Assembly: GCA_036566705.1 (NCBI GenBank)
Contig: DATCVX010000098.1
Coordinates: 1 to 54,964, forward strand
Reading direction: 5' to 3'
Origin: Arthrobacter sp.
Lineage (GTDB): Bacteria > Actinomycetota > Actinomycetes > Actinomycetales > Micrococcaceae
Length of the DNA stretch: 54,964 bases
The translations under genes and the position numbers were made by a program. The notes below the pieces were generated by a model. It did no database searches. It had not been told where the DNA came from and was given only the letters and a program-made list of their open reading frames with translations. Shown piece by piece: positions 1-54,964 of the stretch (position 1 is its first letter; every line of letters begins with the position of its first letter).

Positions 1-1047
1 GGCGCAGGCAGCGGCCAGGCCCGCGTGTCGGTGGCCGGAGGAACGGCCACCGAACTTGGGAAGAAGGTCACCACGCAGCTCGAGGCGGACGGGCTTCGGG
101 TCACGTCGGGCCAGCCGGAGACAGTGCGCGCTGAGCTGAGCCGTGGGAGGACCGACGTCGGGATTTTCATCAGCGACTCCGCGGCGGCCGCATTCGAAGA
201 CGGCCAACCGGCCAATCTCGAAGTGGTGGTGTCAGCGCAATCGGGTGCACAGGCGGCGCTGCAATCCGTGCGCGCGTCGGTGCAGGCCGTCGACACCGAA
301 CAACGCCAGCTTGCTGCCCTCAGGGACGCGGGTGTCAGCCGGAACGAGGCAGTGGCGGCACTGGACCAGGCGCGAAGCACGGCACAGCCGGTGCGCCTGG
401 AGATCGTGGACACCAACAACGTGGCCCAGGAGTTCACGGGACTGGGCCAGTTCGATCTGGGGGCCGCCCAGCAGCTGCTGTTGTTCGTCTTCCTGAGTTC
501 CCTCACCGGGGCAGCAACGCTGATCCAGGCCCGGCGTCTGGGGGTCATCTCCCGGATGATGTCAGCTCCGGTCACCAGCTGGGAGGCCATCGCCGGGCAG
601 GCGCTCGGGCGCTTTGGCATTGCGGTGGTCCAAGGCGCCTACATCATGGTCGGCACAGCCTTGCTGTTCGGCGTCAGCTGGGGGAATCCGCTCCTGGCCG
701 GCCTCATCATGGCCGTCTTCGCCGCCGTCGCCGCGGCCGCCGCCATGGTGGTCGGCTCAGTTTTTGACAACGACGCCGTATCCTCCGGCGTCGGGGTGGG
801 CCTGGGCCTGGTGCTGGCCGGGCTGGGAGGCTCCATGGTGCCGCCGGAGTTCTTTTCTGAAACCCTTCAGGCTGTCTCCCGTGCCACCCCGCACCGCTGG
901 GCCTACGACGCCTTTGCCGAGATCCAGCGGCACGACGGCGGGCTGGCAAACATCCTGCCCCAGCTTGGTGTCCTCGCGGCCATGGCCGCGGCGCTGCTGG
1001 CGCTGGGCGCGGTGCTACTTCAACGGAGCCTCAACCGCGCGCTGTAG
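1..1047 (+). CDS. ABC-2 type transporter permease (5'-truncated by window edge)
   Basis: Frame is open from base 1; multiple TM helices; 'RRLGVISRMMSAP', 'LGGSMVPPEFF' and 'TPHRWA' are typical of ABC-2 permeases. Confidence 0.85.
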   Translation, partial: GAGSGQARVSVAGGTATELGKKVTTQLEADGLRVTSGQPETVRAELSRGRTDVGIFISDSAAAAFEDGQPANLEVVVSAQSGAQAALQSVRASVQAVDTEQRQLAALRDAGVSRNEAVAALDQARSTAQPVRLEIVDTNNVAQEFTGLGQFDLGAAQQLLLFVFLSSLTGAATLIQARRLGVISRMMSAPVTSWEAIAGQALGRFGIAVVQGAYIMVGTALLFGVSWGNPLLAGLIMAVFAAVAAAAAMVVGSVFDNDAVSSGVGVGLGLVLAGLGGSMVPPEFFSETLQAVSRATPHRWAYDAFAEIQRHDGGLANILPQLGVLAAMAAALLALGAVLLQRSLNRAL

Positions 1048-2641
1048 GATCCGACGGCGGGGCGGGAGCGTCCGGCGGAAGGGGACCGTCCGGCGGGGCT
1101 GCCGGGCGTGCCGTTGTGGCGCCGCCAGCACCTGGATAATGCCCGTGGGGTTCCCCGGCGCCCTGGTCCAGCCGGAACGGCGGGTATTCATCGCGCATCA
1201 GGGCGGTGTAAGTGATGACCCGGTAGATCCAGCGGTTGAAGCCCAGCAGCAGGTCGAACAGGGGGCGCTGGTAACGGCCGCTGAACAGCAGGATCACTCC
1301 TGCGATAAAGACCAGGAAGCCGAACAGCGAGAACCCTGTACCGGACTCGTACCTGATTCCCGGGGTTTGGGGGTCTGTCCAGCGCACCGCGTTGGTACCG
1401 GTGAGCGCGCCAATGATGATCAGGTGCGGCAGAGCCAGCAGCCACCACTTAACGAGCACGAGTCCGCGGGAAAGCCGCTCCGGGTAGTCGACCTCGAAAT
1501 CCGCCGGGTAGTCCGTCCTGGCCAAGGTAAACGGCGGGTACTTGTCCGTTCCCAGTGCACCGTAGGCGTAGAACGCCACCCGCCAGGTCCAGCGCAGGAC
1601 TCCCACGTTGAAATCGAACAGCGAACGGGGAAAGCGGCCGGTGAAGAGGATGGCGAACCCGGCAATGACGGTGACGACAAGGAAGGCAAACCAGAGGAAG
1701 AACAGCACAACAAAGTGCGGAATGGCAAGGAACCATTTCACCAGCCACAGCCCCCTCGAGAGCACGGGGTCCAACTCACCCCACAGCCGTGCGGGGTACG
1801 GCGCCCTCTCCCCGGCGTGCGGGGATGCGGGCGGCTGGACGGCCGGACCTTGATATGCCGCGGGTGCTGCGGCCCCGGGCATTGGCGGTGCCTGCACCGA
1901 GGCCGGCCCCTGCATTGCAACGGGTGCGGGCGGCGGCGGGACGGGTCCCCGCGGAGCCGCCGCGGGTGCGTGCCTGCCCAGTCCCTGGGCGCCGAAGATC
2001 AGCAGCGGCACCCCGAGAACCAGCAGAATGGCTCCCGCTGCCAGCAGGCCGGTGGCTATCGGGCCAAAAAGCTCAGACCGGAACCCGGCCTTCAGGTCGG
2101 CCCGGATCTCGGGGCTGGCATCGGCATTCATGACGACGACAGACCAGTTTCCCGACTGAATGTTCCAGTCCAGCTCCTGCTCACCGGCGCCTGTTGCGGA
2201 CGCCACCCAGAAGTCCTGCTCCGACGGAGGCGGAGGTTGTTGTGTTCCCTGGGTTTCCCGGTACTCAACATGGAAGGGCCGGAAGCTGACGTCCAGCAGT
2301 TCGGAGTAGTTGGCCCCGGAGAGGTAGCGTTCCACGTCGGACCGCGGGGCTATGCCGACAAAGATGTCCTTGCCCGGGCTGGCGGATTCCGCCCAGACCC
2401 GGATGCTGCCCACGTCAAAGGGCAAAGGCCCGGGGTAGGTGTCCCCACGCATGTTGTCCGGCCCAGCGGAGATGATCGCTGAAGAATCAACGTCGAACCG
2501 CTCACTCGGCGAGGTGAGGTAGCCGCCGTCGTTCTGAACTGAGTTCACCCAGGAGGCACCTATGCCGCCGAAGAGCAACCCAATGCCCAGCATCGAGAAC
2601 AGGATGCCGAGGATAAGCATGGTGATGGAACGGGCCCGCAT
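1031..2641 (-). CDS. DUF4389 domain membrane protein (two repeats, Pro/Ala-rich linker)
   Basis: Two 'LSRGL.LVKW.LA.PH ... YPPF.L' repeats; start set at ATG 2641 (MRARSITM) after GGAGG; 3' end overlaps the convergent permease by 17 bp. Confidence 0.8.
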   Translation of the reverse strand: MRARSITMLILGILFSMLGIGLLFGGIGASWVNSVQNDGGYLTSPSERFDVDSSAIISAGPDNMRGDTYPGPLPFDVGSIRVWAESASPGKDIFVGIAPRSDVERYLSGANYSELLDVSFRPFHVEYRETQGTQQPPPPSEQDFWVASATGAGEQELDWNIQSGNWSVVVMNADASPEIRADLKAGFRSELFGPIATGLLAAGAILLVLGVPLLIFGAQGLGRHAPAAAPRGPVPPPPAPVAMQGPASVQAPPMPGAAAPAAYQGPAVQPPASPHAGERAPYPARLWGELDPVLSRGLWLVKWFLAIPHFVVLFFLWFAFLVVTVIAGFAILFTGRFPRSLFDFNVGVLRWTWRVAFYAYGALGTDKYPPFTLARTDYPADFEVDYPERLSRGLVLVKWWLLALPHLIIIGALTGTNAVRWTDPQTPGIRYESGTGFSLFGFLVFIAGVILLFSGRYQRPLFDLLLGFNRWIYRVITYTALMRDEYPPFRLDQGAGEPHGHYPGAGGATTARPAAPPDGPLPPDAPAPPSDPTARG

Positions 2642-2749
2642 GGAAGTCCTCCCGCTGTTGATATCCCGGTTGTTGTAACCCGGTTTTGGCCGCCAGCCAC
2701 CGCTGCGTCTGGTTCCCTCCAGAGTCCGCCTCCGGGGCCGGGGCCGGTA

Positions 2750-2763
2750 GGGCCATAGGTCAC
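2750..2763. promoter_or_regulatory. DosR-box-like site GGGCCATAGGTCAC
   Basis: Resembles the mycobacterial DosR core GGGACTWWAGTCCC; lies between divergent DUF4389 and SHOCT-MCO genes. Confidence 0.55.
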
Positions 2764-2856
2764 TGCGGGCCGGGGCCAGGACCTCGGACTCTATCGCTCG
2801 GCCAACGGCACGCGAAGAATCGGAGTACCAACTCTTGGGAGCGGAAGGCACCGGGC

Positions 2857-3129
2857 ATGATGTGGGGTTTTGGACAAGGCATGGGGTGGATGTGGCTCTG
2901 GGGCACCCTGCTGTTCATCGGGATCGCGCTCCTGGTGCTGCTGGCTGCCAGACTCGCGGGGGGCGGCATCCGTGGCGGTCACGGAACGGGAAACCCGGAT
3001 AGGCCGGGCGATCCGCCGCCCATGGGAGGAAGCAGGGCCCGCCAGATCCTCGATGAACGCTTCGCGAGAGGTGAGCTGACCGCGGACCAGTACCGCGAAC
3101 ACCTCAAGGTTCTCGATGAGGGCCGGTAG
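2857..3129 (+). CDS. SHOCT domain membrane protein
   Basis: Met/Gly/Trp-rich N-terminus, one TM helix, C-terminal 'ARQILDERFARGELTADQYREHLKVL'; start set at ATG 2857. Confidence 0.85.
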   Translation: MMWGFGQGMGWMWLWGTLLFIGIALLVLLAARLAGGGIRGGHGTGNPDRPGDPPPMGGSRARQILDERFARGELTADQYREHLKVLDEGR

Positions 3130-4601
3130 TGCAGCCCATCAGCCGCCGCCACGCGCTGCTTCTGGGCGGGCTTGGGGTCGCCGGGACGGTGGCCGGCGGG
3201 GCCGGGCTGTTCTGGACCCTGATCTCTCCGCCCGTCCGGGTCAGCGGAGGCGAGCTGACCCAGCCCCGGGAGGTACGGAGCGCCGACGGGCAGCTGCAGG
3301 TCCGGCTCGAAGCTGCCCCTGGACAGATACTGCTGGCCGGCCGCCAGGCCGCCGCGCTCGGCTATGAGGGCAGCATCCCGGGCCCGACGCTTCGCCTGCG
3401 CGCCGGCGACGTCCTGAAGATCAGGCTCGTCAATAACCTGGCCCAGGCCACCAACCTGCACGTGCACGGCCTCCATGTTTCCCCCGAGGGCAACGGGGAC
3501 AATGTCTTCGTCTCCGTGGAACCCGGCAGTAGCTTCGACTACGTCTACAGACTTCCCAGGGATCATCCGCCAGGCGTGTACTGGTACCACCCCCACCATC
3601 ACGGCATCGTCGCCGATCAGATCTTCGCCGGCCTCTTCGGAGCGATCATCGTCGAGGATCCCGAGCTCGTCGAGGCGAGCGCGGAGCGGATGCTGGTCGT
3701 GTCGGACACCACCCTGGACGGGCTGGGGAGCATCCCGGCGGTCCCGGCGATGGAACGGATGATGGGCCGGGAGGGTGAACTGCTCCTTCTCAACGGTCAA
3801 AGCAACCCGCACTTCAGCGCCCGCCCCGGGCAACGGGAAAGGTGGCGCATAGTCAATGCTTGTGTGGCCCGCTATCTCCGGCTCCGGCTCGACGGACAGC
3901 AACTGCAGCTCCTCGGCGTGGACTCCGGCCGCTTCCCAACACCGGAAACAGTTGAGGAACTACTGCTCACGCCGGGTAACCGCGCAGATCTCCTCGTGAC
4001 GACAGCACCCGGCGACTCCGTCCTGCGCGCGTTCTACCAGGACCGGGGAACCATGCCAGGAATGATGGGCCCCGGCTTCGGGGCGCGGAGCCCTGCGGAG
4101 GAGCCGGGCGGCGCCGGACTGGCAACGCTCCGCGTCTCGGGCGAACCGGTTGCACCCCCAGCTGCCGTTCCCGCCCAGCAAGGACTCGGAGACCTGCGGT
4201 CATCCCCCATCGCGGCACGCCGACAAATAGTCCTGGCCGCCGGCATGGGCATGGGCATGGGCGGAGGCGCCGGCATGATGCGTTTCACCATCAACGGCAG
4301 GGAATTCAACGAGGCCAGGACAGACACAAGGGTCGCGGCCGGGACCTTTGAGGAATGGACACTGACCAACACCAGCCCCATGAATCACCCGTTCCACCTG
4401 CACGTCTGGCCGATGCAGATCATCGAGGAAAACGGCCGAGTCAAGCAGGCCGCCATCTGGCAGGACGTAGTAAACGTCCCGGCCAACGGGAGTGTAAAGG
4501 TCAGGGTGGCCTTCAGGGATTTCCGCGGACGGTCCGTCTACCACTGCCACATCCTTGACCACGAAGACCTTGGCATGATGGGCGTCATCGAAGTGCGGTA
4601 A
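3129..4601 (+). CDS. Multicopper oxidase (Tat-exported, CueO/laccase-like)
   Basis: Tat motif SRRHALL; Cu motifs HVHG, WYHPH, HPFHLH, HCHILDHEDLGMM; Met-rich insert AGMGMGMGGGAGMM. Confidence 0.93.
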   Translation: MQPISRRHALLLGGLGVAGTVAGGAGLFWTLISPPVRVSGGELTQPREVRSADGQLQVRLEAAPGQILLAGRQAAALGYEGSIPGPTLRLRAGDVLKIRLVNNLAQATNLHVHGLHVSPEGNGDNVFVSVEPGSSFDYVYRLPRDHPPGVYWYHPHHHGIVADQIFAGLFGAIIVEDPELVEASAERMLVVSDTTLDGLGSIPAVPAMERMMGREGELLLLNGQSNPHFSARPGQRERWRIVNACVARYLRLRLDGQQLQLLGVDSGRFPTPETVEELLLTPGNRADLLVTTAPGDSVLRAFYQDRGTMPGMMGPGFGARSPAEEPGGAGLATLRVSGEPVAPPAAVPAQQGLGDLRSSPIAARRQIVLAAGMGMGMGGGAGMMRFTINGREFNEARTDTRVAAGTFEEWTLTNTSPMNHPFHLHVWPMQIIEENGRVKQAAIWQDVVNVPANGSVKVRVAFRDFRGRSVYHCHILDHEDLGMMGVIEVR

Positions 4602-4682
4602 AGAGGCAGCGGGCCCCGGACTCCGGCCCGGCGCAGATAATGGTTGCCTCCCTAAGGACCTGCCCAATCCGGGCCTCCCTCC

Positions 4683-4696
4683 GGGGCTTTCGTCCC
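4683..4696. promoter_or_regulatory. DosR-box-like site GGGGCTTTCGTCCC
   Basis: 12/14 match to GGGACTTTAGTCCC, upstream of the NADP oxidoreductase. Confidence 0.7.
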
Positions 4697-4784
4697 TGTT
4701 GCCCGAACCGACTAACAATGTCTACTGGATGGACAAGCAGATCGCGGCTTACCCGGCTGCGGGTTTATCCAGTAAGGGAAGATC

Positions 4785-5426
4785 ATGACCAACATCACCA
4801 TTCTCGGCAGCGGGCACATGGCCCGCGCACTCGCCACGGCGATGCTGCGAGGGAACAACCCGGTGCAGATTCTGGGCCGTGACGGCTCCAAAACCCGGAA
4901 CCTGGTGGAAAGCCTTGGACCCGGTGCGACGGGAGGCGTCGTGGGGGCCGCCATCACAGGAGCAATAGTCTTCCTGGCCATCCCGCACAAGGAAGTACAT
5001 AACGCGATCCTGGAAGCCGGCGACTCCCTTGACGGACGGGTCGTCGTGGATATCAGCAACACCGTGGACGTCTCGAATTTCGATCGGCTGACAACGGAGG
5101 CCGGCACGTCCGCAGCCGAAGAAACAGCCCGCCTGTTGAACGGACGCGCGGATGTGGTGAAAGCGTTCAACACCACGTTCCCCACCACCTTGGAGGCGGG
5201 AAAGGTCGGCGGGCAGCATCTGGACGTTTTCATCGCCGGCGACTCGGAGCAAGCCAAGGAGAAAGTCAGCGCCGTGGCAGCGGCCGCAGGACTCCGGCCC
5301 ATTGACGTTGGGCCGCTGCGGCGTTCGCGCGAACTTGAGGCCTTCATGCTGATTGTGACGGGCCTGCAGGTCAGCCCTGAGCATGAACACTTCAACTGGG
5401 ACACCGCGCTCAGGATTTTTCCTTAG
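4785..5426 (+). CDS. NADPH-dependent F420 reductase / NADP oxidoreductase family protein
   Basis: Rossmann 'ILGSGHMA', 'VVDISN', 'VVKAFNT', 'DVGPL..SRELEA'. Confidence 0.85.
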   Translation: MTNITILGSGHMARALATAMLRGNNPVQILGRDGSKTRNLVESLGPGATGGVVGAAITGAIVFLAIPHKEVHNAILEAGDSLDGRVVVDISNTVDVSNFDRLTTEAGTSAAEETARLLNGRADVVKAFNTTFPTTLEAGKVGGQHLDVFIAGDSEQAKEKVSAVAAAAGLRPIDVGPLRRSRELEAFMLIVTGLQVSPEHEHFNWDTALRIFP

Positions 5427-5475
5427 GACAGGTGCCTGAGTATCCCGGGCACTTACCTGGTGTGCGGCACGCAAA

Positions 5476-6861
5476 TCAGTGCGGATGTTTCAGCGATACC
5501 GCTTCAAGGTGCTCAGGAACCCGGACGTTCCAGCCCAGTTCGCGCCTCACCCTTAGCCGCAATGCGTCAGACGCGTCCGGCTCACCGTGGGTAATGTAGG
5601 TCATGCGGGGAGCCCGAGGCGCTGCGCGCATCCACTCGATGATTTCGTTGGAATCCGCATGCGCCGACAGGCTGTCCATAACCACGACCTCGGCCTTGAT
5701 GGGAACGTCCTGGCCGAAGATCCGCAACTGCCTCGCACCGCCCGCCAGGGTTGCACCGCGTGTTCCTGCGGCCTGGTATCCGCTAAGCACGACCACGTTT
5801 CTTGGGTCGGGCCCGTAAGCCTGCAGATGGTGCAGGATACGGCCGCCTGTGAGCATGCCGCTCGCCGAAATGATGACCATGGGCCCGCCGCGCAGGTTCA
5901 GCAGTTTGGAATCATCGACGCTCCTGGTCATGCGGGCCACCCGGTACATTTCGGTGTATTCGCGTTCCTTCAGCCGATGCTCTTCGGGGTGCCGCTGGTA
6001 CATGCCTGAACCGTCGATGGCCATCGGGCTGTTGAGGTAAATGGGTATGTCCGGAATCGCCCCCCGCCGCCGGAGGCGAGACAGATGCAGCATCAGCGTC
6101 TCTGCCCTCCCCACCGCGAAGGCGGCAATGAGGACAACCCCTCCCCGCTTGGCTGCCCTTACGATAACTTCGCCTAACTCGTCCTCCGGATCCGTCGCCG
6201 GGTGGGACCGGTTGCCGTACGTGGACTCGGCCACAAGGACGTCAGTGGCTCCAAGCGCCCGCGGGCGATGCATCAAAGGATCAGCGGGCCTGCCGAGGTC
6301 CCCTGTAAAGTGCACGTGCACGCCCTGCACGGTCATTCGAATTTGCGAGGCACCAAGGATGTGCCCCGCTGGCACGAAGGTGGCTTGGATGTCGCCGCCA
6401 AGATCAAGAGGGGTATCAAAATCGTGCCCGTCGAAGCTGTTCAAGGACCGCACCGCGTCGGCAGCTGTGTAGACGGGGAGAGGCGGACGATGGGAAGAAT
6501 AGTCGTGCAGGTCTGCGTAGCGCGCTTCTTCCTCCTGGAGGTGTCCGCTGTCGGGAAGGAGGAGCGTGCACAATTCCATTGTCGACTCAGTTGCGTGGAC
6601 CCGCCCACGGAAGCCGTCCCTGACCAAAGCCGGGACATAGCCGCTATGGTCCAGATGGGCGTGGGTCAGCAATACAGCGTCGATGGACGCTGGGGGCACC
6701 GGAAAAGGCGTGCGGTTTCGGACCCGGATGCGTTTGAATCCCTGGAACAGCCCGCAGTCGACGAGGATACGTTGCCCACCCGAATCCACCAGGTACCGGG
6801 ACCCTGTGACCGTGTCGGTGGCCCCAAGGAATCGGAGGGTGGCCTCGTTCTTGTCCTTCAT
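5476..6861 (-). CDS. MBL-fold beta-CASP metallo-hydrolase (RNA-processing type)
   Basis: 'THAHLDHSG', 'AGHILG', 'FTGDLG', 'ESTYG', 'LSAHAD', 'THGE' motifs. Confidence 0.9.
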   Translation of the reverse strand: MKDKNEATLRFLGATDTVTGSRYLVDSGGQRILVDCGLFQGFKRIRVRNRTPFPVPPASIDAVLLTHAHLDHSGYVPALVRDGFRGRVHATESTMELCTLLLPDSGHLQEEEARYADLHDYSSHRPPLPVYTAADAVRSLNSFDGHDFDTPLDLGGDIQATFVPAGHILGASQIRMTVQGVHVHFTGDLGRPADPLMHRPRALGATDVLVAESTYGNRSHPATDPEDELGEVIVRAAKRGGVVLIAAFAVGRAETLMLHLSRLRRRGAIPDIPIYLNSPMAIDGSGMYQRHPEEHRLKEREYTEMYRVARMTRSVDDSKLLNLRGGPMVIISASGMLTGGRILHHLQAYGPDPRNVVVLSGYQAAGTRGATLAGGARQLRIFGQDVPIKAEVVVMDSLSAHADSNEIIEWMRAAPRAPRMTYITHGEPDASDALRLRVRRELGWNVRVPEHLEAVSLKHPH

Positions 6862-6947
6862 TCCTGCCCTTTTCCGAGAATGCCAATGGAGTCAGCGGGC
6901 CGGTTGCCGCTGTAGCATACCTTCTGCCCGTTCCGGCGGCATGGGTA

Positions 6948-6997
6948 GGGCCATTGGTCATAACCTCCGGCCTGACTCCGTTTGGGTCCTTGGACCC
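6948..6997. promoter_or_regulatory. Two DosR-box-like sites (GGGCCATTGGTCAT 6948-6961; GGGTCC-TT-GGACCC 6984-6997)
   Basis: Divergent region between the MBL gene and devR; the second site has perfect 6-bp inverted arms. Confidence 0.65.
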
Positions 6998-7049
6998 TTG
7001 TGGCAGCGTCGCCGTTCATAAAGAATGGTCAGGCGCAGAAGGGACCGCG

Positions 7050-7727
7050 ATGAATACCTCGACGGCATCGGAGCCAGGGACTGAACCATCCAAGGACGCT
7101 ATCCGGGTGTTCATCCTTGATGACCACGAACTCGTGCGGCGGGGCCTGCAGGATCTCCTGGAAAGCGAAGGATTCACTGTTGTGGGCATGTCCGGCTCTG
7201 CTGCTGAAGCGGCACGCCGGATTCCGGCGCTGCGACCGGACGTGGCAATACTTGACGCCCGCTTGCCGGACGGGACGGGCATCGAAGTATGCCGGGATGT
7301 GCACTCAGTGGATGGCACCATCAATTGCCTGATCCTCACCAGTTACGACGACGAGCAGGCGCTGCGGGGGGCAGTGCTTGCCGGGGCTTCCGGGTACGTT
7401 CTTAAGGAAATAGGTGGCACAGACCTGGTCGGTGCCCTGCGCCGCGCCGCTAAAGGGGAGTCCCTGTTTGACTCAGACCTGAAGGCCAGGATCATTCAGG
7501 GACTGGCCGAACCAGAGCACGTGGACCCCCGCGTGGCGTCGTTGACCCGGCAGGAGCGCAGGGTGCTGGAGCTTGTCGGCGAAGGGCTGACAAACCGGCA
7601 GATCGGCGAACGTATGCTTCTGGCGGAAAAGACCGTCAAAAACTACGTCTCATCCTTGCTTGCGAAGCTGGGTTTCGAACGGCGGACGCAGGCGGCAGTG
7701 CATGTGGCGCAACACCATGACCACTGA
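7050..7727 (+). CDS. devR: DosR/DevR-like NarL/LuxR response regulator
   Basis: 'VFILDDHELVRRGL', 'DARLPDGTG', 'LILTSYDDEQA', HTH 'GLTNRQIGERMLLAEKTVKNYVSSLLAKLGFERRTQAA' closely follow Mtb DevR; SD before ATG 7050. Confidence 0.9.
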   Translation: MNTSTASEPGTEPSKDAIRVFILDDHELVRRGLQDLLESEGFTVVGMSGSAAEAARRIPALRPDVAILDARLPDGTGIEVCRDVHSVDGTINCLILTSYDDEQALRGAVLAGASGYVLKEIGGTDLVGALRRAAKGESLFDSDLKARIIQGLAEPEHVDPRVASLTRQERRVLELVGEGLTNRQIGERMLLAEKTVKNYVSSLLAKLGFERRTQAAVHVAQHHDH

Positions 7728-7730
7728 TTC

Positions 7731-9449
7731 CTAGAACACCGGAGCCGTCCAGGTCAGTGCTGTCCCCGTGTCGGGCGAACTTGAGACCTCGAAAGTTCCG
7801 CCCAGCGACGTAGCCCTGTGCTGCATGTTCGTCAGTCCATTGCCAGGCGGCGGCACCGTGAACCCTGTGCCGTTGTCCTGGATCATGATGCGGACAAATC
7901 CGTTATCCACGGAAACGGACACCCGGATCGAGTCCGCTCCCGAGTGCCGCACACAGTTGCTCAGCCCCTCACTGATCACTGCGAGGATGTTCAGCACCGT
8001 TTCCTCGTCCCGGATCGCATCGAGTGGACCCGTCAGGGTCAGGAGGGGAACGAACGGCAGGGATTGCGTGCCGGTTCGGACGGCCTGGAGGACACGGCTG
8101 CTCAGGAGTTCCCGCTCCCGGGCGGAGTCACTGAGCGAATAGATGGTGTTGCGTAGCTCCCGGATGGTCTCGTCCAGTTCCGCGGTCACATTCTGGATGG
8201 TTCTGGCCGCCGAGTCCCCCGTCATGTACCGCCGCAGGCTCTGGATGCTGAGTCCTGCGGCGAACAGGCGCTGGATGACCAGGTCATGCAGGTCACGGGC
8301 GATCCGGTCCCGGTCGGCGAACACGGCCAGTTGCTCGCGCATCCGATGTGCACGCGCCAGTTCAAGGGCCAGCGCAATGTGCGACCCGAACACGGGGCCC
8401 ATTTCCATGTCCGTCGCACTGAATGTCCCGGCTACCCGCTCACGCTGAAGCACAAGAAGGCCGTGGTGGGTGCCGCGGGCGCTGAGGTCGATGACCAAGA
8501 GCCGGCCCTCAGCCAGACCCTCACTGCCGCCCAGGGCAGACGCAGCGTCTTCGATCAGGACGGGCCGGCCCGTCGCGACAACACTGTTGATTTCAGCCGA
8601 GTCGAATGACAACAGGCGTCCCACCCAGTCGGGAGCGGCGTTGCCTGCAGCTCCGGCGACGCGGAACAGGTTGGAGGGATCCTCCCTGACGAGGATGAGG
8701 GCGACGGCGGAACTGGATTCCCGGAGCGCCCTGGCGGCGATCATGTCCAAGCCCCCCTCCTGGCCGTCCGGTGTCTCCTCATCGACCATCATCCTGCCGG
8801 TCACATCCATGCAGGCCTGCAGCCAGGCGGTTCTGCGCCGGGCCTCTTCGTAGAGCCTGGCGTTTTCGATCGCGACGCCGGCGGCTGCCGCAAGTGCCTC
8901 GGCCAGGTTCTCGTCCTGGTCCGTGAAGTCGCCACCGCCCTTTTTCTGGGTCAGGTATAGGTTCCCGAACACCACCTCCCTCACCCGGATCGGCACGCCA
9001 AGGAACGATTTCATGGGCGGATGGTTTGCGGGGAACCCGTAGGCATCCGGATGCTGGCTCAAATCGTGCAGCCGCAGCGGCTTGGGATCACGGATCAACA
9101 GTCCGAGCACTCCGTGTCCCGTGGGAAGCGGTCCAATCTTGCTGGCCAGTTCGTCATCGATTCCCACGGTGATGAAGTGGCTCAGGGCGCGGTCGCTTCC
9201 GATGACCCCCAACGCCCCGCACTCGGCCTGGAGGAGTTGGCAGGCCGAGCTCACCACCCTGTGCAGTACGGCCTCCAGGCTCAGGTCCTCAGCCAGTGCA
9301 ACAACGGCGTTCAGGAGCCCTTGCATCCGCTGTTGGGCGTCCACCAGCTCTTCCGCACGGTCAACGAAGTCGGTAAGAAGCTCGTCCATATGGGAGCCGG
9401 GGACAGGCCGCTGGGCACCCGTCCCGGCCGGTTGAGTGGGCTGGTTCAA
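7731..9449 (-). CDS. devS: DosS/DevS-like GAF-GAF histidine kinase (probable haem gas sensor)
   Basis: GAF-A 'GFPANHPPMKSFLGVPI...FGNLYLT' keeps the haem-ligand His context of DosS; H-box 'RIARDLHDLVIQRLFAAGL'; HATPase 'DNGTG'. Start uncertain (TTG 9449 with SD, or ATG 9389). Confidence 0.88.
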   Translation of the reverse strand: MNQPTQPAGTGAQRPVPGSHMDELLTDFVDRAEELVDAQQRMQGLLNAVVALAEDLSLEAVLHRVVSSACQLLQAECGALGVIGSDRALSHFITVGIDDELASKIGPLPTGHGVLGLLIRDPKPLRLHDLSQHPDAYGFPANHPPMKSFLGVPIRVREVVFGNLYLTQKKGGGDFTDQDENLAEALAAAAGVAIENARLYEEARRRTAWLQACMDVTGRMMVDEETPDGQEGGLDMIAARALRESSSAVALILVREDPSNLFRVAGAAGNAAPDWVGRLLSFDSAEINSVVATGRPVLIEDAASALGGSEGLAEGRLLVIDLSARGTHHGLLVLQRERVAGTFSATDMEMGPVFGSHIALALELARAHRMREQLAVFADRDRIARDLHDLVIQRLFAAGLSIQSLRRYMTGDSAARTIQNVTAELDETIRELRNTIYSLSDSARERELLSSRVLQAVRTGTQSLPFVPLLTLTGPLDAIRDEETVLNILAVISEGLSNCVRHSGADSIRVSVSVDNGFVRIMIQDNGTGFTVPPPGNGLTNMQHRATSLGGTFEVSSSPDTGTALTWTAPVF

Positions 9450-9554
9450 TGCAACCGCCTTTTTCGATGGACCACATCCATGTGGCCCGGTCTGCCGCTG
9501 CACAAAGACTACGCCCAATAAGGGACGATCATCTAGGTTTGTGGGTTTGACTAG

Positions 9555-9568
9555 GGGTCTTTGTGCCC
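9555..9568. promoter_or_regulatory. DosR-box-like site GGGTCTTTGTGCCC; -10 TATGAT at 9592-9597
   Basis: Between devS and the PNPOx-like gene; centred 43.5 nt upstream of ATG 9605. Confidence 0.6.
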
Positions 9569-9604
9569 TACATGGCAGCGCCAGTGCTCCGTATGATCGT
9601 GGCC

Positions 9605-10072
9605 ATGACCACAGATGCATCGATACCGGAGACCGCCGTGCTGCCGACTGAAGAGTGCTGGCGGTTGCTGCGGGGAGATTCCGTGGGCCGCCTGGCTGTG
9701 TGGGTGAACGACCACCCCGAGATCTTTCCCATCAATTACAGGGTTGATCATGGATCGCTCGTCTTCCGGACGGGTGCCGGCACCAAGCTTGCGTCCGCGT
9801 TGGGCAAGCCGGTGGCGCTTGAAGCCGATGGTGCTGACACCGATGGGGGCGTTGCCTGGAGTGTCGTCGTGAAAGGACCGGCCACAGCCCTCACCCGGAC
9901 CCCTGAAGTCCTGAACTCCGTATGACAGCTGCTGTTCCCTTGGGAGACAGGCCGCAAGGACCATTTCCTCCGTATTGTCCCCGAGAGTGTCACAGGACGG
10001 CGTTTCAAGATTGCCGCCCCGTTGACCTGGGGCGGTCCTTTGGACGAAGCCACCCGCGCCGGACTTGAATGA
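9605..10072 (+). pseudogene. Pyridoxamine 5'-phosphate oxidase (PNPOx)-like family protein with in-frame TGA at 9923-9925
   Basis: 'ECWRLL...VGRLAV...PEIFPINY...LVFRT..GTKL'; the same frame continues past the TGA as QLLFPWETGRKDHFLRIVPESVTGRRF, matching the intact paralog at 17166-17630. Confidence 0.8.
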
Positions 10073-10078
10073 CCGGTA

Positions 10079-11083
10079 ATGAGGGCATGGTGGGTTGAAG
10101 CGCCCGGTCCCATCGCATCGGGTCCGTTGCGTCTGGGCGAGCGGCCTGATCCTTCACCGGAGCACGGGGAGATCCTGATCTCGGTACGTGCCTGTGCTGT
10201 ATGCCGCACAGACCTCCACCTTGCTGAAGGTGACCTGCGGCCCCGTGCTGCGCGACGGATCCCTGGCCATGAAGTAGTCGGCGAAGTCGTGGGGCTAGGG
10301 GCCGGCAGCTCCCGCTTCCGCCTCGGCGAGCGGGTGGGAGCTGCCTGGCTGGCCCGTACCTGCGGCACCTGCCGATTCTGTGGCCGAGGGTCGGAGAATC
10401 TGTGCCTGGCCCCGACGTTCAACGGCTGGGATACCGATGGGGGCTACGCCGAGCTCATGACCGTCCACGAGGATTATGCGTACCGGATACCCGAGGTTTT
10501 TACTGATGAGCAAGCCGCACCTTTGCTGTGCGCAGGGATCATCGGATACCGGGCACTTCGGTGCTCCGGGTTGCCGCCGGGGGGCAAGCTCGGCATCTAC
10601 GGCTTTGGCGGGTCGGCCCACCTGACAGCGCAGATGGCAATGTACGAGGGCGCACGTGTCTACGTCATGACCCGATCGGCGGCGGCGCGGAGGCTGGCCC
10701 TTGAGCTGGGGGCAGAGTTCGCCGGGCCAGCTGAAGCCGACCCGCCGGAGCTGCTGGACGCGGCCATCCTCTTCGCTCCTGCGGGCGGACTGGTGCCAAA
10801 AGCGCTTCGCGCCCTGGACCGTGGGGGAACCCTGGCCGTCGCCGGCATCCACCTGAGTGGCATACCCGCCCTGGACTATCAAAAAGATCTCTTTCAGGAG
10901 CGACACCTGCGCAGCGTCACCGCCAACACGCGGGCCGACGGCCGCGAATTCCTGGCGCTGGCAGAGAGAATGCCCCTCCGCCCCACCACTGTTCCCTACT
11001 CGTGGACAAAGGCAGACCAGGCATTGCTGGACCTGTCCCTGGACCGCTACACCGGCGCTGCAGTGTTGCTCCGGTCAGCCTGA
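10079..11083 (+). CDS. Zinc-binding alcohol dehydrogenase (AdhA-like MDR)
   Basis: 'CRTDLH', 'GHE', structural Zn site CGTCRFCGRGSENLC, 'GIYGFGGSAH'. Confidence 0.9.
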   Translation: MRAWWVEAPGPIASGPLRLGERPDPSPEHGEILISVRACAVCRTDLHLAEGDLRPRAARRIPGHEVVGEVVGLGAGSSRFRLGERVGAAWLARTCGTCRFCGRGSENLCLAPTFNGWDTDGGYAELMTVHEDYAYRIPEVFTDEQAAPLLCAGIIGYRALRCSGLPPGGKLGIYGFGGSAHLTAQMAMYEGARVYVMTRSAAARRLALELGAEFAGPAEADPPELLDAAILFAPAGGLVPKALRALDRGGTLAVAGIHLSGIPALDYQKDLFQERHLRSVTANTRADGREFLALAERMPLRPTTVPYSWTKADQALLDLSLDRYTGAAVLLRSA

Positions 11084-11109
11084 GGCGCCGGAGGAATCCG
11101 GGTAGCTTG

Positions 11110-11123
11110 GTGACCTTCGGCCC
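11110..11123. promoter_or_regulatory. DosR-box-like site GTGACCTTCGGCCC
   Basis: Centred 43.5 nt upstream of the USP ATG at 11160. Confidence 0.65.
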
Positions 11124-11159
11124 TACGCGCGCCGGCGGATCCCGGGGGAAACTACTGCC

Positions 11160-11669
11160 ATGACTCCTGAAATGCCGGCAATAGTAGTGGGCGTGGACGG
11201 AAGCGCTCCTTCCATACTCGCACTGCGCTGGGCCGGCGTACTGGCTCCGCTGCTTAAGGCGCCCATCCGGGCCGTGACCTGCTGGCAGTTCCAGATCGCC
11301 GTCGGGACCTTCACTCCAGTCATCTGGGACCCTGAACAGGAAGCCCGCAACGTGGGTGCCGCGGCCGTGGACACGGCGTTCGGCCGCGTGCCTCCTGCCG
11401 GAATCGAACTGGTCGCTTCCCAAGGTCAGGCGGCCAAGGTACTGGTCGAAGAAAGCAAGTCAGCGCAGCTGGTAGTAGTCGGCAGCCGCGGCCACGGAGG
11501 AATCGAAGGTCTACTGCTGGGTTCCGTTAGCGCTGCGGTGGCCGAGCACGCTAAGTGCCCGGTCCTCGTCGCTCGCGGTACCAGCCTGCCGCCAGGGCTC
11601 TCAGACGCACCCGGGCAGTCATCCGGGGCAGGGGGCGGCGAGGCCGGGTCCAGCCATGCCCTCCCCTGA
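11160..11669 (+). CDS. Universal stress protein (single domain)
   Basis: 'IVVGVDGS', 'VVGSRGHGG...LGSVS...CPVLV'. Confidence 0.92.
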   Translation: MTPEMPAIVVGVDGSAPSILALRWAGVLAPLLKAPIRAVTCWQFQIAVGTFTPVIWDPEQEARNVGAAAVDTAFGRVPPAGIELVASQGQAAKVLVEESKSAQLVVVGSRGHGGIEGLLLGSVSAAVAEHAKCPVLVARGTSLPPGLSDAPGQSSGAGGGEAGSSHALP

Positions 11670-12522
11670 CCGCATTGTTGTCGGCTTCGACGGATCGGCT
11701 GAAGCCGCCCTCGCCGTGCGGTGGGCTGCACGGCATGCTTCGCTCATGGACTGCGAGCTGCAGGTGGTCCATTGCTCGCTCTGGCCGCTGCTGACCCACG
11801 ACCTTGGTCCCGTCAAAGGCGTCGCGGACAGCGGCTTGCGGCATCAGGCTCAGGCCATCCTTGATGAGGGCAAAGCTGAGGCCCTGTCAGCAGCGCCCCG
11901 GGCCAACATCGGGAGCAGCCTCCACTACGGACTCCCGGCGGCCCACTTCCGCCGGATCGCGGAGGATGCGAGGATGCTGGTTCTTGGCAGCCGCGGGATC
12001 GGGGGCTTTATGGGACTCCTGGTCGGATCAGTAAGCCTGGAACTCGCGGCCACGGCCTCCTGTCCCGTTGCGGTCATCCGGTTCGACAACAACAGCGCGG
12101 GGCGCATCGTGGTGGGAGTGGACTCTTCCGGCTCGGCTGACGCCCTGAACATTGCCTGTGCCCTGGCCCGGGCTACGGGAGCGGACCTGATCATCCTCCA
12201 TGTCGTCCGTCCTCGTGATAGCGCAGGAAACAAGGCTGGAGACGGCCAGGGAGCGGCCCGCCGGCTCCTTATGAGCGCGGCTGACAGCGCCCGGGCCCAG
12301 GCTCCGGACGTGGCTGTCAGCCAGCACTTCGCGCAGGACAGTTCCATCCCGCGGGCGCTGCTCAACGCCGCCCGCGGTGCCGCCCTCATCGTTGTCGGCA
12401 GCAAAGGACGGGGGATCCTGAGGGGAACCATCGGATCAAACGCCCATGCCGTCCTTCACCATGCCACTTGCCCCGTCCTGATTTCCCGGCAGCCGGAGCC
12501 TGGCGGCGCGGCGGCAATGTGA
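11656..12522 (+). CDS. Universal stress protein (tandem domain)
   Basis: Two USP domains, each with 'IVVG.D' and 'GS.G.G...GS...CPV'. Confidence 0.92.
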   Translation: MPSPDRIVVGFDGSAEAALAVRWAARHASLMDCELQVVHCSLWPLLTHDLGPVKGVADSGLRHQAQAILDEGKAEALSAAPRANIGSSLHYGLPAAHFRRIAEDARMLVLGSRGIGGFMGLLVGSVSLELAATASCPVAVIRFDNNSAGRIVVGVDSSGSADALNIACALARATGADLIILHVVRPRDSAGNKAGDGQGAARRLLMSAADSARAQAPDVAVSQHFAQDSSIPRALLNAARGAALIVVGSKGRGILRGTIGSNAHAVLHHATCPVLISRQPEPGGAAAM

Positions 12523-12550
12523 AGAACTGAGCGGACGCCGTCGGACTTAC

Positions 12551-12564
12551 GGGACCTTTGTCCC
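12551..12564. promoter_or_regulatory. DosR-box-like site GGGACCTTTGTCCC
   Basis: 12/14 match to consensus with perfect GGGAC/GTCCC arms; upstream of the ADH-flavodoxin-ATPase operon. Confidence 0.75.
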
Positions 12565-12653
12565 TTACCCCTGGTCCGACCGGGCGTCATCGTTGAGGTG
12601 GAGCGGCATTCCGCGCAGTGGAACCCCACGATCAATGACAGGCAGGAACGGTT

Positions 12654-13709
12654 ATGAAAGCCATCGTTTACGGAGGTCCGGGGAAGAAGTCCTGGACGGA
12701 AGTACCCGATCCGTCCATACGGAACCCCACCGACGCCATTGTCAAAGTGGACACCACCACCATCTGCGGGACGGATCTGCACATCCTCAAGGGTGATGTG
12801 CCGGCTGTGACGGTAGGCAGAATCCTTGGCCACGAAGGAGTGGGCACCATTACTGAGGTGGGATCGTCCGTCACCAGCCTGAAACAGGGCGACCGCGTGA
12901 TTATCTCCTGCATCAAATCGTGCGGGCACTGTGCCAACTGCAAGGGCGGCCTCTACTCGCACTGCATGGGTGATGAGGGCGCCGCGGGCATCGGCTGGGT
13001 CTTCGGCCACCTGATCGACGGCACGCAGGCCGAATACGTGCGGGTCCCGTACGCCGAAAACTCCCTGCACCTGCTGCCCGACGGCGTCAGCGACGAGCAG
13101 GCCGTCATGCTGTCTGACATCCTCCCCACGGGCTTTGAAATCGGCGTGCAGTACGGCCGGGTCAAGCCCGGCGACACGGTGGCGGTGGTTGGGGCAGGTC
13201 CGGTCGGGCTGGCCGCAATCGCCACCGCGGGGCTCTACGGAGCTGCCACCATCATCGCCGTCGACCTTGACGCGAACCGCCTGGAGAAGTCCCGGGACTT
13301 CGGCGCCACCGATGTGGTCCGTTCAGGCGACGCCGACTGGAAGGAGCAGGTGCTGGGCCTTACAGACGGCCAGGGCGTGGACGTGGCCATCGAGGCAGTG
13401 GGCATTCCTGCGACCTTCAGCATGTGCACCGAGATCGTCCGGCCGGGCGGGAACGTGGCCAACGTCGGGGTACACGGCAAGTCCGTGGAACTGCACGTGG
13501 AGAACCTCTGGATCCAGAACATCAACATCAGCATGGGACTCGTCAACGCCAACACGACTCCCATGCTGCTGAAGCTGGTTGCCCAGAAGAAGCTTCCGGC
13601 TGAAAAGTTCGCGACACACCACTTCCGATTTGATCAGTTCATCGACGCCTACGACACTTTCAGCCGGGCTGCGGAGACAAACGCACTAAAGGTGGTGATC
13701 ACCGCATGA
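12654..13709 (+). CDS. Zinc-dependent alcohol dehydrogenase (FDH-like MDR)
   Basis: 'CGTDLH', 'GHEG', CGHCANCKGGLYSHC, 'SDILPTG', 'GAGPVG'. Confidence 0.92.
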   Translation: MKAIVYGGPGKKSWTEVPDPSIRNPTDAIVKVDTTTICGTDLHILKGDVPAVTVGRILGHEGVGTITEVGSSVTSLKQGDRVIISCIKSCGHCANCKGGLYSHCMGDEGAAGIGWVFGHLIDGTQAEYVRVPYAENSLHLLPDGVSDEQAVMLSDILPTGFEIGVQYGRVKPGDTVAVVGAGPVGLAAIATAGLYGAATIIAVDLDANRLEKSRDFGATDVVRSGDADWKEQVLGLTDGQGVDVAIEAVGIPATFSMCTEIVRPGGNVANVGVHGKSVELHVENLWIQNINISMGLVNANTTPMLLKLVAQKKLPAEKFATHHFRFDQFIDAYDTFSRAAETNALKVVITA

Positions 13710-14164
13710 AAGGCTACGTTGTCTTCGATTCCACCTACGGGAACACCAAAGCGGTTGCCGAGGCTGTTGCAGAAGGCCTCAAACCTGTCCGCGCCGCAGC
13801 TGTTTCCGTGACGGAGTTCAACCCCGGGATCCTGGCCGGCGGCGATCTGCTCATCGTCGGCTCCCCCATCAACGGCTGGCGGCCCACGCCCAAAATCACA
13901 GAACTGCTGGGGCAGTTGGGCAACGGCAAGCTCAAGGGCATCAAGGCGGCCGCATTCGACACCCGCGTCCGATTCTTCATCCATGGCGACGCCGCCAGGA
14001 AGATCACCAGACTGCTCACGGAAGGCGGCGCCCACATCATTTCCCAACCTGCTCCGTTCTACGTCCGGGGCACCGAAGGCCCGCTGCGCGCCGGAGAGCT
14101 GGAGAGAGCAGCAAGCTGGGCCAGGAATCTGGCCTCCGAATTCGAACAGAAGGCAACATCATGA
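13706..14164 (+). CDS. Flavodoxin family protein
   Basis: 'FDSTYGNT', 'VGSP', 'AFDTR', 'GELERA..W'. Confidence 0.88.
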   Translation: MKGYVVFDSTYGNTKAVAEAVAEGLKPVRAAAVSVTEFNPGILAGGDLLIVGSPINGWRPTPKITELLGQLGNGKLKGIKAAAFDTRVRFFIHGDAARKITRLLTEGGAHIISQPAPFYVRGTEGPLRAGELERAASWARNLASEFEQKATS

Positions 14165-14694
14165 GAGCAGCCATAGTTTACGAATCCCTCTACGGCAACA
14201 CCCACGCCATTGCCGATGCGATAGCGCAAGGACTGGAGGGTGCCGCCGAGGCACGCGTGATGTCCGTCGAAGAGGCAGGGCAGACGCCGCCCACCGCCAC
14301 TGACCTGCTGGTGGTGGGAGGACCGACCCACATCCACGGCATGAGCAGGAAGCCGATGTGGGAACTGGCAGTCAAAGATGCCCTTGAACACCCGGAGAAG
14401 GGGCTGGTCCCGGACTCCGCGGCGGCCGGACCGGGCCTGCGGGCATGGTTCGATTCGCTGGACAAAGCAACCGGAAAAGCGGCTGCCTTCGACACCCGGC
14501 TGGAGGGCAACAAGCTGCTGACCGGTCAGGCGTCCAAAGGCATAGCGAAGCGGCTCAAACAGCACGGCCTTGAGCTCATCGCCGAGCCTGCGAGCTTCCT
14601 CGTTGATGACACAAACCAGCTCTTGCCTGGAGAACTCGACCGGGCGCGCGAATGGGGGAATACGCTCGGCGCCGCCCTCTTTGCGGCACCCTGA
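14161..14694 (+). CDS. Flavodoxin family protein
   Basis: 'YESLYGNT', 'VGGPTH', 'AFDTR', 'GELDRAREW'. Confidence 0.88.
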   Translation: MRAAIVYESLYGNTHAIADAIAQGLEGAAEARVMSVEEAGQTPPTATDLLVVGGPTHIHGMSRKPMWELAVKDALEHPEKGLVPDSAAAGPGLRAWFDSLDKATGKAAAFDTRLEGNKLLTGQASKGIAKRLKQHGLELIAEPASFLVDDTNQLLPGELDRAREWGNTLGAALFAAP

Positions 14695-14703
14695 GGGAGG
14701 CCC

Positions 14704-17169
14704 GTGAGCACGGCGGCGGCGCCCTATCCGCCCGGGGCTGATGCTCCCGCAGGATCCGGCCTATCAGCCGGGGACGTGATGGAACGAACGCTTGCGGGGC
14801 TGGCGAACGGTGTTCCGGACAGCTCGAGCAGAACGCTGTGGCAAATTGTCCGGGCCAACGTGCTGACCCTGTTCAACGGGATTGTTGGCGGCTGCTTCCT
14901 GCTGTTGCTGTTGCTGGGGCAGTGGCAGGACGCGCTCTTCGGATTCGCCGCGCTCAGCAACGCCGTCATCGGCGTGGTCCAGGAGTTCAGGGCCAAGAGG
15001 CTGCTTGACCGGCTGGCTGTCATGGATGCCCCCGGCGCCAGGGTGCTCCGCGACGGCCAGGTGCAGGAAATAGCTGTTGCGGACGTGGTCCTGGGCGACA
15101 TTGCCGTTCTGCAGGCCGGCGACCAGGTGGTGGCGGACGCCGTCGTCGTCGACGACACTGGCCTGGAGGTTGACGAGTCCCTCCTCACCGGTGAGTCGGA
15201 GGCCGTGGACAAGGACCGGGGCTCGACAGTGCTCTCTGGCTCCACCATCACAGCCGGCCAGGGCAGGGCACGGGTGGTGGCCGTCGGGGCGGGTTCTTAC
15301 GCCAGCCGGCTTACTGCCGAAGCCAAACGTTTTTCGCTGGTCAATTCAGAGATCCGGAACGGGATCGACCGCGTCCTTCACTGGATCAGCTGGGCACTCC
15401 TGCCCGTCGTGGCGATTGTCACCAACGGCCAGATGCAGGCAAAGGGGGGCTGGGAGGCGGCGTTCCGCACCGGGGCGTGGGTGGAAGCCGTCGTTGGCGC
15501 CGTGGCCGGGGCCATCGCGATGATCCCACTGGGCCTGGTGCTGATGACCAGCGTTGCCTTTGCCGTCGGGGGCGTCCGGCTGGCCCGCCAGAACGTGCTG
15601 GTGCAGGAGCTCGCGGCCGTGGAGGGGCTGGCCCGTGTGGACATTCTGTGCATCGACAAGACCGGCACCCTGACGGAGGGCAGGGTGGTGTTCGACGGCG
15701 TGCACTTTGTTGACAGGTCATCCCCGCCGGGCTGGGCGGAGGCCCTGGGATGGTTCGGCGCCGACCCCCACGCCAACGCCACCGCCCGCAGCCTCGCGGG
15801 CACCTTCGCTTTTGATGGCAACCGGGTCCCGGCCGCCGTCGTTCCTTTTTCTTCCGCCCGGAAGTGGAGCGCAGCGAGTTTCCATCCGCCGCATGCTGCT
15901 GCAGGCACGTGGGTGCTGGGCGCACCCGAGATGGTGTTGCGGGGGGACAGCGGAGCCTCCAATGACGTCCTGATCCGGTCGCGCCGTCTCGCGTCGGCGG
16001 GTTTGCGCACGCTGGTTTTGGCTTACTCCCACGACGTTGTACCCACAGGGGATCCCGACAGCGTGCAACTGCCCGCAGGGCTTACCGCCGCGAGACTCGT
16101 GACCTTCCGGGAAAAGGTCCGCCCGGATGCAGCGCAGACGCTGTCCTATTTGCGTCAACAGGGTGTTGCCGTGAAGATCCTCTCCGGCGATGACCACCGG
16201 ACGGTCACAGCGGTTGCCCGTGAGGTGGGGGTCGACGTCGGCGAAGGTTACGACGCCCGGCAGCTGCCCTCAGAACCGCACCTGATGGAGGAAACGCTGG
16301 ACCGCTTTTCCGTGTTCGGCCGTGTGACGCCCCAACAGAAAAGGGACATGGTCCTGGCGCTGAAGAGAATGGGCCACACCGTCGCCATGACGGGCGACGG
16401 CGTCAATGACGCCCTGGCAATGAAGGAAGCCGATCTCGGCATCGCCATGGACACCGCGGCTCCAGCCACCAAAGCGGTGGCCCGCCTGGTGCTGTTGGAC
16501 GGGCGGTTCGACCGGCTTCCGGCCGTCCTCGCGGAGGGCCGCCAGGTCATCGCCAACATTGAGCGGGTCTCGGTACTGTTCCTGAGCAAAACGATGTACG
16601 CCGTGGCACTGTCCGTGGCGTTCGGGGCGCTGATGTGGAGCTTTCCGTTCCTGCCGCGGCAGCTCTCGGCCACTGACGGGCTCACGATCGGCATCCCCGC
16701 GTTCTTTTTGGCCCTGATGAGCAATCCCCGCCGCTACCGGCCCGGATTTTTGAAGCGGTCACTGACCATGGCGGTCCCGGCCGGGCTCATCGTCGCGACG
16801 GCGGTCCTGGCTGTGCAGGTGTATTCCGAAGCGGCGGGCGGCTTCAATGCCGGAGCGAACCGTACGGCATCGGTGGTGACGCTGTCCCTGGTCGCTCTCA
16901 GCATTCTGGCGGCTGTCAGCCGCCCGATCAGCCGCCTCCGCCTGGTCATCATCGCCGCCATGTGCGCCGGGCTTGTCCTGCTGATGACCGTTCCCATCCT
17001 GCGGGAATTCTTTATGCTCGAATGGCCTCCGCCTGAACTCTCAGCTGCCGCTCTTGGCGCAGCCGCCGTCAGTATCCTTGCGGTCGTGGCGCTGAGCCGG
17101 ATGCACGCGCGGCAGTACCCCGCCGAGGGACCGGAGAAGGTGACTCAGCCCTCAGCGTCGCGGCCTTAG
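14704..17169 (+). CDS. P-type ATPase, CtpE-like, with atypical M4 motif IPLGL
   Basis: TGES, DKTGTLT, SGD, GDGVND motifs; M4 reads PLGL rather than PEGL. Confidence 0.9.
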   Translation: MSTAAAPYPPGADAPAGSGLSAGDVMERTLAGLANGVPDSSSRTLWQIVRANVLTLFNGIVGGCFLLLLLLGQWQDALFGFAALSNAVIGVVQEFRAKRLLDRLAVMDAPGARVLRDGQVQEIAVADVVLGDIAVLQAGDQVVADAVVVDDTGLEVDESLLTGESEAVDKDRGSTVLSGSTITAGQGRARVVAVGAGSYASRLTAEAKRFSLVNSEIRNGIDRVLHWISWALLPVVAIVTNGQMQAKGGWEAAFRTGAWVEAVVGAVAGAIAMIPLGLVLMTSVAFAVGGVRLARQNVLVQELAAVEGLARVDILCIDKTGTLTEGRVVFDGVHFVDRSSPPGWAEALGWFGADPHANATARSLAGTFAFDGNRVPAAVVPFSSARKWSAASFHPPHAAAGTWVLGAPEMVLRGDSGASNDVLIRSRRLASAGLRTLVLAYSHDVVPTGDPDSVQLPAGLTAARLVTFREKVRPDAAQTLSYLRQQGVAVKILSGDDHRTVTAVAREVGVDVGEGYDARQLPSEPHLMEETLDRFSVFGRVTPQQKRDMVLALKRMGHTVAMTGDGVNDALAMKEADLGIAMDTAAPATKAVARLVLLDGRFDRLPAVLAEGRQVIANIERVSVLFLSKTMYAVALSVAFGALMWSFPFLPRQLSATDGLTIGIPAFFLALMSNPRRYRPGFLKRSLTMAVPAGLIVATAVLAVQVYSEAAGGFNAGANRTASVVTLSLVALSILAAVSRPISRLRLVIIAAMCAGLVLLMTVPILREFFMLEWPPPELSAAALGAAAVSILAVVALSRMHARQYPAEGPEKVTQPSASRP

Positions 17170-17630
17170 AGCCAGTCCGCTGCAAAGTCCTGGGGCGGCC
17201 ACCAGCGCGTGCGCGGCGAAACCGCGAACCTGCGCCCGGAGACCTCCGTGGGGGCGATTTGCACCAGATGATCCTTGAGCCCCGGCTGCCAGGGCTCACG
17301 GTCAGGACCGGCTTCCTTGAGGCTCGCCGGATCTCCCTCAAACGGTCCCGGCATTCCCTTGAGCACAACGCTCCAGACTTCGGTGGCGTAGGCGTCCATC
17401 CCATCCGCCTCAAAGGCCACAGGGGCGCCGCTGACGAGGGCACGAAGTTTCGTGCCGGGCGCCGTCCGGAAAACCACTGTTTCTCCGACAACCATGAAGT
17501 TCAGGGGAAAGATCTCGGGCACCGCACCGTTGAGTACGGCCAGGCGTCCGATGTAGCTTGACTTCAGGTACTTCCAGCAGTCGGCCGGGGCGAGAACTTC
17601 CGTGTGGGATTCCAAGGGGGAGCTGCTCAT
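17166..17630 (-). CDS. PNPOx-like (flavin-binding) family protein
   Basis: 'DCWKYL..SYIGRLAV...PEIFP...VFRTAPGTKL...EVSGRRF'; -10 TAGGAT 7 nt before ATG 17630 suggests a leaderless mRNA. Confidence 0.85.
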   Translation of the reverse strand: MSSSPLESHTEVLAPADCWKYLKSSYIGRLAVLNGAVPEIFPLNFMVVGETVVFRTAPGTKLRALVSGAPVAFEADGMDAYATEVWSVVLKGMPGPFEGDPASLKEAGPDREPWQPGLKDHLVQIAPTEVSGRRFAVSPRTRWWPPQDFAADWL

Positions 17631-17700
17631 GCCACTGATCCTAGCCCTCACGTCCCAGTTGCACTGAACCGCACCGTCAGCGCAACCTTTCCGGGCGGTC

Positions 17701-17714
17701 AGGACCAAAGCCTC
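17701..17714. promoter_or_regulatory. DosR-box-like site AGGACCAAAGCCTC
   Basis: Divergent PNPOx-like/hsp20 region; reverse complement of 17700-17716 is 16/17 identical to the sites at 21697 and 29965. Confidence 0.6.
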
Positions 17715-17795
17715 TGGGTCCTCCCGGCCCGGTGTCCGACCCTTAAGGAGTCGGGCACAGCTTGCCCCGACGGTCATCCAAGCAAAGAGGCAGAC

Positions 17796-18218
17796 ATGGC
17801 AGATTTGATGAAATGGTTTGATACCCGGCGCTCCCCCGTTGAGATGATTGAACGGCTTTTCGAAGGCGACACCGTTGCGTCCGGGATCCGCGTCGAAGAA
17901 TCAGTTGACGGCGACACCCTTGTGGTCCGGGCCGAACTTCCAGGGATCGATCCTGACAAGGACGTCAGCGTCACCATCGTTGACGGCGCCCTTGAGATCA
18001 AGGCGGAGCGCAGGGAAAAAACCGAGCAGAAGGACAAGAACAGTTACCGCTCGGAATTTCGGTATGGCTCGTTTGTCCGGAGGCTGGCCCTTCCTGACGG
18101 CGTTCAACAGGAGGACATCACTGCCTCCTACAAGGACGGGGTACTGGAAGTCAGGACGCCTGTGCCGACGGCCGGGCAGCAGCCCCCGGCGAGGAAGATC
18201 GAGATAACGCGCAGCTGA
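17796..18218 (+). CDS. Hsp20/alpha-crystallin small heat shock protein (HspX/Acr-like)
   Basis: 'VRAELPGIDPDKDV', 'RSEFRYGSFVR...LP', 'ASYKDGVLEV'; SD AGAGG. Confidence 0.93.
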   Translation: MADLMKWFDTRRSPVEMIERLFEGDTVASGIRVEESVDGDTLVVRAELPGIDPDKDVSVTIVDGALEIKAERREKTEQKDKNSYRSEFRYGSFVRRLALPDGVQQEDITASYKDGVLEVRTPVPTAGQQPPARKIEITRS

Positions 18219-18238
18219 CAGCAGGGCCCGGCCCGGGA

Positions 18239-19264
18239 TCAGCCGAACAGGACCGCTGCCTCCCGGTAACGGTCCTCGGGAACGGTCTTGAGCCGGCCCA
18301 GCGCAGCGTCGAATCCTACGTTCACAATGCTTGTACCGCGCAGGGAGAGCATGGTCCCCCACCGGCCGGTGGCGGTGGATTCGACGGCGGCCATGCCCAG
18401 ACGTGTAGCCAGCACCCTGTCAAAGGCAGTGGGAACGCCACCCCGCTGGATATGGCCTAAAGCCGTGGCCCTGGTTTCGATGCCGGTAAGCCCCTGCAGT
18501 TCATGCTCCAGAAGCGTGGCGATTCCGCCCAGCCGGGGCCTGCCGAAGGTGTCAACGCCCCGGGGCGAGTACGGTTTGTCCTGGCCTTCCAGGGTAAAAG
18601 CCTCTGCCACAACCACCAGTGGCGCCCGTCCGCGTTCGTGTGCGGACTGCACCCACCGGGCAACCTGCTCCAACGAAACCCTATGTTCCGGAATGAGGAT
18701 GGCGTGGGCACCCGAAGCCATCCCCGCGTGAAGGGCTATCCAGCCGGCGTTCCTGCCCATGACTTCTGCGATCATGCAGCGGTGATGCGACTCCCCCGTG
18801 GTGCGCAGCCTGTCGATGGCCTCCGTCGCCGTCTGGACCGCAGTGTCGAAGCCGAAAGTAAAATCGGTGGCATCGAGGTCATTGTCGATGGTCTTCGGAA
18901 CTCCTATAACCCTGACTCCCTCGTTTGACAGTGCCTGCGCGGCCGCCAGGGTCCCCTCTCCCCCGATGGCCAGCAGGCCGTCGACACCGAGACGGCTGAG
19001 GCTTCCGCGCACCGCCTCCACTCCGCCGTCCTTCAGCGGATTGGTCCTCGACGTACCCAGGATCGTTCCGCCAAGCCGGGCAAGTCCCCGCACCGCCTGG
19101 CGCGGCAATGGGATGACATCACCCTCAAGAACCCCGTGCCACCCGTCCCGGAAACCGACGAAGTCGTACCCGTGCGAAATGACGCCACGCAGCACCGCAC
19201 CGCGGATCACGGCATTCAGTCCGGGGCAGTCTCCACCGCTGGTCAGGATGCCAAGCCTGGTCAC
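18239..19264 (-). CDS. pfkA: 6-phosphofructokinase (probably ATP-dependent)
   Basis: 'TSGGDCPGLNA', 'GGEGT', 'PKTIDND', 'EVMGR', 'GHIQRGG'. Confidence 0.93.
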   Translation of the reverse strand: MTRLGILTSGGDCPGLNAVIRGAVLRGVISHGYDFVGFRDGWHGVLEGDVIPLPRQAVRGLARLGGTILGTSRTNPLKDGGVEAVRGSLSRLGVDGLLAIGGEGTLAAAQALSNEGVRVIGVPKTIDNDLDATDFTFGFDTAVQTATEAIDRLRTTGESHHRCMIAEVMGRNAGWIALHAGMASGAHAILIPEHRVSLEQVARWVQSAHERGRAPLVVVAEAFTLEGQDKPYSPRGVDTFGRPRLGGIATLLEHELQGLTGIETRATALGHIQRGGVPTAFDRVLATRLGMAAVESTATGRWGTMLSLRGTSIVNVGFDAALGRLKTVPEDRYREAAVLFG

Positions 19265-21663
19265 CTCTCCTGGTTCTCGGCCGCGGCGATCACCCGAACG
19301 GTCTTGAGGTACGTGTCGGGGTTGAGCGAAATGGAATCGATGCCCTCCTTCACCAGGAACTCCGCGAAGTCCGGGTGGTTGCTGGGGCCCTGGCCGCAGA
19401 TGCCGATTTTGATCCCGGCCGCGTGCGCCTTGCCGATGACCTCCGCGATCATTGACGTCACCGCTTCGTCCCTTTCGTCAAAAAGCCCTGCCAACTGTTC
19501 GGAGTCGCGGTCAACACCCAGGACAAGCTGTGTCAGGTCATTGGACCCGATGGAGAATCCGTCGAAGCGCCGCGCGAACTCCGACGCGAGGATGACATTC
19601 GAAGGGATCTCACACATCATGTAGATCTGCAGTCCCTCCTCACCACGGACCAGCCCGTTTCCTGCCATCTCGTTGAGCACCAGATCGGCCTCGTGGAGTG
19701 TACGGCAGAAGGGAACCATCACAATGACGTTGGCGAATCCAAGCTTCTCGCGCACGCGTTTCAGGGCCCGGCACTCCAGGGCGAAACCTTCCCTGTACCG
19801 CTTGTCGTAATAGCGTGAAGCGCCCCGGAAGCCCAGCATGGGATTCTCTTCGGCAACTTCGAAGGAGCCACCTCCGATCAGGTGTGCGTATTCGTTGCTC
19901 TTGAAGTCGCTGAGCCTGACGATCACCGGGTGCGGATGGTAAGTCGCCGCGATCTTGGCGATGCCCGTGGCGAGGGCGTCGACGAAGTATTCACGCAGGT
20001 CACTGTAGCCGTGCGTGAGCTCCCTGATGCGTGCAGCCTCGCCGAAGTCAGTGACCCGTTCGGGATGGACCAGTGCCATGGGATGGATCCGGATGAGGTT
20101 GCTGATGATGAATTCCATCCGTGCCAGGCCCACGCCGGCCGCTGGCAGCCGCCACCACTGGAAGGCAGCCGAAGGGCTGGCGACGTTGACCATGACGGCT
20201 GTCCGGGTTTTCGGCAACGCCCCGAGGTCAACCTCTTCAACGTCGAAAGCGAGGGTGCCGTCGTAGACCTCCCCGTCCTCACCGCCCGCGCAGGAAAGTG
20301 TGATGGGCATTCCGTCCTCAAGGACGGACGTGCCGTTTCCTGTCCCCACCACGGCGGGCACGCCCAGTTCCCTGCTCACGATCGCGGCATGGCTCGTGGG
20401 GCCACCGTGGTCGGTGACGATGCCGGCGGCGCGCTGCATAATGGGAACCCAGTCAGGGTCGGTCATTTGGGTTACCAGGATGGAGCCGTCCCGGAATTTG
20501 TCGATGTCCCGCGCATCCCGGACCACACAGGCGGAGCCGTGTGCGATCGATTCACCGATCGCCGCACCCGAGGCAAGCCGGGGGCCCGATTCGCGGAGGT
20601 GGTAGATGCGGAAGACGGACCCGCTCCGCCGCGCCTGCACCGTCTCCGGCCGTGCCTGAACCATAAAAAGTTCGCCGGTGGTCCCGTCTTTGGCCCACTC
20701 CATGTCCATCGGACAGCCATAGTGGTCCTCCACCGCCACGGCCCAGCGCGCGAGGGTCAAAATCTCCGGATCAGTGAGTACAAGGGAGGTGCGCTCCTGG
20801 TCTGTCGTGAAAATGGTACGTGTACGTGCGTGCCCGCCGCGGCTGTATACCATCTTCCGGAGTTTCGTCCCGTTCGTTTTCTCGATAATAGGTACAAATT
20901 GTGGCGTGGACAGCAGCGGCTTGAAGACCTGGTACTTATCGGGATTGATGGTCCCCTGGACCACAGTTTCGCCCAGCCCCCATGCGGCGCTGATCAGGAC
21001 GCTGCGCGGGAAACCCGATTCTGTGTCGATGGAAAACATCACTCCCGATGCGCCAAGGTCTGAACGCACCATCCTTTGGACGCCGATGGACAGTGCTACG
21101 TCCAGATGGTTGAAGCCCTTGATTTCCCGGTAGCTGATGGCCCGATCGGTAAACAGGGAGGCGTAACACCGCCTGCAGGCCTCCATCAACTCCCGCTCGC
21201 CGGCGACATTAAGGAAGGTTTCCTGCTGGCCGGCGAAACTCGCATCCGGAAGGTCCTCGGCCGTTGCGCTGCTGCGTACGGCAACCGAGGCCCGGGCCTG
21301 TCCTGTCCGCTGGGACAATGCCTTGTAATGGTCCCTGATATCGGCGGCGATGGCCGGCGGAAACTCCCCTCCAAGAATGAGTTCCCGGATGGCTTCGCCT
21401 GCTTCGCGAAGACTTGTCCGGCCTGCCCGGAACCCATCGATCGAGGCGCGTATCCCCGGTTCGATGCCGTTGGCGGCGACGAACGCCCGGTAGGCGGTGG
21501 CCGTGGTGGCGAAGCCTTCCGGTACCCGGACGCCCGAGTTTCTCAGGGAGCGTGTCAGCTCACCCAGCGATGCGTTCTTGCCACCCACGGCCGGCACATC
21601 ACCCATCCCTACATCTTCCAGCCACACCACGTGAACGTCAGTCATCGTCGTCAGTGCATTCAT
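19261..21663 (-). CDS. ppsA: Phosphoenolpyruvate synthase
   Basis: 'VGGKNASLGE', 'VRSSATAEDLPDASFAGQQET', phospho-His 'TSHAAIVSRE', 'IGSNDLTQ'; start set at ATG 21663. Confidence 0.95.
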   Translation of the reverse strand: MNALTTMTDVHVVWLEDVGMGDVPAVGGKNASLGELTRSLRNSGVRVPEGFATTATAYRAFVAANGIEPGIRASIDGFRAGRTSLREAGEAIRELILGGEFPPAIAADIRDHYKALSQRTGQARASVAVRSSATAEDLPDASFAGQQETFLNVAGERELMEACRRCYASLFTDRAISYREIKGFNHLDVALSIGVQRMVRSDLGASGVMFSIDTESGFPRSVLISAAWGLGETVVQGTINPDKYQVFKPLLSTPQFVPIIEKTNGTKLRKMVYSRGGHARTRTIFTTDQERTSLVLTDPEILTLARWAVAVEDHYGCPMDMEWAKDGTTGELFMVQARPETVQARRSGSVFRIYHLRESGPRLASGAAIGESIAHGSACVVRDARDIDKFRDGSILVTQMTDPDWVPIMQRAAGIVTDHGGPTSHAAIVSRELGVPAVVGTGNGTSVLEDGMPITLSCAGGEDGEVYDGTLAFDVEEVDLGALPKTRTAVMVNVASPSAAFQWWRLPAAGVGLARMEFIISNLIRIHPMALVHPERVTDFGEAARIRELTHGYSDLREYFVDALATGIAKIAATYHPHPVIVRLSDFKSNEYAHLIGGGSFEVAEENPMLGFRGASRYYDKRYREGFALECRALKRVREKLGFANVIVMVPFCRTLHEADLVLNEMAGNGLVRGEEGLQIYMMCEIPSNVILASEFARRFDGFSIGSNDLTQLVLGVDRDSEQLAGLFDERDEAVTSMIAEVIGKAHAAGIKIGICGQGPSNHPDFAEFLVKEGIDSISLNPDTYLKTVRVIAAAENQER

Positions 21664-21698
21664 GGCTCGATCCTGCCCGGTGCGCCACAGCAGCAGCA

Positions 21699-21712
21699 GA
21701 GGCTTTGGTCCC
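21699..21712. promoter_or_regulatory. DosR-box-like site GAGGCTTTGGTCCC (GGGACCAAAGCCTC on - strand)
   Basis: Centred 42.5 nt upstream of the ppsA ATG. Confidence 0.65.
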
Positions 21713-21736
21713 GCGGACTCCCGGCCGGGGATGGCA

Positions 21737-24328
21737 CTATCCAGCGTTATGTCCCCGCCGACGCAGCCTTTTATAAGCCCAGTCGGCCGCGAACACGGAA
21801 GGAACAGCCAGGGCCGCGACGGCGAACCCCACAGGGGGCGGCGGGACGTGACCCAGCACGCCGGCAATGGGAACCACGTAGAGGCACATGGTCAAGGCAC
21901 CGATTTCTGCCACCACGGCCCAGAGCAGCAGCCGGTTGCTCAACCAGCCCTGCTTCCATGGCGGCAGGGTGGCGCTGCGGCAGGCGAAGGCATTTGCGAG
22001 CTGGCCAAGCACGACGGCGCTGAAGGCCGCTCCGGACGCTGCCATCACCAGTCCGGCATCCTGCGGGCCTCCGCGCGTCCACCCGCCGCCGAACAGCACC
22101 ACGGAAAACGCCGTCATTTCAATGACGGCCTCCACCGGGCCGAGCACACAGAACACCCGGAACATGAGCCGGCGGTCCATGAGGTGCCGCCTTTCAGGTG
22201 GCCGCTTCAGCACTCCCTTTCCTGGCGGTTCCCCGCCAAGGGCGAGTGCGGGAAGGAGGTCGGTGCCGATATCGAGGGCGAGGATCTGAAGCACACCGAG
22301 CGCGAGCGGAAACTGGCCACCGGACAAGGCCCAGACGACGAAGGGCGTGAGCTCGGCAACATTGTCAGTCAGGTGGTATGTCAGGAAACGGTGAATGTTG
22401 GAGTACGTGGCCCGGCCCTGTTCGATGGCAGCGACGATCGTGGCGAAGTGGTCGTCCAGGAGAACCAGGTCGGATGCTTCACGCGCAACGTCAGTTCCGC
22501 TGAGTCCCATGGCCACGCCGATGTCGGCCTCCTGCAGCGCGGGACCGTCGTTAACGCCGTCGCCCGTCATGGCCACGATGTGGCCGCGTCCCTGCAGGGC
22601 CTTGGCCACCCGCAACTTCTGCTCCGGGGAGACCCTGCTCACCACGATGCCATCCCGGTCGAGCAACGCACCCAGAACCTGTTCGTCTTCAGGAAACTGC
22701 GATCCTTCCAGAACCAGTTCAGGGGACCCCATGAGACCGATTTCCCGTGCTATCGCAGCAGCCGTTGCGGGATGGTCGCCAGTGATCATCCCGACCCTGA
22801 TGCCGGCTTCGCGGGCAGTCCGGATCACCTCGCCCACGTCCGGCCTGGGCGGGTCGTGGAGGGCGATCAGCCCCAGCAGGGCAAGCTCCACTTCAGCCTC
22901 CTCGGGAAGGCGCCCCAGCCAGTCCTGCACCGGACCGGGCAGTTCACGCGTAGCGACCGCCATAACCCGCAGCCCCCGTGCAGCCATCACTTCCACTTCC
23001 TCCGCCGCAGCGCCCGTGGACTCTCCGCAGAGCGGCAGGACCGATTCAGGCGCCCCCTTAACAAAGAGCGTGGTGCCGACAATGACCGATTCGCGGCGAC
23101 GACGGGGATCAAACGCGAACCGCCGCGCGGGCGTGGCAGACTCCTGTGCGGACGCGGAAAGCCGGCGGGCCAGGACATCGATTGCTGCCTCCATCGGATC
23201 GCCCACTGTCCTCCACTCAGTTCCGTGGAGAACGGCTCTGCCCTGGGAGGCGGCCCGTGCCGCGAGCGCTGTTCTGGTGGCCGCGGATATCGCGGTTCCC
23301 TCTATGTCGGCATCAGGCTGGTAACCTTCGCCCGTAACCTTCACCCGGCCCTCGGCTGTAAAGACTTCGACGGCGTTCATCCGGTTCTGCGTCAGGGTTC
23401 CTGTCTTGTCGGTACAGATGAAAGTGGTGGACCCCAGAGTCTCCACGGCCTCCAGATTACGGACCAGGGCGTTCCGCGCCGCCATCCGTTGGGCGCCCAT
23501 GGCCAGTGAAAGAGTGACGGTGGGCAGAAGCCCCTCGGGGACCAAGGCAACGGCGACGCCGATGGCGAAGAGGAAAGCATCACGCCAGGGGATGCCCACC
23601 AGCAAGGACACAAGGAAGAAGAACCCGGCGACGGCAAGCGCGACCGTCGCTATGAGACGGACGATCCGGCGCAGCTCTCGGGCCAGTGGTGTCGGCGGAG
23701 ACACGGTCCCGCTGGTCAATGCTGCGATTCCGGCAAGCCGCGTACTTCCGCCTGTCTGGGACACCACGGCGTCCGCTTGTCCGTTGACGAGGAACGTCCC
23801 GCCCCAGGCGCTGTCCCCGGTGGCCTTCGGCACAGCTTCGCTTTCGCCTGTCAGCATGGACTCGTCCACCGCACAACCGGAGGCAACGGCCAGGACAACG
23901 TCGGCGGGCACCCTGTCACCGGCCGTCAGAATGACGGCGTCACCCGGGACCAGTTCGCTGGTGTGAACTCTCAGGACGTGTCCATCACGACGGACGGAGA
24001 CGTCAGCGGGCAGCAGCGCGCGCAGTTTTGCGGCCGCGTGCTGGGCACGTTCCTGCTGGACGTGGGCGAAGATCCCGTTAATGAGAACCACCACGATGAT
24101 GGCGACCCCCAGCTCCGGCAGCCCTCCGATGAAGGCAAGTGCGGCAGCGCACCACAGCATCAGCGCAAAAAAATGGGTCAACTCGGCCAGGAGCTTGCGC
24201 CATTGTGGAACCGACTTCGCTGCCGGGAGAACGTTTGGCCCCGATGCCTGCAGCAATGCTGCGGCACGTTCAGAACTCAGACCGGTTGCATCCGGCCCGG
24301 ATCGAGGCGGCCCCGCTCGTTGCGCCAA
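21737..24328 (-). CDS. Cation-transporting P2-type ATPase (CtpF-like)
   Basis: TGES, VPEGL, DKTGTLTQNRM, KGAPE, DPPR, GDGVND; start set at TTG 24328 after GGAG (uncertain). Confidence 0.92.
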   Translation of the reverse strand: MAQRAGPPRSGPDATGLSSERAAALLQASGPNVLPAAKSVPQWRKLLAELTHFFALMLWCAAALAFIGGLPELGVAIIVVVLINGIFAHVQQERAQHAAAKLRALLPADVSVRRDGHVLRVHTSELVPGDAVILTAGDRVPADVVLAVASGCAVDESMLTGESEAVPKATGDSAWGGTFLVNGQADAVVSQTGGSTRLAGIAALTSGTVSPPTPLARELRRIVRLIATVALAVAGFFFLVSLLVGIPWRDAFLFAIGVAVALVPEGLLPTVTLSLAMGAQRMAARNALVRNLEAVETLGSTTFICTDKTGTLTQNRMNAVEVFTAEGRVKVTGEGYQPDADIEGTAISAATRTALAARAASQGRAVLHGTEWRTVGDPMEAAIDVLARRLSASAQESATPARRFAFDPRRRRESVIVGTTLFVKGAPESVLPLCGESTGAAAEEVEVMAARGLRVMAVATRELPGPVQDWLGRLPEEAEVELALLGLIALHDPPRPDVGEVIRTAREAGIRVGMITGDHPATAAAIAREIGLMGSPELVLEGSQFPEDEQVLGALLDRDGIVVSRVSPEQKLRVAKALQGRGHIVAMTGDGVNDGPALQEADIGVAMGLSGTDVAREASDLVLLDDHFATIVAAIEQGRATYSNIHRFLTYHLTDNVAELTPFVVWALSGGQFPLALGVLQILALDIGTDLLPALALGGEPPGKGVLKRPPERRHLMDRRLMFRVFCVLGPVEAVIEMTAFSVVLFGGGWTRGGPQDAGLVMAASGAAFSAVVLGQLANAFACRSATLPPWKQGWLSNRLLLWAVVAEIGALTMCLYVVPIAGVLGHVPPPPVGFAVAALAVPSVFAADWAYKRLRRRGHNAG

Positions 24329-24393
24329 TGCTGCTCCAAATTCGACGAAGTCTGGTTCGTTGACAGGCTGCACCACGTGGGCCGAAGCGTCCA

Positions 24394-24458
24394 GTGCCAA
24401 AGGTCATGGTCGGGGAGGCTGATGCGGAACCCTCGCCGAGTAACGTGCCATTGGACCC
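24394..24458. promoter_or_regulatory. Two DosR-box-like sites (GTGCCAAAGGTCAT 24394-24407; GTGCCATTGGACCC 24445-24458)
   Basis: Divergent ATPase/USP region; degenerate matches with the 14-bp spacing kept. Confidence 0.5.
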
Positions 24459-24528
24459 TGTTCGCCAAAAGCAGCCGGGACCATGCTTTGAGGAAGCCCA
24501 GGCACGTACGGCATTCGAGGAGTGGATC

Positions 24529-24981
24529 ATGGCCAATGCCGCTGAGGAGAATGTCGTCGTCGGCGTTGACGGTTCTGACGCATCCATCGAAGCCCTGCGC
24601 CTGGGGTCCCGTTTGGCGCTGGCCCTTGGGACCAGCCTGGAGGCCTGGGCGTGCTGGGAGTATCCGGCCGGTTATGAGGGCTACCTGGCCATGGGAGTGG
24701 AAGGTTTCGCGCACGAAGCTGAGGAGAATCTGGAGCATGCGCTCGAGGAAGCTTTTGGCCCCGAGCGTCCGCGCCATATTGCTTCCAGGCTGGTCCACGG
24801 ATCGCCGCGGACGTCGTTGGTTGATGGAAGCCGGCACGCTTCGCTGCTTGTGGTCGGACGCCGCGGGCATGGCGGGTTTGCCGGCCTGCTGGTCGGATCG
24901 GTCAGCGCCGCCTGCGTGGCCCACGCGCACTGTCCTGTCCTTGTGGTGCACGCGCCCCGGGTGGTAGAGCAGACGGCGTAG
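24529..24981 (+). CDS. Universal stress protein
   Basis: 'VVVGVDGS', 'VVGRRGHGGFAGLLVGSVS...HCPVLVV'; SD GAGGAG before ATG 24529. Confidence 0.92.
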   Translation: MANAAEENVVVGVDGSDASIEALRLGSRLALALGTSLEAWACWEYPAGYEGYLAMGVEGFAHEAEENLEHALEEAFGPERPRHIASRLVHGSPRTSLVDGSRHASLLVVGRRGHGGFAGLLVGSVSAACVAHAHCPVLVVHAPRVVEQTA

Positions 24982-25012
24982 GTGATTCCCGCCGTCGTAC
25001 TGCTTCTCGTCT

Positions 25013-28000
25013 TTACCCCACTACCAGCTGGAATTGACGTGTATCGCCGGCGCCCAGAAGGTCCCGTTCGGATCCGACCTGCAGGCAGATGGCGGGAGCG
25101 TCTCCAGGAGCCGCTGAGACAGTCAGTTTCCCGTGTTCAAGGCTGATCGCCAGCAAATGGTCCCGGTAGCGGACATGGAATGACACCGTTCTTATCCCTT
25201 TGGGCATTTTCGGCGCAAAAAGGAGCGCGTCGCTGGTCATCCTGAGGCCGGCGAAGCTGCGCTGCACAACGTCGATGGTTCCTGCCATCGCCCCAAGGTG
25301 GATGCCTGTCCGCGTGGTGCCTCCCTGGGTGTCGTCAAGATCCGCTGCGAGCGCTTCACGGAAGGTATTCCACGCGCGCTCCGGATCCCTTGCCGCCAGC
25401 ACTGAGGCGTGGGCCACCCGGCTGAGGGTGGAGCCGTGCGCCGTGCGTGCCAGATAGTAGTCGACCGTCTTTTCGAGCTGCGCGGCGGACACGTCATATC
25501 CCAGGCTGGCCAGGAATAGTGTCAATTCCTGCTCACCCAGGACGTAGAGCAGCATAAGTACATCAGCCTGTTTGGCCAGCCGGTACCGGTTGGTGCTGTC
25601 CCCTTCGGCTTCGAGGATCAGGTCCAGGCGTTCGATGTTTATGTAGACGTTCCGGTAGTGCTCCCAGTCCAGTTCCTGCAATTCTTCGTAGCCGGCGAAC
25701 TGGCTGATGATGCCGTCATGGAATGGTACGAACATCCGGTTGCTGACATGCCGCCACCGTGCGATTTCCGAGGGGTCTATCGCCAGGCGTGCCTGGAGAT
25801 CCTCAAGGTCGTGCCCCTGGACCAGCGTCATGATTCCGCACGCTTGGGCGCAGACCCACGCGGCCATGACGTTCGTGTATGCGTTATCGTCAAGCCCCGC
25901 GGCACGGGTGTCCGGGTAGCCGCTGTGATATTCATCCGGTCCCATAACTCCTCGAAGATGGAACCTGTCGGCTTCCGGGTCGTATTCGACCAGGGAGGCC
26001 ACGAGCCGCGCCACCTCGAGGATCAGTTCCGCGCCGTGGCGCAGCAGCCATTCCCTGTCCTGCGTGGCCAGGAAATACTGCCAGGCGTTGAAGGCGACAG
26101 CGAGGCCTGCGTGCCTCTGAAGGTGGGTATGATCCGGGACCCACCGGCCAGACCGGCGGTTGAAGAGCCAGCGGGGAGTTTCCTCGCGCCCGTCACTGCC
26201 GCTCTGCCAAGGGAACAGCGCTCCGCGTAGCCCCAATGCTGCGGCGGCTTGCCGGGCTGCAGGAAGCCGGCGCCACCGGTAGTTGATGACGGAGCGGGCT
26301 ACGGAGGGCATCCTTGAGGTGAGGAGGGGCAGGACAAACAGCTCATCCCAGAAGATGTGGCCGCGGTAGCCCTCCCCGTGCAGCCCGCGGGCCGGGACGC
26401 CGGCGTCCAGTTCGGCGGTGTGCGGATTCAGCGTCTGAAGCAGGTGGAAAACATGCAGGTTCAGGATCAGCTGCACCTGTGGGCCGCCGTCGATATCGAT
26501 GGCGAACAGGCTAAGCAGCCTCCCCCATGAGTCCTCGTGCTCGGAGAGCAATTGCTCAAACGTTTGGCCGGCGGTCCTCAATACGTTCCCCGCTGCCAGT
26601 GCCGGCGAGGAAACTGCCCGGTCACGGGAGGTTGCCATGGCCGCAGTCCTGGTGACCACCACCGGCTCAGCATCGGTTAGCTGAATGTCCCAGGAGCGGA
26701 AGTAAACCCCATCCTCCTCACTTGGCTCACCGTTGCCGGTCTGTCCGGAGATTTCGGTGCGCAACGCGGTGGCGATCCTGATGTGGCTTTGGCTCGTTTC
26801 CACTTCAACAACCGGGATCGGTCCAGCCGGATCCGATACGCCCAGCCTGACCAAATGATGGTGGGCCAAAAGCGCATACTCCGGCACATTCTCGTTGCTG
26901 ATTTTGGAGTCCACTCCGCTGCGGATCACTGCGGACCCGCTCCAGCCCAGCGCCGTGAACGTTGACTGGAGGGCCATCAGGTGGGGTTGTGCCATCGACA
27001 CGAACCGGTGCTGGCCCACTGCCAACCGGCGGCCGTCGGGTGCTTCCAGCACCACTTCCCGTTCCAGGGTGGCCCGGCGCATGTCGAGCACCCGCCGTTC
27101 CCGGACAATCTTCAGGCCGCGCCGGGACCACCAGTCGGTTCCGTCCAGCCGGACGTCCAGCACCAGCCAGTTGGGCGCGTTCACCATATGCTCGTCTTCG
27201 ACATCCTGGCCTTGCACAGCACTCACCAGCCGGTTATAGACCCCGGCAAGGTACGTTCCGGGATAGTGCACCTTACTCTTCCTGCTCTCGGGAGCAGCGC
27301 CGCGAACAGCAAGATACCCGTTCCCGAGGGTCGTCAGTGCCTCCCGGTGCCCTTCATGGTCAGGATCGTAGCCCTCATAGATGAGGCGCCATGGGTCGGT
27401 AAGGACCCGGCCCAGGTCCAGTTGGCCTACGTCGGTCAGCACGACGTCGGCTCCCGCCGCTTCCAGTTCGGCTCTCCTGCCTCCCCTGTCGATGCCGACC
27501 ACCAGACCGAAGCCGCCGCGGCGGGCCGCCTCAACGCCGGCAGCGGCATCTTCGATGACCACCGCACGCGCGGGCGCAACTCCCAGGCGGTGCACTGTTT
27601 CGAGGAACACCGCGGGGTCAGGTTTACCCGGAAGTCCAAGCCCGCCGGCGATCACACCGGTCATGACCAGGTCGAAAGAGTCCGAGAGGCCTGCCGCAGC
27701 CAGGACGGCGGACGCATTGCGGCTTGATGTTGCCACGGCCACTGGGATCCGTTCCGTGTGCAGCCTTTCAATCAGCGCGGCCGTCCCCGGAAAGGTCCTG
27801 ACGCCGTCACGTGCCAGCCTTTCCTTAAACAGTTGGTCCTTGCGTTCGGCCATGCCGTGTACCGACCAGGCACCGGCGGCGTCCGCACGGCTGCCTGCGG
27901 GCAGGGTGACGCCCCGGGATGCGAGGAAAGCTGCCACACCGTCTTCCCGTGGCCTGCCATCCAAGTATTTCAGGTAGTCATCCCTGGTGAACGCATTCTT

Positions 28001-28162
28001 CTGTGCCTCCACGGGAAACCGGGGATCCTCCAGCACCTCATCGAAGAGTTGCCTCCATGCTGCCTCGTGGACAGACGCCGTGTCTGTCACGACGCCGTCC
28101 AGGTCGAAGATCACGGCGTCAAAGGGGGACAAGGCCGCGGAAGCGGTAGGTGAGGTAGTCAT
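25013..28162 (-). CDS. Beta-phosphoglucomutase-like HAD hydrolase fused to a GH65 (trehalose/maltose phosphorylase-like) domain
   Basis: HAD 'FDLDGVVTDT', 'GKPDP', 'IEDA'; GH65 'GNGYL..RG', 'HIFWDE', 'GPDEYH', 'KQAD', 'HGSTLS'; ATG 28162 overlaps the upstream stop (ATGA). Confidence 0.9.
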   Translation of the reverse strand: MTTSPTASAALSPFDAVIFDLDGVVTDTASVHEAAWRQLFDEVLEDPRFPVEAQKNAFTRDDYLKYLDGRPREDGVAAFLASRGVTLPAGSRADAAGAWSVHGMAERKDQLFKERLARDGVRTFPGTAALIERLHTERIPVAVATSSRNASAVLAAAGLSDSFDLVMTGVIAGGLGLPGKPDPAVFLETVHRLGVAPARAVVIEDAAAGVEAARRGGFGLVVGIDRGGRRAELEAAGADVVLTDVGQLDLGRVLTDPWRLIYEGYDPDHEGHREALTTLGNGYLAVRGAAPESRKSKVHYPGTYLAGVYNRLVSAVQGQDVEDEHMVNAPNWLVLDVRLDGTDWWSRRGLKIVRERRVLDMRRATLEREVVLEAPDGRRLAVGQHRFVSMAQPHLMALQSTFTALGWSGSAVIRSGVDSKISNENVPEYALLAHHHLVRLGVSDPAGPIPVVEVETSQSHIRIATALRTEISGQTGNGEPSEEDGVYFRSWDIQLTDAEPVVVTRTAAMATSRDRAVSSPALAAGNVLRTAGQTFEQLLSEHEDSWGRLLSLFAIDIDGGPQVQLILNLHVFHLLQTLNPHTAELDAGVPARGLHGEGYRGHIFWDELFVLPLLTSRMPSVARSVINYRWRRLPAARQAAAALGLRGALFPWQSGSDGREETPRWLFNRRSGRWVPDHTHLQRHAGLAVAFNAWQYFLATQDREWLLRHGAELILEVARLVASLVEYDPEADRFHLRGVMGPDEYHSGYPDTRAAGLDDNAYTNVMAAWVCAQACGIMTLVQGHDLEDLQARLAIDPSEIARWRHVSNRMFVPFHDGIISQFAGYEELQELDWEHYRNVYINIERLDLILEAEGDSTNRYRLAKQADVLMLLYVLGEQELTLFLASLGYDVSAAQLEKTVDYYLARTAHGSTLSRVAHASVLAARDPERAWNTFREALAADLDDTQGGTTRTGIHLGAMAGTIDVVQRSFAGLRMTSDALLFAPKMPKGIRTVSFHVRYRDHLLAISLEHGKLTVSAAPGDAPAICLQVGSERDLLGAGDTRQFQLVVG

Positions 28163-29529
28163 GGCCGGCTTCCGCCGGCCGCCCATGCGCGCACAAACGG
28201 TGCCTTGCCCAGCGGTGTCCGTTTTACCTGTTCGACCACGCGTACCTCCAGCGGCAGCTCTGGAACTCCTGCCGCGGTGAGTGCGCCGGCCACTGCTGCC
28301 CGGACGCCCTCCGTTGTGGCCCCAGGAGCGAGGCCCACAAGAAGTATCCGCAAGCGCCCGGGTTCCTGGATAACCTGCCATCCGGAGGAAGCGGCCTGGT
28401 CCAGGACGCGGTGGAACACATTGGGATGGATATTGACGGTGCCTTGCCTGCCGGGCAACCGCAGGACGTCCTCAAGCCGCCCTTCAATATTTTCCAGCAG
28501 GGTAAAGGACCGTCCGCAAAGGCAGCCGCGCCCGCCCAGGCTAATGGAGTCGGAGATCTCGTAGCGGATCAGCGGCAGGGTCCGGGAGAACAGGACGCTG
28601 ACCAGAATCCTGGCCCCGGTGGTTCCGGCCGGCACCGCGGCGCCGGACTGGTCTACGGCTTCAACGATGAGCAGGTCCTCGTAGACGTGGCGCTTCCGGT
28701 ACCGGCAGGGGGAAGCGATGCCGGCTGTTTCGGTGGCGGCGTAGACATCGAAGGGGGCCGTTCCCCACGCCGCTTCAAGGTCCGCGGCTGCCTGCCGTGT
28801 CAGCACCTCCGAGGCGGACATCACCCCACGGGGGAAGATGCGGAGGCGCCCGGCCAGCTGTTCGGCGGCAAGGGGCAGGAGGCCGGAGGCGTAGCCGACA
28901 AGTACGCGGGGCTGGAAGTTGTTCAGGACCTCCACCGTCTCCCGGATCGGGGTGGTGACGTCGAGGCGGAGCACGGGAACCAGCGCCGAACGGAGCGAAG
29001 CGCCGACTACCGCGGACTGGTGGGTGGGCACGAGGGAACTGACCAGGGCAACCTTCAGGGGCCGGCTGAGTCCGGCAGGTATTCCGGCCCAGTCATAAGC
29101 ACGCGCATAGGAGGCCAGGACGGTGGCCCACTCGGCACGGTTCCAAAGAAAGGTTCCACGCCGCCCGGTGGTTCCGGCTGTCGCTGCGGCCCACCAGCGT
29201 CCCTGCCAGGGCATTCCCGGGTCTCCCCCACCCTGCGCCAGGGACCGAAGATGTTCTTCAACCAGTGCACGAGTGAGTCCGCGGACTGTGACGGCGTCGT
29301 CGAAGTTCTCCATCAGGTCAGCTTTGGTCACAGGCGGCAGCTGATCCAGTGGAGCGTCGAAAAGTCCGGCGTGGTGGCGGCGGTAGAACGCGGACCCTGC
29401 ATAGGCTGCGTTCCGCAGTCCAGTCAGGGCCGCCTGCTGGTGTTCCGTAATCCTCGCCGCATCCCAGCGGTCCCGCTGCCGCCATGCGGCCCGGAGGTAT
29501 AGCACCCGGGGGACAAGGCGAAGGTCCAT
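28159..29529 (-). CDS. Phenylacetate-CoA ligase (PaaK/CapK-like) family adenylate-forming protein
   Basis: 'LPPVTKADLMENFD', P-loop 'TAGTTG', 'DVYAATET', 'PLIRYEISD', 'EGRLED', 'GKA'; start set at ATG 29529. Confidence 0.82.
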   Translation of the reverse strand: MDLRLVPRVLYLRAAWRQRDRWDAARITEHQQAALTGLRNAAYAGSAFYRRHHAGLFDAPLDQLPPVTKADLMENFDDAVTVRGLTRALVEEHLRSLAQGGGDPGMPWQGRWWAAATAGTTGRRGTFLWNRAEWATVLASYARAYDWAGIPAGLSRPLKVALVSSLVPTHQSAVVGASLRSALVPVLRLDVTTPIRETVEVLNNFQPRVLVGYASGLLPLAAEQLAGRLRIFPRGVMSASEVLTRQAAADLEAAWGTAPFDVYAATETAGIASPCRYRKRHVYEDLLIVEAVDQSGAAVPAGTTGARILVSVLFSRTLPLIRYEISDSISLGGRGCLCGRSFTLLENIEGRLEDVLRLPGRQGTVNIHPNVFHRVLDQAASSGWQVIQEPGRLRILLVGLAPGATTEGVRAAVAGALTAAGVPELPLEVRVVEQVKRTPLGKAPFVRAWAAGGSRP

Positions 29530-29622
29530 GGCACGGTCACCCGGCGGCGGCCGGCCGGGGCCGGAGGCAGCGGACCCATGGTCCGGGCAGGCCGGCCTTG
29601 TTGGGGTTGGACGATTCAAGCC

Positions 29623-29886
29623 TCATCTGTTCAGGCCGCGTCGGAGAACGTTGAGCCTTGCGGTGTACTCGTTCTCGTCGATTTCACCACGGGCAAACCT
29701 CTCGGCCAGCAGATCCTCCGCATAGCCGGAGCCGGGGCTGGCGCCGGTGTTACGGCCACGGTTGCCGGGGCCGAGGGCCCGGGCCAGAAGGATGACAGCG
29801 ACGATGACAGCGCCCCAGAACAACAGGAAGCTGATAACCATGAAGACGTAGCCCCAGCCGCCCATGTTGCCGTTCCAAAACATCAT
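29623..29886 (-). CDS. SHOCT domain membrane protein
   Basis: 'MMFWNGNMGGWG', TM helix, 'AEDLLAERFARGEIDENEY'; SD GGAGG. Confidence 0.85.
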   Translation of the reverse strand: MMFWNGNMGGWGYVFMVISFLLFWGAVIVAVILLARALGPGNRGRNTGASPGSGYAEDLLAERFARGEIDENEYTARLNVLRRGLNR

Positions 29887-29966
29887 CTTAAGTCCTCCGG
29901 TGCCGGCCGGTGCAGCAACCGCGCCGGGTCTGGGTTCACTCTCACCCGGGCCGCGCTGCAACGCCA

Positions 29967-29980
29967 GAGGCTTTGGTCCC
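29967..29980. promoter_or_regulatory. DosR-box-like site GAGGCTTTGGTCCC
   Basis: 17-bp context is identical to the ppsA site; upstream of the SHOCT-ligase-GH65 operon. Confidence 0.65.
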
Positions 29981-29994
29981 GGGGACGTCCCGCA

Positions 29995-30915
29995 TCAGGA
30001 CCGGTTCAGCACCCTTAGGCACCGCAGGGTGGCAATGCGGCTGGGTCCGGGCGGTTCAAGGGAGAACCACTGCCTGCCGGGATACGGCGGATAACGTTTC
30101 CACCTGCCGTCTGGCTCCCGTGCTGACCGTATCTTTTCAACGGCGTCTGCGAGGCGCGGATCCGGCGGGAATCCACTTGCCCTGAAATACTCAAGTCCCC
30201 GGAGGATGTCGAAATGCCATTGCGGGGGGAACGGGAAACGGGTGAACTCACTCCTGGCAATCCGTCCCGTGGTGTGCGAGCGGTACAGCTGATGGACGAG
30301 GAAGAAATCCCTTCCCCTTGCCGAAGCCTCCTGCACCTCGATCGCTCCCCCTGAAAGGCCGTAGGCAAGCAAAGCCTCGAGCACGGTGATGGTCGTGTGG
30401 AAGGAACCGTGTTTGGAGCCCGTCCTTAAGGCCCGGCAGTTCCAGCCGCCGTCGGGAAGTTGGTCCCGAAGCAACCAGGCCACCGCTCCGTCCACACGCG
30501 GGTCCTGGATCCGGAAATGCGAGGCCAGCAGCACGAGCATTCCCGTGATGCATGTTTCCGGGGGCCGGGGGAAAAGATTGAGCCCTCCGTCGGTGTAGGT
30601 GGCGCCCTCCCAAAGGCGCTCACAGCCGCGAATGGCGCGCGGATCCCAGGCGGGAAGGCCCAGCCAGCGCAGGAGAAGCAGGGTATACGTGGTGGACGTC
30701 CACTTTGGCAGGTAAAGTCCCTGCGCCCATGTGCCGGCCTCGTCCTGCGCAGTCAGCAGCCTGGCGCCCCACCCTTCCGATGCCACACGGCGCCGTTCAG
30801 CATCCACCTCGTCCGGGGCCGCGCCCACAAGGTCCTGAAGAACCTGCCATCGAACGGCCGGATCGCCCTCAAGCAGCCACCCGATGACATCCTGCGGCGC
30901 GGAAATGGCCGGCAC
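29995..30915 (-). CDS. Conserved protein with prenyltransferase/squalene-cyclase-like repeat fold
   Basis: 'WLLEGDPAVRWQV', QW-like repeats 'QDEAGTW', 'QLPDGGWNC', 'REPDGRW'; start uncertain (GTG 30915 chosen). Confidence 0.7.
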   Translation of the reverse strand: MPAISAPQDVIGWLLEGDPAVRWQVLQDLVGAAPDEVDAERRRVASEGWGARLLTAQDEAGTWAQGLYLPKWTSTTYTLLLLRWLGLPAWDPRAIRGCERLWEGATYTDGGLNLFPRPPETCITGMLVLLASHFRIQDPRVDGAVAWLLRDQLPDGGWNCRALRTGSKHGSFHTTITVLEALLAYGLSGGAIEVQEASARGRDFFLVHQLYRSHTTGRIARSEFTRFPFPPQWHFDILRGLEYFRASGFPPDPRLADAVEKIRSAREPDGRWKRYPPYPGRQWFSLEPPGPSRIATLRCLRVLNRS

Positions 30916-31110
30916 CGATTCCGTCGATGCCCGGGATTCGGAAGGCCCATTCAAAGCAGCCACCGCAACCGCGGCTCTTGATGCATGGCTTCTCCCAGTC
31001 CGGCAGTTGTGCCGGTGGGCACCGGCACGGTTCGGGGTCGAAGGTTTTTCGCACCTCAACCTTACGTCTTCAGGCCCGTGCGCGTCATGGCGGTCGTCGC
31101 ACTGGATCCC

Positions 31111-31124
31111 GTGACTTTCGGCCC
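31111..31124. promoter_or_regulatory. DosR-box-like site GTGACTTTCGGCCC
   Basis: 13/14 identical to the 11110 site; divergent region before the deacetylase. Confidence 0.6.
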
Positions 31125-31335
31125 TGATCCAGGGGCCCGGGCCCGGCGCATGTTTAGGAGACAAGCAAACAACGACCGCGTCAACACGACAGGTATCTGG
31201 CAACCGGAAGAGCACACCTACGGCAAGGACACACCCGGCGGAACCCTGGTCCGTAACCTTCAGGGCGCCTTTTCCGCCGTCAGCATCACAGCTCGGTCCT
31301 GACTTCCATCAACGTAACGTGAGAGGCGACAAGTC

Positions 31336-32316
31336 ATGGCAGTCCCCCAACCACGTGTCGGAAGCGGACGACGGCGCGTGGGCGCCGTCGTGGCGGCGCT
31401 TGCCCTGCTGGCGCTCGCCATTGTGCTCGCCGTCATGACCGCTACCCAACCAGGCAGCCCGCCGTCGTCGTCCCCTGCGCAGACCTCACCGGGGACGGGC
31501 ACAGCATCCCCCTCCACGACGGCGCCCACACCCTCACCTACGCCGTCGCCCACACCCACAGGGACGGAAACCCCGGAAGCCGGCCAGACGCCCGTCCTGC
31601 CCCCTGTGACGGTTCCGCCTTTTCCGCTTCCCGAGCCGCCACCCGAAACAACAGCGCCAACCCCGGCGGACCCGTTCCCGCCATCACTGCGCGGCCAGGA
31701 CCTCACAGTCCTGCCCGGTGCCGGGCGCATCGTGGCCTTGACGTTTGACGCCGGGGCCAACTCAGCGGGGCTTCCCAAAATCCTGTCGGCCCTGTCAGCC
31801 CACCGGGTGCCGGGCACATTCTTCCTGACTGGCAATTGGGCCGTAACGAATCCAGGGGGCGTCGGGCAGATTGTTGCCGCCGGACACCGCGTGGCCAACC
31901 ACTCCATGACGCACCCGGGATTCACCGGGCTCACTGACGAGTTGATCGCCCGGCAGGTTTTGGGTGCGGAGCAGGCGATCCTGGCTGCCGGTGCGGATCC
32001 GGCCCCCTTCTTCCGCTTCCCCTACGGCGAACGGGACGCGCGGACCATAGCTGCCGTGAACAACCTTGGCTACGTGGCGGTCCGGTGGACCGTGGACACG
32101 CTGGGCTGGAAAGGAACAAGCGGCGGCATCAGTACGCAAACCGTCACGGAGCGGGTCATCGCCGGACTCCAGCCAGGTGAAATCATCCTCATGCACATCG
32201 GATCCAACCCCGACGACGCCAGCACACTGGACGCGGATGCCCTGTCCGGCATCATCGAACAGATCAGCGACGCGGGCTACGGCTTCGCCACCCTCGATGC
32301 GCTGCTGGGCAGCTAG
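31336..32316 (+). CDS. Membrane-anchored polysaccharide deacetylase (CE4/NodB)
   Basis: TM anchor, Pro/Thr linker, 'ALTFDAG', 'NHSMTH', 'FRFPYG', 'DTLGW', 'ILMH'. Confidence 0.9.
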   Translation: MAVPQPRVGSGRRRVGAVVAALALLALAIVLAVMTATQPGSPPSSSPAQTSPGTGTASPSTTAPTPSPTPSPTPTGTETPEAGQTPVLPPVTVPPFPLPEPPPETTAPTPADPFPPSLRGQDLTVLPGAGRIVALTFDAGANSAGLPKILSALSAHRVPGTFFLTGNWAVTNPGGVGQIVAAGHRVANHSMTHPGFTGLTDELIARQVLGAEQAILAAGADPAPFFRFPYGERDARTIAAVNNLGYVAVRWTVDTLGWKGTSGGISTQTVTERVIAGLQPGEIILMHIGSNPDDASTLDADALSGIIEQISDAGYGFATLDALLGS

Positions 32317-32388
32317 CCGCCGACACCGGCCGGCGGCACATTCAACTGCCCTCACGGTTTGCGTTGCGGGTACAAGTAGGCTCGCACC

Positions 32389-33147
32389 ATGGCCACCGTC
32401 TCCGTTGTCATCCCCTGCCGCAACGACGCCGTCATGCTGAAGACGTGCCTCGCGCTGTTGTCGATGCAGGTACGGCCCGCCGACGAGATCATTGTTGTGG
32501 ACAATGCGAGCACTGATGACACGGCCGATGTCTGCAGGGCTGCCGGGGTGAAACGCATTCCGGTGGACCTGCAAGGGATCCCAGCCACTGCTGCTGCGGG
32601 CTTTGACGCGGCTGCCGGCGAGATTATCGCCCGCCTGGATACTGATTCCCGGCCTCCGACTGACTGGCTTGAGCGGGTGGAAGCCCTTCTCCTGGCCTCT
32701 GGTCCGATGTCCGCCGTCACGGGGCCTGGCGATTTCTACGGCGGAAGCCCAGTGGTCCGCTGGGCCGGCCGGTATCTGTTTTTGGGAGGATACTTTACTT
32801 TTATCGGAATCCTGATGGGCCATCCGCCGGTGTTTGGGTCGAATTTCGCGCTTCGCCGCGCAGTCTGGCTGGGCATCCGTGACACCGTGGTGCGAAACAA
32901 CCCCGATGTCCATGACGACTTTGACATCTCGTACCATCTGCGCCCTGAGATGACGGTCACCTACGAGCGGAGCCTCCGCGTCGGGGTATCGTCCCGGCCG
33001 TTTGCGAACTGGTCATCGCTGAGGCGGCGCCTTGAGATGTCCATTGTGACCTTCCGGGTCGAGTTCAGGGAGGAACCGCCGGTTAAGCGCCGCCTGGCAC
33101 GCTTACGGTGGCAGCGCATGCATGGGAGGACCGCCGACGACGCGTAG
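32389..33147 (+). CDS. Glycosyltransferase family 2
   Basis: 'SVVIPCRND', 'VVDNASTD', DxD 'LDTD'; -10 TAGGCT 6 nt before ATG suggests a leaderless mRNA. Confidence 0.9.
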   Translation: MATVSVVIPCRNDAVMLKTCLALLSMQVRPADEIIVVDNASTDDTADVCRAAGVKRIPVDLQGIPATAAAGFDAAAGEIIARLDTDSRPPTDWLERVEALLLASGPMSAVTGPGDFYGGSPVVRWAGRYLFLGGYFTFIGILMGHPPVFGSNFALRRAVWLGIRDTVVRNNPDVHDDFDISYHLRPEMTVTYERSLRVGVSSRPFANWSSLRRRLEMSIVTFRVEFREEPPVKRRLARLRWQRMHGRTADDA

Positions 33148-33159
33148 GTCCAGCGTCGC

Positions 33160-34104
33160 TCAGCTCTCCTTCCCGTAGAGGACCAGCAGGTCAAGGCTGA
33201 ATTGGTGTGGCGATGTCTCGCAGGGACTGTGCCCGCCGCGGTAGACGGCGATCCGGGCTCCGATCGCCTGTGCAAAACGCCGGTGCAGGTGCAAAGGCCA
33301 TAGGTCATGCTCACCGACGGCGACGAACTTGGGGAGAGCCGCGTCGGCCAGGAGTTTCCTCAGGTCCGGCGCATGCTTCATCAGTTCAAAGATGTCCCGG
33401 ACAGAAGCCCGGCGGGTAAAACGGAAGCGGTAGTTGACGAACCGCCGGCGCTCTTTGGGCACCCGGACAAAGCCCCTGCGAATACCCCAAATCAGCAGGG
33501 CTGCCCCGATCCGGCCATTGGCCCAGCTGCTGAAACGGCCGATCCGGCTGACGCCACGGAAGCTCTGCCCCGGCTCCGGCGGGCAGCTCAAAAGGGTAAG
33601 GGTCTTGAACAGGTCCGGCCTCCTCGAAAAAGCGAGTTGGGCAACAATGGCGGCGAAGGAGTACGCCACGATGTGCACAGGCTTGCCGCTACCCTCGATG
33701 ACCGCAAGGAAATCCCCGACAAAGAGTTCGTAATCATAATGCCGCTTTGGTGGAACCAGGTTCTCCGGCCCTGCTGCCGCTGACTCATACTGGCCGGCCA
33801 GGTCATAGCTCAGCACGAAAAAGCCCGCACCGGCCAGGTCCGGCATCATGAGCGAGAAGTCCTCTTTCGAGCCAGTGGCGCCCGGAACCAGTACGATCCA
33901 GGGATCGTCGGGGTCACCCATTGCCAAGGCCGCAAGTTGACCGCTGGGTACGGGGATGCGCAAGGTCACGGAGCCAGCAGGCGGGGCGGCCCAGTCTACG
34001 TCCCCCAGTTGGTCATCCCGAAGAACGGCGGCATCAACCCTCGCGGAGCCATTCTCCTGAGGATCGACCCCGGACGGTTCCTGACCTTGCGTCTGCGCTG
34101 CCAT
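33160..34104 (-). CDS. Alpha/beta fold hydrolase
   Basis: 'VPGATGSKEDF', 'DLAGQYES', nucleophile elbow AYSFA, 'GEHD', 'GHSP'. Confidence 0.85.
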   Translation of the reverse strand: MAAQTQGQEPSGVDPQENGSARVDAAVLRDDQLGDVDWAAPPAGSVTLRIPVPSGQLAALAMGDPDDPWIVLVPGATGSKEDFSLMMPDLAGAGFFVLSYDLAGQYESAAAGPENLVPPKRHYDYELFVGDFLAVIEGSGKPVHIVAYSFAAIVAQLAFSRRPDLFKTLTLLSCPPEPGQSFRGVSRIGRFSSWANGRIGAALLIWGIRRGFVRVPKERRRFVNYRFRFTRRASVRDIFELMKHAPDLRKLLADAALPKFVAVGEHDLWPLHLHRRFAQAIGARIAVYRGGHSPCETSPHQFSLDLLVLYGKES

Positions 34105-35209
34105 TGTCTAAAGATAGCCCGGACGGACGCGCAGGGAGCGGATCATGGTCGACAGGCTGATCGGAGACATTCCGGACGAAAGCGTGCAGGCGCCGGTACA
34201 CCTCCTGGGATTCCGGATAGCGGTAGTCCTGTTGCCATGTGTGCTCAGTGTTGGCATTCGCCCAGGAGTAGATCAGGATATCCACCGGCACGGCGTCCTG
34301 CTGAAGCCTTCTGATGAAGTTCAAGTTCGCCTCATAAAAGAAGTCGCGCTCGGACGTGGTCACGAACACCGGTGGAAAACGGCCGTCCAGCCACTCAATG
34401 GGAGACACGAAACCGGCCGCAGCCCTGAGCCGTTCGGTTGCCCGGCCAGTGGAAAAGGGACTTCGAATCCAGCCCCTTGCCTTGCCGCCGGACGGCAGCA
34501 ACATCCGGACGAAGTTCAGGCTAAGGACAAAGCCGCTCTTGAAAAACACTGAGAAATCAACCACGCTGCAGTGCTGGACCAGTCCCTTCAGGTGCTTCCC
34601 GGGGACAGCGGGCTTCAAGGAGTAATGCGCGGCGAGCTCAGGCCTGAAGATGGCAGCCGTGAGCAAAGCCGCGATCTGCCCGCCGGCGGAGTCACCCCCT
34701 AAAACCACGCATTCCGGATCCCCGCCGTACTGGTCGATGTTCGCGCTGACCCACGCCAGCGCGGCGTTTGCATCCCTCAATACATGGCCCATGTGGAAAC
34801 GGGGCGCCTGGCGGTAGTTGACGTTGACCACAACCATCCCGCCGACCGCCTGGTTAGCGCAGTACTTAGTCAGGGCCGCCTTGTCACCGGACGTCCAGCC
34901 ACCGCCGTGGAAATAGACATAGACGGGGAGGGATTTTTCCCGCCCGGTTCTTCCTTCAAGACTGTCCGCGGCCGTAGCTGCAGGGGTCAGCACGTCCAGG
35001 CGGTGCGCCCGCACTTTGTCGCCCAGGTAATTGATGTCGTGGACGTAGTCGACTTCCGTAAGGGGTTCGCTGTTGAACCTCGTCAGTTCACGTGAGCTTA
35101 CCGAGCGCATGAGGAGCCGCCATGTCCACACCGGGACGCGGCGCACAACCCCCCTCGCCCTGCGTGCCAGCGAGAAGGCAGTTTCAGCATGGTGGACCGC
35201 CGTGGTCAT
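34034..35209 (-). CDS. HSL-family esterase/lipase
   Basis: HGGGW, 'NYR', GDSAGG; -10 TAGGAT 6 nt before ATG. Confidence 0.88.
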   Translation of the reverse strand: MTTAVHHAETAFSLARRARGVVRRVPVWTWRLLMRSVSSRELTRFNSEPLTEVDYVHDINYLGDKVRAHRLDVLTPAATAADSLEGRTGREKSLPVYVYFHGGGWTSGDKAALTKYCANQAVGGMVVVNVNYRQAPRFHMGHVLRDANAALAWVSANIDQYGGDPECVVLGGDSAGGQIAALLTAAIFRPELAAHYSLKPAVPGKHLKGLVQHCSVVDFSVFFKSGFVLSLNFVRMLLPSGGKARGWIRSPFSTGRATERLRAAAGFVSPIEWLDGRFPPVFVTTSERDFFYEANLNFIRRLQQDAVPVDILIYSWANANTEHTWQQDYRYPESQEVYRRLHAFVRNVSDQPVDHDPLPARPSGLSLDNGSADARSGTVRGRSSGEWLREG

Positions 35210-35258
35210 CCCATAATCCTAGCCGGAAGACCGGAGTGCCGAACCTCGGCGGGCACCG

Positions 35259-35272
35259 GGGTCTTTCGTCCC
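35259..35272. promoter_or_regulatory. DosR-box-like site GGGTCTTTCGTCCC
   Basis: 12/14 match to consensus; context nearly identical to the 4683 site; last box seen in the window. Confidence 0.65.
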
Positions 35273-35491
35273 TGTTCCCTGTGTCCCCCGGCGGTGTCTA
35301 CTGGAGGGACAGCGCCCCGCTGAAGGTCCTTCCTTGCCCAGAGTTTGGAGAAGCTGTCATGTCCGATCTGCTGAAATCGCCTCCGTTCAGGGCCAGCTTC
35401 TCCGACGGGGTGGTGGAAGTCCGGGCCCCCCATTCGGACAAGGCCCCGCAGGCGGCGGCCCCGAATAAACTCCCGACCACCCGCGGATAAG

Positions 35492-35860
35492 ATGATCTCC
35501 CCGACGCAAGGCAGGGACTCCGGGGCCCGCGCCTCCGGCACCGGGAACGCGGTAGATATCAGGTCCCTGTGGTCACGGCTGGACCCGGCAACCCGGCAGT
35601 GGTTCATGGACCATACCGGCACAGCCGTCGTGCCCCGCACCCTCACGGCCGTGATGTGCCAGGCCGCCGGCCAGCTCCTGCCCCAGGATTCGCACGGTCA
35701 GGTCCGGCTCACCGCGGACGACATGCTGTTCATCCGGGGCCGGGCCCACAGCGCCTTCGCCGCCCATGGCACCGAACGGTTCTTTGAAAGCGTTCAGCCC
35801 GAAGCCCCCCGGTACCGTACCAGCGGCCAGCACACCAGGGACTTGCCGCCCCCGGCCTGA
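35492..35860 (+). CDS. Hypothetical protein
   Basis: GC-rich codon usage; protein-like core 'DIRSLWSRLDPATRQWF'; start uncertain. Confidence 0.6.
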   Translation: MISPTQGRDSGARASGTGNAVDIRSLWSRLDPATRQWFMDHTGTAVVPRTLTAVMCQAAGQLLPQDSHGQVRLTADDMLFIRGRAHSAFAAHGTERFFESVQPEAPRYRTSGQHTRDLPPPA

Positions 35861-35921
35861 CGCCGGGTCGCCATATTTGGACCCGGCTCCAACAATTCGG
35901 CCGTTTGGGAGAGGTAAAGGC

Positions 35922-36254
35922 ATGACTGAGGTAGTGCGATACGAAGTGGGATCCGGCACCGTGCTGGTAGAAGTGGACGGCAACAGCTACGGCGTCAATC
36001 ACCCCGCCCGGAACGAGCAGGGAATTGTCGACGCAGGCCGGCGTTTGGAGGATGCGCTGGCCAGCGTGCGTCCGGCGGCAATTGCCGTACTGGAGGCAAT
36101 GAGGGAACTCGCTCCCGAGCAGATGGAGATTGAATTCGGCGTGAAACTTGCCGGGGACGCAGGGGCCGTCATCGCCAGGAACAGCGCTGACGGCCACTTC
36201 ATCCTGCGGATGTCGTGGTCTGCCTCGGCAGTGGCGCCGGAGGAGGAAGAATAG
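35922..36254 (+). CDS. Trypco1 / CU044_2847-family small protein
   Basis: 'GTVLVEV...LEDALASVRPAA...PEQMEIEFGVKLAGDAGAVIA..SADGHFILRMSW' fits the family pattern from recall; SD GAGG/AAGG. Confidence 0.75.
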   Translation: MTEVVRYEVGSGTVLVEVDGNSYGVNHPARNEQGIVDAGRRLEDALASVRPAAIAVLEAMRELAPEQMEIEFGVKLAGDAGAVIARNSADGHFILRMSWSASAVAPEEEE

Positions 36255-36279
36255 CGAAACAAAGCTGTAAGGAACAGCC

Positions 36280-37215
36280 ATGAATGAAGCACTCGTCCAT
36301 ATTGAGGGTTTCCGGATGGATTTCGGGGATACCACCGTCATCCGCGATCTGTCCTTCGATGTCCACAGGGGTGAAACCTTTGGATTCCTCGGCAGCAACG
36401 GGTCGGGCAAGACGACCACCATCAGGGCGCTCCTGGGAATCTACCAACCCACCGCGGGGATCCTCCACATTGACGGCAGGCCGTTCCGTCCCGAAGCCGG
36501 TGAGCGCCTCGGCTACCTGCCCGAGGAGCGTGGGCTGTACAAGAAGGAAAAGGTCATCGACATCATGACCTACTTCGGCCGCCTCAAGGGTCTCGAACGG
36601 AACGCGGCCAAGCGCTGGTCCCTCGCTTACCTGGAGCGTGTCGCGTTGGCGGGCAAAGCCGGCCTGCAACTGGACAAGCTCTCCGGCGGCGAACAGCAGA
36701 AAGTCCAGCTTGGCGTCACCATCATGAACGAACCCGAGCTACTGATCCTGGACGAACCAACCAAAGGCTTCGACCCGGTCAACCGTCGCCTGCTCATGGA
36801 CATCATTGCCGGACACAAGGCGAAAGGTGCGACCGTCGTCATGGTGACCCACCAGATGGAGGAAGTCGAACGCCTTTGTGACCGCGTAATCCTTCTTAAA
36901 AACGGAACCGCTGAGGCCTACGGAACCATTGACGAAGTCCAGGACCAATACGGCGGCCGCATCATACGGCTCAAGCACAGTGGCCTGGTCCCCGCATCGC
37001 CCCGGTACACGGTGATGCTCGACGAGACCAACTATTCGGAGCTGTCGATTGCCGACGACACCGATGAAGCCGACATCCTGAAGGAGCTCATCGCCGCCGG
37101 CGTCGCCGTCCGTTCCTTTACCACCACCAAAATCTCCCTCGAGGAAATATTCATTCGGGTCTACGGCGACCAAAACATGACCGACGCAGCCACCTATGAG
37201 ACGGCACGAGCGTAA
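36280..37215 (+). CDS. ABC transporter ATP-binding protein
   Basis: Walker A GSNGSGKTT, LSGGE, ILDEP, H-loop. Confidence 0.95.
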   Translation: MNEALVHIEGFRMDFGDTTVIRDLSFDVHRGETFGFLGSNGSGKTTTIRALLGIYQPTAGILHIDGRPFRPEAGERLGYLPEERGLYKKEKVIDIMTYFGRLKGLERNAAKRWSLAYLERVALAGKAGLQLDKLSGGEQQKVQLGVTIMNEPELLILDEPTKGFDPVNRRLLMDIIAGHKAKGATVVMVTHQMEEVERLCDRVILLKNGTAEAYGTIDEVQDQYGGRIIRLKHSGLVPASPRYTVMLDETNYSELSIADDTDEADILKELIAAGVAVRSFTTTKISLEEIFIRVYGDQNMTDAATYETARA

Positions 37216-37220
37216 CGGAG

Positions 37221-38471
37221 ATGGCACAACACAACCTCGGCACCGTCGTCAGCTTCGAGTTCTTCCGCACCATCACGAAGAAGCGATTCTGGATCGGCAC
37301 CCTCGCAGTGCCAGTCATTATGGCCGTCGTTTTCCTGCTCATCTACATCAGCAACACCTCCACCTACAGCGCATCTGACGCACAGCGGAGCGCTACGTTT
37401 TCAGTCTCCTACACGGACGCGTCAGGGCTCATCACGCCGCAGGCGGCGGCTGCGTTCAGCGCATCCGAGGCTGGCTCCCCGGAGGAGGGCGTCCGCGCGG
37501 TCCGGACCGGCAGCGTCGACGCCTTCTTCGATTTCCCGGCGGACCCCACCACCTCAGCGATAAGGGTTTATGGTGTCGACCAGGGCCTGTTCGAGAACAA
37601 CAAATACTCAGCCGTTGCCCAGGCGATGCTGACGCAGGCGGTCAATGCCCGCATCGGCTCGTTACAGCTTGCGGCCCTGGCAGGCACCAGCGCGGCCGTT
37701 GATGTAAAGACCTACCGCGACGGGGCAGAGTCCGGGGGGTTTAACTCCGCCATCCCGCCGCTCTTCTACCTCGTCATTTTCTACGGACTGATCATTCTTC
37801 TGGCCGGACAGATGCTCAGTTCCACCTTGGAGGAAAAGGAGAACCGGGTCACTGAAATGATCCTGACCACACTGAAGCCCACAACACTGATCAGCGGCAA
37901 AGTCCTGGCGCTCTTCGCTATTGGGCTAGTTCAAATAGTTGTCTTCGCCTCGCCGGTCATCGTCGGCTACATCTTCTTCCGCAGGCAGGTCAACATTCCC
38001 GACTTCGACCTCTCTTCACTTGTCTTCGAACCGGGTCCCATGGTTGCCGGTTTCCTCATCCTCGTTGGCGGCTTCGCCCTGTTTACCACCACGCTAGTGG
38101 CGATCGGCGCCGTTATGCCGACAGCCAAGGAAGCAGGAAACTTCATGGCCGTCGTCATTGCCCTGATCTTCGTGCCGTTCTATGCAGTTTCGCTGATCTT
38201 CTCCAACCCGCAGGCAATGATTGTGCAGGTCTTCACGTATTTCCCGTTCTCCGCCCCTGTCACGGCCCTCCTCCGGAACGGACTCGGATCCCTCAGCGCA
38301 GGCGAGGCAGCAATTGTCATTGCCATCCTCTTCACCGGCGCCGTGGCAATGTTCTTCCTGGGCGTCCGGCTCTTCCAATACGGTTCCATTTCCTATAACT
38401 CCAAGGTCAACATCAGGACCGCCCTCAGCAGCGGTCACCGCGCAACGGCAGCCCCAACGCCAGGTAACTGA
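37221..38471 (+). CDS. ABC-2 transporter permease (NatB/YhaP-like)
   Basis: 'EEKENRVTEMIL', 'GKVL', 'YFPFSAP', multiple TMs. Confidence 0.9.
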   Translation: MAQHNLGTVVSFEFFRTITKKRFWIGTLAVPVIMAVVFLLIYISNTSTYSASDAQRSATFSVSYTDASGLITPQAAAAFSASEAGSPEEGVRAVRTGSVDAFFDFPADPTTSAIRVYGVDQGLFENNKYSAVAQAMLTQAVNARIGSLQLAALAGTSAAVDVKTYRDGAESGGFNSAIPPLFYLVIFYGLIILLAGQMLSSTLEEKENRVTEMILTTLKPTTLISGKVLALFAIGLVQIVVFASPVIVGYIFFRRQVNIPDFDLSSLVFEPGPMVAGFLILVGGFALFTTTLVAIGAVMPTAKEAGNFMAVVIALIFVPFYAVSLIFSNPQAMIVQVFTYFPFSAPVTALLRNGLGSLSAGEAAIVIAILFTGAVAMFFLGVRLFQYGSISYNSKVNIRTALSSGHRATAAPTPGN

Positions 38472-38941
38472 CGGCAGCAGTCCGTCCAACGCCGGCTTCT
38501 TCCCCTTGTCGAAACCCAACAATATCGTGCCTGCACCGGGAAACTACCGTCTACTCGGAAGGAATGTCCGCCGCTCAACCCGGCCAGGGCGTGTTGCTAA
38601 AGCTGGCTTTTGGCCACGCGAGTGAGGCAGCGATTTGCCCGCGGGACTACAGCTCGCCCACGAGGTGCGCCTGAAGCATTGCGGCGACGACTACCTGGGC
38701 CTCGCCGCGGATCCGCGGGTTGCCGGGGCCACTGCGGCGACAACAGTGCCGGTCACACTGGATGCGGGCCCCACGCTGCAGCGCGATCCGGCCACACGGC
38801 GCTGGTCCCCCGCAAGGGCGGCTGGGCCCTGGTCGCCGCCCAGCACAGCCCGGTCAGCTGGGCGGGTGCGGACCGGTTGCGGCGCCGTGAGGGAGCGATC
38901 GACGACGGAGGCGTCCCGGACGGCCGGGACGCTTGCGGTCG

Positions 38942-40426
38942 TTAGGGGTCGAGTCCCGCCGGTCCCGTGGGAAGGATGCGAGAGGGTGGCGAGGGCCCCT
39001 CGACGTGGACGGGCAGCTCGTCGTCCCCCCGAAGAATGGCACGGAGCAGCCGCCGCTCCTCCCACCTGGGCGACGTGAGCGCGTCGCCGCGCCGCAGTAC
39101 CAGACCCCCGTCCGGGGTGGCGTACCGCTTCTCCAGATCTTCCAGCTCCTCGGCTCGCAGCAACGCGACCGTGCTGCCCCCAGCCGAGTCGACCACGCGG
39201 ACCAGCGAGGAGGGTCCCGTCAGATCGGTCGCAACGACGCGCCGCTCGCTCTCGGCGAGGATTGTCTTCTGCGCTGCGCGTGTCACGACCAGGGGACGGG
39301 ACGGCCCGTCCAGCAGTCCGCTCAGCACGTCCGCTGCGGCGTCAGGGCGGCCCGTTCTCCGCGCCGCCGCCTGCATCCGCTGCAGGCGACCCGGCTCCCG
39401 CAGCACCTCGTCGATCTTCCAGCCGATCGTCGCGGGAGTGTTGCAGCGGACCGCCGCCCCCTGCTCCATCAGGTAGTCGCCGTTGCGAACCTCCTGCCCC
39501 GGGATGGAGTGCACAAGCACCATGGGCAGCCCTACAGCCATGCACTCCGACGCCGACAGCCCGCCCGGCTTGCCCACAAACAGGTCGGCGCGGCGCAGCA
39601 GCTGCGGCATCTCCGCCGTGAAGCCGAGCACGCGGTAGCGGTCGCCAGCGGGTGCCACCAGCTGCTCGATACGCTGCCGCAGCGCATTATTGCGTCCGCA
39701 CACAACCGTGGCCGTGAAGGGCGAGCGTATGTGCAGCGTCTGTCTCACGACCGAGACGGCATAGTCACCGCCAGTCGCGCCCGCCGAGATCAGCAGCATC
39801 GGGGGCTCGTTTGCATCGCGCGCAGGCGCTACGTTCAGCTGGGTGGCGATCGGGATGCCCGTGGCTGCGACGCGGTCTGGGGGCAACCCCAGCGCCATCA
39901 GTTCCACCCTCCCCTCCTCCCTGGCCAGGAAGAGCGCGTGGAACGCGCCCGTGAGCCATAGGCCCTGGAAGTCGTAGTCCGTCGTGACGACGGCGGTCCT
40001 CGCGTCAATCACGCCGCGAAGGAGCAGTGACGCCAGCAGTTGGGCTGGCAGGAAGTGCGTGCACACGATCGCGGTCGGCCGGAATCGCTTGATCGCACCG
40101 ATCACCGGAAGAGAGTTCATCCGCGTCCAGGGGTCTACCGGGCCCCGGCGCCGGAACGGACGGTCGTTGATGTCGTAGCCCCACTCGACCAGCCAGGGCA
40201 AGTCCTCGACCAGGACGAAGTATCCCTTGCCCAGCAGCGTGCGGTAGAGCACGCTGCTCACCTGAAGCACGTCCAGCACCTGCACCTCGTCGATGTCGGC
40301 GCGCGCGGCACACGCCTGCTGAACCGCCGCCGCGGCGCTGTTGTGCCCCGCTCCTACCCCTGCTGACAGGATAAGTACGCGCTCCCTCCCAGCGGCGTCG
40401 GGGCCTCGTGCCGACGTTCTGCGCAT
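38942..40426 (-). CDS. MGDG synthase-like glycosyltransferase (GT28, UgtP-like) with C-terminal extension
   Basis: 'SAGVGAGH', 'CTHF', 'TTDYD', 'TGIPI', 'KPGGLSASE', 'IPGQEVRN'; -10 TAGACT 6 nt before ATG. Confidence 0.88.
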   Translation of the reverse strand: MRRTSARGPDAAGRERVLILSAGVGAGHNSAAAAVQQACAARADIDEVQVLDVLQVSSVLYRTLLGKGYFVLVEDLPWLVEWGYDINDRPFRRRGPVDPWTRMNSLPVIGAIKRFRPTAIVCTHFLPAQLLASLLLRGVIDARTAVVTTDYDFQGLWLTGAFHALFLAREEGRVELMALGLPPDRVAATGIPIATQLNVAPARDANEPPMLLISAGATGGDYAVSVVRQTLHIRSPFTATVVCGRNNALRQRIEQLVAPAGDRYRVLGFTAEMPQLLRRADLFVGKPGGLSASECMAVGLPMVLVHSIPGQEVRNGDYLMEQGAAVRCNTPATIGWKIDEVLREPGRLQRMQAAARRTGRPDAAADVLSGLLDGPSRPLVVTRAAQKTILAESERRVVATDLTGPSSLVRVVDSAGGSTVALLRAEELEDLEKRYATPDGGLVLRRGDALTSPRWEERRLLRAILRGDDELPVHVEGPSPPSRILPTGPAGLDP

Positions 40427-40921
40427 GAAGTGAGTCTAGCGGGCCGTATCACTACCGCCTGACCCCAACTTGACCGATCAGCATGGGACTGGTTGAACCG
40501 CCCTGGGTTTGATGTGCGGACTTCGAGCGGGAAGTCGCTTATGACACTCGTGGGGAATTCAGCCAAATACTGGTCCGCACTCCATGCCTTGGTGCGGTGG
40601 GCAAGGCCACGGGCCAAGCAAGAGGCCGTACGGCTTCGGAGACAGAGGGAAGCAGCGATGGCCGGCAGCGAGGGTACCGACGAACATGGTCCTAGATTGG
40701 ACAATGGGACTGCCCTCGACCGGGTCCCGGTCGAGGGGGCATTCCCCCGACTATCTTGATGTTCGTCCTTCCGAGCTGGTTGAGCCGGGAGTCTTCCTAG
40801 AGCTGGCCGTCTTAAGTTGGGATGCGTCCGCACGTCTGGGACTGACTTCCGGGGCATTTCTTGGCTCCAAGTGTTCGGGATCCACGTGTTTTGCATATCG
40901 CATTTTGTGGAACGGACAGAC

Positions 40922-41518
40922 TTAGTCGGGTATCAGGACTGTAATCTGGCGTCGGATCTCTTCGACTAGCGCCGGTGGATCTAGAGCGAGATTCCTGGCG
41001 GCGGCGAGCGTGACGAACATGACCGACGAGATGTTCTCGGCAAGCGTAGCGGGATCGGCGATCCTATCGCTTCGTCGCAGCACGGTGGCGATCGCATCTT
41101 CCATGACGGCAACGACACTGAGGGCCTCGGCATGGTGGGGCTCGTTGGCATCTCCGAAAAGCATTTCACGGAGGTAACTGCGGCCGTTGTCGATCCGCTC
41201 GCGGTTGAAGGCCACTACGGGTCGGACAATGGCCAGGACGCCATCCAATATTCCGGTGACACCCTCTGACGCCGCCCTGCCCTCCTCCACTGCGGTCCGG
41301 AAACGGGCGGTCTGCACCAAAAGCAGCAGCTCGCCCTTGTTCCTGGCGTAGAGGAAGAGCGTGCCTGAGCCGATACCGGCTTCGGCGGCTACCTGGTGGG
41401 TGGTGACCTCGTTCAGGCCGTGGGCATCAAACAACCTACTGGCCGCGGCCATGATCCGGTCCAGTTTTTGCTGCTTGTTCCGCTCGCGCCGACCGACCGG
41501 CTGGGGTGCCTCGGGCAT
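40922..41518 (-). CDS. TetR/AcrR family transcriptional regulator
   Basis: 'GRRERNK', HTH 'TTHQVAAEAGIGSGTLFLY..NKGELL'; -10 TAGAAT 7 nt before ATG 41518. Confidence 0.92.
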   Translation of the reverse strand: MPEAPQPVGRRERNKQQKLDRIMAAASRLFDAHGLNEVTTHQVAAEAGIGSGTLFLYARNKGELLLLVQTARFRTAVEEGRAASEGVTGILDGVLAIVRPVVAFNRERIDNGRSYLREMLFGDANEPHHAEALSVVAVMEDAIATVLRRSDRIADPATLAENISSVMFVTLAAARNLALDPPALVEEIRRQITVLIPD

Positions 41519-41541
41519 GGTTGCCATTCTACTGCAGAACA

Positions 41542-41591
41542 TGACCATGGTCAGTTATCGGAATAAAACCTGACCATGGTCAGTTATCGGA
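41542..41591. promoter_or_regulatory. Probable TetR operator: exact 21-bp direct repeat TGACCATGGTCAGTTATCGGA (41542-41562, 41571-41591), each with palindrome TGACCATGGTCA
   Basis: Read directly; lies between divergent tetR and OYE genes. Confidence 0.8.
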
Positions 41592-41685
41592 TGACAGCGC
41601 CACCGTAGCGATCCCGCAAACACCCTGCGGGCCATTCGCTCCGAAAGCCGTGGTGTCAGCCATTCAACCCAAAGGACACTCCCCC

Positions 41686-42765
41686 ATGACCACTTCATCA
41701 GCACTCTGGCAACCGTTCACCCTCGGCCGGGTAGAGCTTCCCCACCGCCTGGCGATGGCACCCATGACACGCAACCGCGCCAACGCAGACGGCACACCGG
41801 GCGATCTGGCCGCCGAGTACTACGGACAGCGCGCGTCCCTGGGACTGATCATCACCGAAGGCACCCAACCTTCCGAAGACGGCCAGGGCTGGTTCCACAC
41901 ACCAGGCATCTACACACCCGAACAGGTGGAGGGATGGCGCGGAGTTGCCGATGCCGTCCACGCCGGCGGCGGAACGCTCTTCATACAACTCATGCACGCC
42001 GGCCGGATGGCCCATCCCGACAACACTCCCCATCACCGCCAGCCCGTAGCGCCGTCCGCCATCAATGCCGACCAGGACATGCCCACAGCCACCGGCAAGC
42101 AGAAGACCCCGACTCCGCGGGAATTGAGCACCGAGGAAGCCCAAGGGATTATTGCCGAGTTCCGCCACGCCGCAGCTTCGGCGATCGCCGCCGGAGCCGA
42201 CGGCGTCGAACTGCACGCCGCCAACGGTTACCTGCTGCACCAGTTCCTCGCCCCGAACTCTAACCAGCGCAGCGACCAGTACGGCGGATCCGTCGAAAAC
42301 CGGTCCCGGTTCGTCGTCGAGGTGGCCCGCGCAGTTGCCGACGAAATCGGCGCCGACCGGACCGGCATCCGGATCTCCCCCAGCTTCCCCCTGGGAGGCC
42401 TCGAAGAGGGCGACACCGACACGGTCCGCACACAATACCTCCACCTCGTGGGCGAACTCGCGCCCTTGAACCTGGCGTACCTGCACGTGTTCCACGCCGG
42501 GGATGATGAGATGCTCCGCTCCATCCGCGCCGCGTGGCCCACAGCCATCCTGGTCCTCAAATACGGACGCACACGGGAGCAACTCGCCGACTACATCGAA
42601 GCCGGACTGGCAGACATCGCCCCGGTAGGACAGCTGGCACTGGCCAACCCCGACCTCGTGGACAGGCTGCGCTACGACGCTCCACTGAACGAAGCAGACC
42701 CCACCACGTTCTACGGCGGAGACGCCACCGGCTACACCGACTACCCGGTAGCAGAACTCGTCTAA
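41686..42765 (+). CDS. Old yellow enzyme family alkene reductase (NemA-like)
   Basis: 'MAPMTRNRA', 'QLMHAGR', 'ELHAANGYLLHQF', 'YGGSVENR', 'TFYGG..GYTDYP'; SD AAAGGA. Confidence 0.93.
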   Translation: MTTSSALWQPFTLGRVELPHRLAMAPMTRNRANADGTPGDLAAEYYGQRASLGLIITEGTQPSEDGQGWFHTPGIYTPEQVEGWRGVADAVHAGGGTLFIQLMHAGRMAHPDNTPHHRQPVAPSAINADQDMPTATGKQKTPTPRELSTEEAQGIIAEFRHAAASAIAAGADGVELHAANGYLLHQFLAPNSNQRSDQYGGSVENRSRFVVEVARAVADEIGADRTGIRISPSFPLGGLEEGDTDTVRTQYLHLVGELAPLNLAYLHVFHAGDDEMLRSIRAAWPTAILVLKYGRTREQLADYIEAGLADIAPVGQLALANPDLVDRLRYDAPLNEADPTTFYGGDATGYTDYPVAELV

Positions 42766-42774
42766 CCCCTTAGC

Positions 42775-42940
42775 AAAGCCCTGTAGTGCTTTGTCGCGTT
42801 TTTTCCAGATCTCTTCCCACGATCCGTCATTAACCTCGGGAGGGTGAGAAGAGGTGCGATGCCCGAGTGTTAGTGCGTGCTGTAGTACCAGGGCACGTAG
42901 CCGGCAAGGTAAGTCTTGGCGGTCTCCAGCTTGAACCGTC
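42775..42940 (-). mobile_element. Degenerate IS3-family-like transposase C-terminal fragment
   Basis: Across stops and a frameshift it reads RFKLETAKTYLAGYVPWYYSTH*HSGIA / PPEVNDGSWEEIWKKRDKALQ, like the 'WYN..H.HSGI..P.EVH.G.W' end of actinobacterial IS3 integrase cores. Confidence 0.55.
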
Positions 42941-43212
42941 ACGGGTTTGATGCCGCTATCTTCGCGAGGGAGCTCGACCCTCGCCGCTTAACCGATGCTG
43001 TGGCGGCTGCGAACAACTGCTGATGCACTGCATCTGGGAAGGCAAGCAGGATTTCTGCCTGCCTTCCCAGATCGGTCAGAGGCTTGACCGGTTTCGGGCT
43101 TCTCATTGTGGACTGACGCCTGCGTGCGAGCCTTTTGGATGCCGATCTTTCGCGGTAACCGGGGTCCTGTTCGGCACCGCCAGACCCCGGCCGCGAATCC
43201 AACAGGACTTAA

Positions 43213-43363
43213 CTGGACAGCAGCCCTCGACGATGCCTGGATGCCCGCCCAGTCCTACCGCACCATCCGAGAACCCATGAAGCAGCTCACCATGTCCGAA
43301 ACACCCAACGAACTCGCCGCCCTGAACGTCTTCATCCGCGAACGCAGCCTGGCCACCGCATGA
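43213..43363 (+). pseudogene. C-terminal remnant of the probable partner (antitoxin-like) gene of the DUF6036 gene
   Basis: '...ETPNELAALNVFIRERSLATA*' with an ATGA overlap into the next gene; no credible N-terminus. Confidence 0.5.
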
Positions 43364-43804
43364 CCGGCGGAGAACTCAACGCCACACAAATCCGGGCCCT
43401 CCTGCACGAACCCGGCAGGCGCCTGCAAGCCGCCGGCGCCCACGGCGACATCAAACTCGTCGGCGCTGCCGCCCTCATCCTCCAGGGCATCGGCAACCGG
43501 CCCACCGCAGACATCGACCCCAGCTACGCAGACCCAGACACCATCCACGCCGTCGTCGCCGACATGGCCACAGACTACGACCTCGCCCCCGACTGGCTCA
43601 ACACCAACGCCGCAGCCTTCGTCCCCGACAACGCCACCTGGATCCCCCTGGAACAGCTCGACGGACTCACCATCCAGGCCGCAGGCACCGAAACACTCCT
43701 GGCCATGAAACTCGACGCCGAACGCGACAAAAGACACCCTCGACATCGCCCGGCTCCTGCGCCAATTCCGATCGCTGCAGAACACAAACAAAAATATTGG
43801 ATGA
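43360..43804 (+). pseudogene. DUF6036-like nucleotidyltransferase, frameshifted
   Basis: 'LVGAAAL...RPTADID...DWLN...LLAMKL'; removing one A from the run at 43729-43732 restores ERDKDTLDIARLLRQ. Confidence 0.7.
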
Positions 43805-43843
43805 CGATCGAGAACTCCGGACCCCCAGTTCCGCACTAAAAGA

Positions 43844-43939
43844 ATCCTTGACAGGGCTTCCCTGCAGCCCTATGTTTATTGCAACCGATCTCAGCAACCG
43901 ATCTCACTGCTCGTCAATGCAACCGATCTCAAAGGAGAG
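43844..43939 (+). promoter_or_regulatory. Sigma70/HrdB-type promoter (TTGACA 43848-43853, 17 bp, TATGTT 43871-43876) with three LacI-type operators (43880-43893, 43893-43906, 43918-43931) and SD
   Basis: Read directly; operator WGCAACCGATCTCA has the TG...CG...CA LacI-like symmetry; duplicated at 51189-51287. Confidence 0.85.
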
Positions 43940-43944
43940 ACTCG

Positions 43945-44055
43945 ATGATCAACTGGCTCATCCCCGGACCTTCGGTTACCCCACATTCAGCAGGCGTCGT
44001 TTTGAGTACGGCATGCTCCCGCATCAGCAAACCAGCACACAGGAGAGATTCATGA
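43945..44055 (+). CDS. Putative 36-aa leader micro-ORF MINWLIPGPSVTPHSAGVVLSTACSRISKPAHRRDS
   Basis: SD AAGGAG; TGA overlaps the SBP ATG (ATGA); N-terminus resembles the 51132-51182 peptide. Confidence 0.5.
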   Translation: MINWLIPGPSVTPHSAGVVLSTACSRISKPAHRRDS

Positions 44056-45308
44056 TCAAGAAGCGATGGGGCTTGGCACTCGTCACAGCAGTCGTAGCTA
44101 GCTTTGCCCTCAGTGGCTGCTCCCCCTCAACTCCGGAAGCTGGGGGGCCGGTGACGCTCAATTACTGGGACTTCCTCGATCCCAGCCAGGCTAATCCGCG
44201 CTCAAAGGCCCTGAAGGAAAACATTGCCAATTTCGAGGCGGCAAACCCCGACATTAAGATCAATCTCTCAGTGGTTTCACTGGGAGATATGTTGAACAGG
44301 CTGCCGCAGTCAGCAGCGGCCGGTCAGACGCCGGATGTATTTAAGATGTTCACCCCGCTCGTCCCCCAAATGGCCGGCGCCGGCGTCTACTCGCCGCTGC
44401 CTGATGCTGCGTCCAAGGTCACTGACTGGCTTCGCCCCACCGACACTCTCGCTGGACCTGACGGCAAGCAGGTCGCCGTGCCCTACGAATACCGGACCTG
44501 CGCCCTTTACTACAACCAAAAGATTCTTTCTCAGATCGGCGCAACGGCTCCCACCACCTACGATGAGGTTGTCGACGTTGCGCGAAAAGCGGCCGCCGCT
44601 GGATTCACCGGCTTCGGAACCGGGTTCTCGGACACCGATAACTCAGCCATCATCAGCACCTTCTTTAACTGCTTCATGACGCAGGTCGACCAGAAAATAT
44701 GGACTGGGGACGGACAGGCAGATTTTTCGACCAAGAAGAGCGAGGAGTTTGGCAACTTCCTTACCAAGCTCCGGGACGCAAAGGCTCTGGGCAGCAATGT
44801 CGTTTCCGATACGTACGGCACCGTAGCAGACGGCATGGCCAGCGGCACTGTCGCAATGGCAGTCCTCGGCACGGAACGAGCCGTTTCCTTCGGCTCGCAG
44901 AACCCGGACCTCAAGTGGACCTCCCTGCCAAAGGCATCTACTGGCGACACTACGGGCACCACCATCGGGTGGACCCTGGGAATAGGCTCGGGAAGCAAGC
45001 ACACTGAGGCGGCCTGGAAGTTCATCGAGTACATGACCGGTCCCGAAGCAGGCGCAAAGATGGCCACCGGCGGTGAGGTCCCCACACGCGCCGCCACGTA
45101 TGAGCAGCCATTCTTCTCCACGCCCGAAGCGAAAACGGTGAACGACATCGCCGCCTACGTCAAGAGCAACAGCGAACCCCGCACATATTCCAATAACTGG
45201 ACCTCGCTGGCCACCGGGCTCTCCCAAGCCGGACAGAAACTGACCCTCAACGGTACATCGGGCAGCGAATTTATCCGTTCCGCACAGGATGCGGCCAACA
45301 AGAAATAG
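44052..45308 (+). CDS. Sugar ABC transporter substrate-binding lipoprotein (CUT1)
   Basis: Lipobox LSGC, 'FEAANPDIKI', 'ALYYNQK', 'EAAWKFIEY'; start set at ATG 44052. Confidence 0.92.
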   Translation: MIKKRWGLALVTAVVASFALSGCSPSTPEAGGPVTLNYWDFLDPSQANPRSKALKENIANFEAANPDIKINLSVVSLGDMLNRLPQSAAAGQTPDVFKMFTPLVPQMAGAGVYSPLPDAASKVTDWLRPTDTLAGPDGKQVAVPYEYRTCALYYNQKILSQIGATAPTTYDEVVDVARKAAAAGFTGFGTGFSDTDNSAIISTFFNCFMTQVDQKIWTGDGQADFSTKKSEEFGNFLTKLRDAKALGSNVVSDTYGTVADGMASGTVAMAVLGTERAVSFGSQNPDLKWTSLPKASTGDTTGTTIGWTLGIGSGSKHTEAAWKFIEYMTGPEAGAKMATGGEVPTRAATYEQPFFSTPEAKTVNDIAAYVKSNSEPRTYSNNWTSLATGLSQAGQKLTLNGTSGSEFIRSAQDAANKK

Positions 45309-45317
45309 CCCCTAACG

Positions 45318-45353
45318 TCCGAGGGGAGCCTGAAAAATCAGGTTCCCCTCGGA
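45318..45353 (+). terminator. Intercistronic stem-loop after the SBP gene
   Basis: TCCGAGGGGAGCCTGA-AAAA-TCAGGTTCCCCTCGGA; no U-tail, so more likely an mRNA-stabilising hairpin. Confidence 0.65.
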
Positions 45354-45364
45354 AGGGAGAGATA

Positions 45365-46297
45365 ATGTCAACAAACAGCCCGACCCGCACTTCATCTCAG
45401 ACGGCCACTCCACCCACAGGCATCCAGGCTCTCCGCCGGGCTCGTAAGGACCGCATGGTCTGGTTGTACGTCGTCCCCGTCAGTGCCGTGTTCCTCTTTG
45501 TCTTTGTTGGACCGCTCATCTACACGGCATGGACAGCCCTTCACGAGACTTCGTATTATCAGATCGGCAAATTCTCCGGTCTGAACTCTTTTACCAAGCT
45601 GTTCTCAGACTCCGATCTGCCCGCCCGCATCTGGACAACTCTTGTATTTTCGCTCGGGGCGCTGGTCATTGCATTGCCCGCGGGACTCTTGTCTGCGATT
45701 GTGCTGAACAACCTGCATCGATTCAAGCGTTCCGTCCGCAGCCTCTTCCTGTTGCCGTGGCTAATGTCCCAGGCCACAGCGGGAACAATCTGGCTGTGGT
45801 TTCTCAACCCCAATTACGGGCCGGCCTCAGCTATCACTAAATCCCTTGGGTTCGGTCCTACTGATGTCTTCTCGTCCCCGAATAGTGCGCTCGTTGCCGT
45901 GACTCTGATGACGGCTTGGTGGTCCTACCCGCAAGCCATGCTTCTCTTTCTCGGCGCCCTTCAAACCATTCCAGGGGAGTTGTACGAAAGCCTCAAAGTG
46001 GACGGCGGCGGCATTCGGCACGCATTTGTCAACATCACGTTGCCTCACCTGCGCAACACGATCGTCTCCGTGGTGATCGTGCTACTCATGCTCTATGTAC
46101 AGATGGTCACTATTATCCTGGTGACGACACGAGGCGGTCCCATCGGATCGACCGAGACGCTGTCAATGCGGGTATACAACCAGATGTTCGACAAGTTCGA
46201 TCTCTCCGGGGCGTCAGCAACGGCTATCCTCCTTTTCGCCGTAAACATTGTCCTCACTCTTGTCGCGATTCGCTTCCGACGGAAGGAAAGCCTGTGA
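45365..46297 (+). CDS. Carbohydrate ABC transporter permease
   Basis: 'LQTIPGELYESLKVDGG...ITLPHL', 'TRGGP..STETL'. Confidence 0.93.
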   Translation: MSTNSPTRTSSQTATPPTGIQALRRARKDRMVWLYVVPVSAVFLFVFVGPLIYTAWTALHETSYYQIGKFSGLNSFTKLFSDSDLPARIWTTLVFSLGALVIALPAGLLSAIVLNNLHRFKRSVRSLFLLPWLMSQATAGTIWLWFLNPNYGPASAITKSLGFGPTDVFSSPNSALVAVTLMTAWWSYPQAMLLFLGALQTIPGELYESLKVDGGGIRHAFVNITLPHLRNTIVSVVIVLLMLYVQMVTIILVTTRGGPIGSTETLSMRVYNQMFDKFDLSGASATAILLFAVNIVLTLVAIRFRRKESL

Positions 46298-47154
46298 GCA
46301 CCACAACTTCACGTCGCCAAGGCCGCGTCGGCGCGGTCCTTCGGGCGGTTCCGGCCTGGGCGTACGTCACCCTCTCAGCTGCGATCGTCCTACCGCCTGT
46401 CGCATGGATCGTCTCCACCTCGCTGAAAACGGCCTCGGATACCCTTGAGTTCCCGCCGAGATGGATTCCGGACCCGATCTCATTCGAGGGCTACGCGGGC
46501 CTGCTGACTTCAACGAACATCCGGTTTTTTGTTAACTCCCTCATCTACGCTGGCGGTTCTATTGCCCTCGCGTTGGCGATTTCCATTCCTGCAGCATATG
46601 TTGCCACCAGGTACCGAAGCCGCCGCATGGAAACTCTGATGACCGGGATCCTGGTGCTATCGATGGTTCCGGCAATCGTGGTCTTTATCGCGCTGTACTC
46701 CATGTTCGTCAAAACCGCCTTAATCAACACGTACCCGATGCTGATCGTCGTCTACACGGCCATCATTTGTGGACAGACCATCCTGTTTCTTCGCAACTTC
46801 ATCGAGAACATACCCGTCGAGATTGAGGAAGCGGCCGCAATCGATGGCTGCTCCCGGATACAGATCTTGTGGCGAATCATCCTCCCACTCATCCGTCCCG
46901 GTATCGCTGCTGTAGCTATCTTCATCTTCGTATTCGTTTGGAACGACTTCCTTGTAGGCACCGTCCTCGCCACCACAGAAGACATGAAGACCGTCCAGAA
47001 CGGCATCGTGCGCTATATAACCACTGGCTTCGGTAGCTTCTGGGGACTCTTCGCCGCATTCATCGTCGTTGCCTTCATCCCCGTTCTCTCAATCTTCCTG
47101 GCCTTCCAGCGTTGGTTTGTTGCCGGCATGACGTCCGGAGGGGTCAAGGGATAA
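46294..47154 (+). CDS. Carbohydrate ABC transporter permease
   Basis: EAA loop 'IPVEIEEAAAIDGCS', 'WNDF', 'QRWFVAGMTSGGVKG'; GTG start overlaps the upstream TGA. Confidence 0.93.
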   Translation: MSTTTSRRQGRVGAVLRAVPAWAYVTLSAAIVLPPVAWIVSTSLKTASDTLEFPPRWIPDPISFEGYAGLLTSTNIRFFVNSLIYAGGSIALALAISIPAAYVATRYRSRRMETLMTGILVLSMVPAIVVFIALYSMFVKTALINTYPMLIVVYTAIICGQTILFLRNFIENIPVEIEEAAAIDGCSRIQILWRIILPLIRPGIAAVAIFIFVFVWNDFLVGTVLATTEDMKTVQNGIVRYITTGFGSFWGLFAAFIVVAFIPVLSIFLAFQRWFVAGMTSGGVKG

Positions 47155-47190
47155 CTACAGCAAGAGTTCTGCCACCCAGGCCCAGCCTAG

Positions 47191-47239
47191 AAAAGCACGC
47201 CACATGGCCGCTTCCAAGCGGTCATGTGGCGTGCCCTTT
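47191..47239 (+). terminator. Probable intrinsic terminator of the ABC operon
   Basis: 19-bp stem GCACGCCACATGGCCGCTT/AAGCGGTCATGTGGCGTGC with one G-U pair, AAAA before and CCTTT after. Confidence 0.75.
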
Positions 47240-48580
47240 CGCGACCAACTCACCGGAACTGCAATCCCTAAACCCTGACAAGCCCCTCAGCCCGCGTCAT
47301 AATTACCCGCGGGGGCTGAATGCCCTCGTTCAACACCAACACCAGCGAAGGAGCCTGACCAATGCACCGCCCGAACGCCCTGCCCACCGGCCAGTGGCCA
47401 ATCTTCCCCTCGATGAAGACGGCAAGCTCGCCTCGGGGCGGGGCTACGACGGCCCTTAATCGCCGTCTCCGGAGACAGTCTTGAGACCTGGCGCTGACAA
47501 CGAGCTCGAATTCCGCCACGAAGCCAGCGTCTACTCCCGCTCTTTGGGGACGGCGAACATCTGGTGAGGCCTGCCGCGACGAAAATGAATGCTGTTGAAG
47601 CTTCCACCGGCATGTTTTTGCGGAAACAAGGGGTGCCTCGTTGCCTTGAGTGGCGGACCGGCAATTGCAAAGTCCCTTAGTCGTTGAACTGCCTGGTAAC
47701 GGCAATCTCGCGGCCATAGGCGCTCTCCGCCTGGCAGGCCTGACCATCGTTTGTTCACTGTGGGTCGGCTTGGTCGGCGCTGGGCTCGTGGCCACCGCAT
47801 TCGCCCTTGAGCGTGAGAATCTGGGTGGGCTGCTGCCAAGCGAAACAAAAAAGCAGTTCAAAGAGGTCCTGGACCTTGAGGCAGGCATCCACTCGAGCTA
47901 TGAACCCTGTTCGGCCGTTTCGGCAGGCGGTGGTGCCGCAGGCCGAATAGAGGAGCCCCAGGGATGCAAGGGGTAGCCACATCTTGCGCGACGCCTGGCA
48001 GCGCCCCCTAGACCGCTCCCGCATGTGTCGCAGCGACCTCGCGACGCGGCGTCGGGGAGATCCCGTCACCTTCGAAGCGCTGAATCATGAACCAAACAGT
48101 CGATATGAGGAACACAGGCCCAGCCTATTGCTCGCCCACCACACGCGGCTCCCGAACAGCGACCAGTACCTCGCCCTCTTAAACCGTGCTCACCGTTTAA
48201 GAGGGCGAGGAGCAGACTGCAGTCCGCGTCCGTGTACCCCTTTGCGAAAGGACAGGCTTTGAGGCATCTTGCCGCGCCAGCCCCTGATGGTCGGCCGCTC
48301 TTGGGGGGTGGCACGCACGTGGGACGCATTCTGTCCTCACACGAGCCAAACCATCAGGTGGCGCAGCAAGTCCGGGCCACGGACTTGCCAATACATCGGC
48401 CTTCTCGGCAAAGGTGTCATTGCTATCGAAAAGACTCAAGGCTCGGTTGATGAGTGGCGGACCCTTTCGGCCTGAATCGCAAAGCCGCGCTCCTCGTTCC
48501 ATGCGCTGTTTCCCCTGGTTTGCCCAGTCTGGTCACCTGGCGCTAGGCACTCCGAGCATCTTTTCCCGGGTGCGGATAGC

Positions 48581-49054
48581 TCAAGAATTGTCGCTTGGCT
48601 GCCAGTCTGGCGGCTGAATTAGCTCCACACGATTTCCGTCGGGATCGAGCAGGTAGATCAGCAAGCCTCCTGCAACCGGGCCCGACGTGGGTGCGACCGG
48701 TTCGGACAAGGCGCTGTACCCGAGCGCTGTCATCCTGGCGTAAACCTTGCGCAGGTCAATATTGGTAAAAGCAAGATGTGCAGTCCCCGGCTGCGCCTCT
48801 GATGGGTTAACGGCCGGTGGCGGATCCTCAACCTGGACCAACTCCAAGTTGAAGGTACCGTCTCCCGTTGAGAGCATTAGTGCTTTGACCGTAACGTCCG
48901 GACGGCCGTAAAGTTCGCCGACGTATGGGCCCGATGTCCACGATTTCAAGCGGGCAAGGCCAAGCCCTTCCACGTAGAAGCGTGCGCTGCGCTCGATGTC
49001 CGTGACGTGCAGGGCAGTGTGATGATGTCGAATCGCAGTTTTCATTTCACTCAC
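48581..49054 (-). CDS. VOC (glyoxalase-like) family protein
   Basis: 'HHTALHVTDIERSARFY...LGL', 'LELVQ', 'HLAF', 'DPDGNRVELIQ'. Confidence 0.9.
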   Translation of the reverse strand: MSEMKTAIRHHHTALHVTDIERSARFYVEGLGLARLKSWTSGPYVGELYGRPDVTVKALMLSTGDGTFNLELVQVEDPPPAVNPSEAQPGTAHLAFTNIDLRKVYARMTALGYSALSEPVAPTSGPVAGGLLIYLLDPDGNRVELIQPPDWQPSDNS

Positions 49055-49099
49055 CTAAACATTCCCGAGGGGCTTGAACTGGACCAAGAGAACGGACAT
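49055..49099 (-). CDS. Putative 14-aa micro-ORF MSVLLVQFKPLGNV
   Basis: SD GAGGAG; its TAG directly abuts the VOC GTG at 49054. Confidence 0.4.
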   Translation of the reverse strand: MSVLLVQFKPLGNV

Positions 49100-49262
49100 T
49101 TCGTTTTCTCCTCGTAGATTCAGACTTTGACTTCGCTTGGGTTGCCCAGGCACAGCCTTGAGGGGTCGGTGCTGGGTTTGCCTGGCGTATGGGTCCGCTG
49201 GGTTGCCACCCGCAAAAAGGGTGTGTGGTTGGCTCATGATTGCGCGGCACCGTGCAGGGCGT

Positions 49263-50012
49263 TCAGGTTCCGATTCCCAGGTGTGCTCCGCCGGCCACAT
49301 CGAGAGACACTCCGGTGATGTAGCGGTTGTCGGGATCGGTCAGGAAAAGGATGGCGCGGGCGACTTCGTCGGGTTCGGCAAACCGGCGCATCGGCAGTTG
49401 CGCTGCCCGCTTCGCCCGGTTGGCAGCCGCATCCGGGCCTGAATCTTTGGCAAACTGGGCCCACATGGGTGTGTTCACCGGACCTGGTGCGACGGCGTTG
49501 ACAGAGATGCCCCGAGGCCCAAGCAATTCTGCAAAGGACCACATGATGTGTAGGACTGCGAGTTTGCTCGCGTTGTATGGCAGGTAGTTCAGGCGGGCTT
49601 CTTTGGCCGCGACGGAGGATAAGACCACGATGGCGCCGGCCGTGCCGGACTCAAGCATTGACTTTGCCGTCTCTCGTACCATCGAGAACGTTGCAGAGGC
49701 ATTGATCCTCAGAATGGAATCGAACTCTTCTGTGGTTGTCTCCATAATGTCCGGCGTGGTGCCGAGCACTCCTGCTGCATGGACGAGGACGTCGATGCGG
49801 CCGAATCTGGCTTTGATGTCCTGGATAACCGTTGCGCATTGTTGCTCGGACGTGATGTCGAGAGGATAGAAGGCCCCCAGCGCCTGATCCTCCTTGGGGG
49901 AACGATCAGCGCCGACGACGAGGGCGCCTGCGGCTACGAATGCGCTGACAGCAGCATCGCCGATTCCCCCGCTCGATCCGGTTACCAGGACCACCTGGTC
50001 TTTGAGGCTCAT
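49263..50012 (-). CDS. SDR family NAD(P)-dependent oxidoreductase
   Basis: TGSSGGIG, 'HAAG', YNASK, 'VNAVAPGPVNT'. Confidence 0.93.
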   Translation of the reverse strand: MSLKDQVVLVTGSSGGIGDAAVSAFVAAGALVVGADRSPKEDQALGAFYPLDITSEQQCATVIQDIKARFGRIDVLVHAAGVLGTTPDIMETTTEEFDSILRINASATFSMVRETAKSMLESGTAGAIVVLSSVAAKEARLNYLPYNASKLAVLHIMWSFAELLGPRGISVNAVAPGPVNTPMWAQFAKDSGPDAAANRAKRAAQLPMRRFAEPDEVARAILFLTDPDNRYITGVSLDVAGGAHLGIGT

Positions 50013-50083
50013 CAGTTATCCCCACTCTGCTTGCGGCTGCGCCGCGGTTCGCCTGCGGTCGGAGCGTGAGTTGCTCGCTTCAT
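50012..50083 (-). CDS. Putative 23-aa micro-ORF MKRATHAPTAGEPRRSRKQSGDN
   Basis: SD TAAGGA; TGA overlaps the SDR ATG (TGATG). Confidence 0.45.
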   Translation of the reverse strand: MKRATHAPTAGEPRRSRKQSGDN

Positions 50084-50136
50084 GTCTAAGTTCCTTAATT
50101 AGGGCTGTTCAGCCGACGGTTGCCTGTTGTTCAGGT

Positions 50137-51135
50137 TTATTGGTGATGCGACGGGGCGACCACGCCTTCAGCTCTGGATGTTGCGGCTGCCGGGACTGCA
50201 TCGGCGATTTCCGTAGCGCGGAGTGCCTGGGCGAATGTGACTGCAGGGGTTCCACCCGTGCAAAACTTCAGTGCCATCTCTGCTTGGCGAAGGAAGAGGT
50301 CGGAGGGCTCAAAGGTCGTGTCATACTGGCCACCGTCACGCTCCCACACGTGAAGGGAGTCGTTGGACCATAACATCCGGCCCTCAGTGGCCAGGACGTC
50401 GATGGTGAGGCTCCAGTCGCCCTGATTGAGTCCTTGAGGCTCCTGCCAGGGAGACCAGTAGCTCTGCATGGTGAATATGACGCCCTCAGGAAATTCGAGC
50501 GTGGAGACGACGTGCTCCGGTACCGGTGACCCATAGAGGCTGCTGCTGGCGCTGCTGGCCAGTACTTTCGGGTAGCCGTCAAACCATGATGAGACTAACT
50601 CAATGGCGTGAATGCCATTCACTACAGCGACGCCGCCCTCCTTCGGGTCAGCGCGCCATGAGTGGACGTTCTGTTTATGGGCGACGGAACGAACAGACAC
50701 GGCGATTACGTTCTTGTTCCTGATCCATTGAGAGACAAGTGTGGCGGCGGGATGTTGGTGGAGCGTATACCCGACCATGAGTCGCTCGTTTACGCCCCAA
50801 GCGGCAGCCAGGACGGAAGCACCTTCGGCATCTGCGGCCACAGGCTTTTCAGTCAACACATGGAATCCCCTGTTCAGCAGATCTGCGCATATGGCCGGTT
50901 GCATGGTGGTCGGTAGCGCTACGACTACCAGGTCCAAGTCTTCGGGTTGTAGTTCCGCGGTACTGGGCACCAGCTGTGCGCCCAGCTCCTGGGCGAGGGC
51001 AACGCCGCGCCCGTCTTTCTCCACAAGGATGGTGACATTGGCACCTGCCGCGGCGAATGCCCGCGCGTGCCGTGATCCGGCCCAGCCGGCCGCTCCCACG
51101 ACGGCGACGCGCGGGCCATGTGCCGTTGCCGTCAT
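50137..51135 (-). CDS. Gfo/Idh/MocA family oxidoreductase
   Basis: 'VAVVGAAGWAG', 'HVLTEKP', 'GG...NGIHAIE'. Confidence 0.88.
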   Translation of the reverse strand: MTATAHGPRVAVVGAAGWAGSRHARAFAAAGANVTILVEKDGRGVALAQELGAQLVPSTAELQPEDLDLVVVALPTTMQPAICADLLNRGFHVLTEKPVAADAEGASVLAAAWGVNERLMVGYTLHQHPAATLVSQWIRNKNVIAVSVRSVAHKQNVHSWRADPKEGGVAVVNGIHAIELVSSWFDGYPKVLASSASSSLYGSPVPEHVVSTLEFPEGVIFTMQSYWSPWQEPQGLNQGDWSLTIDVLATEGRMLWSNDSLHVWERDGGQYDTTFEPSDLFLRQAEMALKFCTGGTPAVTFAQALRATEIADAVPAAATSRAEGVVAPSHHQ

Positions 51136-51182
51136 GATGTCGGGACGCCGAAGATGATGCCAGGGACAAAGCAGTTGACCAT
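51132..51182 (-). CDS. Putative 16-aa leader micro-ORF MVNCFVPGIIFGVPTS
   Basis: SD AAGGGAG; TGA overlaps the Gfo ATG (ATGA); N-terminus resembles the 43945-44055 peptide. Confidence 0.5.
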   Translation of the reverse strand: MVNCFVPGIIFGVPTS

Positions 51183-51188
51183 AATGTC

Positions 51189-51287
51189 TCTCCCTTGAGA
51201 TCGGTTACGTTCTTTTCGTGTCAGTGAGATCGGTTGCTGAGATCGGTTGCAATAAACTTATGGTCCCAAGAAGGGTCTGTCAAGGAT
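51189..51287 (-). promoter_or_regulatory. Second copy of the promoter/operator cassette (TTGACA 51283-51278, 17 bp, TAAGTT 51260-51255; operators 51238-51251, 51225-51238, 51196-51209)
   Basis: 36-bp block identical to 43874-43909 on the opposite strand. Confidence 0.85.
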
Positions 51288-51375
51288 CTATGTGGTTCGG
51301 GTTTCGGGGCCAGGCGTTCTCATTGTCTGTGTAGATGATTTCGGGTTTGTGATCTACTGCAGCCGGGCTCTGCCC

Positions 51376-52662
51376 TCAGGTTCTTGCCTCGTTGGCGCCT
51401 GGGCGTGCCACCCGGAAGGCGTCTTCGAGCAAGCGTGGCTTGTTGACCATCACGGCTCCTACCGAAAGCACCGCAAGCCAGGCTCCGAGCATGCCGAACG
51501 AGGGCAGCCAGCCGTCGCCTGGATGATGCAGGAGACCAAAAAAGAACGGGCCAACGCTCGCGAGGGCGTAGCCGACTCCCTGGGCGAACCCGGATAGGCT
51601 CCCTGAACCGGATTGCGTTCGTGTTCGCTTATTGATCATCGTGAACGCGAAGGCGTACGCGCCTTGGCCAAGTCCAGCTATGACGACCCAGACCACTGCA
51701 GAGGCTGGTGGAGCAAAGATGATGCCTCCGTAACCCACGGCGAATGCGAGGACCAACAGGATTGCGACGGGTAGCGGGCGAAGCATTCTCACCACTGCCA
51801 GAGGCACAATCAGGGCGACAGGCACGGTGAGGATTGAATAGAGCGCCAGCATGGATCCAGCGGTTTCCTGACTCATTCCTCTGTCGACAAGAACAGCCGG
51901 AAGCCAACTGAGCGCCGCGAAAGTATTGCTCGAGCAACCAGCGAAGATCAGTGCTGCACCCCAGCCAATTGATGATCTCCAGGGTTTGATCGCGTTCGCA
52001 GGGGGAGACGGCCCATCGCGGGCTGGTGATGTCTTGGAGCGGGCAACAGTCCGCTTGCCTGCAAGAAGAATCAGCCAAGGCATCGCAGCGACCGCGCTGA
52101 CGGCCGCCCAAATGCCGATGGAGAACCGCCAGCCATAAAGATTGCCCAAGGGTATGGCGGATTGGGCGGCCACAGCCGTGCTGGCGCCCAGGAGACTTAT
52201 GTGGAGCGTTGCGAGGATCCCGGTTTTGTCGGGAAAGTACTTCATCAGCAGAGGCGGAATCACGACATTGACCATCCCGATCCCGAGCATGGCGATCAAG
52301 GTGAACACCAAGAATGCCGGGATGTTCCATCCCAGCGCGCGGCCGCCCTGGCCAAGTGTTGTCAGCAGGATCGAGACCAGCAGCAGGTGTTCCAGCTGGA
52401 TACGCCGGAGGAGCGGCGGAGCCAGGAAACCCATCACCGCGAAGCCGGCGGTCGGCAGCATCCCAAGGATCCCTGTCGTCACCGCGTCGAGGGGAAGGTC
52501 CTCGCTTATTGGACCAAGGAGCGGGGACACCGCCGAAACGGCTTCTCTGGCGCTGAATGCGACCAGCAGGATGCCGGTAAGCGCGGTGAGCCGGCCGCTT
52601 AACGGTTGTCTCCCCGCTCCCCCGATGTGTGGTCTGCCCTGACGCAGGCGAAAGAAAGCTAT
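51376..52662 (-). CDS. MFS transporter (CynX/NimT-like), probable ATA start
   Basis: Many TMs, 'GSLSGFAQGVGYALA'; the frame extends upstream of GTG 52530 through a TM1-like segment to ATA 52662, 5 nt after GGAGGTG. Confidence 0.8.
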   Translation of the reverse strand: MAFFRLRQGRPHIGGAGRQPLSGRLTALTGILLVAFSAREAVSAVSPLLGPISEDLPLDAVTTGILGMLPTAGFAVMGFLAPPLLRRIQLEHLLLVSILLTTLGQGGRALGWNIPAFLVFTLIAMLGIGMVNVVIPPLLMKYFPDKTGILATLHISLLGASTAVAAQSAIPLGNLYGWRFSIGIWAAVSAVAAMPWLILLAGKRTVARSKTSPARDGPSPPANAIKPWRSSIGWGAALIFAGCSSNTFAALSWLPAVLVDRGMSQETAGSMLALYSILTVPVALIVPLAVVRMLRPLPVAILLVLAFAVGYGGIIFAPPASAVVWVVIAGLGQGAYAFAFTMINKRTRTQSGSGSLSGFAQGVGYALASVGPFFFGLLHHPGDGWLPSFGMLGAWLAVLSVGAVMVNKPRLLEDAFRVARPGANEART

Positions 52663-52765
52663 GTTTTCACCTCCGTATCTTCAGCAGGTTTGTTCAAGCC
52701 AGGTTCCACGGTGCCCGCATCAAAGACTGAAAGTGCAGTGGAGAAAGGGCGAGCTAGGTTGGTTG

Positions 52766-53758
52766 TCAGCTTTCGTTTACTGCGTGGCTGGCCCATTCCC
52801 GTCCGGCTTGCTCTTCTGTTGGCAAACCCGCGGCAGCGAGAATCCGGTCGAGCAAGCGTTGGGTATGGACAGCTTCCCGGCCTGAGGTAAGCGGCTGCGC
52901 CCTGTCAGCAACCCGGTCCAGGAAATGATGAACGGCGGCCGAAAACCCCAGCGTGTCTGTCGCAGTAGCCCAGCCATAGGCCTCGGCGCTAAGTTCCCGC
53001 GATGTGGTGACACCGTTGACCGTGGTCGAAACCGTCTCCGGTGCCCTCACTTCGACGGTCTTTCCGTCGCCGTAGGCGTCCAGTTTTTCGTTCCATGCAC
53101 CTGCCGTACGGGCTGCCATCAGGACGCCCGTGTTCCCGGTACTGAAGCGGATAGTTGCTGCGACGCCGTCTTCTTCCCAAGGGTCGTCACCGGCGGCGTG
53201 CGCTGCGACGTCCACCGGCTCGCCGCCGCAGTACCAGCGGAGGAGATCAACCATGTGAATGGCGTTCTCGAATGTCGCACGGTATTCCGATCCAGGGCGG
53301 TTTTTCTGGGCGACGCAGAACGTAGCGCCCTTCTCACCGAACGCCTCGCGTCCTGCCCTGTAGACAGGTGCGTAGCGGCGGTTGAAGTCGACCATCAGGA
53401 TGCGGCCCCGCTCATCGGCGAGGTCCGCCAGGCGTTCTGCCTCCTCGGTTGCCGGAGCCAGGGGCTTTTCGCAAAACACGTCGACGTCGCGGTCCAGGCA
53501 CAGTTGGACGGCGTGGGCGTGCTCAGAGCGTGGCGTCAGGACGAAAACTGCATCCAGCTCCTGGGAGGCCAGCATGTCCTCCACCGTTTTGTAGGCGGCG
53601 TTGAAGCCCCAGCGCCGGACCAGGCTGCCCGGGTCATCACGCCGGGACACCAGAGCGGCCAACTCGACATCATCGCGTTGGACGAGGGTGGGCAATTGGG
53701 CAATGGTGGCGATATTGCCCGCGCCGACAACTCCGACGCGCAGACGGGTGGTGGTCAT
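52766..53758 (-). CDS. Gfo/Idh/MocA family oxidoreductase
   Basis: 'VGVVGAGNIA', 'VFCEKPLA', 'FNRRY', 'ENAIHMVD'. Confidence 0.92.
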   Translation of the reverse strand: MTTTRLRVGVVGAGNIATIAQLPTLVQRDDVELAALVSRRDDPGSLVRRWGFNAAYKTVEDMLASQELDAVFVLTPRSEHAHAVQLCLDRDVDVFCEKPLAPATEEAERLADLADERGRILMVDFNRRYAPVYRAGREAFGEKGATFCVAQKNRPGSEYRATFENAIHMVDLLRWYCGGEPVDVAAHAAGDDPWEEDGVAATIRFSTGNTGVLMAARTAGAWNEKLDAYGDGKTVEVRAPETVSTTVNGVTTSRELSAEAYGWATATDTLGFSAAVHHFLDRVADRAQPLTSGREAVHTQRLLDRILAAAGLPTEEQAGREWASHAVNES

Positions 53759-54657
53759 CAGGCGTTCCTCACTTCAGCGAGACCGGAAAGCATTGAGCGC
53801 AGGACGGCGGCGGATTCGCGGAATCCGTCCTCGGGCGCGGGGAGGTCTTGCGGGTGCCAGCGGTACTCGAGTTCGATGCTCAGCACGTCGTCGTAGCCAT
53901 GCTGCAGCAACCCGGCGAGGATTTGAGTCCATGGAACGACGCCGCTTCCGACTACGCGGGATCGGACGGCCCGCTCGGAAGCGTTGACCCGGGCTGTTTC
54001 CGTGGCGCGGAAGGCCGCGTTGGGATCGGTGAAAACGAGGTCCTTCACGTGAACATGACCGATCAGGTTACCTTGAACAGCGAGGGCCTGTTCGTACGTT
54101 TCGTCGTGGGTGAATGTCAGGTTCGCCTGGTCATAGAGAACGCGGACGGCCGGATGGGCAATTTCCCGGACAAGGGCAGCTGTGTCCGCCGCGGTCTGGG
54201 TCATGGTGCCGAAGTGGTTTTCCACGCAAAGGCGAACCCCGGCCTGGTCTGCTTCGGGCGCGAGGGCCTCCAATGCTTCACGCAGTTTTGCCCAACGCGC
54301 CGCATGGTCGTTGTCCCCGGGGTGCCACGAACCAGCATAGACGCGGACCCGGTCAGCGCCGAGCAGGTGCGCGGTCTCTATGGCGCCACGGAATTCATCG
54401 ACTGCTGTGCGCCATTCCACGTCGTCCAGTGAGTTGATGGCCGTTGTGTAAGGCGTCAGACCCACGATGGGTACCCCCGCGCTTTCGGCCGCTTTCAGAG
54501 CCTCCGTCGCGGCACGCCGGTCACCTAATGGCAATCCTGATTTGTAGTCATTCTGGTAGATGACTTCGGCGGCATCGAGCCCTGCGGCTCGGAATAGATC
54601 AAGTGCTTGGGGAACCGTGTGGTCCGGGGTGCCTAGTGTGTGACCGGCTAGCCGCAT
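53758..54657 (-). CDS. Sugar phosphate isomerase/epimerase family (xylose-isomerase-like TIM barrel) metalloenzyme
   Basis: Metal-ligand motifs 'VENH', 'YDQAN', 'HVHVKD', 'SIELE'. Confidence 0.9.
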   Translation of the reverse strand: MRLAGHTLGTPDHTVPQALDLFRAAGLDAAEVIYQNDYKSGLPLGDRRAATEALKAAESAGVPIVGLTPYTTAINSLDDVEWRTAVDEFRGAIETAHLLGADRVRVYAGSWHPGDNDHAARWAKLREALEALAPEADQAGVRLCVENHFGTMTQTAADTAALVREIAHPAVRVLYDQANLTFTHDETYEQALAVQGNLIGHVHVKDLVFTDPNAAFRATETARVNASERAVRSRVVGSGVVPWTQILAGLLQHGYDDVLSIELEYRWHPQDLPAPEDGFRESAAVLRSMLSGLAEVRNA

Positions 54658-54660
54658 TGT

Positions 54661-54964
54661 TTATGTCCTTTCTGAAATGTTTGGAGGTGCTGCCCAGTCC
54701 GTGGGACCGACCAGCCGGGGCGGGGCTGCGACGCGGGATCGATCCACGATTTCCATCAGCATTCCCCAAGGCGTGATGAAGTAGGTCCAGCGATTGCCGG
54801 CTACTCGGGGGCTGTCACCGGCGACTTCTTTGCGCTCACCGAGCACGCGTACTCCAGGTGTTGACTGCAGCACTGCGATCGCTTCGTCGACGTCGTCCAC
54901 GACGAAGCACAGGTGGTGGCCGCCGGCGTCGCAGTGCCGCGGCGGGGTATCACGCCGCTCAGCG
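54661..54964 (-). CDS. VOC family protein (5'-truncated by window edge)
   Basis: 'GGHHLCFVVDDVDEA...WTYFITPWGMLMEIV'. Confidence 0.8.
   Translation of the reverse strand, partial: AERRDTPPRHCDAGGHHLCFVVDDVDEAIAVLQSTPGVRVLGERKEVAGDSPRVAGNRWTYFITPWGMLMEIVDRSRVAAPPRLVGPTDWAAPPNISERT

What the first reader, a model, noticed from the sequence alone, without database searches (positions are those of the whole stretch)
43945..51182. Four SD-led micro-ORFs coupled to genes of one sugar-catabolic regulon, two with similar peptides
Seen: four short ORFs missed by the ORF track each have a Shine-Dalgarno and a stop that overlaps or abuts the next start. They are 43945-44055 (+, 36 aa, ATGA into the SBP), 51182-51132 (-, 16 aa, ATGA into Gfo/Idh/MocA), 50083-50012 (-, 23 aa, TGATG into the SDR) and 49099-49055 (-, 14 aa, TAG|GTG into the VOC). 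The two promoter-proximal peptides begin MINWLIPG and MVNCFVPG; Pro (CCC/CCT) and Gly (GGA/GGC) differ only at silent positions, and both ORFs end TCA-TGA. The Gfo and VOC genes have no obvious SD of their own. Inference: a systematic leader-peptide or ribosome hand-off layer, or small regulatory proteins, controlling this pathway. Caveats: the N-terminal similarity could partly come from the promoter duplication, and the 14-aa ORF is in frame with the VOC gene, so it could be a nonsense-interrupted N-terminus.
Basis: partly seen in the sequence, partly recalled or inferred. Interest (0 to 1): 0.78.

Follow-up and report, generated by a model that had tools for sequence, protein, structure and literature searches.

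The report
Deletion scars kept as ribosome couplers
The four tiny reading frames are real, one is the left-over start and tail of three deleted transporter genes, and two of them keep their start and reading frame but not their peptide sequence, so they likely serve only to hand ribosomes to the next gene rather than to make regulatory peptides.

Summary
All four micro-ORFs exist as described, but they are not a peptide-based regulatory layer.

u2 (51182-51132) is an in-frame deletion scar. It joins the RBS and first codons of a lost ABC binding-protein gene to the last 13 codons of its permease, which 7 relatives still carry, ATGA-coupled to Gfo. In 37 of 37 orthologs u2 keeps SD and start. 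It either overlaps the Gfo start (32) or has fused in frame to Gfo (5, two independent events), never the third frame; dN/dS is 0.80.

u3 (50083-50012) is coupled to the SDR in 65 of 72 loci, with only 3n length changes and dN/dS 0.88-0.96. Its parent gene was not found.

u1 is a copy of promoter plus u2 scar, which explains the similar peptides; only 22 of 36 alleles stay coupled and the SBP has its own SD.

u4 is probably a remnant of a lost gene. The VOC gene likely starts at ATG 49045 with its own SD, so TAG|GTG is not a real junction.

Best reading: u2 and u3 are sequence-independent ribosome-delivery ORFs, like mycobacterial coupled sORFs or integron ORF-11, with a traceable gene-loss origin for u2. 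Translation is untested.

The parts
43848..43876 (+). sigma70-type promoter copy P1 (TTGACA-17-TATGTT) of the ABC operon
   Evidence: aligns with P2
43881..43931 (+). three 13-nt operator repeats (43881, 43894, 43919); predicted site of the cluster's LacI-family regulator
   Evidence: 10 matches with at most 1 mismatch in the genome: 6 on this contig, 4 on C525; LacI family of the cluster gene; binding inferred
43931..44055 (+). u1: SD (43931-43939) plus 36-codon ORF from 43945; copy of the u2 scar carrying a 4-nt deletion; coupling not conserved, start conserved
44040..45308 (+). sugar-binding protein SBP_B (ATG 44052) with its own SD at 44040-44047
   Evidence: Pfam SBP_bac_1; SD -7.4
47104..47154 (+). 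C-terminal tail of permease 2 (gene about 46294-47154), homologous to the sequence from which u2 derives
48581..49056 (-). VOC/glyoxalase gene, likely start ATG 49045 with own SD AGGTGAG 49056-49050
49055..49113 (-). u4: SD (49113-49107) plus 14-codon ORF 49099-49055; probable remnant of a lost gene, stop 12 nt before the VOC ATG
   Evidence: 191-nt remnant in L038 shares both ends
49263..50012 (-). SDR gene; its own SD-like motif (50027-50019) lies inside u3
50012..50097 (-). u3: SD TAAGGAA (50097-50091) plus 23-codon ORF 50083-50012; frame-conserved coupler with near-neutral peptide
50137..51135 (-). Gfo/Idh/MocA oxidoreductase, no SD of its own in the window
51132..51196 (-). u2: SD (51196-51188) plus 16-codon ORF 51182-51132; in-frame deletion scar (SBP_A start + permease tail), ATGA-coupled to Gfo
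51196..51283 (-). promoter P2 (TTGACA 51283-51278, TAAGTT 51260-51255) with three operator repeats (51250, 51237, 51208)
   Evidence: not picked up by the consensus scan

Best explanation
The four micro-ORFs are real and u2 is the in-frame scar of a deleted ABC transporter; u2 and u3 keep start and frame but not peptide sequence, so they likely act as sequence-independent couplers that would load ribosomes at a strong RBS and hand them to Gfo and to the SDR by termination-reinitiation. Shown: in 7 relatives the same promoter and RBS drive SBP-permease-permease, whose last codons overlap the Gfo ATG, and u2 is that RBS and start joined to those last codons. Inferred: about 3.0 kb was deleted in frame, a divergent ABC cassette was acquired downstream, and it received a copy of promoter plus scar (u1). 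Also inferred: Gfo then lost its internal SD and depends on u2. u1 and u4 are likely by-products of the same reshuffling; u1's conserved start may still load ribosomes on the leader. Pathway control is likely at the LacI-type operators, not at the peptides.
For: Origin: u2 aligns without gaps to the permease tail at the same 47-nt distance from the Gfo ATG. The window's u2 matches 23 of 38 nt and the least decayed alleles 31-32 of 38; 0 of 2000 shuffles reached these. In the 7 intact loci that tail has dN/dS 0.00. One origin of the scar arrangement is not rejected (p-AU 0.16 Gfo, 0.39 SDR). u2 function: 30 of 30 loci keep SD and start, 29 stop-overlap and 1 in-frame fusion. Of 7 later loci, 3 overlap and 4 carry a second independent fusion; none lies in the third frame, which would stop a median 200 nt inside Gfo. 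u3: 57 of 64 SDR loci carry it, all coupled, plus 8 of 8 later loci. Of the 7 without it, 4 have the upstream Gfo2 gene running to the SDR start and 1 has the u3-type SD directly on the SDR ATG. Frame changes per length change: u3 0/5, u2 1/6, non-coding spacers 21/23 (Fisher 5e-6). Neutral survival of the start codon was 0 of 4000 simulations for each of u2 and u3, and no-stop probability for u3 was 28 of 2000. dN/dS: u2 0.80 (p=0.27 vs 1), u3 0.88 and 0.96, versus 0.07 for SDR codons 2-23. The Gfo start has the weakest SD and lowest predicted accessibility of the 8 starts.
Against: No translation or reporter data. u2's lack of internal stops is not significant alone (620 of 2000 neutral runs). 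The SDR has an SD of its own (median -6.6, 47 of 57 at or below -5), so u3 may boost rather than be required. Gfo in the intact loci has a good internal SD (median -9.4), and 11 of 30 u2 loci still score at or below -5, against 27% of random coding positions. No parent gene was found for u3 or u4, so 'scar' is shown only for u2. u1's SD+ATG is strongly conserved (0.76 vs 4.5 substitutions per site in its first half) although 14 of 36 alleles are uncoupled, which the coupler model does not explain; dN/dS was 0.53 (p=0.03) among 12 close u1 alleles. Best Gfo and SDR trees need 2 changes of arrangement. Event counts are parsimony minima on related genomes.
Confidence: 0.72

Rival explanations
1. 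Translation of the micro-ORFs matters, but for protecting the mRNA (covering untranslated stretches against Rho or nucleases, or unfolding the next RBS) rather than for passing the same ribosome on.
For: u1's start is conserved without its frame. u1 and u3 contain the next gene's SD next to their stop. An mRNA-stabilising role was proposed for integron ORF-11/17 ahead of a gene with its own SD (PMC8876359, passages). The Gfo start is predicted to be structured.
Against: Protection alone would tolerate the third frame or stops a few codons away, yet 37 of 37 u2 and 65 of 65 u3 alleles end on the start codon or fuse to it.
Confidence: 0.12
2. All four are functionless relics of recent operon reshuffling and persist only by descent.
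For: Fits u4 (absent in 26 of 40 VOC loci, two frames among 13) and u1's frame (6 frame changes in 9 length changes). Bodies evolve at about 70% of the four-fold-site rate for u3 and the first half of u1. No genome-wide excess of such ORFs.
Against: Start survival 0 of 4000 under neutrality for u1, u2 and u3; 1 of 11 frame changes vs 21 of 23 in spacers; u3 no-stop 28 of 2000.
Confidence: 0.07
3. The peptides are regulatory: leader peptides that sense a metabolite or stalling, or small proteins acting in trans.
For: u1 and u2 are promoter-proximal and share an N-terminal pattern in the window. u2 peptides are often hydrophobic. u1 dN/dS 0.53 in 12 close alleles.
Against: dN/dS not different from 1 for u2 and u3. 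u2 peptides share no fixed residue after Met across clades, and u2 fused to Gfo twice. No consensus structure for u2 or u3 (alifold energy 0), no terminator-like site on the coding strand inside u1-u4, and no Rfam match. The similarity is inherited from a permease tail and a promoter copy.
Confidence: 0.06
4. The micro-ORFs are N-terminal extensions of the downstream proteins reached by programmed frameshift or stop read-through.
For: u4 is in frame with VOC across one TAG in the window. In-frame u2-Gfo fusions are tolerated.
Against: 8 of 13 short u4 alleles are out of frame with VOC. Pfam domains of Gfo, SDR and VOC are complete without the extensions. Extensions show no amino-acid constraint.
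Confidence: 0.03

Closest known systems
Coupled small ORFs of mycobacteria (Shell et al. 2015, PMC4633059; passages seen) and the 'ribosome delivery' uORF idea (Brown & Wade 2025, PMC12548453; passages seen)
   Same: Actinobacterial short ORF ending in RTGA on the next start; coupling kept while the peptide sequence is not.
   Different: Those are leaderless; these are SD-led, two are internal to the operon, and u2's origin is traced to an in-frame loss of three genes. Support here is a 37- and 65-locus allele series, with no Ribo-seq.
Class 1 integron attI1 ORF-11/ORF-17/ORF-18 (review PMC8876359; passages seen)
   Same: SD-led non-functional peptide whose start, not sequence, drives a downstream gene lacking its own initiation region; can also boost genes that have an SD.
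   Different: Built into a recombination site and completed by incoming cassettes; here chromosomal catabolic genes and a permease-derived scar.
Synthetic nfORF / bicistronic design (PMC13255528, abstract only; bicistronic design mentioned in PMC12548453 passage)
   Same: Short nonsense ORF with an internal RBS next to its stop, as in u1 and u3.
   Different: Engineered in E. coli; here natural and maintained by selection.
Termination-reinitiation at ATGA/TGATG gene pairs (Huber et al. 2019, PMC6728339; passages seen); S. meliloti coupled uORFs (PMC13285730; abstract and passages)
   Same: Same overlaps; variable need for an internal SD.
   Different: There the upstream partner is a real gene, or a uORF whose origin the passages seen do not discuss; here the partner gene was lost and only its ends remain.
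Mycobacterial MIRU-encoded ORFs (passage in PMC12548453)
   Same: A small ORF preserves expression of the next gene after a genome rearrangement.
   Different: Arises by insertion of a repeat; u2 arises by deletion, and u3 has one match in the genome.

Membership tests
Coupled small ORFs (ribosome-delivery uORFs) | Own initiation site (SD + start codon) | tested here: met
   start survival under neutrality 0 of 4000 for u1, u2, u3
Coupled small ORFs (ribosome-delivery uORFs) | Stop overlaps the downstream start (RTGA or TGATG) | tested here: met
   u1, u2, u3 in the window; u4 stops 12 nt before the likely VOC ATG, so not met for u4
Coupled small ORFs (ribosome-delivery uORFs) | Coupling conserved while peptide is not | tested here: met
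   u2 and u3; not met for u1 (22 of 36 coupled) or u4
Coupled small ORFs (ribosome-delivery uORFs) | ORF is translated and downstream synthesis depends on it | not testable with these tools
   only assembled RNA contigs were available
Mycobacterial leaderless coupled sORFs | Leaderless start at the transcript 5' end | tested here: not met
   u1 starts 69 nt after the predicted -10 box and all four have an SD; transcription starts are predicted, not mapped
Attenuator leader peptides | Conserved regulatory codons or stalling motif | tested here: not met
   dN/dS 0.80-0.96 and no fixed residues in u2, u3
Attenuator leader peptides | Conserved alternative hairpins or terminator after the leader | tested here: not met
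   no consensus fold for u2 or u3, weak one for u1; 8 terminator-like sites vs 6.5 in shuffles, none on the coding strand inside u1-u4; no Rfam hit
Small regulatory proteins | Purifying selection on amino acids | tested here: not met
   (u2, u3 neutral; u1 0.53 in 12 close alleles but frame broken elsewhere; u4 0.48, p=0.13, 10 codons)
Small regulatory proteins | Recognisable family or called homologs | tested here: inconclusive
   u1 and u3 have no Pfam hit above cut-off and are not in the protein collection; u2 and u4 are below the tools' 20-aa minimum
Integron attI1 ORF-11 | ORF spans an attI site next to an integrase | not tested
   no attI or integrase search was made; compared for mechanism only
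Deletion scar of an ABC cassette (u2) | 5' end matches the lost first gene's RBS/start and 3' end matches the lost last gene's tail, in frame | tested here: met

The most novel reading that the evidence does not exclude
Operon gene loss in this cluster repeatedly leaves RBS-plus-tail scars that selection converts into dedicated coupler ORFs. All four micro-ORFs would then be natural bicistronic parts that set the output of each enzyme, with u1's conserved start acting as a frame-independent ribosome-loading booster. This would be a general and searchable route by which unannotated bacterial uORFs are born from lost genes.
Probability: 0.3. Interest if true: 0.7.

Novelty: new variant of a known kind. 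Interest (0 to 1): 0.5.

Why it matters
Short ORFs that only deliver ribosomes have been proposed and shown in a few cases, but where they come from is rarely traceable. Here the parent operon, the scar and two later fusion alleles all survive in one genus. That gives a natural allele series for testing how coupling constrains operon gene loss. It also warns that SD-led, conserved-looking small ORFs with 'similar peptides' can be rearrangement scars rather than small proteins.

Tried and rejected
Rfam scan of 42500-54964: 0 matches at E<=1. Parent gene of u4: a DNA search of 201 genus genomes found only the known remnants and short weak hits, a protein search of longer proteins scored 0 of 329 candidates, and Pfam found nothing. 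Parent of u3: a DNA profile found one match in the own genome and no second site in the fetched loci apart from a split hit in L148. The idea that u1's 3' half is a relic of the Gfo 5' end gave only weak scores (0-488 of 1000 shuffles reached them, 32 comparisons) and is not claimed. Genome-wide excess of coupled micro-ORFs was not significant and the scan was insensitive. The VOC search of 401 genomes of the order hit 3, all in this genus, so the arrangement could not be followed further out. Substrate of the pathway: only the KDPG/KHG aldolase passed an NCBIfam cut-off among 13 proteins, and Gfo had no PDB relative at 1e-10, so it remains unidentified. RNA runs hold only small shares as contigs of related strains; pieces span 43908-44310 and 48912-49175, which shows neither strand, level nor translation and is not used as evidence. 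No 16S 3' end was found in the assembly, so a recalled anti-SD was used. Two look-ups of earlier findings returned nothing. Literature searches for a deletion-scar origin of coupler ORFs (related 40, 61) listed no such paper; the library lacks most subscription papers, and no supplements were read.
Full report
Observation. The four ORFs are present exactly as listed: u1 43945-44055 (+), u2 51182-51132, u3 50083-50012 and u4 49099-49055 (all -). The neighbours are a sugar-binding protein and two permeases on +, and Gfo/Idh/MocA, SDR and VOC genes on - (Pfam). The two operons start from copies of one promoter with three 13-nt repeats each; the same repeat occurs twice at each of two promoters on contig C525 and nowhere else at one mismatch. 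In relatives these genes lie in one cluster with a LacI regulator, a KDPG-type aldolase, a kinase-like gene, further Gfo and VOC genes and an MFS transporter. LacI control through these repeats is inferred. Named relatives are Arthrobacter, Pseudarthrobacter and Paenarthrobacter records. VOC likely starts at ATG 49045 behind AGGTGAG (-8.3 kcal/mol, versus -4.3 for the GTG), the GTG is GCG in 6 of 13 short-u4 alleles, and the public call is the 154-aa form.

Data set. A DNA search of 201 genus genomes, region fetches and an SDR-based scan gave 64 non-identical SDR loci at 78% identity or more. Of these, 30 have the window's arrangement and 7 an alternative one; L133 was too short to show the Gfo start and was recovered later as L195. 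A later batch from metagenomes and further genomes gave 10 non-duplicate loci used as a held-out check; one of two identical metagenome loci and all duplicates were dropped.

Origin of u2. In the 7 alternative loci the same promoter and RBS start a binding protein (63-66% identical to the window's), followed by two permeases whose last codons overlap the Gfo ATG. u2 aligns without gaps to that tail at the same 47-nt distance. Identity over 38 nt is 23 for the window, 31-32 for L026, L027 and L060, and 18-26 for the other ten tested. Shuffles reached these values 0 of 2000 times in 10 of 14 cases and at most 26 of 2000. A profile built without the five least decayed alleles still finds the tails in 6 of 7 intact loci, weakly (E 0.5-3). 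The tail has dN/dS 0.00 where it is still a permease, which sets the direction: u2 derives from the permease. The start-to-start distance fell from 3078-3092 nt to 47. Best Gfo and SDR trees need two changes of arrangement, but one is not rejected (p-AU 0.16, 0.39). The window's ABC cassette is much further from the lost one than the Gfo and SDR genes are, so replacement of the transporter is inferred.

Selection on u2. All 30 loci keep SD and start; 29 end on the Gfo start and L018 has fused in frame. In 7 held-out loci, 3 are coupled and 4 share a second, independent fusion. No allele uses the third frame, which would stop a median 200 nt inside Gfo. dN/dS is 0.80 (23 alleles, 14 codons, p=0.27 against 1). 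Start survival under neutrality is 0 of 4000. Absence of stops is not significant alone (620 of 2000). The Gfo SD is good in intact loci (median -9.4) and decayed behind u2 (median -4.8, window -1.7), and the Gfo start has the lowest predicted accessibility of the eight starts.

u3. It is present in 57 of 64 loci, including Sinomonas and Specibacter records and three different upstream genes, always ending on the SDR start, with lengths 56, 59, 65, 71 and 74. In 8 of 8 held-out loci it is coupled, adding lengths 68 and 80. Of the 7 without it, 4 have Gfo2 running to the SDR start, 1 has the u3-type SD directly on the SDR ATG, and 2 (L099, L101) are unexplained. dN/dS is 0.88 (0.96 without the SD part) against 0.07 and 0.21 for SDR segments, and the no-stop probability is 28 of 2000. 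The SDR has its own SD inside u3, so u3 may boost rather than be essential. No parent was found.

Frame test. Frame changes per length change by parsimony are u3 0/5, u2 1/6 (the fusion), u1 6/9, SBP-permease spacer 10/12 and promoter spacer 11/11. u2+u3 against the two spacers gives p=5e-6, and u1 against them p=0.12. These are minimum counts on related genomes.

u1. It is a copy of promoter, RBS and u2 scar with a 4-nt deletion; L060's u2 begins almost identically. This accounts for the two similar peptides. 17 of 29 alleles and 5 of 7 held-out alleles are coupled, and the rest stop 49-64 nt early or 5 nt late. The SBP has a strong SD in 29 of 29. Against a pure relic: SD+ATG changes at 0.76 substitutions per site versus 4.5 in the first half of the ORF, the 3' half is also slower (2.15), and only L035 lost both SD and ATG. 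This is unexplained. A frame-independent loading role like integron ORF-17 or the synthetic nfORF is possible.

u4. It is present in 14 of 40 VOC loci. L038 holds a 191-nt version whose two ends, in different frames, match the two halves of the window's u4, so u4 is probably the remnant of a lost gene, though no intact parent was found. Five alleles, including the window, stop 12 nt before the VOC ATG and eight end ATGA. Other lineages put a similar RBS directly on VOC. It is dispensable.

Mechanism. Shown: anatomy, u2's origin, and conservation of start and frame without peptide constraint. Inferred: translation of u2 and u3, reinitiation on Gfo and SDR, order of rearrangements, and operator control. 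Rivals are mRNA protection, neutral relics, regulatory peptides and recoded extensions; no consensus fold, coding-strand terminator or Rfam family supports attenuation. A crude genome scan shows no general excess of such ORFs (30/568 vs 60/1627, p=0.11).

Comparison. It works like the coupled sORFs of mycobacteria (PMC4633059, passages), the ribosome-delivery uORFs and MIRU ORFs discussed in PMC12548453 (passages), integron ORF-11/17 (PMC8876359, passages) and synthetic nfORFs (PMC13255528, abstract). It rests on termination-reinitiation as in PMC6728339 (passages); natural coupled uORFs are also reported in PMC13285730 (abstract and passages). It is not leaderless and not an attenuator. Searches listed no paper on deletion scars as couplers, within an open-access library and without supplements. 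Verdict: a new variant of a known kind, interest 0.5.

Noticed in passing
window 47331-47496 (+): Decayed 5' fragment of a xylose-isomerase-like TIM-barrel (AP_endonuc_2) gene between the two convergent operons; 76% identical to a stretch of C214 and the source of the weak hits in most genus genomes.
   Followed up: partly
G000 contig C525 (operators at 2284/2271 on -, 3688/3701 on +): Carries the LacI, Gfo, aldolase, kinase-like and MFS genes of the same cluster with the same operator repeats; likely the continuation beyond the window's contig end.
   Followed up: partly
window 44004-44018 (+): Imperfect palindrome in the slowly evolving 3' half of u1, without compensatory changes; possible second DNA site or part of the captured cassette's leader.
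   Followed up: partly
L044, L055, L075, L096 upstream of the SDR: Gfo2 runs into what looks like the u3 tail and ends on the SDR start: a further in-frame deletion that keeps coupling.
   Followed up: partly
run X5, loose end at window 49044: One contig appears to carry an allele in which the u4 RBS and start are fused in frame to VOC.
   Followed up: no
L024 and L025 (both G158); L027, L054 and L164 (G100): Single genomes hold two copies of the cluster, in G158 one of each arrangement, so paralogy or transfer complicates the trees.
   Followed up: no
window 51376-52530 (-): CynX/NimT-like MFS gene inserted between Gfo2 and promoter P2, absent from the shorter Gfo2-SDR clusters.
   Followed up: no
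window 43360-43839 (+): Weak DUF6036 nucleotidyltransferase-like ORF (E 7e-4, below cut-off) just upstream of P1, GTGA/ATGA-coupled to a short upstream ORF.
   Followed up: no
L020-L023 and L028-L037 promoter of Gfo: Operators and promoter P2 are partly lost or degenerate in these loci while u2's SD and start persist.
   Followed up: no
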